DNA of 54,851 nucleotides from Rhizomicrobium sp. (lineage in GTDB: Bacteria; Pseudomonadota; Alphaproteobacteria; Micropepsales; Micropepsaceae). A program made the position numbers and the translations under genes. Shown piece by piece: positions 1 to 54,851 of the stretch. The stretch's first letter is position 1, and each line of letters begins with the position of its first letter. The notes under the pieces were generated by a model that did no database searches, was not told the DNA's origin, and saw only the letters and a list, made by a program, of their open reading frames with translations. Location of the stretch: assembly GCA_036502865.1 (NCBI GenBank), contig DASXXW010000097.1, positions 1 through 54,851 of the forward strand, in the 5' to 3' direction.

Positions 1-36
1 GCGGGGGAGGGGGACCGCGAAGCGGTGGAGGGGGCA
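1..36. repeat. Partial alphaproteobacterial REP-like palindromic intergenic repeat (cut by window edge)
   Basis: GCGGGGGAGGGGGACCGCGAAGCGGTGGAGGGGGC with an internal ACCGC-GAA-GCGGT hairpin; resembles G/C-run extragenic palindromes common in alphaproteobacteria. Confidence 0.55.
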
Positions 37-157
37 TGAACGCTTGGCTTCTTGTATCACTAATATGTTTGTTTCAGCGCACGGACGGTTTTCTTCGATA
101 CTTGCCGTGCCTTGATGCCCCCTGAGCCCCCTTGCCCGCTACGCAGTGGCGACGGAG

Positions 158-472
158 TCAGTTTTCTTTCTGCCTTGCCGCCAATGTGCGGAAATCGGTT
201 TCGTCCATCGCTTCCTGATCGGGATTGGGCACGCAGAACATCCGGAATGCCACGAGCGAGAAGGTGTCGCGGATTCCGGGCACGGCGTGCAGCTTGAAAT
301 TCACGAACTCGCCGAAGCTCTGGTCGTTGCCGAGATGGAATTTGGCCAGCAGGTCGTAGGCGCCCGTCACCGAGTAGATCTCGGCAGTCTCTTCGATCGT
401 ATCGATCAGCAATTCGGCGACCCGATAGGTCTGGCCCAGCTCGCATTTGATCTGCACGAAAAGCGGCTTCAT
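158..472 (-). CDS. Stand-alone Lrp/AsnC ligand-binding-domain protein
   Basis: MKPLFVQIKCELGQTYRVA...EIYSVTGAYDLLAKF...PGIRDT matches the AsnC C-terminal domain; no HTH; start trimmed from 508 to the ATG at 472. Confidence 0.8.
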   Translation of the reverse strand: MKPLFVQIKCELGQTYRVAELLIDTIEETAEIYSVTGAYDLLAKFHLGNDQSFGEFVNFKLHAVPGIRDTFSLVAFRMFCVPNPDQEAMDETDFRTLAARQKEN

Positions 473-593
473 GGTCGGTCTCCGGCCTCGGCGGACGCAC
501 GAAACCAATGCTGCGTCGCAGCGTCAAGCGCGGCTTTACCCGAATGGGCTTTGACACTTAGATAGCGCCGAACCGGGAGGAGCCCTGAGTCGC

Positions 594-2858
594 GTGAAAG
601 CTGTGTGCGTCGGCGGCGGGCCCGCCGGCCTCTATTTCGCGATCGCGCTCAAACGGCTCGACCCGCGCCACGATGTGCTCGTTGTGGAGCGCAATAAGCC
701 CGACGACACGTTCGGCTGGGGCGTGGTTTTCTCCGATCAGACGATGGATGTGCTGGGCGTCGCCGATCCCGAAAGCGCGGCCAGCATCACCGGCGCCTTT
801 GCCCATTGGGACGACATCGAGGTTCATTTCCGTGGAGAGCAGATCCGGTCGGGCGGCCATGGCTTTTGCGGTATCGGCCGCAAACGTCTGTTGAACATCC
901 TGCAGGATCGCTGCCGCGCGCTCGACGTGGAATTGCGGTTCGAATGCGAGGCCAGCGCGGCCGATTTCCCGGACGCCGACCTGATCGTGGCCAGCGACGG
1001 CATCAACAGTGCCATCCGTACCGCCCATGCCGAAACATTCCGGCCCAGCATTCAGCGGCGCGCGAACAAATTCATCTGGCTCGGGACGGACCAGACATTC
1101 GACGCTTTCACCTTCGCCTTTCTCGAAACCGAGCATGGCTGGATATGGGCGCATGCCTACCGCTTCGAGCCAGGTACATCCACCTTCATCGTCGAATGCA
1201 GCGAAGCGACCTGGCGCGGTCTTGGTTTCGAGAGTGCCAGCACCGAAGACGCGATTGCCATCTGCGAGGGTTTGTTTGCTCCGCAATTGAATGGCCACAG
1301 GCTGATGAGCAATGCGCGGCATTTGCGCGGCTCGGTCTGGTTGAATTTTCCCGTGTTGAATTGCGAGCAATGGCATTGCGGCAACATCGTACTGATCGGA
1401 GATGCGGCGCATTCGGCGCATTTTTCGGTGGGCTCGGGAACGAAGCTGGCGCTTGAAGACGCCATCGGGCTCGCCAATGCCGTTCATCACCACGGCATAT
1501 CGGCAAAAGCCTTCGACACATTCCAGGCCGGGCGCGGACTCGAAGTCATCAAGCTGCAGAACGCGGCACGCAATTCGACCGAATGGTTCGAGCATGTGCC
1601 GCGCTATGTCGGGCTCGAGCCGATCCAGTTCGCCTATTCGCTGCTGACGCGTAGCCAGAGGATCAGTCACGAGAATCTGCGCGTGCGCGACCGCGCCTGG
1701 CTGGAAGGCCTTGAAACATGGTTCGCACAGCGCGCAGGCGTCGAAGTCGATAGTCCGCGGCCGCCGATGTTTGCACCGTTGCAGTTGCGGGGCCTCACTC
1801 TCTCCAATCGCGTCGTGGTGTCGCCCATGTCGATGTACTCCGCGATCGACGGCGTGCCGGGCGATTTTCATCTCGTGCATTACGGCGCGCGCGCGCAGGG
1901 CGGTGCGGCGCTGATGGTCACCGAGATGACCGATATTGCCGCGGATGCGCGCATCACGCCGGGTTGCGCAGGAATTTACACCGACGAGCAGGAGCGCGCC
2001 TGGACGCGGATCGTCGATTTCGTGCATGCAAACACCGACACGCATATTGCCTTACAGCTTGGGCATGCCGGCCCCAAAGGATCCACCAAAGTACCATGGG
2101 AAGGCGAGGATGCGCCGCTCGATGAGGGCAATTGGCCGCTGATTGCGCCATCCGCAATTCCCTGGTCGCCCTTAAACCAGATACCGCGCGAAATGAATGA
2201 AACGGACATGCAGCGCGTGATCGAGGAATATCTCCGCGCTACAAAGCGTGCTATCGCCTGCGGTTTCGACATGCTCGAACTTCATGCCGCGCATGGATAT
2301 CTGCTCTCCGCGTTTCTTACGCCGGCCATGAACAAACGCACAGATCAGTATGGCGGCGCGATCGAGAACCGGTTGCGCTTTCCATTGGCGGTGTTTGAAG
2401 CAATTCGGCGTGTGTGGCCTGACGAGCGGCCGATATCCGTGCGTATCTCCGCCACCGATTGGCTTGGCGAGGCAGGTAATAATGAGGCCGAGGCGCTGAT
2501 CATCTCGCGCGCTTTCGCCGAAGCCGGCGCCGACGTGGTCGATGTCTCGGCTGGGCAAACTTCCACCGCGGCGCGGCCGGTTTATGGGCGCATGTTCCAG
2601 ACTCCGTTCTCCGATCTGATCCGCAACGAGGCCGGTATCGCAACCATGGCGGTGGGAAATATTTATGAGATCGATCATGTGAACAGCATTCTCGCAGCAG
2701 GGCGCGCCGATCTGTGCTGCCTCGCGCGTCCGCATCTGACGGATCCCTACTGGACGCTCCGCGCTGCCGCACAACAGGGCTATAGCGATGTTTCCTGGCC
2801 AAAACCCTATTGGTCCGGCCGCGATCAGCTGCAACGGAATCTGAGCCGTGGCCAATGA
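594..2858 (+). CDS. abmA: Bifunctional salicylyl-CoA 5-hydroxylase / anthraniloyl-CoA monooxygenase-reductase (AbmA-like)
   Basis: N-terminal FAD monooxygenase ([38 protein letters not shown]) fused to an OYE flavin oxidoreductase ([20 protein letters not shown]); 754 aa. Confidence 0.92.
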
Positions 2859-3618
2859 TCTGCTACTAAGCGGCCGTCATGCGGTCGTGACCGGCGCGTC
2901 GCGCGGCATTGGTGCTGCGATCGCGGCGCGCCTCGCGCAACTGGGCGCACAAACAACATTGATGGGCCGCGACCGCGAAGCGCTCGAACGCGAAGCGGCA
3001 CGGAGTGCCGGCGCACACGCAATCCCATGTGACGTAACGGATGCAGCCCAGGTCGAGCAGGCATTCGGCGAAGCACGTAAGCGTGCGCCGATTGCCATTC
3101 TCGTCAACAATGCCGGCGTGGCCGAAAGCGCGCCGGTCCTTAAAACGTCCGATGCGATGCTCCAACGGCTGATGGACGTCAATGTTACATCGGCGTTTCG
3201 TTGTACGCGCGCCGCCCTGCCGTCGATGGTCGAGCTCGGCTGGGGCCGCATCGTCAATATTTCAAGCATCGCCGGCCTCACGGGCGCGGCCTATATCACC
3301 GCTTATTGCGCGACCAAACATGCGTTGGTGGGCTTCACCCGCGCCCTTGCAGCGGAGCTCGCGCAGAAACACATCACCGTGAACGCCGTCTGTCCCGGCT
3401 ATGTGGATACGGATCTGGTGCGCAATGCCGTCAAGGCCATCGTCGCGAAAACAGGTCATGACGAAGACAAGGTCGTGGGAGAGATGATTCGCCATAACCC
3501 CCAGGGCCGCCTGATCAGACCGGAAGAAGTCGCCGACACAGTTGCGTGGCTATGCGGCGCGGATGCAGGATCGATCAATGGGCAGGCGATCGCCATATCG
3601 GGCGGCGAAGTGATTTGA
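2848..3618 (+). CDS. SDR family NAD(P)-dependent oxidoreductase
   Basis: [24 protein letters not shown] motifs; overlaps the abmA end. Confidence 0.92.
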
Positions 3619-3628
3619 AGGGGCAGGC

Positions 3629-4438
3629 ATGATCGACGCGTCGTACACCCCGAAACATTTCCGCTGGTCGCTGCAGGATCGGGTGGGATCGGTCACGCTG
3701 TCGCGTCCGGAACGCAAGAATCCGCTGACTTTCGAGTCCTATGCCGAATTGCGCGACATGTTCCGCGCGCTGGTTTATTCGCCGGCCGTGAAAGCAATTG
3801 TCATCAGCGGCGCGGAAGGAAATTTCTGCTCCGGCGGCGATGTGCATGACATTATCGGCCCGCTTACAAAAATGGATGTAACGGGTCTTCTCGCATTCAC
3901 GACGATGACGGGCGATCTCGTGAAGGCCATGCGCGCCTGTCCGCAGCCGATTGTTGCGGCGGTGGACGGCATTTGCGCCGGCGCCGGCGCGATCCTCGCC
4001 ATGGCCTCGGATATCCGCTTCGCCACGCCACGGGCGAAGACGGCGTTTCTGTTTGTCCGTGTTGGTCTGGCGGGCTGCGATATGGGCGCCTGCTCCATCC
4101 TGCCGCGATTGATAGGGCAGGGCCGCGCATCCGAATTGCTGTATAGCGGCCGCTCCATGTCTGCGGAGGAAGGTGAGCGCTGGGGTTTTTATAATCGCCT
4201 CGTCCCCGAAACGGAGCTGTTGACGGAGGCGCTGCGCATGGCCGGCGATCTTGCGAAAGGCCCCACTTTTGCGCATGCCATGACCAAGAAGATGTTGCAT
4301 CGCGAATGGGATATGAGCATCGAGGATGCGCTCGATGCGGAAGCGCAGGCCCAGGCTCTTTGTATGCAGAGCGAAGATTTCCGGCGCGCCTACCGCGCCT
4401 TTGTCGAAAAGAAACAACCGGTGTTCGAGGGTAATTGA
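3629..4438 (+). CDS. Enoyl-CoA hydratase/isomerase family protein
   Basis: [31 protein letters not shown]; abm-cluster crotonase type. Confidence 0.92.
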
Positions 4439-6069
4439 TTGAAATGAACACCGCTCATCTCGACCGCTTTGTCATCGACCGGCTGCCGCCGCCGTCATTG
4501 CTGCCGGAATTTCTTTTCGACCGGCCGGAATTTCACTATCCGGAACGGATCAATGCCGGCGTGGAGCTGATAGACCGCGCCATCGCGGCGGGATGGGGTT
4601 CGCGCACGGCGATCATCTTTCCGGGCGGCCGATGGAATTACGACGAGCTGGCCCGGGCTTCCAATCGCGCCGCCGCAGTGCTGGTGGAGGATTATGCGCT
4701 GCGGCCCGGCGCGCGCGTGCTTCTGCGCGGGCAGAACGGCCCGATGCTTTGCGCTTTATGGCTCGCAATATTGAAGATCGGCGCAATCGCCGTCGTCACC
4801 ATGCCGCTGCTGCGTTCGCGCGAACTCGCATTCACGCTCGAAAAAGCTTCGGTCGATCTTTCGTTGTGCGAAGAACAATTGCTGGATGAGTTGGTGGCCG
4901 CCGTAGAGGAAAAGGGCGGCGGGATCGCAACCTATTCGCGCGACGGCCGCTCGGCGGGCGCCGATATCGAGCGGCTCATGAAACAGAAGCCGGATCGGTT
5001 CACGGCTGTCGAAACCTGGGCCACGGATCCCGCGCTTCTGGCTTTCACTTCGGGCACCACGGGCAAATCGAAAGCGACGGTGCATTACCACCGCGATGTG
5101 CTTGCCATCGCCGATGCGTTTCCGCGCTCGATACTTGGAACGCGTCCCGACGATCTGTTCCTGTGCAGCGCGCCCATGGCTTTCACCTTTGGTCTTGGTG
5201 GTCATCTCGTTTTCCCGCTGAGGTATGGTGCGGCCTCGGTGCTGTTGCCCGCCTGCACGCCGGATCAATTGCTTGACGCGATAACAGAATATCGCCCCAC
5301 CGTGCTGATGACGGCGCCTACCGCCTACCGCGCAATGACAGGCCGCGCATCGGGACGAGATCTTTCCCATGTCCGGCACTGCGTTTCCGCCGGCGAGCAT
5401 TTGCCCGCTTCCACGCTTGGCAATTGGGAGGCGGCGACGGGCCATGGAATTATCAACGGTCTCGGCTCGACTGAATTGTTGCATATATTCCTTTCGAGCC
5501 CTGCCGCCGAAGCAAGGCCCGGTGCTACAGGCAAAGTTGTTCCGGGATATGTGGCTGCGGTGCTCGACGAGGATGGCAATCCCGTCCGGCTGGGCGAGAT
5601 CGGGCGATTGGCCGTGAAAGGTCCGACCGGGTGTCGTTATCTCGACGACCCGCGTCAGGAAAATTATGTGCGCAAGGGCTGGAACATCACTGGCGACGCA
5701 TGCCTGATGGACGAGGATGGTTGTTTCTGGTTCCACAGCCGCACCGACGACATGATTGTTTCGGCGGGTTACAACATTTCCGGCTTCGAAGTCGAAGAGG
5801 CCTTGCTGCGCCATCCTGCGATCCAGGAATGCGTCGTGATCGGCGCGGCGGATGATGTGCGCGGGCAGATCGTGAAGGCATTTGTCGTACTGAAGCCGGA
5901 TCACGCGCCATCGCCGGATCTGGTGCGCGAGATTCAGGATTTCGTCAAAGGCGATATCGCGCCGTTCAAATATCCGCGCGCCATCGAATATCTGGATGCG
6001 TTGCCGCGCAATCCTTCGGGCAAGATCCAGCGTTATCTGTTGCGCGAACGCGACGCGGCGCTCCGATGA
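4435..6069 (+). CDS. 2-aminobenzoate/benzoate-CoA ligase family AMP-binding protein (AbmG-like)
   Basis: [32 protein letters not shown]; start may be 4444. Confidence 0.9.
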
Positions 6070-6446
6070 AATTCGTCAACCCTGCCCATTGGCCGCGGCC
6101 GAGCGGCTATTCCAACGGTGTGATCGAAAGCGGATTCCTGTTTGTTTCCGGCCAGGTGGGATGGGATGAAACAGGCGCGTTTTCATCCGATCTCGTCGCG
6201 CAGATCCGCCAGACATTGCAGAATATCTGCTCCGTGATCGAAGCCGCCGGCGGCGCGCCGCAACAGATCGTGCGGCTGACCTGGTACGTAACCGATCGCC
6301 AGGCCTACAAGGCGCGGCTTGCCGAAATCGGCGCGGCCTATCGCGAGATCATCGGCCGGCATTTCCCCGCCATGGCCGTCGTCGAAGTCAGCGGTCTCAT
6401 TGAAGACGCAGCTCTGGTCGAAATCGAAGCCACAGTGGCAATGTAG
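6066..6446 (+). CDS. RidA/YjgF family protein
   Basis: PSGYSNG, SGQVGW, GRHFPAM, LVEIEA; ATGA overlap with the ligase. Confidence 0.92.
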   Translation: MKFVNPAHWPRPSGYSNGVIESGFLFVSGQVGWDETGAFSSDLVAQIRQTLQNICSVIEAAGGAPQQIVRLTWYVTDRQAYKARLAEIGAAYREIIGRHFPAMAVVEVSGLIEDAALVEIEATVAM

Positions 6447-6575
6447 ATCGCACGCTGGTTTGCTCATCTTCCCATAAGTCAGCACGCCGAAGTCTCCTCC
6501 AGCCCACAATTTGCATTGCTCCCCGCCCCCTTTTGGCTCGCTTGAGACCGTTTTGGTTCTATAGGACCAATTTGG

Positions 6576-6605
6576 TTGACATGGCGTTTTGTTCCCTATA
6601 GGTTC
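6576..6605 (+). promoter_or_regulatory. Sigma70-type promoter overlapped by an alphaproteobacterial LexA (SOS) box
   Basis: TTGACA (6576-6581), 17-nt spacer, TAGGTT (6599-6604); GTTC-CCTATAG-GTTC (6591-6605) fits GTTC-N7-GTTC; RBS GAGAGG at 6627-6632. Confidence 0.72.
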
Positions 6606-6636
6606 TTGAACATTGATAAGAACGTTGAGAGGCTGA

Positions 6637-7683
6637 ATGAGCCAATTGTTCAAGCTGGATCAGAACCCGGAAGGGCCTGGATTGCGCTGCGATAGCAACG
6701 GATTGTTCCTGGGCAAAGATGCGCTTCTGCGCCGGCCTCCGGACGGAAGTTTTGAGGCGCTCTCAGACCCAGAGCTTCAAGCGATTTTCGCCGGGATGTG
6801 CGGCGATGAAGGTGGTTGGGCGAGTCGTATCCGCAGCGTCAAGCTCGTCGCTGACGCCTTGAACAAGGGCGAGGTTGCGCGCGCTATGATAGCGGCCGTG
6901 CTCATGCGCCTGCCCGAGCCCGGCAACTCGATCTACGTCGACGACGACAATGAACTGCTCGCGAAGGCCGGCTTTAATCCCGATGAATCGCGTAACGAGC
7001 GGGGACAATGGACGAACGGTGCGGAAGGCAATGCAGACAATCAGTCAGATGACGTTCGGCTCGCCTACGCGGGCCTAAGCGATGTCTCCACCGATCCTGC
7101 GGCGCAAGCCGTGGCGAGAGCTGCCGAATCCCATCAAATAACCGACGCTTATCGCGCTGCCCGAGAGCCGACGACGGCTGATATGGCAAGTTTTCGCCCC
7201 GCGCATTACAAGGAGGCCCAACAGCTTGCGGCCAAATTGGGGCACGGAGCGACGGCGCAGGAATTTCTTGCGTTGAGCAGTGTCGAATCCAAGTGGGGCA
7301 TAAGTTTCGCGGCCCTAATCGCCGCAAATTTCTTTGGCGCCCACAACAGTCCGAACGGACCATTTCCCGGTCAAATCGGTACGTATGTTTCGTCCGGAAT
7401 CAAAGATGTCCCCGGCCATCTGGAAAACTCCTGGCTGCCCCCCAACAACCCGAAGAATCCTGTTCAGAACCTTGCACAGTTTTCGCAGGGAAACGGTCGT
7501 GGTGGCCACGCTGCTGAGGCCAGAGGTTCTTCAAGCATACGGTGGCAATTATTCCGATCCGGCGGTGTTTTTTGCCGCAGTTCACAACAATGGGTGGGCG
7601 GAGGGCGTCCAAGGCGACTATGTTCATACGATGCTTCAAAGAATCAGACACTTCAGAACGGAAAGGGAAAGATAGTTCGATGA
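6637..7683 (+). CDS. Putative polymorphic toxin with a C-terminal GH73/glucosaminidase-like muramidase domain; probably frameshifted near 7490-7500
   Basis: N-terminal region ending KAGFNPDESRNERGQWT; LALSSVESKWG...AANFFGAH resembles the GH73 ExxWG/NxFG core; the +1 frame after ~7495 reads DPAVFFAAVHNNGWAEGVQGDYVHTMLQRI to TAG at 7675. Confidence 0.55.
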   Translation: MSQLFKLDQNPEGPGLRCDSNGLFLGKDALLRRPPDGSFEALSDPELQAIFAGMCGDEGGWASRIRSVKLVADALNKGEVARAMIAAVLMRLPEPGNSIYVDDDNELLAKAGFNPDESRNERGQWTNGAEGNADNQSDDVRLAYAGLSDVSTDPAAQAVARAAESHQITDAYRAAREPTTADMASFRPAHYKEAQQLAAKLGHGATAQEFLALSSVESKWGISFAALIAANFFGAHNSPNGPFPGQIGTYVSSGIKDVPGHLENSWLPPNNPKNPVQNLAQFSQGNGRGGHAAEARGSSSIRWQLFRSGGVFCRSSQQWVGGGRPRRLCSYDASKNQTLQNGKGKIVR

Positions 7684-8141
7684 GAAGGATTCGGATGTTG
7701 CTGTTAAGTTTTGCAGCGTCATTTGCTGTTATGAGCGGAATTGGGGGTGCCATGTCTGCACCCCCACGATCGGGCGAGATCACCTTGGACGACGCTGTGT
7801 CGCTTGTGAACCTCGTCGCTCGACACCGGATCGCGCGCGTGAAGCATCGCGGTGTTATTTCGATCGAAGGAGTTGGTCCCAATGCGGAGCCCGGATTTTA
7901 TTCGTTTCAAGCCCGCGGGTGGTCGCCCGGGCCGGGAAGCGCGCTCATCGGAAATTTCTCCGTTGACAGGCATACAGCAGCGGTGTGGAGCGAGGACTCA
8001 TGTGAAGTTATAATGTTCACTTCGCTCAGAGAACTGCAAAACAAGATTTTGCGACGGGCCGGAATCGATTCTGCCATGCGCGCTCATAACCGGCTGCCCG
8101 GCCTCTGTGACTTTAGCAAGTTCCCTGAAGGGTTGCGTTGA
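7680..8141 (+). CDS. Exported hypothetical protein, candidate cognate immunity protein
   Basis: ATG at 7680; signal-peptide-like MRRIRMLLLSFAASFAVMSGIGGAMSA; 153 aa, two Cys in the mature part; directly follows the toxin-like gene. Confidence 0.55.
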   Translation: MRRIRMLLLSFAASFAVMSGIGGAMSAPPRSGEITLDDAVSLVNLVARHRIARVKHRGVISIEGVGPNAEPGFYSFQARGWSPGPGSALIGNFSVDRHTAAVWSEDSCEVIMFTSLRELQNKILRRAGIDSAMRAHNRLPGLCDFSKFPEGLR

Positions 8142-8221
8142 AATACCTGGATTCTCAGGACAAGACTTGCGGTTTGGGAGGCTGAGACCCGGATCGGGCG
8201 AAGTTGACATTTTGCTCTGAT

Positions 8222-9082
8222 CTATTTCGCCAGCCGCTTGATCCATTCCGGCAGTGCAAACGAAGCGGCGTGGATGTCGGGATTGTAGTAATCCGTCTTG
8301 AGTTTCGCGCGCGTAAACGCCGCGCGGGCATGTTTGATGCCGGCAGGCGTGCCGAGGCGCTTTCCTTTGCCGGCCCATGACAGCGCCATGTACCCGCCAA
8401 TATATGTCGGTACTACCGTCAGATAGAGCCCGCATTGCGGGAAGAACTCCCGCAGCTCCGCAAGCGCGTCGCTGATCTCTTCCGGTTGGTAGAAAGGTAC
8501 GCCTGTCTGAAAGGTGGCGAAGCCGCCCGGCGCAAGCGCCGCTTTCACGCGGTCGTAGAACGTCTCTCCAAACAAAGCCTTGCCGGGCCCGACCGGATCC
8601 GGCCGGTCGGCGACAATCAGGTCGAAGCGGTTTTTGGACTCCGTCCGGCCCAGATATTCGAACGCATCGGCAATCTCGATCTTCAGCCGTTTGTCGGCGA
8701 AGGCCTTCGCATTCATTTCCGGGAAATAGTCGCGGCAGAGTTCGACGACGCGGCCGTCGATATCGACCAGCACGACTTCCTTAACGCCTTTATGCTTCAA
8801 GGCTTCGTCGGCGATGGAAAGATCGCCGCCGCCGACGATCATCACGCGTTTGACCGCGCCGTGCTCCAGCAAAGGCAGATGTGTCAGCATTTCGGCATAG
8901 GCCGACTCGTCGCGCGTCGTCAGCTGCACGATGTCGTCTAATACGAGCACGCGCCCATTGGCGACGCTGTCGAAGATGCGGATGCGCTGATATTTGCTCT
9001 TCTCTTCGGCCAGCGCCGCGCCCGCGAGCTCCATCATCTGCGCGTAGCCTTTGTGAAGTTTCTCTTTGAAAGAGGCCGCCAT
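8222..9082 (-). CDS. speE: Polyamine aminopropyltransferase (spermidine synthase)
   Basis: KSKYQRI, YAEMLTH, VMIVGGGD, DRPDPVGPG, VPTYIGG. Confidence 0.95.
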   Translation of the reverse strand: MAASFKEKLHKGYAQMMELAGAALAEEKSKYQRIRIFDSVANGRVLVLDDIVQLTTRDESAYAEMLTHLPLLEHGAVKRVMIVGGGDLSIADEALKHKGVKEVVLVDIDGRVVELCRDYFPEMNAKAFADKRLKIEIADAFEYLGRTESKNRFDLIVADRPDPVGPGKALFGETFYDRVKAALAPGGFATFQTGVPFYQPEEISDALAELREFFPQCGLYLTVVPTYIGGYMALSWAGKGKRLGTPAGIKHARAAFTRAKLKTDYYNPDIHAASFALPEWIKRLAK

Positions 9083-9320
9083 GTCTCACCCGCACGAAAA
9101 AGCGCGCCGATATAAGGCGGCTCGCGCGTGCTGTCTATCAAGACTTCGCTAACTCTCCACGCCTCACGCCCGATTTTGGGCGGGCGATCCAAATTTCGTG
9201 TGAGAGAGACCGGATTCCTCGGAGCGGCCGGGAAATGACAAATGCTTTGTGAGAATTGTGACAGCCGCGCAGGCAATTTGGTGAACTACAGAAAAAATTC
9301 AGCCTCGGGCCTAAAAATTC

Positions 9321-9348
9321 TTGCATGGGGGGGAGGGGGGCCTATATT
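9321..9348 (+). promoter_or_regulatory. Putative sigma70 promoter for the speD leader with a G7-A-G6 spacer tract
   Basis: TTGCAT (9321-9326), 16-nt spacer GGGGGGGAGGGGGGCC, TATATT (9343-9348) immediately before the first leader hairpin. Confidence 0.5.
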
Positions 9349-9354
9349 CGCCCT

Positions 9355-9487
9355 GTTCCGGCAACGGAACCGAGCGGCGTGGCGGAAGTTTCCCATCCGC
9401 CCGCCGCTTTCGTCTTAGCGGTGCCAGGATCCGCGAGGTGAGAGGCACTACAGGTGTCAACGCTCTGAGAGGGTAGGTGCCAGGATG
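9355..9487 (+). ncRNA. Structured 5' leader of speD (candidate cis-regulatory RNA)
   Basis: GTTCCG-GCAA-CGGAAC GNRA hairpin; long GC hairpin 9372-9409; GGTGCC/GGCACT stem; 11-nt direct repeat GGTGCCAGGAT at 9420 and 9476. Confidence 0.5.
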
Positions 9488-9961
9488 GCTCGACTCGAAC
9501 TCGTGGCGGCGATCAATGGAGCAAAGCCCATGCGGGCCCGCGCTCCGGCGAGGACCGTCCCGGTTCCTATTCCCCCTGGGGATGAGGACCGCAAGGATCA
9601 CTTCATCACAAGAAATGGGCTGACCTATGCGGGCAGTCACCTGATCATCGATCTATGGGATGCCGAGTATCTCGACGACCATGATCGGATCGAACAGGCG
9701 CTGGTCGATGCGGTGGAGGCGGCAGGTGCTACGCTCCTGCACATCCATCTTCACAGGTTCACGGAAGGCGGCGGTATCAGTGGAGTTGCCGTTCTCTCCG
9801 AGAGCCATATCAGTGTTCATACATGGCCGGAACGCGGTTATGCCGCGTTTGACGTGTTCATGTGCGGTGATGCGGAGCCGCGCAAGGCGCTTCCGGTGTT
9901 CAAGGAAGCGTTTCAACCCGGCCGCATCGTGATCGGCGAACATAAGCGCGGCGTTCTTTAA
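9485..9961 (+). CDS. speD: S-adenosylmethionine decarboxylase proenzyme
   Basis: GSHLIIDLW, VLSESHISVHTWPE (pyruvoyl self-cleavage ESH), DVFMCG. Confidence 0.95.
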   Translation: MARLELVAAINGAKPMRARAPARTVPVPIPPGDEDRKDHFITRNGLTYAGSHLIIDLWDAEYLDDHDRIEQALVDAVEAAGATLLHIHLHRFTEGGGISGVAVLSESHISVHTWPERGYAAFDVFMCGDAEPRKALPVFKEAFQPGRIVIGEHKRGVL

Positions 9962-10094
9962 CCGCGTCTTTCACCTCGCACGTTAACCAGGGGCGGGAAT
10001 GGTCTAACAGCCATTCCCGCTTCGTTTTTGCGCGCTTGCCCTTCTTGGCCATAGCTGCTCCCATCCGGCCCGAGGGACGCGAACCGGATACAGC

Positions 10095-11495
10095 ATGAAT
10101 AAACCAGCCTCAGAGCCATCATTTCCACGGCCGGCCTTTGTCGCCGATGCGGAAGCCGAGTTCGACGCGTTCTTCGAAGCCGAAACCGATCTCGAATTTT
10201 TCGATGCGGTCATTCCCGATCTTTGCGGTGTGCCGCGCGGCAAGCGTTTTCCGATCGCCGAGGCGCGGCGCCTGTTCGCCCATGGCATGCCGATCCCGTT
10301 TTCCATCTATCTGATGGATGCACAGGGCGACATGACGGATGCGTTCGGCCGCGGTTTCAGCGATGGAGATCCCGACGGCACGGCGTGGCCGCTGCCGGGC
10401 ACGCTGACGCGGGTTTGGACGAAAGGGCCGCCGCGAGCGCAGATGCTGATGAGTTTGCGGGACGCCAAAGGCACGCCCGATCCTGCGGAGCCGCGCGCGG
10501 CACTCGAGCGCGTGTTGGAGCGCTTTGGCGATATCGGGCTTCAGCCCGTGGCCGCGCTTGAGCTGGAATTTTATCTGATCGATCCCGAGCGCGGCGAACT
10601 GCGGGCGCCGCAACCGCCGCTCGATCCGCGAAGCGGCGCGCGCGAAAGCGCGGTCTCAGTATTTGGTCTCGACGATCTCGACCGTTACGAAGGCTTCCTC
10701 TCGATGCTCTCCGAAGCAGCGCGGCGCCAGCGCGTTCCTTTAAGTGCGGCGAGCAAGGAATATGCGGCCGGGCAGTTCGAAGCCAATCTGCGGCATCAGC
10801 AGGATCTCAGGCTGGCTGCGGATCACGCGATCTTTCTGAAGCAGATCGTGAAAGAAGCGGCGCGCGCCAGCGGGTTCGAAGCTACGTTCATGGCCAAACC
10901 CTATCTCGACCGCGCGGGCTGCGGCTTGCATATCCATCTGAGCCTGCTCGATCGCGACGGAAGAAACATCTTCGCGGGCGCGGATGAAACAGGTTCCGAA
11001 CAATTACGCCATGCCATTGGCGGCTTGCAGGCGCTGATGCCGGAATCCATGGCATTGTTTGCTCCCAGCCAGAACTCCTACCGCCGCTTCCAGCCGGACA
11101 TGTTCGCGCCGGTGAATCGCAGCTGGGGGATCAACAATCGCTCCGCCGGAATGCGCATTCCATCGGGTCCCGATGATTCGCGCCGTGTCGAGCATCGCGT
11201 CGCGGGTGCTGACGCCAATCCGTATCTCGCGCTTGCCGCCGTGCTGGCGGGTGTGCACCACGGTCTGCTGAAGAAACTCGATCCCGGCGCGCCCGCTAAA
11301 GGGAATGTCTCAAAGAAGCCGGACCGCGATATGCCATTCAGCGCCGATGCGGCACTTGCAAAGCTCGAAAAGGCGGAAGTTCTGCCGGCCTATTTCAGCG
11401 AAGAAACATTGGCGCTCTATCGCGAAACCAAACGCATCGAGACAGAGCGCCTGCGCCGCATCATCCCGTCCGCGGAATATGACTGGTATCTGTAA
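10095..11495 (+). CDS. Glutamine synthetase family protein (gamma-glutamylpolyamine synthetase, PuuA-like)
   Basis: DLCGVPRGKR, ELEFYL, EYAAGQFE, TFMAKP, GLHIHLS, RVEHRVAGADANPY, EYDWYL C-terminus. Confidence 0.88.
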   Translation: MNKPASEPSFPRPAFVADAEAEFDAFFEAETDLEFFDAVIPDLCGVPRGKRFPIAEARRLFAHGMPIPFSIYLMDAQGDMTDAFGRGFSDGDPDGTAWPLPGTLTRVWTKGPPRAQMLMSLRDAKGTPDPAEPRAALERVLERFGDIGLQPVAALELEFYLIDPERGELRAPQPPLDPRSGARESAVSVFGLDDLDRYEGFLSMLSEAARRQRVPLSAASKEYAAGQFEANLRHQQDLRLAADHAIFLKQIVKEAARASGFEATFMAKPYLDRAGCGLHIHLSLLDRDGRNIFAGADETGSEQLRHAIGGLQALMPESMALFAPSQNSYRRFQPDMFAPVNRSWGINNRSAGMRIPSGPDDSRRVEHRVAGADANPYLALAAVLAGVHHGLLKKLDPGAPAKGNVSKKPDRDMPFSADAALAKLEKAEVLPAYFSEETLALYRETKRIETERLRRIIPSAEYDWYL

Positions 11496-12855
11496 CCGCC
11501 TGGCGCGGCTTTCGGAGCGCGCTGCCGCAGCGGGTTTTCTTCTTCTCGCACTGTTCGCGGGAATGCCGGCTTCGGCCGGAGCTCCCGCGAAGCTCACTCT
11601 CTATCGCGGCGCCCAACTGATCGACGGAACCGGCGCGCCTGCGAAGCCCGATATGGACATCGTGATCGATGGCGATCGCATTAGGGCCGTCGTTCCGGAT
11701 TCCGCCACGAGTTCTTATGCACGCAATGCGAAGATCGTCGATGTTCACGGGCTTTATGCGTTGCCGGGCCTGATCGACAGCCATGTGCATATCGCCACGT
11801 CTCCCAACAGGAAATATGCGCAAGCGTTGTTGCGGCGCGATGTGTATGGCGGCGTAACGGCCGTGCGCGATATGGCGGGCGATGCGCGCCTTCTGGCCGA
11901 TCTTTCACGCGGTGCGCTTCTGGCCGAATTTGCGTCGCCCGACATCTATTACGCCGCGCTCATGGCCGGCCCTGATTTCTTCAAGGATCCGCGCACGGTG
12001 GATGCTGCGCGCGGCGGCGTGCCGGGACAAGTACCATGGATGCGCGCCATCACTCCCTCGACGGATTTGAAAATCGCTGTTGCCGAGGCACACGGCACCG
12101 GCGCAACGGCAATCAAGATCTATGCGGACCTTCCCGCCACTCTCGTGCGCGACATCACAGCCGAAGCGCATCGCCAGAACATGCTCGTCTGGGCTCACGC
12201 CGCGATATTTCCTGCGAGCCCGCAAGAGGTGATCGACGCGGGTGTCGATGTCGCTTCGCATTCCTGTCTGCTGGCCTATCAGGCCTCGGAACATATGCCG
12301 CCCGCTTATCATCACCGGCCGTCTGTCGAGGCGGCCAAATTTGCCGGCGATAATCCTGCACTCGATGCTCTGCTGGCGGACATGAAACGGCGCGGCACGA
12401 TTCTCGATGCCACGCTCTATGTTTATGACGTCATGTGGAAAGTGCCAAACGCGCAGCCGCCACCCTATTGCAAACTTGAATTGGCGGAAAAGATCGCAGC
12501 CGAAGCCCATCGCGCCGGCGTGATGATTTCGGCGGGTACCGATGCACCCGGCGATTGGAAGGATGCCTATCCGTCGCTCGACAGGGAATTGTCACTCCTG
12601 GTTCATCATGCCGGGTTCTCCCCGATGGAGGCTATTACAGCGGCCACGCATGTCGGCGCCATGACAGTCGGGAAGGCGAAGGAAATGGGCACGGTCGAGG
12701 CCGGCAAACTCGCGGATGTCATATTTCTTGCCAAGAATCCGCTTGCCGATATCGACAATATGAAAACGGTGGTGATGACAGTGAAACGGGGCGTGGTGTA
12801 CCGGCGTTCCGAGTATCGACCGATCACCAAAGATGAAGCCGAAGGCGATTTCTGA
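11479..12855 (+). CDS. Exported metal-dependent amidohydrolase family protein
   Basis: PGLIDSHVH, GVTAVRDM, AGTD, GTVEAGKLAD; signal-like N-terminus; start moved from 11305 to the ATG at 11479 overlapping the upstream gene end. Confidence 0.85.
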   Translation: MTGICNRLARLSERAAAAGFLLLALFAGMPASAGAPAKLTLYRGAQLIDGTGAPAKPDMDIVIDGDRIRAVVPDSATSSYARNAKIVDVHGLYALPGLIDSHVHIATSPNRKYAQALLRRDVYGGVTAVRDMAGDARLLADLSRGALLAEFASPDIYYAALMAGPDFFKDPRTVDAARGGVPGQVPWMRAITPSTDLKIAVAEAHGTGATAIKIYADLPATLVRDITAEAHRQNMLVWAHAAIFPASPQEVIDAGVDVASHSCLLAYQASEHMPPAYHHRPSVEAAKFAGDNPALDALLADMKRRGTILDATLYVYDVMWKVPNAQPPPYCKLELAEKIAAEAHRAGVMISAGTDAPGDWKDAYPSLDRELSLLVHHAGFSPMEAITAATHVGAMTVGKAKEMGTVEAGKLADVIFLAKNPLADIDNMKTVVMTVKRGVVYRRSEYRPITKDEAEGDF

Positions 12856-12879
12856 TCGCTTGTAGTGAAGGAGAATGAG

Positions 12880-13560
12880 ATGGCGTTGCGCGGAACCATG
12901 CAACAGATGCGGATGAGCGACGGCGCCGAAATCGGCGTCTATCATGCCGATCCGGTTGGACCGCGGCGCGGCGGAGTCGTTCTCATCCAGGAAATCTTCG
13001 GCGTCACGGATCACATCAAAGAGCAATGCGATATCTATGCGTCGCAGGGCTACGAAGTGCTCGGCCCATCGCTCTACGATCGCGAGGCGCCCGGCTTCCA
13101 GGTCGGTTACGGGCCGGAAGACATGCAGAAAGCAGTTCGCATTGCGCGCGTCGAGCATCCCTTCGACTTGTCCATCAAGGATTCGCAGGCCTGCATCGAT
13201 GCGCTCAAAGACAAGGGCCCTGTGTTTATCGTCGGCTATTGTTACGGAGGGTCGGTCGCCTGGGCTGCGGCCTGCCGCTGCGACAGTCTCGCCGCCGCCT
13301 CCGGCTATTATGGCGGCAAGATCGGCGAGATGACGGAAGAAACACCGCGTTGTCCGACGATCCTGCATTTCGGTCGGCACGACTCGCACATCCCGCTCGA
13401 AATCGGCGAGACGGTGAAGCGTCTCCATCCCGATGTAATGGTCTATCTCTATGATGCGGGGCACGGCTTCAATTCCGACCGCCGCTCCGATTATAACGAG
13501 ACCGCAGCCGCGCTTGCGCGCGAACGGACGCTCGAGCTGTTTCGCGCCAATGGCGGCTAG
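12880..13560 (+). CDS. Dienelactone hydrolase family protein
   Basis: QEIFGV, GYCYGG nucleophile motif, AGHGF; RBS AAGGAG upstream of the ATG at 12880. Confidence 0.92.
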   Translation: MALRGTMQQMRMSDGAEIGVYHADPVGPRRGGVVLIQEIFGVTDHIKEQCDIYASQGYEVLGPSLYDREAPGFQVGYGPEDMQKAVRIARVEHPFDLSIKDSQACIDALKDKGPVFIVGYCYGGSVAWAAACRCDSLAAASGYYGGKIGEMTEETPRCPTILHFGRHDSHIPLEIGETVKRLHPDVMVYLYDAGHGFNSDRRSDYNETAAALARERTLELFRANGG

Positions 13561-13584
13561 GCGCTCACGGGTCGGGAGCAAACA

Positions 13585-14802
13585 GTGACGAAGCCCGAAC
13601 AACTTGGCTTTTCGTCCGATCGGCTCGCGCGGATCGACCGGTTTCTGCAAACGCAGTACATCGAAGCGGGCAAGTTTGCAGGCACGGTGCTGGCGATCTC
13701 ACGCGGCGGCGAAATCGTGCATCAGAGCGTGCTCGGGCTTGCGGATCGCGAGCGCGATACGCCCATGCGCGAGGACACGATCTTCCGCCTGTATTCCATG
13801 ACCAAGCCGCTCACCAGCGTCGCCTTCATGATGCTGGTCGAAGAAGGTCTCGTTCTGCTCAACGAGCCCGTTCATCATTATATCCCGTCCTGGCGCGATC
13901 TCGGTGTGTTCGTGAGTGGCGTTGACGGAGCCTTCCAGACCAAACGTCCGGCTTCGGCCATGCGGATTATCGATCTGCTGCGGCACACATCGGGTCTCAC
14001 CTATGGCTTCCAGATGCGCAGCAATGTCGATGCGGCGTATCGCAAACTCGACATTGGCGGTTCGGAAAGCAAGCTGTCGACGGCGCGCATGGTCGAATTG
14101 CTCGCGACTGTACCGCTCGAATATCCGCCGGGTGAGGCTTGGTGTTACTCCATATCCACCGACGTGCTTGGTTATCTGGTCGAGATAATTTCGGGCATGC
14201 CATTCGAGGACTTCCTGCGGACGCGCCTTCTTTCCCCTCTTGAAATGCCCGACACAGATTTTTTCGTTGCTGCGGAAAACCGGTCGCGACTTGCAGCCTG
14301 TTATATGATGGACACCTCGGGAAAACCTGTTTTGTACGATGATCCGGCAACCAGTCGTTTTCACGCGCCGCATCCTTTCGTCTCCGGCGGCGGCGGACTT
14401 GCAGGCACGGCGGCCGATTATATGAAGTTCTGCCACATGTTGCTTGCCGGCGGCGTAGCAAACGGGCACTGTTTTCTTAGTCCGAAGACGATCCAGTTCA
14501 TGACGATGAACCACCTGCCGGGTGGAAAAGAACTGACTGAACTGTCACGGTCGATGTATAGCGAAGCGATCTATTCCGGGCTCGGCTACGGCCTTGGCTT
14601 TGCTGTCGTTGTCGACCGGGCAAGAACCATGACGCCAGGCAATGTGGGTGAGTATTTCTGGGGCGGCTCGGCCAGTACGGCATTCTGGATCGACCCGAAG
14701 GAGGAACTCGCCGTTGTATTCCTGGCGCAGTTGATCCCTTCGAGCTTCTGGCCGATTCGCCAGCAACTGCGTGCGCTGGTTTATGCCGCGATGGAGTCGT
14801 GA
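13585..14802 (+). CDS. Serine hydrolase, beta-lactamase class C-like family
   Basis: YSMTK (SxxK), LLRHTSGL, SGGGGL, WGG. Confidence 0.92.
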   Translation: MTKPEQLGFSSDRLARIDRFLQTQYIEAGKFAGTVLAISRGGEIVHQSVLGLADRERDTPMREDTIFRLYSMTKPLTSVAFMMLVEEGLVLLNEPVHHYIPSWRDLGVFVSGVDGAFQTKRPASAMRIIDLLRHTSGLTYGFQMRSNVDAAYRKLDIGGSESKLSTARMVELLATVPLEYPPGEAWCYSISTDVLGYLVEIISGMPFEDFLRTRLLSPLEMPDTDFFVAAENRSRLAACYMMDTSGKPVLYDDPATSRFHAPHPFVSGGGGLAGTAADYMKFCHMLLAGGVANGHCFLSPKTIQFMTMNHLPGGKELTELSRSMYSEAIYSGLGYGLGFAVVVDRARTMTPGNVGEYFWGGSASTAFWIDPKEELAVVFLAQLIPSSFWPIRQQLRALVYAAMES

Positions 14803-14919
14803 TTACGTCGGCTGTGTCGGGCACCGGGCGGGTCCGGTTACGCCGGATTAATCGCCCGGACGCATTGCGGTCATGAGCCTGTGGCAGTATTCGGGAGTTG
14901 GCCGAGCAAACGGTCGATC

Positions 14920-16416
14920 ATGCGAGCTATGGCGATGGACAGACTAACGGCGCTTCATCTTTCAAACCGGTTGGGATTTGGCCCTGCACAAGGCGATCTG
15001 GCGCGGATCGCAGATGCCGGTCTCGATAATTATATCCAATCGCAGCTGCACCCCAAGCCCGCCAATCTTCCGTCGAATGTCACTTCGGTGATTCAGGCGC
15101 TCCCATCCTTCGGCAAGGACAGCGGCACGCTCTTCGCCGAATATTGGTGGAAGGCGAGCGTTCCAAATCCAAAAGCGCTGGCGGAGGATGAAAAGAGACG
15201 ATTGAACCGCCACGAGAAACAGGTCGTGCGCGAGGCGCAGATCGCGCGGCTCGCGCGCGCTGTCGGCAGCCCCTGGCAGCTGCACGAAGCGCTGGTGGAG
15301 TTCTGGTACAATCATTTCAATGTCTATGAGAAGAAAGGGGCGGCCAAAGTCTGGGTCGGCGCTTATGAGGAGGAAGCAATCCGTCCCAATACGCTCGGCA
15401 AGTTCAGCGATTTGTTGCTCGCGACTGCCAAACATCCTGCCATGCTCGTCTATCTCGACAATGCGCAGAACGTCGCGCCGATGGCGGCAAGCGCAGACAT
15501 GGACATGATGGACACAAATGCGAATACGAACGCGAAGAAAAAAAACAACGGAACGGGCATCAACGAAAATTTCGCCCGCGAAGTGATGGAGCTTCATACG
15601 CTGGGCGTGGATGGCGGCTATTCCCAGGCCGATGTCGTCGCGCTTGCCCATATTCTGACGGGCTGGTCGGTCGGACCGGGCGGTGCTGCCGACGCAGCAG
15701 CCGCCGCGAAGCTCTACCGGCGCGACAAAGGCGCATTCCGTTTCGCGCGCAGGAAGCATGATCCGTCGCAGGAAACACTGCTCGGCCGGAGCTTCAGCGG
15801 CGACGATGTGAGCGAAGGCGAGCAGGCGCTTCTCATGCTTGCCGCGCATCCATCGACCGCGCATCACATCAGTTATCAGCTCGCGCAATTCTTCGTCGCA
15901 GACAAACCGGATGCGCCGCTTGTCGATGCGATGGCCAAGACGTTCCGTGCAACCAATGGCGATATCCGCGCCGTGATGAACACCATGCTGACGCACCCGG
16001 CCTTTCTTGCGCCCGCCAATGTCGGAACGAAATACAAAACGCCGTATCATTATGTAGTCTCCGCGGCGCGTGCCGCGGGCATCGAACCCGACAATGTCGA
16101 GCCGCTGAGCCGCGCGATGGACGATCTGGGCCAGCCGCTTTACGGATGCGTTTCCCCCGACGGCTATGCCTGTACGCAAGCGATCTGGCTCGATCCGAAC
16201 GGTCTGCTGCACCGGATTTCGTTCGCGACCGACTTCGGCAACGGCACGTATCGCGGCCTTGGCCGCAGCGGCGAACTGAATATGCCGGATCCCGATCGCA
16301 TTCTGGAAACGATCGGCCCGGCGCTGAGCAAAGAAACAATGGCTGCGGTGGCGGAGATGCCCAAAGCGAGCCGCGCCGGCGCCATTCTCGGTAGCCCCGA
16401 TTTCATGCGTTGTTGA
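14920..16416 (+). CDS. DUF1800 family protein
   Basis: NRLGFG, FWYNHFNV, HPAMLVYLDN, NENFAREVMELHTLGV, KYKTP; start uncertain (14881-14935). Confidence 0.9.
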   Translation: MRAMAMDRLTALHLSNRLGFGPAQGDLARIADAGLDNYIQSQLHPKPANLPSNVTSVIQALPSFGKDSGTLFAEYWWKASVPNPKALAEDEKRRLNRHEKQVVREAQIARLARAVGSPWQLHEALVEFWYNHFNVYEKKGAAKVWVGAYEEEAIRPNTLGKFSDLLLATAKHPAMLVYLDNAQNVAPMAASADMDMMDTNANTNAKKKNNGTGINENFAREVMELHTLGVDGGYSQADVVALAHILTGWSVGPGGAADAAAAAKLYRRDKGAFRFARRKHDPSQETLLGRSFSGDDVSEGEQALLMLAAHPSTAHHISYQLAQFFVADKPDAPLVDAMAKTFRATNGDIRAVMNTMLTHPAFLAPANVGTKYKTPYHYVVSAARAAGIEPDNVEPLSRAMDDLGQPLYGCVSPDGYACTQAIWLDPNGLLHRISFATDFGNGTYRGLGRSGELNMPDPDRILETIGPALSKETMAAVAEMPKASRAGAILGSPDFMRC

Positions 16417-16437
16417 AGCCCTGAAAGGAGCTTTCCC

Positions 16438-17679
16438 ATGCATCGCCGCGATTTTTTGAGATTGTCTGCCGCAGCCGGCGGCCTGTCATTTGTTTCTTTC
16501 GGAAAAAGCGCCTGGGCCGTGCAAAACGCGGCAGCCGGTCAGGACCGGCTCGTCGTTGTGTTTCTGCGTGGCGCAGTGGACGGACTGAATGTTGTCGTGC
16601 CCTATTCCGAGCAGGAATATTACGAACTGCGTCCGACCATCGCCATCAAACGGCCCGGCCAGACCGGCGGCGCGCTCGATCTCGACGGACGCTTCGGCCT
16701 TCACCCCGCACTTTCGTCCCTCATGCCGTTGTGGAAAGAGCGCAGCCTCGCCTTCGTCCATGCATCCGGTTCGCCGGATGAATCGCGGTCTCACTTCGAT
16801 GCGCAGGCCTATATGGAGACGGGGACGCCCGGAATGCGCACCACGCAGGACGGTTGGATGAATCGCGTGCTCGCTGCGCTTCCCGGCGACCATGCGCCGA
16901 CCGAGGCCGTCAATTTCGGCAAGACGACGCCCAGGATTCTCGAAGGTGCGATGCCTACCGCCAGTATTTCCGGCCATGGCGATTATGGCCCGCGCAAGGA
17001 CATGACGGCGCCTGAGCTCGATGCAAATTCCAAAGCCATTTTCGACCGCCTCTACAGAGGTAATGACGCCATCAATGTCGCCTATCGCGAAGGCCGCGCG
17101 GCGCAGACGCAACTCATGTCGGACCTTTCGCGTGATATGATGGAAGCGGCGAACGGCGCTCCCTCGGCCAAGGGATTTCCCGAGGATGCGGCCAAGCTCT
17201 GTCAGCTCATGCGGCAGGATCCCACGATCCAGCTGGCGTTCTTCGGTTTGAGCGGTTGGGACACGCATGTGCGCGAAGGCGCGGATGAAGGCGCGCTCGC
17301 CTATCATCTGAAGCCGCTGGGCGAAGGTCTTGCGCAGATTCGCTCCGGCCTGGGCGATGCTTATGGCCGCACCGTCGTGCTTGTGATTTCGGAATTCGGG
17401 CGCACGGCCAAAGAGAACGGCAATGGCGGCACCGATCACGGCCATGGCAATGCCATGTGGGTGATGGGCGGGCAGGTCAGCGGCGGGAAAGTATATGGCA
17501 CATGGCCGGGTCTCGATGAGGAGAATTTGCACGAGCAACGCGACCTTGCTGTCACCACCGATTTTCGGACGGTGATTTCCGGCGTGTTGTCCCGTCACCT
17601 GAAGCTCGGCGGAACCCAGCTCGCTACGATTTTCCCGGGTGCGCCGCGGGCCGCTCATGTGGATGTCCTGCGCGCGTAG
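16438..17679 (+). CDS. DUF1501 family protein with Tat signal
   Basis: MHRRDFL twin-arginine; FLRGAVDGL, RSHFDAQ, GWDTH, SEFGRT, GTDHG. Confidence 0.92.
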   Translation: MHRRDFLRLSAAAGGLSFVSFGKSAWAVQNAAAGQDRLVVVFLRGAVDGLNVVVPYSEQEYYELRPTIAIKRPGQTGGALDLDGRFGLHPALSSLMPLWKERSLAFVHASGSPDESRSHFDAQAYMETGTPGMRTTQDGWMNRVLAALPGDHAPTEAVNFGKTTPRILEGAMPTASISGHGDYGPRKDMTAPELDANSKAIFDRLYRGNDAINVAYREGRAAQTQLMSDLSRDMMEAANGAPSAKGFPEDAAKLCQLMRQDPTIQLAFFGLSGWDTHVREGADEGALAYHLKPLGEGLAQIRSGLGDAYGRTVVLVISEFGRTAKENGNGGTDHGHGNAMWVMGGQVSGGKVYGTWPGLDEENLHEQRDLAVTTDFRTVISGVLSRHLKLGGTQLATIFPGAPRAAHVDVLRA

Positions 17680-17702
17680 TTTCATCAATCGCCTTGTCGA
17701 AC

Positions 17703-17739
17703 CACCCTCTTTGGGCTACATTGTAGCTCAAAGAGGGTG
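17703..17739. promoter_or_regulatory. Inverted-repeat operator/promoter of dinJ-yafQ
   Basis: CACCCTCTTTGGGCTACA-T-TGTAGCTCAAAGAGGGTG, 18-bp arms with one mismatch; covers -10 TACATT (17717-17722), 17 nt after TTGTCG (17694-17699). Confidence 0.75.
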
Positions 17740-17743
17740 AGCT

Positions 17744-18010
17744 ATGCCTGCTAACACCGTCGTCCGTGCCCGTATAGACGAGCGCACCAAGAACGAAGCT
17801 GCGGCCGTTCTCGATGCGATCGGACTCACTGTTTCCGACGCGTTTCGCCTGATGATGGTGAGAATCGCGAAGGAAAAAGCGCTGCCTTTCGAACCGTTGG
17901 TGCCCAATGACAAAACGGTTGCGGCTATCAAGGAGGCGCGTGGAACTAAGCTGCCTCGATTCGCAACCGTCGAAGCTTTGTTCGACGATCTGAACGATGC
18001 GGGAGATTGA
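17744..18010 (+). CDS. dinJ: RelB/DinJ family antitoxin
   Basis: VVRARIDERTK...GLTVSDAFR...LPFEPLVPNDKT. Confidence 0.92.
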   Translation: MPANTVVRARIDERTKNEAAAVLDAIGLTVSDAFRLMMVRIAKEKALPFEPLVPNDKTVAAIKEARGTKLPRFATVEALFDDLNDAGD

Positions 18011-18277
18011 GAGAACCACGCAGTTCAAGCGTGATTACAAGCGCGAAGCCAAAGGGCGCCACGGCCCTGCACTTCAAGATAATCTGGCTATAGTGCTTCG
18101 ATTACTGGTTGGCGACAAAATCTTACCAGCAAAATATCGTGACCATTCGCTCGGTGGAGCATGGCAGGTTGCCGCGATTGTCACATAAAACCTGACCTCG
18201 TTTTGATATATGAGAAAACAGATACTCATATATTGCGTCTGATCCGTCTTGGCTCTCACAGTGAATTGGGCTTTTAA
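17997..18277 (+). pseudogene. yafQ: YafQ family mRNA interferase toxin, frameshifted
   Basis: MREIERTTQFKRDYKR...RDHSLGGAWQ stops at 18188, but restoring one base near 18167 gives RDCHIKPDLVLIY...LIRLGSHSELGF to TAA at 18277. Confidence 0.88.
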
Positions 18278-18297
18278 ATTCCGCATACGACCGAAAC

Positions 18298-20064
18298 TTG
18301 GCGATGATGCAGGCGGCGCCCTTCGTACTTCTTGATTGCGCAAATTCGGACGGGAGCGATTTGCTTCTGTTCGAACAGCCGTGTGAAATCATTCAAGCGG
18401 AAAGCGCGGAAGACGTCTCAGACGCTTTCGCGCGGCTGCAGAAGGCCCGCGATGACGGCTTTCATCTCGCGGGCTTCTTTTCTTATGAACTCGGCTATCT
18501 GCTCCAGCCGCGCCTGAGGCCGCTTTATCGGCGTATTTTTGACAGCGGTCTCCCGCTGCTATGGTTCGGTGTGTTCGATCCACCGCGCAAACTCGCGCGC
18601 GCGGCGATCCGCAGCCGGTGCCGCGCCTATGCCGGGCCGCTGAAGCATGGCTGGGATGCAGAGGACTATGGCGTTGGTTTTGCACGCGTTCAGCGTTACA
18701 TCCGCGATGGCGATATCTATCAGGCCAATCTCACCTTCCGTTCATATTTCAATTTCGCCGGCGATCCATTCGCGCTTTGGCTCGGTTTGCGCGATACAGC
18801 CTCTGTGCGGCATGGTGCCTATATCGATACGGGCGAACGCCAGATCCTGAGCCTGTCGCCCGAACTTCATTTTTCCATCACCCCGGACGGCGAAATGGAA
18901 TGCCGTCCCATGAAAGGAACCGCGCCGCGCGGGGACGATCCGCATACGGACGAAGAGCGCCGCCGTGCTCTGAGGGCAAGTCCCAAGGAACTCGCTGAAA
19001 ATCTCATGATTGTCGATCTCATGCGCAACGACATGGGACGCGTCGCGGAGACCGGCAGCGTGTGCGTGCCCGAGTTGTTCCGTGTCGAAACCTATCCGAG
19101 CCTGCACACGTTGATTTCGGTCGTGAAAGCGAAGCTCCGGCGCGACGTCGGCATCCTGGAACTGATGAAAGCGCTGTTTCCCTGCGGCTCGGTTACGGGC
19201 GCGCCAAAACTCCGCGCCATGGAGATCATCCGCGAACAGGAGTTTACCCCGCGCGGCATCTATTGCGGTAGCATCGGGCATTTCGCGCCGGACGGCTCGG
19301 CCTCGTTCAACGTCGCCATTCGCACCATGATGATTGAAGGGGATCGCGGTGTCCTGGGGCTCGGCGGGGGCGTCGTGCAGGATTCCGCGGCCGAATCCGA
19401 ATATGCCGAATGCCTGCTCAAGGCACAGTTTTTCGAACGAAACCGCAAGCCGCTCCATCTGATCGAGACGCTGCGCTATTCGGGCTCCTTCATCGATCTG
19501 GATCGGCATCTCGCGCGCATGAGAAAATCCGAGAGAGAGTTCTTTTGGTTTCCGTACAACGAGCTTTCGGCACGCGACGCGCTTGCTGCCGCGGTGAGCA
19601 GTAGCGAGGGCGATTTGCGCGTTCGCTTGGTGCTGAACGAATCGGCGAGGTTTGTTGCGCATGCAGAACAGCTTCCGCCCAATCCCGCCTGCTGGAAATT
19701 TGTTCTTTCGCCTGAATCTGTCGACAGCGGTGATCTTTTTCTGCGTCACAAGACGGACTGGCGCGAAATGTACGAAGGGGAGAGCATGCGCGTGGCGCGT
19801 GACGGCATCGACGAAGTGATTTTTCTAAACGAGCGCGGCGAACTTACCGAAGGGAGCCGGACAAACCTGTTTCTTCGCAAGAACGGCAGGCTCGTCACGC
19901 CGCCGCTGGAATGCGGGCTATTGAACGGCGTGCTGCGCAGTAAATTGATTGATAGCGGCGAGTGCACCGAGGAAATTCTTTATCCGGCGGACCTTCAAAC
20001 AGCCGAGGAGATATTTCTGGGTAATTCTCTGCGCGGCCTGATCCCGGCCATTCTGGTGAAATAG
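18298..20064 (+). CDS. pabB: Aminodeoxychorismate synthase component I fused to a class IV aminotransferase (ADC lyase-like) domain
   Basis: GDIYQANLT, PMKGT, AENLMIVDLMRND, FPCGSVTGAPK, FNVAIRT; C-terminal HKT, ELTEGSRTN, GNSLRG. Confidence 0.92.
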   Translation: MAMMQAAPFVLLDCANSDGSDLLLFEQPCEIIQAESAEDVSDAFARLQKARDDGFHLAGFFSYELGYLLQPRLRPLYRRIFDSGLPLLWFGVFDPPRKLARAAIRSRCRAYAGPLKHGWDAEDYGVGFARVQRYIRDGDIYQANLTFRSYFNFAGDPFALWLGLRDTASVRHGAYIDTGERQILSLSPELHFSITPDGEMECRPMKGTAPRGDDPHTDEERRRALRASPKELAENLMIVDLMRNDMGRVAETGSVCVPELFRVETYPSLHTLISVVKAKLRRDVGILELMKALFPCGSVTGAPKLRAMEIIREQEFTPRGIYCGSIGHFAPDGSASFNVAIRTMMIEGDRGVLGLGGGVVQDSAAESEYAECLLKAQFFERNRKPLHLIETLRYSGSFIDLDRHLARMRKSEREFFWFPYNELSARDALAAAVSSSEGDLRVRLVLNESARFVAHAEQLPPNPACWKFVLSPESVDSGDLFLRHKTDWREMYEGESMRVARDGIDEVIFLNERGELTEGSRTNLFLRKNGRLVTPPLECGLLNGVLRSKLIDSGECTEEILYPADLQTAEEIFLGNSLRGLIPAILVK

Positions 20065-20168
20065 GCCGGCATGTCTGCTTGCGCGGGTCGGATAGCTCTC
20101 GCACACTCTGCAAAATGATTCGGTTCCGGCGTCAAATGGTATGTGAGCGCCGATAAATCGAGGCGGTC

Positions 20169-21239
20169 ATGCCGGCCAGGACAGGAAATCGCCTGCTCAA
20201 GACCGGCCTTTTCATCGTCATGTGGGTCGCCGCGCTCGAAGTTCTGACCCGGCTTTTTATGGTTTCGCCGAGCAATGTCGTACCCGATCCCGCGCTCGGT
20301 TATATGTATGCGCCCAACAGCACGGTGCGGATTGAAAGCGCGGATGCCGGGTTCCGTCGCGCGAGTTTCAACGCGCTGGGTCTGAACGATTGGCCCTTGC
20401 GGGCCGATGATCATCGGCCGCGCGTCCTCGTTTTGGGCGATTCCTATGTGGAAGCGCTGCAGGTCGACCGCCCGGAAAATTTCATAGGGATTCTCGGTCG
20501 CGAGCGGCCGGCTCTGCGCTTCGTCAACGGCGGACGGTCGGGTCTCGATCCCGTCACCGAATATCTGATGCTTCGCAAGCTTGCGCCGCTGGTGAATCCG
20601 GCTGCAATCATCATGGTCGAAAACCTGGGAGATCGCACCGATCTGCTGGCCGATGGAATTACCATCGAACGCTGCAGGAATTCCAACGAAATTTGCAACT
20701 ATCATTCAAAACCCGTGCCCGAGATCAGCCGTACGGGTCTGGTCGGTCTGGCGCGCGAATCTGCCCTTGTCACTTTCGTCGCGCGGCGGCTGGAAGAACC
20801 GGTGCGTCAATTCCTCGCCGGCATTCGACAATGGCGCTCGCGACCCGCCGTATTCGCTGAATCGTCTCCACCGGGAGAGCGGTACACGGATGGCGATTTC
20901 GAACCGCTTCTTGCCTGCATCTTCCGCAACATTGCCAGTCATTACAAACTCATCATTGCCGCCGTACCCGACACCGATTTCGAGCCTGCGGGTAAAAGCG
21001 AGATCCCGGATGGGGGAAAATTCCAACGCGATGTCGAACGGGCAGCGAATGCGGTGGGCGCCGGTTATTTCGATGCGGCCCCAGTACTCGAAACTCTGTA
21101 TCGGCAGACGGGACAGCCGCCGCGCGGTTTCGCCTTCAGCCAGCCGGGACACGGCCATCTCAATGCCGACGGACATGCTGCACTCGCGCATGGTCTTGAA
21201 AACCAGATCGATGCGCTTGGTTTGAAGGTCGCAAGATGA
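20169..21239 (+). CDS. Membrane-anchored SGNH/GDSL protein (AlgJ/AlgX-like acetyltransferase partner)
   Basis: N-terminal TM, VLGDSY block I, GHLNADGH block V; coupled to the MBOAT gene. Confidence 0.75.
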   Translation: MPARTGNRLLKTGLFIVMWVAALEVLTRLFMVSPSNVVPDPALGYMYAPNSTVRIESADAGFRRASFNALGLNDWPLRADDHRPRVLVLGDSYVEALQVDRPENFIGILGRERPALRFVNGGRSGLDPVTEYLMLRKLAPLVNPAAIIMVENLGDRTDLLADGITIERCRNSNEICNYHSKPVPEISRTGLVGLARESALVTFVARRLEEPVRQFLAGIRQWRSRPAVFAESSPPGERYTDGDFEPLLACIFRNIASHYKLIIAAVPDTDFEPAGKSEIPDGGKFQRDVERAANAVGAGYFDAAPVLETLYRQTGQPPRGFAFSQPGHGHLNADGHAALAHGLENQIDALGLKVAR

Positions 21240-22645
21240 TCTTCACCTCGCTGCCATTCGTCATCTTTTTCTCACTTCTCTATGTGCTGCTTTTCGCGAT
21301 CCGCAACGACATTGCCCGGCGCTGGATCCTCCTGCTGGCAAGCTTTTTCTTCTACGGATATTGGAACCCCTGGTATTTGTTGTTGATCTGGGCCGTGACC
21401 GGATGGTCATGGCTGCTCGGTCTTTACATCTCCGCGGCTCCGACGCCGCGCAGGAAGAAACGGGGTGTTGCAATTGGCGTGACGCTGTCGCTGTTGGCGC
21501 TGGCGATCTTCAAATATACCGGTTTCTTCGCCGATAATGTTTCGGCCGTCTTTGGCTGGCGAATGCCGGCGTTCCTGCACGACATTGTGCTGCCGGTCGG
21601 CATCTCCTTCTACACATTCCATTCGATCAGTTATTACGTCGATGTTTATCGAGGGCAGGTCGCGCCGGCGCGCAGCCTTCGCGACTATGCGCTTTATATC
21701 GCGTTCTTCCCGCAACTCGTTGCCGGTCCGATTGTCAGGGCATCGCAATTTCTGCCGCAGCTTCTGCGCCCCATCGCTTTGACGCGGGCCGGATTTGTCG
21801 CCGGCATCCGGCTTGTCCTCGCCGGCGCCGTGCAGAAATTGCTGCTCGCCGATCAGGTCAGCCCCTTTGTGGATCAGGTCTACGCCCACCCGGCGCTCTA
21901 TTCCGGCGCAACGGAATGGCTCGCCGCCGTGGCTTACGCCATGCAGATTTTCGGAGATTTTTCCGGCTACACGCTGATGGCTATAGGCCTCGCGCGGATC
22001 CTGGGATTCGAACTGCCCGAGAATTTCCGTATGCCCTATATCTCCGCCTCGATCGTGGAGTTCTGGCGGCGGTGGCATATCACGCTGTCATTCTTCCTGC
22101 GCGACTATCTCTACATTTCGCTCGGAGGCAATCGCAGCGGCTTCCTTCGCACGCAGGCCAATGTGTTTGTTACAATGGTACTCGGCGGACTGTGGCATGG
22201 CGCGAGCTGGAATTTCGTAGTGTGGGGTTTCCTGCATGGTACCGCGATCGTCTGGAATCATGTCTGGAAGCTTTGGCCCGCCCCCATTCTTGGCCGCTTT
22301 GCCCTCTGGCGAATGTTCCGCTGGCCGGTCTGCTGGACGCTCACATTCCTGTTCGTGACACTGGCCTGGATCCCGTTCCGGGCGGTGCATTTCGATACGA
22401 CTCTGCTTCTGCTGCAGCGTATGTTCACTCTTGCCGATGGCGTGCGCTGGTATCACACGCCGACGCTCTTCACGCTTGCGGGATTCGTGCTTTGGCACAT
22501 TGCCTATCTGAATAATTTACGGCTTAACCTCCGGCACTGTGTGGATGAATATTGGGTATATGCGACGGAAGTCGCGTCGCTGGTCACATTGCTCGTGATG
22601 TTTGCTCCGCTGGAAACGTCGCCCTTTATCTATTTCCAGTTCTGA
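21236..22645 (+). CDS. MBOAT family O-acyltransferase (AlgI/DltB-like)
   Basis: LPVGISFYTF, FFPQLVAGPI, DFSGY, FWRRWHITLS, GLWHG, FIYFQF C-terminus. Confidence 0.95.
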   Translation: MIFTSLPFVIFFSLLYVLLFAIRNDIARRWILLLASFFFYGYWNPWYLLLIWAVTGWSWLLGLYISAAPTPRRKKRGVAIGVTLSLLALAIFKYTGFFADNVSAVFGWRMPAFLHDIVLPVGISFYTFHSISYYVDVYRGQVAPARSLRDYALYIAFFPQLVAGPIVRASQFLPQLLRPIALTRAGFVAGIRLVLAGAVQKLLLADQVSPFVDQVYAHPALYSGATEWLAAVAYAMQIFGDFSGYTLMAIGLARILGFELPENFRMPYISASIVEFWRRWHITLSFFLRDYLYISLGGNRSGFLRTQANVFVTMVLGGLWHGASWNFVVWGFLHGTAIVWNHVWKLWPAPILGRFALWRMFRWPVCWTLTFLFVTLAWIPFRAVHFDTTLLLLQRMFTLADGVRWYHTPTLFTLAGFVLWHIAYLNNLRLNLRHCVDEYWVYATEVASLVTLLVMFAPLETSPFIYFQF

Positions 22646-23767
22646 TCAGCGTTGGGCCGCCGACTTCCAGGCTGCGCCGAGGATCGGCATGACGGCGCTG
22701 TGTACATAACGCGATTTCACCGCATCGCGGGACGCATTTCCGATTCGAACGCGAAGCGCTGCGTCGGAAACAAGTTGCGCGACGGCCTGGGCAAGTGCGG
22801 CCGTATCTTTCGCCGGCACAATTGGTGCGCCCGTGCCTTCGATGATTTCCGGGATGGCGCCGACCGGCGTGACGATCGGGGCTAGACCCAGCGCCATGGC
22901 TTCGACAAGCGCATTTGGAAAACCCTCCGCCCGCGAAGGCAAAAGAAATATCTGCGCCCGGCGCATCGCATCGAGAAGCTGTGTATGGCTGAGAAAACCT
23001 TCGGATGTGGCAGACTCTCCCAGCCCGGCTTTCGACAGTTTCTGGTCGAGTTCGGGACTCGCGGCCGCGATGTGTAAAGCGGCGATCGTTCCGCCGGCAC
23101 GCAGCAGGCGCATCGCTTCCATGATATCGTCGAAGCCTTTGCGCACGGCTTCGGAGCCCGCAGCAAAGAAACAAACAGGCAGCGCGCCGGTATCCATCCG
23201 TTCGGCCGCAACAAGCGAGTCGGGCACGGAATTCGGCAGCACTACGATGTCTTCCGTGCGCCCGAGTGTTTCAACCGTTTGCCGCCAATATTGCGATTGC
23301 ACGATGAGACGGTCCGGCCAGAGCAACACGCGGCGGATCGCGGCGCGCGCGCGCGCGGAGGAGACCGAATAAAAATGATCGAAGGCGCCGCCGAGCCGCA
23401 TCAACACCGGTATGCGAAAGCTGCGAGCGATACGTACGTAGAGCGAGCATTCCCAGAACACCTGGAAATCGGAAGATTGGATCTGCACGACATCCGGCCG
23501 CTTCACGAGAAGCACCAGAGGAAAGATCGCAATATGCCAAAGCGTGATCAAAGCACCGGCCAACAGCCGGCCAACTCCGCCTTTGAAGATCGCGCCATAG
23601 CCGTAATTGTCGGTCACATTGCGCTTGGGCGGCCGCGCGATGTTGAAGCGGACGATCTCATATTCCGCGGCGAGCGATGAATTCGCCACATTGTTCATGA
23701 AGGTGGTGACGCCGCCCGTGGTCCATTTCCACGGACCGACGAGCATCACTCGCGGCTTACGCCGCAT
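22646..23767 (-). CDS. Glycosyltransferase family 4
   Basis: PSRAEGFPNALVEAMALG (Ex7E). Confidence 0.92.
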   Translation of the reverse strand: MRRKPRVMLVGPWKWTTGGVTTFMNNVANSSLAAEYEIVRFNIARPPKRNVTDNYGYGAIFKGGVGRLLAGALITLWHIAIFPLVLLVKRPDVVQIQSSDFQVFWECSLYVRIARSFRIPVLMRLGGAFDHFYSVSSARARAAIRRVLLWPDRLIVQSQYWRQTVETLGRTEDIVVLPNSVPDSLVAAERMDTGALPVCFFAAGSEAVRKGFDDIMEAMRLLRAGGTIAALHIAAASPELDQKLSKAGLGESATSEGFLSHTQLLDAMRRAQIFLLPSRAEGFPNALVEAMALGLAPIVTPVGAIPEIIEGTGAPIVPAKDTAALAQAVAQLVSDAALRVRIGNASRDAVKSRYVHSAVMPILGAAWKSAAQR

Positions 23768-25655
23768 CGGCGAGAGAATTGGCGTCGAGGCCGTTCTGGC
23801 TGCACCAATGTTCGAACATCAGAAGCGCCCACAGCGCCCCGTCCCAGGCGCGCGTGCCGCGCTCATGCTCTGCAAGTATCTGTTCGATGGCGGGCTTTGC
23901 GATGATCCGCGCGCTCGCCGATCGCGGCGATGAAATCCGGCTCCGCACATGTCCGGCGAGATCGCCCCGGAACCAGCGCTGGAGCGGCACGACGAAGCCC
24001 TGTTTGCGCCGTGCGAGAAAATCCTCCGGGAAATAGGGAGCGATGGCTTTGCGAAGAATATATTTCTGCTTGCCGCCCGGAAGTTTCGTGGAGAACTTTG
24101 TGCGGTTCAGCAATTCCACCAGCCGGTGATCGAGGAACGGCGCACGCACCTCCAGCGAATGCGCCATGCTCATGCGATCGACTTTGTGCAGCATATCGTC
24201 GGGCAGGCTCACGGTTTGTTGCCAGAGCGCGATGGCGCCGAGCGGGTCTGCGACATCGGCAAAAAGCGGAGCAAACAATTTGCGGTCGGCATCCGCACCG
24301 GCCGCTGCTACAAGCGCCGGCGCTATGCCGCACAGAAAATCGCGCCGGAACACCGTCTGCTGCTTGGCGATGAAGCGTTCTGCAGCCGGCAAGCCCGCAT
24401 CCTCGATATTGCGTGCGAGTTTCAGTCTTCGCCGTCCATCGCCCAGTGGCGCGCTCGCGCGCAAGCCCGCTGCGGCGAGATGACGGAGGGGCGATGGCAG
24501 GGCGCGCACGCGCTCGCTCAGGCCATGACTGCGATACACATCATAGCCCGCGAAAATCTCATCGCCACCATCGCCCGAAAGCGCCACTGTTACATGCCGG
24601 CGTGTCATCTCCGACAGAAACCAGGTCGGCAGCGCGGCCTGATCTGCGAAAGGCTCGTCGGCATGCCAGGCGATGGCGTCGAGCATGTCGAGATTTTGGG
24701 GCGTTACGACGAATTCGTGATGGCGCGTGCCGAAACGCTCGGCGACGAAGCGCGCATAAGGCCGCTCATCCAGCGCAGGATCGTCGAACCCGATGGAAAA
24801 GGTCTCAAGTCCGACCGAAGCCTGTTCGGCGGCGAGCGCAACGATGGCGCTGGAATCGACGCCGCCGGAAAGGAAAAAGCCGAGCGGCACATCGGCTATC
24901 ATTTTGAGCTTTACGGACTCGCGCAGAATGGACAGCGATCGCTTCGTTACATCTTCGACATCGCCGAGTTCTTCCGCCGGCACGGGCGGGCTCCACCATT
25001 TGCGCGTTTGCAAGCCATCGTCGCGCGAGAATGTCAGGAGCTGGCCGGGAGCCAGGCGGCGCACGCCGGAATAGATGGAGCGTTCGCCCGCGACATAGCC
25101 AAGCGTGAAATAGGAATAGAGCGCCAGCGGATCGATCTCGCGTCCCACAGCGCCGCCGGCCTTGAGCGCTTTCAGCTCGGACGCGAGCCATAAGGCCTTC
25201 GGCGTTTCGATATAATAAAGCGGCTTCTCGCCGAAACGGTCCCGCGCCGCTGTGAGAACGCCGCGGCGCGCGTCGTAAACGGTGAGCGCAAACATGCCGT
25301 CGAGCCGGTCGAGACAGTCCGCACCCCATTGACGCCAGGCCGCCAGGAGCACTTCCGTATCGGAATGCTCGCGGAATATATGGCCGAGTGTTTCAAGCTC
25401 GCGCCGCAATTCGAGGTAATTATAAATCTCGCCATTATGCGCGAGCCACAGGCTGCCATCGGCGCTCGCCATGGGTTGTTTGCCGCCGGACAGGTCAATG
25501 ATCGAAAGCCGGCGATGGCGGATGGCGACCGGACCGATATTCCGCACGCCATATTCATCGGGACCGCGATGGGCGATGGCGCGGTCCATCGCGTCGAGCG
25601 CGGCCGGCTCGATCGGGCCGGAGCTTTTGGAATAACCGACGATAAAACCGCACAT
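23757..25655 (-). CDS. asnB: Asparagine synthase (glutamine-hydrolysing)-like amidotransferase, copy 1
   Basis: MCG Ntn start, HRGPD, RLSIID, NGEIYN, LSGGVDSS, GDGGDE, VDRMSMAHSLEVRAPFLD. Confidence 0.92.
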   Translation of the reverse strand: MCGFIVGYSKSSGPIEPAALDAMDRAIAHRGPDEYGVRNIGPVAIRHRRLSIIDLSGGKQPMASADGSLWLAHNGEIYNYLELRRELETLGHIFREHSDTEVLLAAWRQWGADCLDRLDGMFALTVYDARRGVLTAARDRFGEKPLYYIETPKALWLASELKALKAGGAVGREIDPLALYSYFTLGYVAGERSIYSGVRRLAPGQLLTFSRDDGLQTRKWWSPPVPAEELGDVEDVTKRSLSILRESVKLKMIADVPLGFFLSGGVDSSAIVALAAEQASVGLETFSIGFDDPALDERPYARFVAERFGTRHHEFVVTPQNLDMLDAIAWHADEPFADQAALPTWFLSEMTRRHVTVALSGDGGDEIFAGYDVYRSHGLSERVRALPSPLRHLAAAGLRASAPLGDGRRRLKLARNIEDAGLPAAERFIAKQQTVFRRDFLCGIAPALVAAAGADADRKLFAPLFADVADPLGAIALWQQTVSLPDDMLHKVDRMSMAHSLEVRAPFLDHRLVELLNRTKFSTKLPGGKQKYILRKAIAPYFPEDFLARRKQGFVVPLQRWFRGDLAGHVRSRISSPRSASARIIAKPAIEQILAEHERGTRAWDGALWALLMFEHWCSQNGLDANSLADAA

Positions 25656-25679
25656 GATCCGACCTTGCCGCCCTCCGAA

Positions 25680-26834
25680 TCAGTTGCGGGATATTTTACC
25701 CGCCGCGATGCCGGCGCGCATCGGCGCCCGATCTGCAGCAGTCAGGTTGCGATACAGCGCGGCATAGGAGGCGGTCATGCGCTCAAGGCCGAATGTCTCT
25801 TCGATCCGGCGCCGCCCCGCTTCTCCCATCCGGCCCGCGAGTGTCGCATCGTCGAGCAGGTTTGCCAGCCGGCTGCACAGAGCTTCCATGTCGCGGCCCG
25901 CAATGAGATAGCCCGTTTCCCCTTCGACGATCAGTTCATTATTCCCGCCGCAATCGGTGGCCACCACGGGTTTGCCCAGCGCCATATATTCCATGATGGC
26001 GTTGGAAATGCCTTCGCCATGCGTCTCGACATTCGAGGTGAGAACGCCGGCGGATAAAATATTGACGATGCTTTCCACATCCGTGCGGCGCCCCAGGAGC
26101 CGGATGCGAGGGAAGCGGTCCGCCGGAAATCTCGCTTCATAATCTGCGAACTGTGGGCCCGCGCCGATGGCGACGAAGGTCACATCGCTTCGCGCCGTGC
26201 AAAGCTTCTGCGCCGCTTCGAAATAGGTGTCGTAGTCTTTGAAGCGGGAAAACGACGCCACCATGCCCACAATATGCGGCGTGTCGATTCCGAGGGACTG
26301 GCGCATCTGTTCCGGCGCGATGAGCTGGCCGATGCGCGCGGGATCGAAGCCGTTATAGATGCACACGCCTTTGTGCGCCGGTATGGCATAGGCCGAAAGG
26401 CCCGCGCGGGAATTGGCCACAACAATGTCGGTCAGCGGCAGCGTGAAACGGGAGCGGAAATAATCCGGATCGCGAAGATCACGATTGGCCGCCGCCGCAC
26501 GCACGAACCCGTCGATAAATCTGGCGCCGCCCAGTCTGGCCAGTGGCGCCGCATAAACGGAGCACATGCTGTTCCAGGATTGAACGATATCGGGGCGGAA
26601 GGCGCGCATGACCGCATGCAACCGCGAAAAGATGGACAAATCGTAGCGTTTGCTGCGCGGTAGCACCGTGGCGGGCACGCCGAGCCGATGAAACTCCTCA
26701 TATTCGATCACGTCCGACATCACCACCGCGTGGCAGGCAATGTCCGGCTCGCGCTTCAGACCTTTGAGCAGCTCCACGAATTGGCGCTCCTTGCCGCCTC
26801 CCACCAGCGAATCGATGACATGGAGCACGCGCAT
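25680..26834 (-). CDS. Glycosyltransferase family 4
   Basis: MRVLHVIDSLVGGGKE, EGISNAIMEYMALG; start trimmed to the ATG at 26834. Confidence 0.92.
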   Translation of the reverse strand: MRVLHVIDSLVGGGKERQFVELLKGLKREPDIACHAVVMSDVIEYEEFHRLGVPATVLPRSKRYDLSIFSRLHAVMRAFRPDIVQSWNSMCSVYAAPLARLGGARFIDGFVRAAAANRDLRDPDYFRSRFTLPLTDIVVANSRAGLSAYAIPAHKGVCIYNGFDPARIGQLIAPEQMRQSLGIDTPHIVGMVASFSRFKDYDTYFEAAQKLCTARSDVTFVAIGAGPQFADYEARFPADRFPRIRLLGRRTDVESIVNILSAGVLTSNVETHGEGISNAIMEYMALGKPVVATDCGGNNELIVEGETGYLIAGRDMEALCSRLANLLDDATLAGRMGEAGRRRIEETFGLERMTASYAALYRNLTAADRAPMRAGIAAGKISRN

Positions 26835-26836
26835 CG

Positions 26837-27976
26837 TCAGGCGCTTCCGGCCGCGCGCGTCAGCGGCCGCACAGCCTCGACGAATGATCGCATGATGGCT
26901 TCCGGCGCGTGGTGCTGCGCAACGTAATCGCGGCACTTCCGTGCCAACGCCTCATAATCCGCCGGCACCATGTCATGGATTTCGCGGATGCAGCCGGGGA
27001 GGCGATCATCGATTTCCGCCACGCGTCCAAGCCCGTTATTGGCGATGATGGAATCGGGGTCGACGCCCTGGCGGGTGATGACGGGCGTGCCCGCCGCAAA
27101 CGCTTCCAGAAACGTGTTGGAAAAGCCCTCATAATGGGAGGTGCAAAGAAGCGCGATGGCGCCGGAAAGAAACTCCGCCACATCCGCGCGGTTCAAATAG
27201 CCGACGAAACGGACATTGGGCAGCCCGCGCAAACTCTCGAGGCCGCTCGCCGTTTCGGCATCCATGTCCGCAGCGGGCATTCCCGCGACATGGAATGGGA
27301 TATCCGGCGAAGCTTTCGCGACTTCGAACAGGAGCGGCACATTCTTCGGCTTCCGGAATACGCCGAGCCACGCCACGTAATTTCTGGTGGCGCGTGGGCG
27401 CGGTTCCGAACCGTCGGGCGGCAGTTGAAATATGTTGGGCTGGACATGCAGCCGCGCGGAAGGATGGCTGCGGCGCACCTGCTCCGATTGATAGGAATTC
27501 TGGCAGATGATGAGATCGGCGTTGCGTAGGCCATAGGCATAGGCGAGGCGTGCATAGCCGGGCATCCCGATACGTGACCGCGCATCGACATCGGCGTCGC
27601 TGGCGACTCGGAAGACAAATGGAACACCGAGCCGCCGCGCAATGAAGGCCGCAATACCCGTCTCGATCGCGCGCGTCGATTGAATGATTACATCGGGGCG
27701 CCAGGCGCGCGCGGCCCCATACATCGAAGGAATATGCGAATAGCCATATTTGAGAATGCGGATTCCGGCTTTCGGGTCGTGGCTTTCCAACAGCTCGCAG
27801 ACCGATTGCGGGCCGGTAAATGCATTCGCGCCTTTCCAGGTGATGACGCCGCTTTGATGGCCGAGAGCTGTGAGTCCTAGGAGCCATTGCCTGAGCTGCA
27901 CCGCCCAGCCGCCGACGGGAAATTCGCTATCGCGCAAGAGATAAGGGAGCGTGAAATCGATGAAGAGCAATCTCAT
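26837..27976 (-). CDS. Glycosyltransferase family 4
   Basis: TSHYEGFSNTFLEAFAAG. Confidence 0.92.
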   Translation of the reverse strand: MRLLFIDFTLPYLLRDSEFPVGGWAVQLRQWLLGLTALGHQSGVITWKGANAFTGPQSVCELLESHDPKAGIRILKYGYSHIPSMYGAARAWRPDVIIQSTRAIETGIAAFIARRLGVPFVFRVASDADVDARSRIGMPGYARLAYAYGLRNADLIICQNSYQSEQVRRSHPSARLHVQPNIFQLPPDGSEPRPRATRNYVAWLGVFRKPKNVPLLFEVAKASPDIPFHVAGMPAADMDAETASGLESLRGLPNVRFVGYLNRADVAEFLSGAIALLCTSHYEGFSNTFLEAFAAGTPVITRQGVDPDSIIANNGLGRVAEIDDRLPGCIREIHDMVPADYEALARKCRDYVAQHHAPEAIMRSFVEAVRPLTRAAGSA

Positions 27977-27985
27977 CGGCGCCGG

Positions 27986-29395
27986 TCAGGCGTGTGCTTC
28001 CGCCGTCGGCGCGGCCTGCGCGGGCGACGCTTTCGGCGCAGTGTGGGGTGGCTGTCCATGTTCCAGCGACCGCAGCCTGAGCCGCGCTACGTTGATGAAT
28101 GCCGCGAGGATCGGAAACATCAGCAGATTTTCCGGTTCGGGAAAGTAACGTCGGCCGGTAAATCCAGAGATCAGGAATGAGGCCACGCAGAGAAAGAATA
28201 CCCAGTAAAGTTCCGTGCGCAACTGGCGCCCGAGCTTGTAGCTCCATGTCAGCCACCAGACCAGCACGCACATGAACAGCGAGAAGACCACGATTCCGTT
28301 GTCGAGGAAAAATTCCAGATAGAAATTATGCGCTTCGCCCGCTCCAAATATCGAACGTGCGGAGAAAAGGAAATTGCTGGACAGCACGCCGAACAGGCCC
28401 GCCCCCATCCAGAAGCGGTAGGGATCCGTGGTCCATTCCGCAATCAGAGGCAACCAGATCGCCTGTTCGCGGCCGGACAGCAATGCATATGTTGAAATGC
28501 CCGATTGGGTTATTCCAATGGAAAGAAGCCCGATCAACACTTTCCCCATGACGGCAATGGCCACGCCGGCAATAAGCGGCGCCAGCGCAAAGAGCGTCTT
28601 CGTCTGACCGAGAACAATAAGCGTAAGCACACCCATCGCAGCACAGGTAAAGATTCCCGTACGGGATTTCAGGAGCAGCACGGCCCCGAGCGCCAGGAGA
28701 AGATTGAGGACCCAGAACGAGCCGCGTTTGAGCGCCATGTAAAGTAGCAGCGGAGTCGTTATGATGTAGATTGTGCTCACGCCGTTATAATGCATGCCGA
28801 GGGAACTCTCTACGAGCGCATTCACGGCGCCGCGCATGGGGTCCGTATCCATGATGACTGCCGGATGGCTCATCATCAGTATGATGATCGTGCAGGAGAG
28901 AATGAATAATCCGAGGGATATGGCGCTGATCGTGGCCTGCAAGCCGTCGCGGCTGCACATGCGCTGAAGAATGTAGAAGAAAGAAAACGCCAGAAGCATC
29001 GGCAGCACATAGTAGGACTGCCAATATTCCATCTGGCCCGCCTGAAACGACTCCGGCAGCAGTCCGTGGAACCTCTCAACATTTGGCAGAGAGCGGAGAA
29101 AATTGACCGTGAAGAGGGTGATGTAGCCGCCGAAGGCGATCAATGCGCCTTTTTGCAGGCGGTCGGTGACCTTCCAGGTCAGTCCATTGTTCATGAAAGC
29201 GAAAAAGGACAGGACCGCCAGGACATTGGGTAGTTTGAGGCCGGAAACATCGAAAAGCCGCGCAGCCATTGGCGGCGAGGCGATCAACGGCATGGTGACA
29301 ATCAACAGCGGCAGCAACAGCGAGGTTTCGACGGCCGGACTGGCCCGTCTTGGCCGCGATAGTGTTGTGGCCGATGATCCGTCAGCGACCGCCAC
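27986..29395 (-). CDS. O-antigen ligase/Wzy-like polysaccharide polymerase
   Basis: Many TM helices; KSRTG, SGRxxIW, GAG, AHNFYLE...NGIV Wzy_C-type motifs. Confidence 0.75.
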   Translation of the reverse strand: MAVADGSSATTLSRPRRASPAVETSLLLPLLIVTMPLIASPPMAARLFDVSGLKLPNVLAVLSFFAFMNNGLTWKVTDRLQKGALIAFGGYITLFTVNFLRSLPNVERFHGLLPESFQAGQMEYWQSYYVLPMLLAFSFFYILQRMCSRDGLQATISAISLGLFILSCTIIILMMSHPAVIMDTDPMRGAVNALVESSLGMHYNGVSTIYIITTPLLLYMALKRGSFWVLNLLLALGAVLLLKSRTGIFTCAAMGVLTLIVLGQTKTLFALAPLIAGVAIAVMGKVLIGLLSIGITQSGISTYALLSGREQAIWLPLIAEWTTDPYRFWMGAGLFGVLSSNFLFSARSIFGAGEAHNFYLEFFLDNGIVVFSLFMCVLVWWLTWSYKLGRQLRTELYWVFFLCVASFLISGFTGRRYFPEPENLLMFPILAAFINVARLRLRSLEHGQPPHTAPKASPAQAAPTAEAHA

Positions 29396-29443
29396 GGTTA
29401 CTTCTCCGCACGGAAACGATTCGATCCGAAAATTCTAGCCGGT

Positions 29444-30625
29444 TCACGCCTGTTTTTCCCCCGTCGTGGTCCGGAGTTTACCGAATTCCTGTGTGCCCGC
29501 TGTTCGCGATCCGAATTTGTGCCGGAGCGCCCCGGCGGGCTTTTCGAGCCCATAATAGGAAATCGCCGCGACGGCCAGCGAGGCTACGAGACAAATGGGG
29601 GCTTCGAGCTTGTGAGGAAAGCCGGGCACGGCGCGATAGAGGATGATGGGTAGCAGCGGATGCCAGACATAGAGCGAATAGCTCAACAGCCCGATCCAGC
29701 TGACAAAGGAGAAATTGAGAATTGTCTGGACTGCCCTGTAGCGGTCGGAAAACACCAGCGCCGCCAGGATCACCACTACGGCACCGGCCTGCAGTGAGTA
29801 ACGCAACGTCTCGCGAAACCACGGATCACGAATGATCAGGCTCAGGATAATCGCAAGGGCTGCGCCTGCGACGGCCAAGGGATGGCCCAGAAGCGTTACG
29901 AGATTTCTTCCTTGGCGTGTCTCGCAGACAGCGGCAAGCAGGACGCCGAACACGATCGAGTCCAGCCGTAGGTCCGTGTAGTAGAAGATTTTGGTGTCGA
30001 GCCATTGCGGATACGCTGCTGCAAGCAGAATGCGGAGTGCCAGGCAAAGCGCGCAGACAAGGATGAGTGTTGTGATAAGGGTGCGGGGGCGCCGCCGCAG
30101 TATCAAAAAAAGCACGGGAAAGATAAAGTAGAAATGTTCTTCGACTGAAAGCGACCAGAAGATCGAGAAAGGCATGGCGCCTGCACCGACCCGCGTGACG
30201 GCCGGGTCCAGCGCATACAGGTAGTTCGCAAAGTAAAAGAGCGCGGAAAGCGGTTCGTACCAGTCTATGCGCACATGCGTGAACATGCAGAAAAGCACGA
30301 CGCAGGCCGCGTAGACCGTGACCACCGGATAGAGTCGAAAAAAGCGGCGCAAATAGAAGTTTCCAAGGCGGATCCGTCCGGTACTATTTGCCTCGGCGTA
30401 TAAGAGGCGCGTGATGAGGAAGCCGCTCACCACGAAAAACACCAGCACACCAAATCCGCCGGGAAAGATGCGGGAGCTGACGAAATGGGACAGCAGCACA
30501 ATCAGGATGCTGATCGCCCGCAAGCCATCGAGGCTGGGGACGCGATCAAAACTTGCGCGTGTGTCGGACAAATATAATGGATGCTCTGCCGGCACCGCGC
30601 GGAGGGAAGCCGAAAGACTTACCAT
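29444..30625 (-). CDS. Acyltransferase family 3 (OafA-like), copy 1
   Basis: SLDGLRAI, FFVVSGFLIT, RRFFRLYP, WSLSVEEHFY, SYSLYVWH; start uncertain. Confidence 0.92.
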   Translation of the reverse strand: MVSLSASLRAVPAEHPLYLSDTRASFDRVPSLDGLRAISILIVLLSHFVSSRIFPGGFGVLVFFVVSGFLITRLLYAEANSTGRIRLGNFYLRRFFRLYPVVTVYAACVVLFCMFTHVRIDWYEPLSALFYFANYLYALDPAVTRVGAGAMPFSIFWSLSVEEHFYFIFPVLFLILRRRPRTLITTLILVCALCLALRILLAAAYPQWLDTKIFYYTDLRLDSIVFGVLLAAVCETRQGRNLVTLLGHPLAVAGAALAIILSLIIRDPWFRETLRYSLQAGAVVVILAALVFSDRYRAVQTILNFSFVSWIGLLSYSLYVWHPLLPIILYRAVPGFPHKLEAPICLVASLAVAAISYYGLEKPAGALRHKFGSRTAGTQEFGKLRTTTGEKQA

Positions 30626-30677
30626 GAGCTGCAACACTCAACGGCAATCAAGGCGCGACCGATGTATCCGCTTTTCA

Positions 30678-32621
30678 CTACAGCACCGCTGCGGCGCGCA
30701 GGGCAGGAGCGGGCGCATGTGCCGAACTCTCGTTTGACGCGACACTTTCGGCCGACATTTTGCGCCACTGCCCGTACATGAATAGCGCCCATAATCGCGA
30801 CGTATGATCGGCGCCGGAGCGATCGGAAAAGAATTCCGTTGTCATCCCCCTCACCGTCGCGCCATCGAACGGCTCCATCAGAGCCGCATCGGACAGAATG
30901 TCTTCGAGTTGCGGGCGCAGTTTTCCGCGGAGCCATTTTCCGAGCGGTATCGCGAAGCCTTTTTTCGGCCGGTTGACGAATTCCGTTCCAAAGGACTTCG
31001 CCGCTAACCGCTTCAGCAGGTATTTCCCCGTTCCGTTCCGGAGTTTCAAATTGAGCGGCAGGCGCGCACAGAACTCGGCCAGCTCATGATCAAGCAACGG
31101 CGAACGCGCTTCGAGGCTGCAGTGCATCGAAGCGATGTCCATTTTCACCAGAAGATCGTCCGGCAGGTATGTGTGATTGTCGAAATAGAGCATGCGGTCG
31201 AAAGGATCGCGCGCATGTTCGAGTGCGCGCATCAGCCATTGGCGGCGCCAGTGCGGAACGAGTTGTTTGTTGCCCCGTCCACCCAGGAGCTCGCTGCGTG
31301 CGGCATCGTGCCATTGTCCGCGATAATGTATCAGCGATGCGAATTCCGGACGGAGAAATTCGCGCGTGAAGCGGCCGGATGCCCGCGCGATGAAACCATC
31401 GTCACCGGCGGAATCCACGCCGACCCCGAGCAATCGTTCTGCGGGAACCAACGAACCGAAGAGACGGCTCGACATCAGGTTCATCGCCGACAGGCGATAG
31501 CGGGGATAGCCGCCGAGAAGTTCGTCGCCACCATCTCCATTCAGCGCGACCGTAACATTTGCGCGCGCCGTTCTGCTGACAAGGAAGGAAGGTATGGCCG
31601 AGGAATCGCCATAAGGTTCGCCATAGTGCCGGACTATAGCGGGCAATATCGTTTCAACATCTTCCGTGACGATCTGCGCATGATGTTCGGTGCCGCAACG
31701 CCGGGCGACCTCTTCGGCGTAAGGCAACTCGTTGAATCGTTCTTCCTCGAAGCCGACACTGAACGTCTTGATGGGGACCGGCGATAATTTTGCCATAGCT
31801 GCTACGACGGCGCTGGAATCCACGCCTCCGCTTAACAGCGCTCCCAGCGGCACATCGGAAATCATGCGTAGACGCACGGCTTCGGTGAATTTCTCTTTGA
31901 AGGCTTCGAGCGCTTCGTTTTCGCCTATCCTTATTTTTTGTGTGTAGTCGAGATCCCAATATTGGGTGCAGCGCAGGCCGGCTCGCGAAAAGATCGCCCA
32001 ATGCGCGGGCGGAAGCTTCCTGATGCTCTTGTAGATCGTTCGGGGAGCCGGAACGTACAGAAGCTGTAAATACAGCTCCAACGCTTCCATATCCTGTTCG
32101 CGTGACACCGCGGGATGCCGGGACAGTGGCTCGATTTCCGAGCAGAACACCAAACCGTTTGTCGTCAGTGCGTAGTTGAGCGGCTTTTTGCCGAAGCGGT
32201 CTCGCGTCAGAAAAAGTTCCGATTTACGTGCATCCCAGATCGCGATGGCGAACATCCCGCGCAAGCGCCGCACGCAGTCCGGCCCGAAGCGGCGATACAG
32301 TACCAGAATGACTTCCGTATCGCTGCGCGAGCGAAAGATAGTTCCGGCCTGCTCGCACTCGCGCCTGAGTTCCTGGAAATTGTAGATTTCCCCGTTGAAC
32401 ACGATGACATTGCCCGTGTCCGGATCGATCATGGGTTGATGGCCGAGCGGGCTGAGATCGATGATGCTGAGCCTGCGAAAACCGAATCCGCAGCGCTGGC
32501 GTTGTTCGATCCATAATCCGTCGTCGTCGGGACCACGATGGCGGATGGCGCGTGACATGGCCTCCAATGGAGGAGCCGACACGCCGCCGTCGAACCTTAC
32601 CTCACCGGCAATGCCGCACAT
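30678..32621 (-). CDS. asnB: Asparagine synthase (glutamine-hydrolysing)-like amidotransferase, copy 2
   Basis: MCGIAG, HRGPD, FNGEIYN, LSGGVDSS, KMDIASM, LEARSPLLD. Confidence 0.93.
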   Translation of the reverse strand: MCGIAGEVRFDGGVSAPPLEAMSRAIRHRGPDDDGLWIEQRQRCGFGFRRLSIIDLSPLGHQPMIDPDTGNVIVFNGEIYNFQELRRECEQAGTIFRSRSDTEVILVLYRRFGPDCVRRLRGMFAIAIWDARKSELFLTRDRFGKKPLNYALTTNGLVFCSEIEPLSRHPAVSREQDMEALELYLQLLYVPAPRTIYKSIRKLPPAHWAIFSRAGLRCTQYWDLDYTQKIRIGENEALEAFKEKFTEAVRLRMISDVPLGALLSGGVDSSAVVAAMAKLSPVPIKTFSVGFEEERFNELPYAEEVARRCGTEHHAQIVTEDVETILPAIVRHYGEPYGDSSAIPSFLVSRTARANVTVALNGDGGDELLGGYPRYRLSAMNLMSSRLFGSLVPAERLLGVGVDSAGDDGFIARASGRFTREFLRPEFASLIHYRGQWHDAARSELLGGRGNKQLVPHWRRQWLMRALEHARDPFDRMLYFDNHTYLPDDLLVKMDIASMHCSLEARSPLLDHELAEFCARLPLNLKLRNGTGKYLLKRLAAKSFGTEFVNRPKKGFAIPLGKWLRGKLRPQLEDILSDAALMEPFDGATVRGMTTEFFSDRSGADHTSRLWALFMYGQWRKMSAESVASNESSAHAPAPALRAAAVL

Positions 32622-32739
32622 CCACAGGGCCGATCGCCACGGTACAGCCGGGTTATGTCATGATTCGCGTTACGTAACCGTTTGTTTTGCACTCCGAATC
32701 GAAGATGCTGCGATGATGCTCCGAGGGAGTTGACGGCGC

Positions 32740-33582
32740 ATGGCGGCGCTTACGCATGTCGAAAGCCATTTCCGGTTCGGTGAAAACTGGGCCGAATTTG
32801 CTCACAATGTGGATCGCGACCGTATCGACCAGGCGCGGCGCGATCTTGCGAGGTTGATCGGTAAAGAAAACCTTTCCGGGTTGACGTTTCTGGATATCGG
32901 AAGCGGTTCCGGAATTCATTCTCTCGCCGCGTTGCAATTGGGCGCCACGGTGACGGCCATCGATATCGATCCCGAATCGGTAGCGACGACGAAGGGCATG
33001 CTCGAACGTTTTGCCGCCAATGCACCCTGGTGCGCCCGTTTGGCCAGCATATTCAATCTGGAACCGGCGAGCTTCGGCCGCTTCGATATCGTGTATTCCT
33101 GGGGTGTCCTTCACCACACCGGCGCAATGCTCGATGCGATCCGCGCCGCTGCAGGTTTGGTGAAAGACGATGGCGTTTTCTGCGTGGCGCTTTACGGGCA
33201 AACGGCGCTCTGCGGCTTGTGGCGTTGGGAAAAGCGTCTTTACAGTCGTGCTCCCGGTTGGATGCAACGCGCCCTGCAAAAGCTTTATGTAAGCCTGTTC
33301 TGGTTGTTGCAGTCTGCGCGAGGGGCGCGGCGCGGGCGCTTTTTCAGTCTTCGGGAACACGTTCAGAACTACATGCAGCGCCGAGGCATGAACTTTTACA
33401 CCGACGTGCATGACTGGCTTGGCGGATATCCCTATGAATCGATATCGCCCGAGAAGCTTCGCGATTTCATGCGGCAATTGGGTTTCGTGGAGCAGCGCTC
33501 ATTCATTTTGCCGGGCGTCCGGCACGGGCTGCTCGGCTCCGGCTGCGACGAGTATGTGTTTGTGAAGCGGGCTACCCGTTAG
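32740..33582 (+). CDS. Class I SAM-dependent methyltransferase (polysaccharide-locus type)
   Basis: FRFGENW, LDIGSGSG, YSWGVLHHTG, DWLGGYPYE. Confidence 0.9.
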   Translation: MAALTHVESHFRFGENWAEFAHNVDRDRIDQARRDLARLIGKENLSGLTFLDIGSGSGIHSLAALQLGATVTAIDIDPESVATTKGMLERFAANAPWCARLASIFNLEPASFGRFDIVYSWGVLHHTGAMLDAIRAAAGLVKDDGVFCVALYGQTALCGLWRWEKRLYSRAPGWMQRALQKLYVSLFWLLQSARGARRGRFFSLREHVQNYMQRRGMNFYTDVHDWLGGYPYESISPEKLRDFMRQLGFVEQRSFILPGVRHGLLGSGCDEYVFVKRATR

Positions 33583-35060
33583 CGCACCGGCGCGAGGCCC
33601 CATGCATCTCGCCGAGAGCGAAGCATGCTCATCCAGTTCCGGAATGTGCTGCGGTCCAACGCGTAGGTCGCGAGGGCAAATCCGCCCATCCAGATGAGCG
33701 CGCCGGCAATCATGCCGACGAAGGCTGTAGCCGCGCCGTGTAACGGCGGCGCGAAAAGCAAAATGAGAATAGTCCCTGGGCTAGCCGCCAGGAGGGTTGA
33801 AATCGCTCCGCCGAATGGCAGCGAAAGACGAAGTTTCCGTTTCAAAAGCACCAGCCCGAAAACGCCTCCGATTGCCGGCCCTACTATGCGGGCAGCGACA
33901 ATTCCCATCACTCCGAGAAAGGGAACAAGCAAAAGAGCCGAACTCAGGGCAAAGGCCGCTTCGATAGCGGTTTTCGCAAGGCGCCAGAAACCTGAGAGCG
34001 CAACAAACACCGCCCGGTCTGTTGTGATTACGAGAAATTGCACGAGCGCCGCGACAAGCAATCCGATGGCCGGCCATTTGGTGCCGGCATATCGCGAACC
34101 CGCCAGCACTGTCATGGCATAGGGCGTGACGGAGATGGCGAGAAGCGTGAGCGGCACCATGGTGCGCGAGATGTGCACTTGGAGCTCGCGCGCTTTCTCG
34201 AGAAACAATTCTGGAAGGCTTGCATAGCGCGCGAGCCGCTCCAGCGCCACCTTGTCGAGCGAGGTCAGCACCAGCATCACATTGGTGTAGAGCGTCTTTG
34301 CGACGTAATATTCGGCGAGCATTGCCGGTCCGAGAAGGAGGCTGACCAACAGCGTGTCGCCGTCGCCCTTCAGATACCAGAGATAGCCGTCGATATAGAA
34401 CGGAAGTGATTCCGCGATCAGCTTGCGCGGCGGATAAAGCTTCGGCAGCGGTCCGAGGAAAATGTCGCGAACGCAATAGAGTCCGCAAAGCGCGTTGGCT
34501 ATCTGCGCAATGGCAAGACCCCACACAATTCCTTCCAGGCCGAACCAGTAATACATGACGATGGTGATAGGGGGCCGCATCACGGAATCGAGAATTTGAA
34601 TCACGGAGGTGGCGGCGAACTGGCCTCGGCCCCACATGATATTTTCGGCCACCTTGCCGAGCGCCGCACCGATGAAACCGATGACCATGATGCGAATGGC
34701 CCAGGCTTCGTCCGCGGAGTGGAATATCAGCGACGCAATCGCCGGACTCCAGCACAGCGCGCAAAAAGCAACCAGCAGCATGCCCGCCATGATGATGGCC
34801 GTGCCCGTCATCACAAGGCTGCGGGCTTCGGCCTCGTTCTCGCGGATGAGCGAGGGCAGTTTCCGCACAAAGGTCTGAAATATCCCGAAGCTGAAGAACA
34901 GGGTGGAGATGCCGATCAGCATGAGATAGGCGGGAAAAATGGCGAGCTGCGTTTTCGTCAAGATGCGCGCGAAGAGCATCAGCGCGGCCACGCCGAACAT
35001 CTTCGCGATCAGATTGCCCGAAAGCAGTTTCGATATGTCGGTCAGCGCGGCTCTGGCCAT
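33579..35060 (-). CDS. Wzx-type oligosaccharide flippase
   Basis: 493-aa polytopic protein with MOP-flippase-like pattern (FARIL near N-terminus, DTLLVSLLLG...YYVA); locus context. Confidence 0.8.
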   Translation of the reverse strand: MARAALTDISKLLSGNLIAKMFGVAALMLFARILTKTQLAIFPAYLMLIGISTLFFSFGIFQTFVRKLPSLIRENEAEARSLVMTGTAIIMAGMLLVAFCALCWSPAIASLIFHSADEAWAIRIMVIGFIGAALGKVAENIMWGRGQFAATSVIQILDSVMRPPITIVMYYWFGLEGIVWGLAIAQIANALCGLYCVRDIFLGPLPKLYPPRKLIAESLPFYIDGYLWYLKGDGDTLLVSLLLGPAMLAEYYVAKTLYTNVMLVLTSLDKVALERLARYASLPELFLEKARELQVHISRTMVPLTLLAISVTPYAMTVLAGSRYAGTKWPAIGLLVAALVQFLVITTDRAVFVALSGFWRLAKTAIEAAFALSSALLLVPFLGVMGIVAARIVGPAIGGVFGLVLLKRKLRLSLPFGGAISTLLAASPGTILILLFAPPLHGAATAFVGMIAGALIWMGGFALATYALDRSTFRNWMSMLRSRRDAWGLAPVR

Positions 35061-35064
35061 CGTG

Positions 35065-36264
35065 TCACCGCTCGCCGGTTTGCGGCCGGGTCAGCCGCGA
35101 TTCAAAACCGGATGTGAGAGTGCCATAGACCATCGGGTCGTGGGCGCCCGTGCCGTTCGGGACGCGCGGTCTTTCCGTAGGCGCAATCTGCCGGTAGAGC
35201 CGCATGACGAATTGCTGTCCCGGCTGTTCGACATAGCGGAACATCAGCGCTGCGATCCCCAGGCAAATCGCGCAGGTGCAGGCACAGGCCAGGCCATCTC
35301 CGAAACCCATCGCCACGAAATTCGCTATGAGGATAACGCCCACATATTGATGAATCAGGTAGAGCGAATAGGAAACGCGCCCGATCGCGGAGAGCGGCCC
35401 AAAGCTGAAATGGTCGCCCGATGCGAGGAAGGCGACGAAGGCGGCTACCGAAATGAAGATGTAGAGATGCGGCAAATAGGCGGCGACGTGCGGAATCTCA
35501 TAGGCGCGATGGAAGGCTCCGTAGAGCAGAAGCGCCGCCGAAGTGAGAACGAGCGCGGGCATGGTCATTCGCTCGAACATCCAGAACCATATCGCCATGC
35601 CGAACAGGAAGAACGGCGCGTAGGTTACCAGCAGAAGAGATTCGGAATGCCCGCCCTCGAACAGGGCGAGGCCGACGGCTGCTGCGGCCAGGATACCGAT
35701 CCAGAACTGCCGCTGAAGAAACAGATAGGCCGCCGCCACGAGAAGATAGAATTTGATCTCGACCGCGAGAGACCAATAGGCGCCATCGACCGGTTTGCGA
35801 TGCAGATCTGACGGCAGCATGGTGAGATTTGCGAGCGCGTCCCACAAACCAACCCGAAACGCCGGAATCGTGGAGAGCGTGGTGACGATCAACGTCACGA
35901 TCAGGCCGAACAAATAGGCGGGATAGAGACGCGCGAAGCGCTTTGCGGCGAACTCGATCGCGTTCCGGGAACGCAGCACCGTCATGGTGATCACCAAGCC
36001 GGAGATGACGAAGAACAGATGCACGCCGAGACCGCCAAGGCCCAGCACCGCGGGATATGTCGCGCGATAGCCATAGATGTTGGTCGCGTTCCAGGGCGGC
36101 GCCCAGCGCACCAGATAATGGAATAGCAGGACCGAGATGATCGCGATGCCGCGGAAGGCGTCGATCGCTTCGTTCCTTGCATGCGAATCCGATTTTTGCC
36201 CGCGATCCGCCGGAGACATGACATCTGGATCGTTGGACGTAGCCTCGGATGCGAACGGTTTCAT
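35065..36264 (-). CDS. Acyltransferase family 3, copy 2
   Basis: IDAFRGIA, GVHLFFVISG, RFARLYP, WSLAVEIKFY, SYSLYLIH; start uncertain. Confidence 0.92.
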   Translation of the reverse strand: MKPFASEATSNDPDVMSPADRGQKSDSHARNEAIDAFRGIAIISVLLFHYLVRWAPPWNATNIYGYRATYPAVLGLGGLGVHLFFVISGLVITMTVLRSRNAIEFAAKRFARLYPAYLFGLIVTLIVTTLSTIPAFRVGLWDALANLTMLPSDLHRKPVDGAYWSLAVEIKFYLLVAAAYLFLQRQFWIGILAAAAVGLALFEGGHSESLLLVTYAPFFLFGMAIWFWMFERMTMPALVLTSAALLLYGAFHRAYEIPHVAAYLPHLYIFISVAAFVAFLASGDHFSFGPLSAIGRVSYSLYLIHQYVGVILIANFVAMGFGDGLACACTCAICLGIAALMFRYVEQPGQQFVMRLYRQIAPTERPRVPNGTGAHDPMVYGTLTSGFESRLTRPQTGER

Positions 36265-36271
36265 CGCGGCG

Positions 36272-37534
36272 TCACGCAACGGGTGCGCCATCCGTGGCGC
36301 CAATCGCCGGTGATGAGGACGGCGCAATCGAATTGTTGCCGAGCGCTGCAGCATAGGCGGCAACAAGTTTCGGTGCTTCATGCGGCCATGCCAGCGCATC
36401 GCGAACGCGTGCGCGACCGAACGCGGCCATCGTGGCGCGGCGCGCAGGATCGTCCAAAAGTTCCAGAATGCGATCGCCGAAATCTGCAGTGTCCGTGTTG
36501 CGCGCGTAAAGCGACGCTTCCTGCGCGGAGAAACGGCCTTCGGTCAGGTCGAACTGCACGATGGGTTTGCCGAGCGCCATATATTCCATGATCTTGTTCA
36601 TGGTGGATTTGTCGTTCATGACGTTGGGACGATCCGGATTGACGCAGATATCCGCCGTCGAAAGTGCCGTGAACAAAGTTGCATCGTCGATCCGACCGGT
36701 GAAGGTCACGAAATCGTCGAGGCCGCCCGCGCGTGAAATCTCGCGGATTGTATCGAGTTCCGGCCCGCCACCCATCACGACGAACTGCACATCGGACCGC
36801 CCGCGCGCCTGAACGATATGCGCGACCGAGTCCAGCAGGAGATCCAGTCCCTCCTGTGCGCCGATGACACCGACATAACCTACAAGAAAGGCGCGGCCGT
36901 TCTTCCATTTCGCGTCGGGCGGAACTTCGCGCACCCGCGAAAGATTAGGGCCCGACCGCACCACGAAAACTTTCTCCGGCGCCATGCGGCCGCGACCGAC
37001 AGCGATCTCGCGATAGGAATTGTTGGTCGCGATCGAGACATCCGACAACGCGAAGCTGCGGCGCTCGAACCAGCACAGCAGTTTCCAGAAGACATCGCGG
37101 CGGCCGAATTTCGCTTCGTAAAGTTCGGGTCCGATATCGTGCTGGTCGAAGATGAATCGCACGCCGAAAAAGATTTTCCAGAAACCCGCGACCAGAAAGA
37201 TAAGGTCGGGCGGGTTGCAGGCCTGAATGACATCGAAACCGCGCGCGATCCACACGCGCACGCTGAGCACGAATTCCCAGAACAGCGCGCTGGAATACTC
37301 GAGTAGATAGCCGGCTGCACCGCGCGCCTCGAAGGGCAGCTTATGGCGCCAGACATGGATGCCGTCGATGACCTCGAATGATTTCTGGGCGTCGCGTCCC
37401 TTGGGACAAATAACCGACACATCGTAACCGGCCGCGCGCAATGTCGTCGCTTCCGACCAGACGCGCCGGTCGAAAGGCACGGGCAGGTTTTCGACGATAA
37501 TCAGAACGCGCGGCATGTTACGCGACCGATCCAT
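36272..37534 (-). CDS. Glycosyltransferase family 4 (WbuB-like)
   Basis: ENLPVPFDRRVW, NPPD, STMNKIMEYMALG. Confidence 0.92.
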   Translation of the reverse strand: MDRSRNMPRVLIIVENLPVPFDRRVWSEATTLRAAGYDVSVICPKGRDAQKSFEVIDGIHVWRHKLPFEARGAAGYLLEYSSALFWEFVLSVRVWIARGFDVIQACNPPDLIFLVAGFWKIFFGVRFIFDQHDIGPELYEAKFGRRDVFWKLLCWFERRSFALSDVSIATNNSYREIAVGRGRMAPEKVFVVRSGPNLSRVREVPPDAKWKNGRAFLVGYVGVIGAQEGLDLLLDSVAHIVQARGRSDVQFVVMGGGPELDTIREISRAGGLDDFVTFTGRIDDATLFTALSTADICVNPDRPNVMNDKSTMNKIMEYMALGKPIVQFDLTEGRFSAQEASLYARNTDTADFGDRILELLDDPARRATMAAFGRARVRDALAWPHEAPKLVAAYAAALGNNSIAPSSSPAIGATDGAPVA

Positions 37535-37563
37535 TTTTCTCCTCGATCAAAGTCGAGTCGAAA

Positions 37564-37582
37564 CGCCCGGACGAGCCGGGCG
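37564..37582 (-). terminator. GC hairpin between the dehydrogenase and GT4 genes (weak terminator or stability element)
   Basis: CGCCCGG-ACGAG-CCGGGCG; followed on the minus strand by only TTT. Confidence 0.35.
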
Positions 37583-37617
37583 ATAACAAAGAAACGCACA
37601 CCGTCTAAATCCGGTCG

Positions 37618-38928
37618 TTACCAGTTCACGCCGTCATAGCCGGCATGTTCCCGCATCTGCGGCACATAGGCGAAGTCGAGCAGGATCTGTTCCGGCTCCA
37701 TGAGTTCGGGCGCATCGAGATAATCCGGCGAAAATGCCGTCATCAGCACGACGTCGGCATCTCTCACTGCGTCTTCCATCGAATCCACGAAGAGGCTCGC
37801 AATATGCGGAATGACATCGGTCACGTAGTCGCGGTTGGCGCCCATCAGCATCGAGACGTTGACGTTCTTGTCGTAGATCCGGATCGAGCAGCCCTTGCCG
37901 AGCAGACGCTCCGTCAGAAGGATGAACGGACTCTCGCGCATGTCGTCGGTATCGGCCTTGAACGAACAGCCGAGCAGCGCAATGCGTTTCTTGCCGTAAG
38001 AAAGCACCCAGTCGCAGGCCCGGTCGATCTGATGCGCATTGCTCGGAATGATGGATTGGAGGAGCGGCACGTTGAGGTCGAGGGTGCGCGCGAAGTAGGT
38101 GAGCGCGCGCGTGTCCTTCGGCAGGCAGGAGCCGCCAAACGCAAAGCCCGGTTTGAGATAGGCCGGCGAGATATTGAGTTTCGTGTCCATCGTCATCATG
38201 CGCATGGCCGCATGGCTGTCGATTCCGAGCGCCTTGCAGAGATTGCCGATTTCGTTGGCGAAACTCACCTTCACGGCGTGCCAGGAATTGTCGACATATT
38301 TGGTGAATTGCGCGAGTTCCGGCGTGGTGCGCACGAATTCGCCCGGCAGACCCTCATATAATGAGGCCACCACATCGCCCGTGTCCTCATCATCGCAGCC
38401 GATGACGGTCTTTTCCGGATGCAGGAAGTCCGACACCGCGGAACCTTCACGCAGGAACTCGGGATTGACGGCTACCGTGAACCCCTCCCCGGCGCGCTTG
38501 CCCGATGAAGATGCGAGCGCGGGGAGCACGAGGCCGCGAAAAGTTCCCGGAAGCATGGTTGAGCGGACGACAACCGTGTGCGGCGTGGATTTTTGCGCAA
38601 TGGCTGCGCCGATCTCGTGTGAAACTTTTTCGACAGCGCGCGTATCGAGCCGTCCGGATGAAAGTGCCGGAGTTCCCACGCAAATGATGGAGATATCACT
38701 GTCCAGTACGGCTTCCCGCGCATCCGTCGTCGCGCGCAGCGTGCCCGTTTCGGCGGCGCGGGCGACAATGCCGCCCACATCTTTCTCGACGATCGGTGCC
38801 TGGCGTTGGTTGATCAGCCCGGTTTTGGCCGGGTTGCTGTCAACCCCGATGACCCGGTGGCCTCGCATGGCGAAGCAGGCTGCGGAAACCGTGCCTACAT
38901 AGCCGAGCCCAAAAACGCTGAGCTTCAT
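37618..38928 (-). CDS. GDP-mannose 6-dehydrogenase-like nucleotide sugar dehydrogenase (AlgD-like)
   Basis: MKLSVFGLGYVG, NPEFLREG, KLNISPAYLKPGFAFGGSCLPKD, FKADTDDMRESP, Trp C-terminus; start trimmed to 38928. Confidence 0.88.
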   Translation of the reverse strand: MKLSVFGLGYVGTVSAACFAMRGHRVIGVDSNPAKTGLINQRQAPIVEKDVGGIVARAAETGTLRATTDAREAVLDSDISIICVGTPALSSGRLDTRAVEKVSHEIGAAIAQKSTPHTVVVRSTMLPGTFRGLVLPALASSSGKRAGEGFTVAVNPEFLREGSAVSDFLHPEKTVIGCDDEDTGDVVASLYEGLPGEFVRTTPELAQFTKYVDNSWHAVKVSFANEIGNLCKALGIDSHAAMRMMTMDTKLNISPAYLKPGFAFGGSCLPKDTRALTYFARTLDLNVPLLQSIIPSNAHQIDRACDWVLSYGKKRIALLGCSFKADTDDMRESPFILLTERLLGKGCSIRIYDKNVNVSMLMGANRDYVTDVIPHIASLFVDSMEDAVRDADVVLMTAFSPDYLDAPELMEPEQILLDFAYVPQMREHAGYDGVNW

Positions 38929-39120
38929 TTTTGTTATCCTTCCGCCCGGCTTTGCGCGCGAATCAGGCCCCACAACAGGAATCAGAGTCACGACCCCGAT
39001 ACAAGTACGGACACCTTGCAAAACCGTAGCTAAGAATTCGTTTACGCGGCGCGAATTGCAGAAAGAATTTTGTAAGTTGCGGGTATGTGACACCTTCAGA
39101 AAAGTAAGGCGTCCCCTTGA

Positions 39121-39921
39121 TTACATTCCGGTCGTACAGACCGGAGGCGGGTTGTGGATGCGGGAAGACAGTGCTGCGCGGGATATTTCGACATTCGCAT
39201 AGTCCACGGCCAGCGTTTCCGGCGCGACAGAGCGGTAAATACCGAATTTGAAATAAGGCGGATTTGTTAAAATGTAACCGAATGGCCCGTGATAGTCGGC
39301 TATTTGTTCTCCATCGAGCCAAACCGTCACGCCGCCGGTTCCCTGCGCCCGTGCATCGAAATCGGCCACGGAAACGAGCGAATGCCAGGTTCCCCGAGTG
39401 ATCGGTGCGGTCGAGGTATAGATATGACGCTCCGGCGCGTTGTCACGAACGGGTTTCTCCCCGCTTACCCGGATATCGAATACCAGGATGTCGCCTTTGC
39501 GGAGTTCCAGCTGCCAGGGTGACGACATTTTCAACGTGTCCCCGGGATCTGGCCGGACATGCCAGTCGCCGAGAACCACCCAGCCCGCCGAACTTGGTGG
39601 GCCCGGCTCTATCCGGAACTGATAGGCGGTCCAGGTTTCGGCGTTGAGGCGCGCAGGATTGCTGTCGTCGATCGGAGCCGCCAGTTCGCTGCGCTCGACC
39701 GTCGCCGTCTGTGTCTCACCAAGCCAGTGGTCGCCCGTCCGCACTTCGAAGCGATACCGGCAGGAGGGATCGCCGGTTACAGCCAGCGACCAGGGCCGGG
39801 AACCATTCTGGACGGAATAGAGCAGTCCGCCCACGCGTACCGCTGCGTGGTTCATCAAGGCTGCCACGGCAGCGCTGCTCAGTAACGCCGTCACGAGCGC
39901 GGAAAAGCATAGGTGTCGCAT
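39121..39921 (-). CDS. Secreted polysaccharide lyase-like protein (heparin lyase I-like jelly roll)
   Basis: Signal peptide; RFEVRTGD, ERSEL, RGTWH, VWLDG, PYFKFGIYR; start trimmed to 39921. Confidence 0.75.
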   Translation of the reverse strand: MRHLCFSALVTALLSSAAVAALMNHAAVRVGGLLYSVQNGSRPWSLAVTGDPSCRYRFEVRTGDHWLGETQTATVERSELAAPIDDSNPARLNAETWTAYQFRIEPGPPSSAGWVVLGDWHVRPDPGDTLKMSSPWQLELRKGDILVFDIRVSGEKPVRDNAPERHIYTSTAPITRGTWHSLVSVADFDARAQGTGGVTVWLDGEQIADYHGPFGYILTNPPYFKFGIYRSVAPETLAVDYANVEISRAALSSRIHNPPPVCTTGM

Positions 39922-40039
39922 CGGCCCGCTTTCTCCCCTCGATGGTGAAACCTTTAGCGCCGGAAACCGGCGCCACAAGGCGCATCGACCCTCCGGAATC
40001 GAATCGCTACTGTGTGCCGGGAACTTCAAGGAATGCTTG

Positions 40040-41167
40040 ATGCGTTCGAGAACATTATTGCTCTGCGCCGCCTTGCTCGCGGCCTCCTGCACGGGCGCGA
40101 GCGCGCAGGGTGGCCAGAAACCGAGCGTGCTCGTCATGCCGTCTTATGCGCATATCTTCGTCATTATCGAGGAGAACCATACCACCGACGAGATCGTACC
40201 CAGCGATGCCGCACCCAATCTCACCCGCTTTGCGCAGCAATATGGCTATAGCTGGAAATTCTACGCCGAGCAGCATCCCAGCGAACCGAACTATGTTGCA
40301 ATACTGGGCGGTGACACGTTCGGTATCAAGGATGACGATGCATTCTGGTGCAAGCCCGGTATGAAAGATCCAGCGTGCTCGAGCGCGAATGCGCCGGGCT
40401 ATGTCGATCACACCATCACCGCGCCGAGTCTTGCCGCGCAACTCGCAGCACATCACCTCAGCTGGAAAGGGTATTTCGAGGATATTCCCGAGCCGGGCTC
40501 GCACGCTTATCGCTGGCCCGATGCGGCACACCCGGTGCCCGGCAAGCCGCAAGGTCTTTATGCCGTCAAGCATAACGGCTTCATGAATTTCAAGGACGTG
40601 CAGGACGATCCGGCGCTCGCGCAGAAAATTGTCGGTTTCGATGTGCTCGCGCGAGATCTCGCAAGCGGCGCCGTTCCAAACTATGCGCAGATCGTTCCCA
40701 ACCAGTGTAATGACATGCATGGCATGTCGAAGCTTCCCGATGTTCCGGCCGACTGCCTCTACGATGCGCGCGCGAAGCTCATTGCGCGTGGCGATTCCGT
40801 GGCGGGCCGCCTCGTTGCGCAGATCATGGCCTCGCCGTTCTGGTCAAAGCCCGACAATAGCGCGATCGTCATTACGTTCGACGAAAACGATGTCGACAAT
40901 CCGAGCCCCGGGCATGGAGATGGTTGCTGCGGTTCGGCAGCGGGGGACCCGAATAACCCCGGCGGCGGATGGATTCCCACCATCGTGATTACCAATCACG
41001 GCCCGCGCGCCCTGACCGATTTGACGCCGTTCAATCATTATTCGCTCCTGCGCACCACGGAGGATGCGTTCGGCATTCACGATTATCTCGGTCATGCCGG
41101 CGACACTGCTCATCATGTGTTCGATATGACATCGCTATTTTACCCGAGACCCGCGCCGGCGCAGTAA
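40040..41167 (+). CDS. Exported phosphoesterase family protein (acid phosphatase-like)
   Basis: HIFVIIEEN, HPSEPNY, YAVKHN, PNQCNDMH, ITFDE, NHYSLLRT. Confidence 0.9.
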   Translation: MRSRTLLLCAALLAASCTGASAQGGQKPSVLVMPSYAHIFVIIEENHTTDEIVPSDAAPNLTRFAQQYGYSWKFYAEQHPSEPNYVAILGGDTFGIKDDDAFWCKPGMKDPACSSANAPGYVDHTITAPSLAAQLAAHHLSWKGYFEDIPEPGSHAYRWPDAAHPVPGKPQGLYAVKHNGFMNFKDVQDDPALAQKIVGFDVLARDLASGAVPNYAQIVPNQCNDMHGMSKLPDVPADCLYDARAKLIARGDSVAGRLVAQIMASPFWSKPDNSAIVITFDENDVDNPSPGHGDGCCGSAAGDPNNPGGGWIPTIVITNHGPRALTDLTPFNHYSLLRTTEDAFGIHDYLGHAGDTAHHVFDMTSLFYPRPAPAQ

Positions 41168-42013
41168 TTACCACCGCGTATGGACGAGGTGGCCATGTCC
41201 GCCTATACGCAGCCCGTCGCTGCGTTCGGCGTAGTAGCGGGCATTGAGCGTGGTCGCGTCGAGGTCGGCAGGTTCCCGGAAGCCGAGGTCGTACAGCGTT
41301 TGGTTCAATTCCGCGGGTCGGAAGAAACAACGGAACGGCTCGCCGGCTTTGGCGACGCGCGCCGCGAGCGCCGCAAGTCGCGCCCGAGCAACGGGATCGC
41401 CCTCGGGGGCTGGCTCGGCATAATCGAAAATGAGTTCGCTTCCGCGCGCGAGTGACGCCAGCAGAATGCGGAGTGTCGAAAGAACCGTTTCGCGCGCGAG
41501 ATAGGGGATCACGCCAAGCCATGCCACCAGGGTAGGCGCGGCGAAATCGAAACCCGCCCGCCCGAGGCCGCTCTCGAGCGACTCACGTTCGAAATCGACG
41601 GGCGCGAAAACGACACTATCTGGTGTAGTAATGCCAGCTTCCACGAGACGCTCGCGCTTCCAGGCCTGCGTAGCAGGGTGGTCGACTTCGAAGACGCGCG
41701 AATGCTCCGTGCTCTGCCGATAGGCATAGGTATCGAGACCTGCGCCCAACAAGACATATTGATCGACGCCACGCGTTACGGCCTCGGCCAGTATGTCTTC
41801 CGTGTAGCGGGCGCGCGCCACAATGAACGCGCGCAAGCCGGGTGCCGCATAGCCGTGCCAGTCGGTGCCGGCCCGTAGTTCAGTCTCGGCGTCGCGTCCG
41901 ACAATGGCTAGCGCGAGTGGATCCTCGAACACGATCGGCTGGTCCAGCAGTTGATGCGCCGCCCGATGCATTGCCGCCCCCTGCGCTGTCCGGCTGGGTT
42001 GAGACAACACCAT
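41168..42013 (-). CDS. LCM-family class I SAM-dependent methyltransferase
   Basis: PSRTA, RAAH, FEDPLA, QYVLLGAGLDT, FEVDHPATQAWK; start trimmed to 42013. Confidence 0.9.
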   Translation of the reverse strand: MVLSQPSRTAQGAAMHRAAHQLLDQPIVFEDPLALAIVGRDAETELRAGTDWHGYAAPGLRAFIVARARYTEDILAEAVTRGVDQYVLLGAGLDTYAYRQSTEHSRVFEVDHPATQAWKRERLVEAGITTPDSVVFAPVDFERESLESGLGRAGFDFAAPTLVAWLGVIPYLARETVLSTLRILLASLARGSELIFDYAEPAPEGDPVARARLAALAARVAKAGEPFRCFFRPAELNQTLYDLGFREPADLDATTLNARYYAERSDGLRIGGHGHLVHTRW

Positions 42014-42218
42014 ATGACTCACCTCGCAAATTTGACTTGAGTGGGTTGTGTCGAAATGCGGCACGAAATGCCGTTCTCACACCACGCGACAATAGTTGAT
42101 CTTCAACCGCTTGCGCGAACTCCGTATTTCGCTCCGATTGACGCGGGAATCGCATTATAGGACATCGCTACTTTACCCGAGGCCCGCGCAATAGGACGGC
42201 GGCCGGCGGAGTTACGCG

Positions 42219-42434
42219 ATGATAACGAAGCGTCCCTGGTTTGGTCCGAAACGATTCGGCTGGGGGTGGACGCCGGTAAGCTGGGAGGGATGGTTTGTAA
42301 CTGTCCTGTCGATGGCCGTTGTCATCGCCGCCATCATTGTTTTCAGCGCCAGTCCCATGACCGTTTATATAAGTGTGGCGACCGTCGCCGCGCTGATTGT
42401 CATCTGTCTTCTCACCGGTGCCGGCCCGGGATAG
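42219..42434 (+). CDS. Small Trp-rich membrane protein of unknown function
   Basis: WFGPKRFGWGWTPVSWEGW followed by two TM helices; RBS GGAG. Confidence 0.8.
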   Translation: MITKRPWFGPKRFGWGWTPVSWEGWFVTVLSMAVVIAAIIVFSASPMTVYISVATVAALIVICLLTGAGPG

Positions 42435-42559
42435 TTCGCTGCCCAACCAATTTTTGGACGTCGTGCGCCGCAAGGTGTCGGCGCCCTCCGCTGTCCAAAC
42501 TCCCGAATGACAGCGGAGGGCACGTCAGGCCGAGGAGTTTCTCCTCTTCCGGCCACCGC

Positions 42560-42660
42560 AAAAACGAAAATCCCGCCGCCGATCGAGGGGAAAGACGGCG
42601 GGAAAGTTGTCCGGCCAGCACCCGCTACTCGGGGTTGCGGGACATGGGATCGGCCAGCTT
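42560..42660 (-). ncRNA. Candidate small RNA with two CCCC-loop hairpins and an intrinsic terminator
   Basis: Minus strand: CCCGC-AACCCCGAGUA-GCGGG, then UCCCGCCG-UCUUUCCCCUCGAUCGG-CGGCGGGA-UUUUCGUUUUU; no credible minus-strand CDS upstream; 5' end unknown. Confidence 0.5.
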
Positions 42661-42873
42661 ATGCGGATGATATCCTATACGATTGGCGAGTATGTAGTAC
42701 TTTTGCTTACAAATAATCCAAGAAATTTCCGCTTGGCCGCGCGCGTCTCCCGCGAAGCCCCGCTCCGGGGAAGGGCCCGAGAACAATCCACCTGATTTTG
42801 CCCGGCTCGGTTCTCGCTGTACCGGTCGGACAGGATTAATATCCGCCCGCCGCCGGAGTCGAGGCCGAGAGTG

Positions 42874-44916
42874 ATGCGTACAGAACAACCTCAGACGATC
42901 CCCTTCCCCAAGCAAGGTCCTGAACCCGCTACAGAAGCGATCGAACCGCCGCGGGCGGCGGAGCCTAACCCATGGCCGGCATTGATCTTTTCTGTGCTGT
43001 TAAGCGCCTTCTGGGTTGGCGGCGGCTTCGCCTATGGATGGGGTTATTTCGGTCCGGGCGGATTGTTCCGGCTGGACGTCCAGGAAACGGCGATCATCGT
43101 TTTCTCACTTTTCGTCCCGCCGATGCTGTTGATTGCCGCGGCCTGGGCTTTCACGCGCGGCCAGTCGCTTTCGGTTGCGGCACGGAATCTCAGTGACGCC
43201 ACCGACCGGCTGTTTGCAATGGATGAGACCGGCGCTCGTGCCGCCGCGCGCGTCAGCCGTGCTGTGCGGCGCGAACTCGATGCGTTGAATGCCGGCCTCG
43301 ATGGCGCGCTGACGCGGTTGCGCGCGCTCGAAGCTGTGCTGCAAACGCAGGTCGCGGCACTGGATGAAGCGGGCGCGCGGGTCGATGTGCGCGCCGAGAC
43401 CGCGGCGACCAAGCTCAGCCAGGAGCGCGAACGGATCGACAGCGTCACAGGCAATCTTGCCGACACGGCGACGCGCGCGAGCGAGACGGTGGCGGGCCGC
43501 GCAGCACAGCTCAAATCCATGATCGAAGCGGCCGAGGCTGCGCTCCGAAATTCGGGAACGGCACTGGAAACCCAGGCCGCGAGCTTCCGCGCGGCTGCAG
43601 AAACTGCGGCCGAAGCCCCGCATGCCGTGGCCGTTGAACTCGACCGGCAAGCCAAGCGCATCGAGTCTGTGTCCGATGCAGCGCTGGCGCGATCGGAATT
43701 CATTCTCGGCCGTCATGAACGCCACCGAGCCGCCATGCAGGAATTGCTGCAGAAACTCCGGGACGAAAGTTCGGGCTTCGAAACGGCCATTGCCGCCCAA
43801 CAGGCATCGTTCGCAAAAACAATCTCGGAGCTTACGCAAACTGCGCAGCAATTCGGCGCAATCGCCGAAGATGCCGATCGGCGTCTCTCCACGGTCGCCG
43901 GCAACGCCAGCAGCCGCAATGTCGAACTCACAGCCGGATTTACGCGCGAAGCAGAAAATCTGCGGGCGGTCAGCGAAACCGCGCAGGCCATGCTCGCAAA
44001 GCTTGTCGATGCATTGCGCGACGCGGGCTCAGGTGCACAAACGCTCATTGCCGAGACGGCTACGCAAACAAGCAACAGCGCCAAAGTATTGGTCGGTGAA
44101 GCCATGTCGGAAGCCGAGCGGCTTCTCAAAATGGCCAATCGCATTGACGCCGAAAGCAAGGAAATGAAAGTCTCCCTCGCAAGCACGGCGGAGGAAGTCG
44201 AACGCCACCTGCTTTCCTTGCCGGATGTAGCAAAGCAGGAAGCCCAACGCGTGCGCGAGATGGTTCGCGCGGAAAGCGATGCGATTCTCGATCTTTCCGC
44301 GCGCACGCTTTCCACCATCCATGCGCGCTCGGGCCGGAGCGCGCCGGCGCGCGAGCCCGTGATCGGTAGCGAAGAAAGTAGTTCTGCGCAGCCCGAAAGC
44401 GAGGGCCTGCTGGCAATGGCGCGACGGCTGACACAGCGCCCGCCGCCAAAGCCCAAGCGCAGAGAACCGGAAGAGAAACCGTCCTGGGAAATGCGTACCC
44501 TGCTCAGTGCGGCCGGTGGTGGTACAGGCGAAAAGTCACTTCAATCGGGCGCGGCGGCCTCGCTTGGCGCGCTGCAGGCGGCGATTTCGGATCTCGCCAT
44601 CGATTTGCGTCCGATCGTGGCCGACATACCGCCGACAGATGACGAGTGGCGGCTCTATCTACAGGGCGACCGTTCGCTTTTCGCCCGCCGTATTGCGGAA
44701 GCCATCGATGCCGAAAGTGTCGAGCGCATCAGCCGCAGCTATCGCGACAAGCCGGCCTTCCGCGACGCGGCTGATAATTATATCGCCGAATTCGAGACGT
44801 TGCTTGCGCGGGTGCGCGAAGGCGACGGCAACGGATTACTCACATCGGCCATGCTTGGAGCAGATACGGGAAAGATCTACCTCGCCGTCGCCTATGCGCT
44901 CGGTCGGCTGTCATGA
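42874..44916 (+). CDS. TipN/growth-pole-ring-like membrane-anchored coiled-coil polarity protein
   Basis: Two N-terminal TMs, long Ala/Glu/Arg helical region, C-terminal [11 protein letters not shown]...YIAEFETLL...DTGKIYL...GRL domain. Confidence 0.65.
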
Positions 44917-46233
44917 GCGCGTGAGGCGCGCCGAATAAAACCCGTCCATGCCGCCTTGCTCCGCCCGATGGCAGGGCAGGGTGCGCAAATCGCCATCGCT
45001 GGTAATCAGTTCTGCAAGCCCGAATAGTTCATCCGCGTCGACAGGCACGCGACGGAACTGGCCGTTCCGGCGCAAGAAATGCGAAATCTGTTCCTCGCCC
45101 TCTTCCGGTTCGAGCGAACACACCGCGAATACCAACATACCACCGGGCGCAACCATTGCGGCGGCTGCGTCGAGAAGTTCTCCGGCCGCATCGCTGCAGG
45201 CCGCGATATCGCCGGGGCTCTTAATCCAGGGCAATTCGGGATGGCGGCGGATCGTGCCTGTGGCACTGCACGGCGCATCGAGCAGCACGCAATCTGCGAG
45301 ACGATCCGGTTCGAAATCGCGCATATCCGCACAGACAAATTGTGCTTCGAGCTTCAATCGTTTGAAGTTGGCGGTCAGCCGCGCCAGACGCGCCGCATCG
45401 CGTTCGACGGCTGTCACTTGCGCGCCGCCCGCGGCCAGTTGCGCGGTCTTGCCGCCCGGCGCCGCGCAGAGATCGATTGCCGATCGCCCGCGAACATCGC
45501 CAAAGAGCCGGACAGGCAAACTCGCCGCAAAATCCTGAACCCAGAATGCGCCGTCTGCGAATCCTTCCAGTTCTTCGATATTTCCTGCGTGTTCGAGCCG
45601 GATTATTTCGCCAAATGATTCTTTCCTTTCCGCTGTCGCACGCGGGACTGGAAATATCTGCTGCTGGCGAAAAATATCCGGCGAGCGTACCCATAAATCC
45701 AAGGGTGGAGTTTGGGCGTGGACCCCGGCAATCGCGCGCGTTGTGTCTTCGCCGTATCCCTCGCACCAGCGGGTCCAGAGCCAGTCGGGCGTATTGAGAC
45801 GCGCTGCATCCTGCGACTGCGCGATTGCTTGTCCCTCGCGCGCGATGCGGCGGAGAGAGGCATTGATCAGCGGCTTGAAGTGAACCGCTTTAGAGTCGCC
45901 TGCTGCGAGCAAATTAGCGCCGTCGACGGCCGCGTGCGCCGGTACGCCAAGGAAAAGAAGTTCGCACGTACCCGCGAGCAGTATCTCCAATGTGGATCCT
46001 GCGCGATACGGCGAAGGCGGGCGCGGCACGAAGCGCTTCACCAGATCGTCAAGCTGGCCAAAGCGGCGCAGCGTTTCATTGGCGATGGCGCGCGCGAAAC
46101 CCCTGTCGCGCGGTTCAAGGCCATGCGCGGTTGTCGATTCATCGAGTGCGAGATCGAGCGGAAATTTGCGCCGCAACGTTGCGGTCAAAGCTTCATGCGC
46201 GGCTTTTCGCGCGCCGGTGCCGGCTGCGCTCAT
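44911..46233 (-). CDS. rsmB: RsmB/NOP (Sun) family rRNA cytosine methyltransferase with NusB-like domain
   Basis: [43 protein letters not shown]. Confidence 0.92.
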
Positions 46234-47099
46234 GACCATGGACCGCGCCGGGTTGTCTGCTGTCCCAATTCGGCCGCCATGGCCTTGAGCCGCGCAACCC
46301 GTTCCTCCGTGGACGGATGACTGGAGAACAGACCCGAAAATCCGCCATGCAATGGATTGATGATGAACATATGGGCAGTGGCCGGATTAGCGTCGGCAGC
46401 AGGATTGTCGATGATCTCCGCGGAATGCTCAATGCGCTCAAGCGCGGAGGCAAGCCAGAGCGGACGTCCGGAAAGTTCGGCGCCGCGACGATCGGCTTCG
46501 AATTCGCGGCTGCGGCTGATAGCCATCTGAACAAAGATCGCCGCTATCGGGGCAAGCAAAGTAACAAGCAGCATGCCGACAATGCCAAGTGGATTGCGAT
46601 TACGGCCGCCGAAGAAGAAAGCGAAGTTTGCCAGCATTGCAACGGCGCCGGCGATGGTGGCAACGAGCGTCATCGTCAGTGTGTCGCGATTCTTCACATG
46701 GCTGAGTTCATGGGCAAGAACGCCCGCGAGCTCTTCCCTGTTCACGCGCTGCAACAGACCGGTGGTCACACAGATGGCGGCATGTTCGGGATTGCGGCCC
46801 GTAGCGAAAGCATTGGGTTGCGGATTGTCGACGATACAAACGCGCGGCATCGGCAGACCGGCTTTTGTTGCAAGCCCCGAAATCAGATGTACGAGATCCG
46901 GCGCGCTCTGCTCGTCGACCGGTCGCGCGCCGTAGAGCGACAGCACCATCTTGTCGGAATTCCAGTAGGCGATAAGATTACTCCCGACCGCAAACAGGAA
47001 GGCGATAGCCATCCCCGCCACGCCGCCGATCAGAAATCCCACCACCAGGAAGAGCCCGGTCAGCGCCGCCATCAGAACGCCGGTTCTCAACATATTCAT
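46230..47099 (-). CDS. htpX: Zinc metalloprotease HtpX
   Basis: [29 protein letters not shown]. Confidence 0.96.
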
Positions 47100-47188
47100 C
47101 ATGAAAATTGCCTTCGGGTTGCGGTCATTCTATTTCACGCAGGATGATCATGCCGTGATTTATGCGGCCGCGGACCCGCTTCAACCAC

Positions 47189-47395
47189 ATGAGCAAAGCT
47201 TCACGGGACAAAGAGAAAAGGGCCGAAATCGCCGCTCGCATCCAGGAGGCCGGTGCGCGCGCGAAAGCGGAAGCCGAGAAGCGGCAGGCCGAAAAGCACC
47301 CGCATCCCTGTCCGAAGGAAATCGGCGGTGCGGACGGCCCGGAACCCACCCGTTTTGGGGATTGGGAGCGTAAGGGCGTAATATCCGACTTCTGA
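47189..47395 (+). CDS. DUF1674 (SDHAF4-like) protein
   Basis: EIGGADGPEPTRFGDWERKGVISDF; start 47162 or 47189. Confidence 0.9.
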   Translation: MSKASRDKEKRAEIAARIQEAGARAKAEAEKRQAEKHPHPCPKEIGGADGPEPTRFGDWERKGVISDF

Positions 47396-47460
47396 GGGCG
47401 GGCTTGATCCGCCGGATGCTGCAGGCCATGTAACTGCTACCCCCCAAAACGGCGAGTCCC

Positions 47461-48024
47461 ATGTTCATCCAGACCGAATCCACGCCCAATCCCAATACGC
47501 TGAAATTCCTGCCCGGACGGGAGGTGATGGGGGATGGCGCGGTCGCCGATTTTCCGGACCCCGAATCGGCTGTGCGCTCGCCGCTTGCCGGCGCCCTGTT
47601 CGAGATTCCGGAGGTGTCGCGCGTCTTCTTCGGCAGCGATTTCATTTCCGTGACCAAATCCGATGCCGATTGGCAGCATCTGAAACCAGCCGTTCTCGCC
47701 GCGATCATGGATCATTTCACGCGCGATCTTCCGCTGATCGCGGGCGATCATGCGGATGATGATGACGACGCGATGCTCGGTGACGGCGATCCGGAGATCG
47801 TGGCGCAGATCAGGGAGCTGCTCGATACGCGTGTCCGTCCGGCGGTGGCGAGCGATGGCGGCGACATCATCTTTCGTGGTTTCGACGGCGGCTCGGGAAT
47901 CGTTTATCTGCGCTTGCGCGGCTCCTGCGCCGGCTGCCCGTCTTCGACGATGACTTTGAAACACGGGATCGAGAATATGCTGCGGCATTATATTCCCGAA
48001 GTGAACGCCGTCGAAGCCGTCTGA
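47461..48024 (+). CDS. nfuA: NifU/NfuA family Fe-S carrier
   Basis: MFIQTESTPNPNTLKFLPG, RPAVASDGGD, GSCAGCPSS. Confidence 0.93.
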   Translation: MFIQTESTPNPNTLKFLPGREVMGDGAVADFPDPESAVRSPLAGALFEIPEVSRVFFGSDFISVTKSDADWQHLKPAVLAAIMDHFTRDLPLIAGDHADDDDDAMLGDGDPEIVAQIRELLDTRVRPAVASDGGDIIFRGFDGGSGIVYLRLRGSCAGCPSSTMTLKHGIENMLRHYIPEVNAVEAV

Positions 48025-48632
48025 TGGCCGAACGCGCCCTGACTGCGACTCCCATATCGGACGATGCGCTCGATACGATCTTCCGTAACGCGCGTACCTA
48101 CAGATATTGGCAGGACAAGCCTGTCAGTCCGGCTCTGCTGATGGCGATCTACGATCTGATGCGTCTCGGGCCGACCAGCGGTAATTGCTGTCCCGCGCGC
48201 ATCGTGTTTGTTGTTTCGCATGAGGCCAAGGAACGGCTGAAGCCGCATCTCGACGAAAGCAATGTCGGCAAGACCATGTCGGCGCCCGCTACTGCGATCA
48301 TCGGATTCGATCTCGATTTCGCGGACAAGTTTCCTACACTCTATCCCCAGGATCCCGACGCAAAGAATGCGTATCAGGACCCTGTACTGGCGGAGCGCGT
48401 GGCGTTCCGTAACGGTAGCATTCAGGGTGGCTATTTCATTATTGCGGCGCGTGCATTGGGCCTCGATTGCGGACCCATGTCGGGATTCGACAATGCGGGC
48501 GTGGATCGCGAGTTTTTCGCCGACAGCCGCGTGAGATCGAATTTCCTCTGCAATATCGGTTTCGGCGATCCCTCGCATTTGCATCCGCGCAATCCAAGGC
48601 TTTCCTTCGAGGAAGCCTGCCGAATCGTTTGA
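48024..48632 (+). CDS. RutE-like nitroreductase (malonic semialdehyde reductase family)
   Basis: FRNART, GPTSGN, RALGLDCGPMSGFD, PRNPRLSFEEAC. Confidence 0.9.
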   Translation: MAERALTATPISDDALDTIFRNARTYRYWQDKPVSPALLMAIYDLMRLGPTSGNCCPARIVFVVSHEAKERLKPHLDESNVGKTMSAPATAIIGFDLDFADKFPTLYPQDPDAKNAYQDPVLAERVAFRNGSIQGGYFIIAARALGLDCGPMSGFDNAGVDREFFADSRVRSNFLCNIGFGDPSHLHPRNPRLSFEEACRIV

Positions 48633-48653
48633 GCCACAGCAGGGCGAAACTCC

Positions 48654-49331
48654 GTGAAGATTCTCGCTGTCGATACGGCGCTGGGCGCTTGTTCCGCTGC
48701 TTTGCTGGATGGCGAGGACATCCTTGCGCACGCCTTTGAAGTGATGGAACGCGGCCATGCCGAGCGGCTGGCGCCCATGGTGCAGGAAGTAATGAGTAGC
48801 GCCGGGATGGCGTTCGATGCAGTCGAGCGCCTCGCAGTCACCATTGGGCCCGGGACGTTCACCGGGCAGCGCGTGGGTTATGCGTTCATGCGTGGGTTGA
48901 AGCTCGCGCTCAAGCGGCCGCTGGTTGGTATCACGACATTGTCCGCGATGGCGCATGCGGCGATGGCGAATGCCGGAGTGCAAGCCGGCGCCGTGTTGCA
49001 CGATGCAAGACGGGGAGAAGTATATTTCACGCTTGTGACGAAAAATACGACGCAGATGCCCGACCAACTCATTTCATTCGACGACGGAGTGTCTGCGATT
49101 CTGAAGTTTATCGAAAGTTTCGATGGACGTTTGGTAGTGGCCGGGACCGCGGCCCGCGAAGCAGTCAGGGCCGTAGAGGCAAACAGACATGAAGCCTTGC
49201 ATTCGGAGATCGTCGCACCGGATGCAATCTGGGTCGCGCGGCTCGCATTGACTGCACCGGAACCGGAAACCGTCCCGCGCCCGCTTTATCTGCGGCCTCC
49301 CGATGCACGCCTTCCCGCGGCCGCCTCATGA
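48654..49331 (+). CDS. tsaB: tRNA t6A biosynthesis protein TsaB
   Basis: ILAVDTA, HAERL, GPGTFTG, DARRGEVY, PLYLRPPD. Confidence 0.95.
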   Translation: MKILAVDTALGACSAALLDGEDILAHAFEVMERGHAERLAPMVQEVMSSAGMAFDAVERLAVTIGPGTFTGQRVGYAFMRGLKLALKRPLVGITTLSAMAHAAMANAGVQAGAVLHDARRGEVYFTLVTKNTTQMPDQLISFDDGVSAILKFIESFDGRLVVAGTAAREAVRAVEANRHEALHSEIVAPDAIWVARLALTAPEPETVPRPLYLRPPDARLPAAAS

Positions 49332-49777
49332 AGATCAGGCAAGCTACGCTCTCCGATCTTTCCATTATTGCGGACCTCCATGCACGTTGCTTCGAGCAGG
49401 CCTGGGATCGGGAATTCATCAGCCGCATTCTGGCGGCACCGGGAGTTGCCGCTTTTGTAGCAATCGAAATGGACTTGCCTGCCGGTTTTGTTTTGACGCG
49501 TGCCGCTGCCGGTGAAGCGGAAATCCTCTCGGTCGGCGTGGATGCGGAAAATCGGCGGCGTGGGCTCGGCGCGGCTTTGATACGCGCTGTTTGTCTGTAT
49601 TTGCAAGCGGCGAAAATCGAGGAGGTTTTCCTTGAGGTCTCCGTCGAGAATGCGGCCGCCCGGTCACTTTACAATCAATTGGGATTTCGCGAGGTCGGCC
49701 GCCGCCCGGACTATTATGAAGAGGCTGTCGGGCCCGCGCGCGACGCGCTGGTCCTGCGCTGTGCATTGCCGCTTTAA
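49328..49777 (+). CDS. rimI: RimI-type GNAT N-acetyltransferase
   Basis: EAEILS, RRRGLG, FLEV, GRRPDYY; follows tsaB. Confidence 0.9.
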   Translation: MKIRQATLSDLSIIADLHARCFEQAWDREFISRILAAPGVAAFVAIEMDLPAGFVLTRAAAGEAEILSVGVDAENRRRGLGAALIRAVCLYLQAAKIEEVFLEVSVENAAARSLYNQLGFREVGRRPDYYEEAVGPARDALVLRCALPL

Positions 49778-50460
49778 GGTGCGGCGGTTGTTTGCGGGGG
49801 CCCGGGCAGAAGCCATGTGCATGAGATGATCGCGGCTCCGGCGCCGGCAAACTGAGCTGCAATGAACAGAGGCACGGACGACGGCGCTATTCCGGAAAAC
49901 GTGTTCGTCAAACTGCGCGCGATAGTGACTGCGGGATTGGCAAACGAAGTGGAGGCTGTGAACCAATAGGCCGCAGTAATATAAAGACCGACCGCAATGG
50001 GTGTAGTATCCGCCCGGTTACGGAGAGTGCCGAAGATCGTCAATACGAGGCCGAACGCTGCAACAAATTCGGAGAAGGCTTGTGCCGGCCCTTCGCGCAA
50101 TCTGGTGGAAATCTGCACGATATTCTCTGCAAACATCAAATGGGCTGCATAAACGCCGGTGATCGCACCAACGACCTGTACGAGGACGTAGAGCACCGTG
50201 AGATGACGGCTTAGTTCGCGCCTCACGAAAAATGCAAGCGAGACAATGGGGTTGAAATGTGCGCCCGACAGCGGGCCGAATATCCAGATCAGGACAACCA
50301 GAATGGCGCCGGTCGGAATCGTGTTGCAGAGCAGCGCCAGCGCCATGTTCCCACCGGCGAGGCGCTCCGCCATGATCCCGGAACCGACGACTGTCGCCAA
50401 CAGCAGCGCCGTCCCCAGTGCTTCGCTCACAAGCCGGCGTGAAAGAGACACATCATTCAT
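49774..50460 (-). CDS. MIP/aquaporin family channel of ars operons (AqpS-like)
   Basis: SGAHFNPI, AYWFTASTSFANPAVT; last gene of the ars operon. Confidence 0.9.
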   Translation of the reverse strand: MNDVSLSRRLVSEALGTALLLATVVGSGIMAERLAGGNMALALLCNTIPTGAILVVLIWIFGPLSGAHFNPIVSLAFFVRRELSRHLTVLYVLVQVVGAITGVYAAHLMFAENIVQISTRLREGPAQAFSEFVAAFGLVLTIFGTLRNRADTTPIAVGLYITAAYWFTASTSFANPAVTIARSLTNTFSGIAPSSVPLFIAAQFAGAGAAIISCTWLLPGPPQTTAAP

Positions 50461-51005
50461 GCGATCAAGCGGCCGGGGCGGGTCGCCGCGCCTATGTCGT
50501 CGAGACGGCGTTGAAGTGACAAGCGATCGAGGCTGCTTACGGGAAGATTCGCGAACAGCTCTATGCGCCGGTGAAGGAATTTGAAGGCATCGCGAAACGC
50601 TTGCGTGACCTGATCCTCACTACCCGCCGCTGCGGCGGGATCAGGAATTCCCCAGTGCGCCGTCATCGGCTGTCCCGGCCACACCGGACAAATTTCATTG
50701 GCCGCGCTGTCACAGACGGTGAAAACAAAATCGAGCGCCGGCGTGCCGGGTGCTGAAAACTCGTTCCAATCCTTGGAGCGGAGACCTTCCGTCGAATAGC
50801 CGAGCCGCCCGAGCAACTCCAGCGTGCGCGGATGCACGACACCTTTGGGCTTCGACCCGGCCGAGTAGGCGTGAAATTTCCCCGTCCCAATTTTGTTCAG
50901 GATCACTTCGCCCATGATCGAACGCGCCGAATTGCCGGTGCAGAGAAAAAGCACGTGATAAGGGCGTTCGGGTGTTTGTGATTGCAAGCGCTCAGCAACC
51001 GGCAT
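50457..51005 (-). CDS. arsC: Arsenate reductase, LMW-PTP family
   Basis: FLCTGNSARS, TVCD, CPVWPG, HWGIPDP; start trimmed to 51005. Confidence 0.92.
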   Translation of the reverse strand: MPVAERLQSQTPERPYHVLFLCTGNSARSIMGEVILNKIGTGKFHAYSAGSKPKGVVHPRTLELLGRLGYSTEGLRSKDWNEFSAPGTPALDFVFTVCDSAANEICPVWPGQPMTAHWGIPDPAAAAGSEDQVTQAFRDAFKFLHRRIELFANLPVSSLDRLSLQRRLDDIGAATRPGRLIA

Positions 51006-51432
51006 TAGTGCCGCACTTGTTCTTGCGCGGCCTGGGAGCTTCGGGCGGGAGTTCGTCCTCGCCATACCGGGTGGCGTTGCGGAAGGTGAAGAATGTTTCC
51101 CAGCGCAGGCCGGAGGGATCGTTTACCCAGGCCTTGTTGGATTGGGCGTAGCAGCAGGTGGTCGCTTCCTGGTCGCGCGTTTCCTCGCCTGCAGATTTGA
51201 GACGGCTGGAGAGTTCGCGCAGCTCATCATCGGACTCGACCTGGATACCGAGGTGATCGACGCCTTTGGCGCCACTGCGCGCGGAGATCGCGAAATTCAC
51301 TTTCGGATCATCAAGCATCCATTTTGCGTAATCCGCTTCGCGGACGCTCGGCTCGGTTGCAAACAGCGTGGAATAGAAGCCTATCGAGCGGACGAGGTCA
51401 TCGACTGCGACGTGAACGTGGAGTCGTTTCAT
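50992..51432 (-). CDS. arsI: ArsI/CadI family VOC metalloenzyme (C-As lyase-like)
   Basis: MKRLHVHV, YAKWML, DHLGIQ, TTCCYA vicinal cysteines, WETF. Confidence 0.88.
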   Translation of the reverse strand: MKRLHVHVAVDDLVRSIGFYSTLFATEPSVREADYAKWMLDDPKVNFAISARSGAKGVDHLGIQVESDDELRELSSRLKSAGEETRDQEATTCCYAQSNKAWVNDPSGLRWETFFTFRNATRYGEDELPPEAPRPRKNKCGTNAGC

Positions 51433-51781
51433 GAAGCGTTCCTTTTCTTTGGTTGCAACTCAGCGCAATATCCGTCAGCGGCGCGCATTGTTCGGGACTT
51501 CCCGCGCAGCAATCTTCAGTGAGGAACACGAGTAGATCGCGCATGGTGTCGAAATCGGCGGAGTAGATGATCGAGCGGCCGTCGCGGCGCGCGCGCACGA
51601 GTTGCGCATTGGCCAGCACGAGGAGTTGTGCGGAAAGCGTATTCCCCGGCACTTCGAGTGAGCGGGCGATTTCCCCTGCGGCCATACCGTTCGGTCCCGC
51701 CTTCACGAGTGCGCGAATGACGGAAAGCCGCCCGTCCTGGGCAAGCGCCGAAAGCCGCTTGACGGCGTTATATATTTCCAT
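51398..51781 (-). CDS. arsR: ArsR/SmtB family repressor
   Basis: LSALAQDGRL, GMAAGEIA, RDGRSIIY, FLTEDCC...C C-terminal cysteines. Confidence 0.92.
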   Translation of the reverse strand: MEIYNAVKRLSALAQDGRLSVIRALVKAGPNGMAAGEIARSLEVPGNTLSAQLLVLANAQLVRARRDGRSIIYSADFDTMRDLLVFLTEDCCAGSPEQCAPLTDIALSCNQRKGTLHETTPRSRRSR

Positions 51782-51803
51782 AGTTCCATAATTGTGGAAA
51801 TAT
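51772..51803. promoter_or_regulatory. Putative ArsR operator
   Basis: ATATTTCCA (51772-51780) ... TGGAAATAT (51795-51803) inverted repeat spanning the arsR start codon. Confidence 0.6.
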
Positions 51804-51891
51804 TGTATCGAGTCAATAGAGTGCCGGTCGCTTGGCGGCGCCTGCTCGCAATCAACTGGAACGAGCCATTTCCCCGTGATACGAACGGCGT

Positions 51892-52000
51892 CCCCTTGGG
51901 GAGTAGCCGTCCGCGGGAAGCGGAGGCCGCGTCAACATACTTGGCTTCGGCCATGGCGCGGATCGGCGGATCAATTCGATCCGATTGGCGAGACCAACGG
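51892..52000 (+). ncRNA. yybP-ykoY manganese riboswitch
   Basis: TTGGGGAGTAGCC...CGTCAACATACTTGG...CCATGGCGCGG...TGGCGAGACCAA signature upstream of a TMEM165/GDT1 gene. Confidence 0.93.
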
Positions 52001-52063
52001 CGTAGCGCTCCCGGCTGGCGGGCGTGATCGTCGTTGTCCATCGCCAGCCCGAGGAGCGCAGTC

Positions 52064-52636
52064 CTGCATAGTTTTGCGATTTCGGCGGTTCTGGTTGCGC
52101 TGGCGGAAATGGGCGACCGCTCGCAAGTCCTTGCGATCGTGCTCGCGAGCCGGTATCGCCGCGCGCTTCCGATCCTCGCGGGTATTCTCGTCGCGACCAT
52201 CGTCAATAATGGCGTTGCAGCCCTCGTAGGCTACTACCTCGGCGGATTGCTGGCGGCGAACTGGTTCAAATATCTCGTCTCGGCTTCTTTCATTGCCATG
52301 GCGGCATGGGCGCTGCTCCCCGACCGTGACAGTGCAAAGACGGAGCACGAATCCCGTTTCGGCATCTTTATCACCACCGTGCTTGCGTTCTCGCTTGTCG
52401 AACTCGGCGACAAAACACAAATCGCTACGATTGCGCTCGCGGCACGTTTTCATGATGTCGTTGCCGTGGCCGCCGGCACAACCTTGGGCATGTTGCTCGC
52501 AGACGTGCCGGCTGTATTTTTAGGCGAAACACTGACCAGGTATTTGCCGGTCAAATATCTTCGCTATTTTGCGGCATTGCTTTATCTGACTCTCGGATTT
52601 TGGGGCATCGCATCGGTGGCAGGCTGGATTCGATGA
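52064..52636 (+). CDS. TMEM165/GDT1 (UPF0016) manganese exporter, MneA-like
   Basis: AEMGDRSQ and VELGDKTQ repeated motifs; RBS GAGGAG (52051-52056) suggests a CTG start at 52064. Confidence 0.92.
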   Translation: MHSFAISAVLVALAEMGDRSQVLAIVLASRYRRALPILAGILVATIVNNGVAALVGYYLGGLLAANWFKYLVSASFIAMAAWALLPDRDSAKTEHESRFGIFITTVLAFSLVELGDKTQIATIALAARFHDVVAVAAGTTLGMLLADVPAVFLGETLTRYLPVKYLRYFAALLYLTLGFWGIASVAGWIR

Positions 52637-52827
52637 TGCTCCATCCTGTCAAACAGATATTCGTTGTCATCGTTGTTCTTTGCATCGGTGCAATCGGCGC
52701 CTATCTCCTCCGCGCGGGTCGCGGGCGGGATGGAGACGCCAGGCTGCTACGCATTTTCGGGATCGGAATCCTGGCTCTGTTCGTGGCGGCGATCTGCTGG
52801 CTCGTTTCGGTCTCTCTGGCGTCGTGA
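52633..52827 (+). CDS. Small two-TM hypothetical membrane protein
   Basis: ATGA overlap with the exporter stop; 64 aa; two hydrophobic segments separated by an Arg-rich loop. Confidence 0.55.
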   Translation: MMLHPVKQIFVVIVVLCIGAIGAYLLRAGRGRDGDARLLRIFGIGILALFVAAICWLVSVSLAS

Positions 52828-52830
52828 GAT

Positions 52831-53075
52831 ATAGATGCTCTGACGGTTTCGGTCTTGTTGCTGTCGGCGCGGTGCTCGGCACGTACGCGCTCGAAGACCG
52901 GAGCCATCGGTATATTCTGGGCTTTGCAGCTTCCTGTCTGCCCGGTTCGGTCTATGGGTTTTTGCAGGGTGCGTGGCCATTCGGCCTGCTTGAGGCGCTT
53001 TGGGCCCCCGTCGCGCTAACGGGCCAACACACGCGGTCTTTTTGGGGCTTTGCGGCTTCCACCCGCCGGGATTAG
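52831..53075 (+). pseudogene. Degraded small membrane protein gene
   Basis: ATA-GAT-GCT-CTG-ACG (IDALT) then a frameshift into FGLVAV...YALEDRS...YGFLQGAWPFGLLEALW, recalled as a conserved small membrane family. Confidence 0.6.
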
Positions 53076-53125
53076 GCCCCACCGAAAGGGTGTGCAGGCC
53101 AAAAGAATTACGTTAAGGTGATCTC

Positions 53126-53569
53126 ATGCTTGGCAAGGCAGATACTCTGGGCCGGATTGAAACGCTCTGCGCAGAGCGGGGGCTGCGTATGACGGATCAG
53201 CGCCGCGTGATCGCGCGTGTGCTGTCGGAGTCCGCCGATCACCCCGACGCGGAGGAGTTGTACCGGCGCGCTTCGGCCGTCGATCCTCATATTTCGATTG
53301 CCACCGTGTACCGCACGGTCAAGCTGTTCGAGGATGCCGGTATTCTCGAACGCCATGATTTCCGCGATGGCCGCTCCCGATATGAGGAAGTGCCGGATGC
53401 CCATCACGACCACCTCATCGATGTACAGTCGGGCCGGGTGATCGAATTCCGCAACGAGGAAATCGAAGCTCTTCAGCGAAAAGTCGCCGAAGAACTCGGT
53501 TTCGAGCTGGTCGATCACCGGCTGGAACTCTATGGCGTGCCGAAGGGCGCGAAAAATAGCGGACGCTGA
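53126..53569 (+). CDS. fur: Fur family regulator (alphaproteobacterial Fur/Mur)
   Basis: GLRMTDQRR, DHPDAEEL, ISIATVYRT, HHDHLID. Confidence 0.93.
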   Translation: MLGKADTLGRIETLCAERGLRMTDQRRVIARVLSESADHPDAEELYRRASAVDPHISIATVYRTVKLFEDAGILERHDFRDGRSRYEEVPDAHHDHLIDVQSGRVIEFRNEEIEALQRKVAEELGFELVDHRLELYGVPKGAKNSGR

Positions 53570-53570
53570 C

Positions 53571-54422
53571 GTGCAGGTTTTGCGTGCCGCCGGAATATTG
53601 TTCGTATTCCTGTTTGTGACCTTTCTGCTTATTCCGTGGCAGGAATCGGCGTTGCGACTGCGTCTCAAACGCCGGAAGACATTTCCGCATCGCTATCACG
53701 TGTTTCTTTGCCGCCTGTTCGGCATCCGCGTGACCGTGGTGGGCGAGCCCATTCAGTCGCGCGGCGTGCTGATGGTCGCCAACCACACCTCCTATTTCGA
53801 CATATTGGTGTTCTCCGCTGCCGCGCGCGTGTCGTTCATCGCCAAGGCCGAGGTCAAAGGATGGCCGCTCGCAGGTACGCTTGCCCGGCTCCAGGAGACT
53901 GTCTTCATCGCGCGGGAGAAACGGGCCCAGACGGGAGTGGCGCGCGATGTGATCAGTCAGCGCCTGATCGATGGCGACGCGCTGATTTTGTTTCCGGAAG
54001 GAACGTCCGATGACGGCAACAGGGTTTTGCCGTTCAAGAGTGCACTGCTCGGCGCGGCGGAAACGGAAATCGGCACCGACGCGGATGGCCGTCCGCGTCA
54101 TGTTCCGGTCCAGCCCGTCTCCATTTCCTATGTCGGCTTCTACGGCCTGCCGATGGGTCGGGACATGCGTCCGCTTTTCGCCTGGTACGCCGACATGGAT
54201 CTCGTTCCCCATCTCTGGGAAGCATTGACGATGGGACCCTTCGAGGCGGTTGTGGAATTCCATCAACCCCTCACCATCGATGAAACAGGAGGCCGAAAGG
54301 CACTCGCGGGTATCGCCGAGACAATCATACGCCGCGGGCAGGCGCGTGCACTTGCAGGGTTACCACTGCCGGCGGAAACAAATGTTTTACCCGGCGCTCC
54401 GACAATGGAAGCCGCTGCATGA
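53571..54422 (+). CDS. Lysophospholipid acyltransferase (PlsC/OlsA-like)
   Basis: NHTSYFD, FIAK, LFPEGT; start set to the GTG just after the fur stop. Confidence 0.9.
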   Translation: MQVLRAAGILFVFLFVTFLLIPWQESALRLRLKRRKTFPHRYHVFLCRLFGIRVTVVGEPIQSRGVLMVANHTSYFDILVFSAAARVSFIAKAEVKGWPLAGTLARLQETVFIAREKRAQTGVARDVISQRLIDGDALILFPEGTSDDGNRVLPFKSALLGAAETEIGTDADGRPRHVPVQPVSISYVGFYGLPMGRDMRPLFAWYADMDLVPHLWEALTMGPFEAVVEFHQPLTIDETGGRKALAGIAETIIRRGQARALAGLPLPAETNVLPGAPTMEAAA

Positions 54423-54507
54423 TTAGCCAAATGTTACTTCGTGATGGTCATCCGTGGGATGTTCCGGGTGATGCGATAACGAAACGGATGCGGGTACTTG
54501 CAGGTTC

Positions 54508-54851
54508 ATGAAAAAGCTCTTCGTCAAGACCTTCGGTTGCCAGATGAACGTCTATGATTCCGAACGCATGACGGAATTACTTGCCGGCATCGGCTACGCG
54601 CCCGCGCTTGCACCCGAAGATGCCGACATGGTGATCCTCAACACCTGTCATATCCGCGAGAAAGCCGCGGAGAAGATGTATTCCGAACTTGGCCGCCTGC
54701 GCCGCCTCAAAGAGAGGAAGGCCGAGTCCGGGCGGCCCATGCTGATTGCTGTCGCGGGCTGTGTGGCGCAGGCCGAAGGTCAGGAGATCATCGCCCGGCA
54801 GAGCGCGGTCGACATGGTTGTAGGTCCGCAATCCTATCATCGCCTGCCGGA
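54508..54851 (+). CDS. miaB: tRNA methylthiotransferase MiaB (partial, runs off the window)
   Basis: [37 protein letters not shown] read directly from the sequence. Confidence 0.95.

Follow-up and report, generated by a model that had tools for sequence, protein, structure and literature searches.

A LexA-boxed polymorphic toxin-immunity family of Alphaproteobacteria and its putative link to phage heads

How might a toxin gene with no recognisable secretion domain, lying between housekeeping genes, come to serve a purpose outside its own cell? This question is raised by a two-gene cassette at positions 6576-8141 of a 54,851-nucleotide stretch of Rhizomicrobium sp. DNA (hereafter the window; all features described below lie on its forward strand). 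The cassette is flanked by a RidA-family gene and a spermidine synthase gene, which agrees with the original prediction of a unit unrelated to its neighbours, and its GC content (approximately 53-58%) is mostly below the 59% of the genome. A promoter is predicted from the sequence at 6576-6604, with a -35 element TTGACA (6576-6581), a 17-nt spacer and a -10 element TAGGTT (6599-6604), and a LexA (SOS) box, GTTC-N7-GTTC, covers the -10 element at 6591-6605; both were located where they had been described. A consensus promoter scan called 0 sites at the cassette promoter. Taken alone, the two GTTC-N7-GTTC matches in the window are at chance level (1.6 ± 1.4 in shuffled sequences), and the box at the cassette is credible because it is conserved in homologues, not because of its frequency in the window. 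The other match, at 33355-33369, seemingly lies within coding sequence and is probably due to chance.

The same motif precedes the lexA (C35:4597) and recA (C131:205) genes of the cassette's own genome, in keeping with its proposed role as the alphaproteobacterial LexA box, and it also fits the LexA consensus that PMC13384398 gives for Caulobacter. LexA boxes had also been predicted upstream of homologues, and we found them: an exact box occurs within 120 nt upstream of 22 of the 38 distinct family loci (16 of 20 within the same genus) and of 20 of the 23 loci in a second bacterial family, two of which overlap the 38-locus set, as against 13 of 1,743 ordinary ORFs; kin loci in these counts are non-independent. 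Nearly all of the boxes at family loci lie at -46 to -64. Moreover, a T[TGA]GAC hexamer is found within 20 nt 5′ of the box in 17 of the 22 boxed loci, compared with 5 of 196 box-strand cases genome-wide, and in 11 boxed loci the gap between hexamer and box is exactly 9 nt, as in the window copy. Both elements have been kept despite the divergence of the N-terminal domains of boxed relatives, which are just 27-65% identical to that of the window copy. The box is present in most stand-alone copies and absent from the copies inside phage gene clusters (0/5); no GTTC box was found at the five copies in genome G489 or at the two in G412. Among the G489 copies, the stand-alone loci L033 and L037/L182 lack the box, and two have an upstream palindrome, ACACC-N5-GGTGT, which is possibly a different operator. 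In the cassette's genome (G000), further boxes lie upstream of genes at C31:3679, C38:3983, C185:10515 and C220:3040, which we take to resemble a class II ribonucleotide reductase, DnaE, a radical-SAM repair protein and an endonuclease III-like gene.

What would the boxed promoter express? Gene 1 is an ORF of 348 aa (6637-7683), the first 97 residues of which (6637-6927) form an unnamed domain comprising a small beta part and three helices, as judged by alignment and an AF2 model (pLDDT 83). When residues 1-130 were used as the query, 56 proteins matched among 374 candidates, and a 17-row profile of the domain matched 1,593 clusters (50% identity), of which 950 reached E≤1e-10. On this sequence evidence, the first ~127 residues of gene 1 are the constant region of a large unnamed family. 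The original prediction had described an N-terminal delivery module that could not be matched to Rhs, CdiA, PAAR, LXG or colicin, and this description stands: searches of Pfam, PHROG, NCBIfam and PDB sequences gave no match for the domain, nor did it match a viral fold, and Foldseek comparison of its AF2 model with PDB and BFVD gave nothing at E≤0.001 (best VIA Z 4.3), a weak or absent fold match in a model not being proof of a new fold. The MuF domain was absent from all 17 of the N-domains scanned. A match to RNase M5 (E 0.013) was judged to be due to chance, and a relationship to the small gene that follows the putative capsid gene described below was dropped at an hhalign probability of 1-2%. 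Structural neighbours of the domain in the Atlas are likewise unnamed N-termini, which are attached to Glucosaminidase, AHH, CdiA-EC869 and REase-5 clusters.

The distribution of the family is patchy and multi-copy. Carriers make up 6 of 151 genomes of the cassette's own bacterial family, with 1-7 matches apiece, 9 of the 131 second-family genomes and, under shallow scoring, 4 of 400 other genomes of the class; 8 of the 9 homologue loci with named records are in Rhizomicrobium and Roseiarcus MAGs. Decay is common: of the 19 copies from the same genus that could be assessed, inspection showed 9 to be broken or reduced to remnants, the window copy among them. A second copy in the cassette's genome (L006, G000:C279:2467-3538) is intact, encoding 343 aa with a nuclease-like tip unlike that of the window and an acidic tail; it has a LexA box of its own and is followed by a gene encoding 257 aa.

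Downstream of the N-domain, gene 1 continues with a closing motif, KAGFNPDESRNERGQWT, at aa 110-126, an Ala-rich linker (7015-7170) that is common to paralogues bearing different tips, and the signature E217-S-K-W-G...NFFG. The modular layout that had been proposed, from N-region through closing motif and linker to an ExxWG...NFFG domain, was thus recovered, but the final ~60 residues of the ORF are out of frame owing to a frameshift and short deletion near 7495 that had been missed. The 5′ part of the tip (7171-7494), which includes the candidate catalytic residue E217, is 72% identical to the homologue P0004, and its 3′ part continues in another reading frame (7493-7675; 77% identical to the P0004 end). 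Approximately seven residues common to all six intact homologues of the tip in the protein database are missing from gene 1, and the lost residues include positions invariant in 9/9 intact rows. Because no public contig spans 7222-7503, a real lesion and an assembly error are indistinguishable here; from the reading frames, the toxin in this genome is probably dead and the immunity gene intact.

Several comparisons suggest that the tip is a Tge2/GH73-like glucosaminidase, all of the matches being modest. P0004 matches Pfam Glucosaminidase at E 1e-4, below the cut-off, and a profile of tip homologues matches the LytB glucosaminidase (E 2e-4) and Tge2 (E 0.024). A model (pLDDT 64) of the homologue from viral locus L110 has as its top structural match 4KT3_A, which is Tge2 (Z 7.3, rmsd 4.1, 106 aligned), followed by two GH73 enzymes; a Foldseek search with the toxin model returned nothing significant. 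Gene 2 (7680-8141, 153 aa) is predicted to encode a Tgi2-like immunity protein with a signal peptide, matching 4KT3_B at E 6.9e-6 and Pfam T6SS_Tgi2PP at E 0.004, below the cut-off. As had been noted, it follows gene 1 immediately, its start overlapping the gene 1 stop as ATGA, and its N-terminus is hydrophobic. The proposed pairing of a peptidoglycan hydrolase with a periplasmic immunity protein is consistent with these predicted identities, and in L110 a gene 2 homologue (E 1e-10) accompanies the same toxin.

Downstream partners had been predicted for homologues in general. A small gene is usually next after family toxins, and similar tips have similar partners, for example in L005/L169 and L010/L019/L047; the most hydrophobic partner N-termini are those of window gene 2 and of the partners of L035, L036 and L037. 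An orphan immunity-like gene at L171:6804-7289, homologous to the partner of the HNH-tipped toxins of L005 and L169, lies between a terminase and a portal gene.

Do the tips vary on this constant region, as had also been predicted? The C-terminal parts of 162 family proteins form 72 clusters, a count that is too high because truncated copies are included, and clusters in the Atlas agree with this variety of tips on a constant N-domain. Pfam recognised 17 of the 132 C-termini scanned, mostly as nucleases (AHH in eight; HNH, LHH, CdiA-EC869 nuclease, DUF2380, lysozyme and glucosaminidase in one each; and three others). On a tree of 89 of the 183 N-domain cores, tip classes are clustered and non-monophyletic, requiring 30 changes as against a minimum of 9 and 56 after shuffling. 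Eight of ten tip classes either lack a single origin or occur on both sides of a 100/100 N-domain split, and the GH73-like class is represented on each side. Recombination appears to swap tips among family members, as expected of polymorphic toxins. The commonest tip, found in 27 of 162 C-termini (P0038-P0057 and others), is short and Cys-rich (NPYP...CVEEW...C.GQVS..CGG), has no Pfam match and is followed by TPR-like genes. P0123 has a metallopeptidase tip (Pfam ATLF, E 1e-12); judging by sequence motifs, we take the tip of L036 to be a cell-wall peptidase and that of L165 to be pesticin-like.

In the literature covered, we found no account of the N-domain, the motif or LexA-controlled host copies. 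We are highly confident that this LexA-boxed polymorphic toxin-immunity family is real and, apparently, undescribed.

How might such toxins be delivered? The closing motif suggests a link between N-domain toxins and phage head genes that the original prediction overlooked. In the window, L-A-K followed by F-N-P-x-E-x-R...G-x-W-T (6958-7014) constitutes a predicted prohead-protease site. Of 175 family proteins, 148 have a lysine at position -1 or -3 of the motif, as do 66 of 72 viral ORFs, the frequency of lysine being 3.7%, and in 141 family proteins the residue two places ahead of this lysine is L, M or I. A scan of viral contigs for the motif found 96 stretches and 85 distinct ORFs; 45 motif ORFs, chosen by eye and mostly among the longer, were scanned for domains, which revealed 16 portal fusions and 2 ORFs with MuF. 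Four of the 16 portal fusions bear an RNase or lytic transglycosylase tip recognised by Pfam. Two homologues of the window toxin have, in place of the N-domain, a short stub and the closing motif only, and in L110 two such stub-motif copies of the GH73-like toxin flank the Tgi2-like gene, 3′ of a tail-fibre-like gene. A comparable junction, L/F-x-K-[STA], stands at the start of the conserved part in 9/9 putative capsid proteins, a count read from the alignment (a script regex matched only 2/9), and several protease domains end with ELRKF. The putative capsid is so named by position only (phrog_13692, unknown function).

In the viral contigs L054-L149, many portals carry C-terminal toxin domains after a PRVPAG..GGQWT motif, and these often precede repeated cassettes in which a portal end or a stub bears a different tip; on their sequences, these portals appear to be a separate polymorphic toxin system.

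Some family genes lie within head gene clusters. In L181, the order is a portal fragment, a motif-toxin, its partner, a prohead protease, two N-domain toxins and a putative capsid gene; in L072, N-domain genes are found among head-tail genes; in L025, an N-domain gene lies ahead of a tail gene; and in L150, the terminase and portal genes are separated by a motif remnant. A direct viral scan with the N-domain found only two loci, both on one contig. No portal was found in the genome of the window copy.

The clusters of L171 (G145:C124), L172 (G053:C6) and L181 (G489:C40) are single-copy terminase-portal-protease-capsid-tail arrays among housekeeping genes, with a phrog_2662 portal, the phrog_13692 putative capsid and no replication module in the stretches read. 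Such a cluster, which may be a domesticated, GTA-like element, occurs in 13 of the 131 second-family genomes.

The putative capsid gene, single-copy wherever present, co-occurs with the toxins. It was found in 3 of 5 carriers (one a remnant) and 3 of 145 other genomes in the cassette's own family (Fisher p 3.5e-4), in 5 of 9 carriers (one motif-only) and 8 of 122 others in the second family (p 4.4e-4), and in 1 of 4 carriers and 4 of 396 others class-wide (p 0.049), these p values being overstated because the genomes are kin. The gene was not found in the window genome (85% complete), in the same-genus carriers G091 or G093 (100% complete), or in G548, G318, G355 or G412, and the copies in those carriers would consequently need an incoming helper or another route. 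Terminase co-occurrence was uninformative (4/4 carriers but 100/150 genomes), and the HK97-type capsid family PF05065 was found in 0/5 carriers.

From the sequences we can read a constant N-domain, swappable tips, adjacent partners, a kept box and -35 element, a motif shared with portals, and genes within head-tail clusters. We consider it an even chance that the family toxins are cargo of phage-like heads, with a prohead protease cutting after L-x-K. Weighing against this reading are the carriers without the putative capsid gene, the window genome among them, the lack of PHROG and viral-fold matches for the N-domain, and the yield of just two loci from the direct viral scan. DNA damage would lift LexA repression as resident or incoming phage-like elements assemble; the N-domain would serve as a head-targeting propeptide, which the protease would remove at an L/F-x-K type site like that at the end of the capsid leader; and the mature toxin, with the motif at its start, would be ejected into a target cell. 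With the window tip, a GH73-type enzyme would cut peptidoglycan while the periplasmic Tgi2-like protein shields kin. More tentatively, and with rather less than an even chance, soil Alphaproteobacteria might keep chromosomal, LexA-timed toxin cartridges that a leader of new fold directs to the proheads of one particular phage-like particle, resident or borrowed from an infecting phage, the virions delivering both cytoplasmic and cell-wall toxins; L-x-K plus PR..G-x-WT might then be a cleavage and ejection code shared by portal fusions, stubs and host cargo.

Other routes must be weighed against loading into heads. Colicin-type bacteriocins are encoded by a LexA-repressed toxin gene followed by its immunity gene, and they comprise nucleases as well as a muramidase. 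The stand-alone, LexA-boxed two-gene units without conserved neighbours, and the lack of the head-tail cluster in many carriers, would suit SOS-induced, lysis-released bacteriocins of this kind, with the N-domain and motif as a receptor or uptake module and the phage clusters as mere insertion hotspots. However, no lysis gene was seen beside the loci on inspection, and an outer-membrane uptake signal would not explain why the motif is also found on portals and short helical stubs; we regard this explanation as unlikely. The family resembles colicins in the LexA box over the promoter and the toxin-immunity gene order, and differs from them in giving no Pfam match to colicin domains and in its many paralogues per chromosome.

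The conserved L-x-K site, which is like the capsid junction, and the copies in cluster-free genomes could instead reflect intracellular defence, in which zymogens activated by the prohead protease of an infecting phage, or poisons of its virions, lead to abortive infection. Against such a role, a co-expressed immunity protein would block suicide, and the cell-wall hydrolase tips with signal-peptide partners (the window, L110 and L165) imply attack from outside the cytoplasm; it seems to us distinctly improbable. Scarcely different in its low probability is a secretion machine unrelated to phages, whether type IV or of a kind still to be described, for which the N-domain would be the recognition signal. 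The homology of tip and immunity protein to the type VI pair Tge2/Tgi2 points in that direction, as does a VirD4-like gene in 2 of 5 carriers, the very two that hold the head-tail cluster, a coincidence that weighs against head loading. VirD4 is, however, absent from the other three, neither VipB (four of the five carriers being 100% complete) nor a contractile sheath was found in any of the five (0/5 each), and the phage-head context is strong. That the loci are decayed prophage debris without present function is very improbable: the broken or remnant same-genus copies, that of the window included, are what decay would leave, but the box and -35 element hold their fixed spacing across the diverged N-domains and in the second family, and many copies are intact.

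Of the systems already described, MuF toxins come closest (PMC3482391, PMC5576092). They share with the present family a constant N-terminal part, a variable tip, downstream immunity and proposed head loading, the last put forward in PMC5576092 as a hypothesis. In contrast, the family's N-domain lacks MuF, most of its copies stand alone under a host LexA box, and its tips include cell-wall hydrolases with signal-peptide partners, whereas cytoplasmic targets are expected for MuF toxins, 96% of whose genes are prophage-linked (PMC5576092). The portal adjacency of MuF genes within prophages is not seen for the window copy, but some relatives do sit in head clusters. Effector domains (ART, Nudix, 2H) fused to portals and presumed to be head-packaged are also described (PMC9503650); they resemble our portal fusions in that union, and the portion of that paper available to us does not mention toxin-immunity pairs, the family motif or host orphan copies. 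The internal head proteins of T4 (PMC3012670) and SPN3US (PMC10052503) likewise combine one conserved leader, cut off after targeting to proheads, with diverse cargo, the removable propeptides of SPN3US being 111-254 aa (PMC10052503); unlike them, our family has a predicted lysine site and host-encoded toxic cargo, and no sequence or fold link between the two was found. Finally, 4KT3 is the Tge2/Tgi2 complex of Pseudomonas protegens (PMC4832377), to which the window pair is alike in its GH73-like tip and gene 2 match and unlike in that no T6SS was found in five carriers and that an unrelated N-domain precedes the tip in the same protein.

Few delivery modules of polymorphic toxins are on record, and to these is added an unnamed putative trafficking domain that spans more than 1,500 sequence clusters and lacks a fold match, and which should be usable for mining many unannotated toxin tips. 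The idea of MuF-type head delivery becomes directly testable with this family, which offers a candidate protease and capsid together with a predicted cleavage site and a predicted inducing signal. If host genes do load heads under SOS control, lysogens or infected cells would arm their own virions, linking prophage induction to bacterial warfare and placing virus particles under host control as weapons against neighbouring bacteria, and the leader could also be put to use in loading capsids with proteins of choice. We also observed, at L173:13281-15433 (G091:C80), a stand-alone pair of small and large terminase genes with an exact LexA box upstream; a lone pair is also found in L176.
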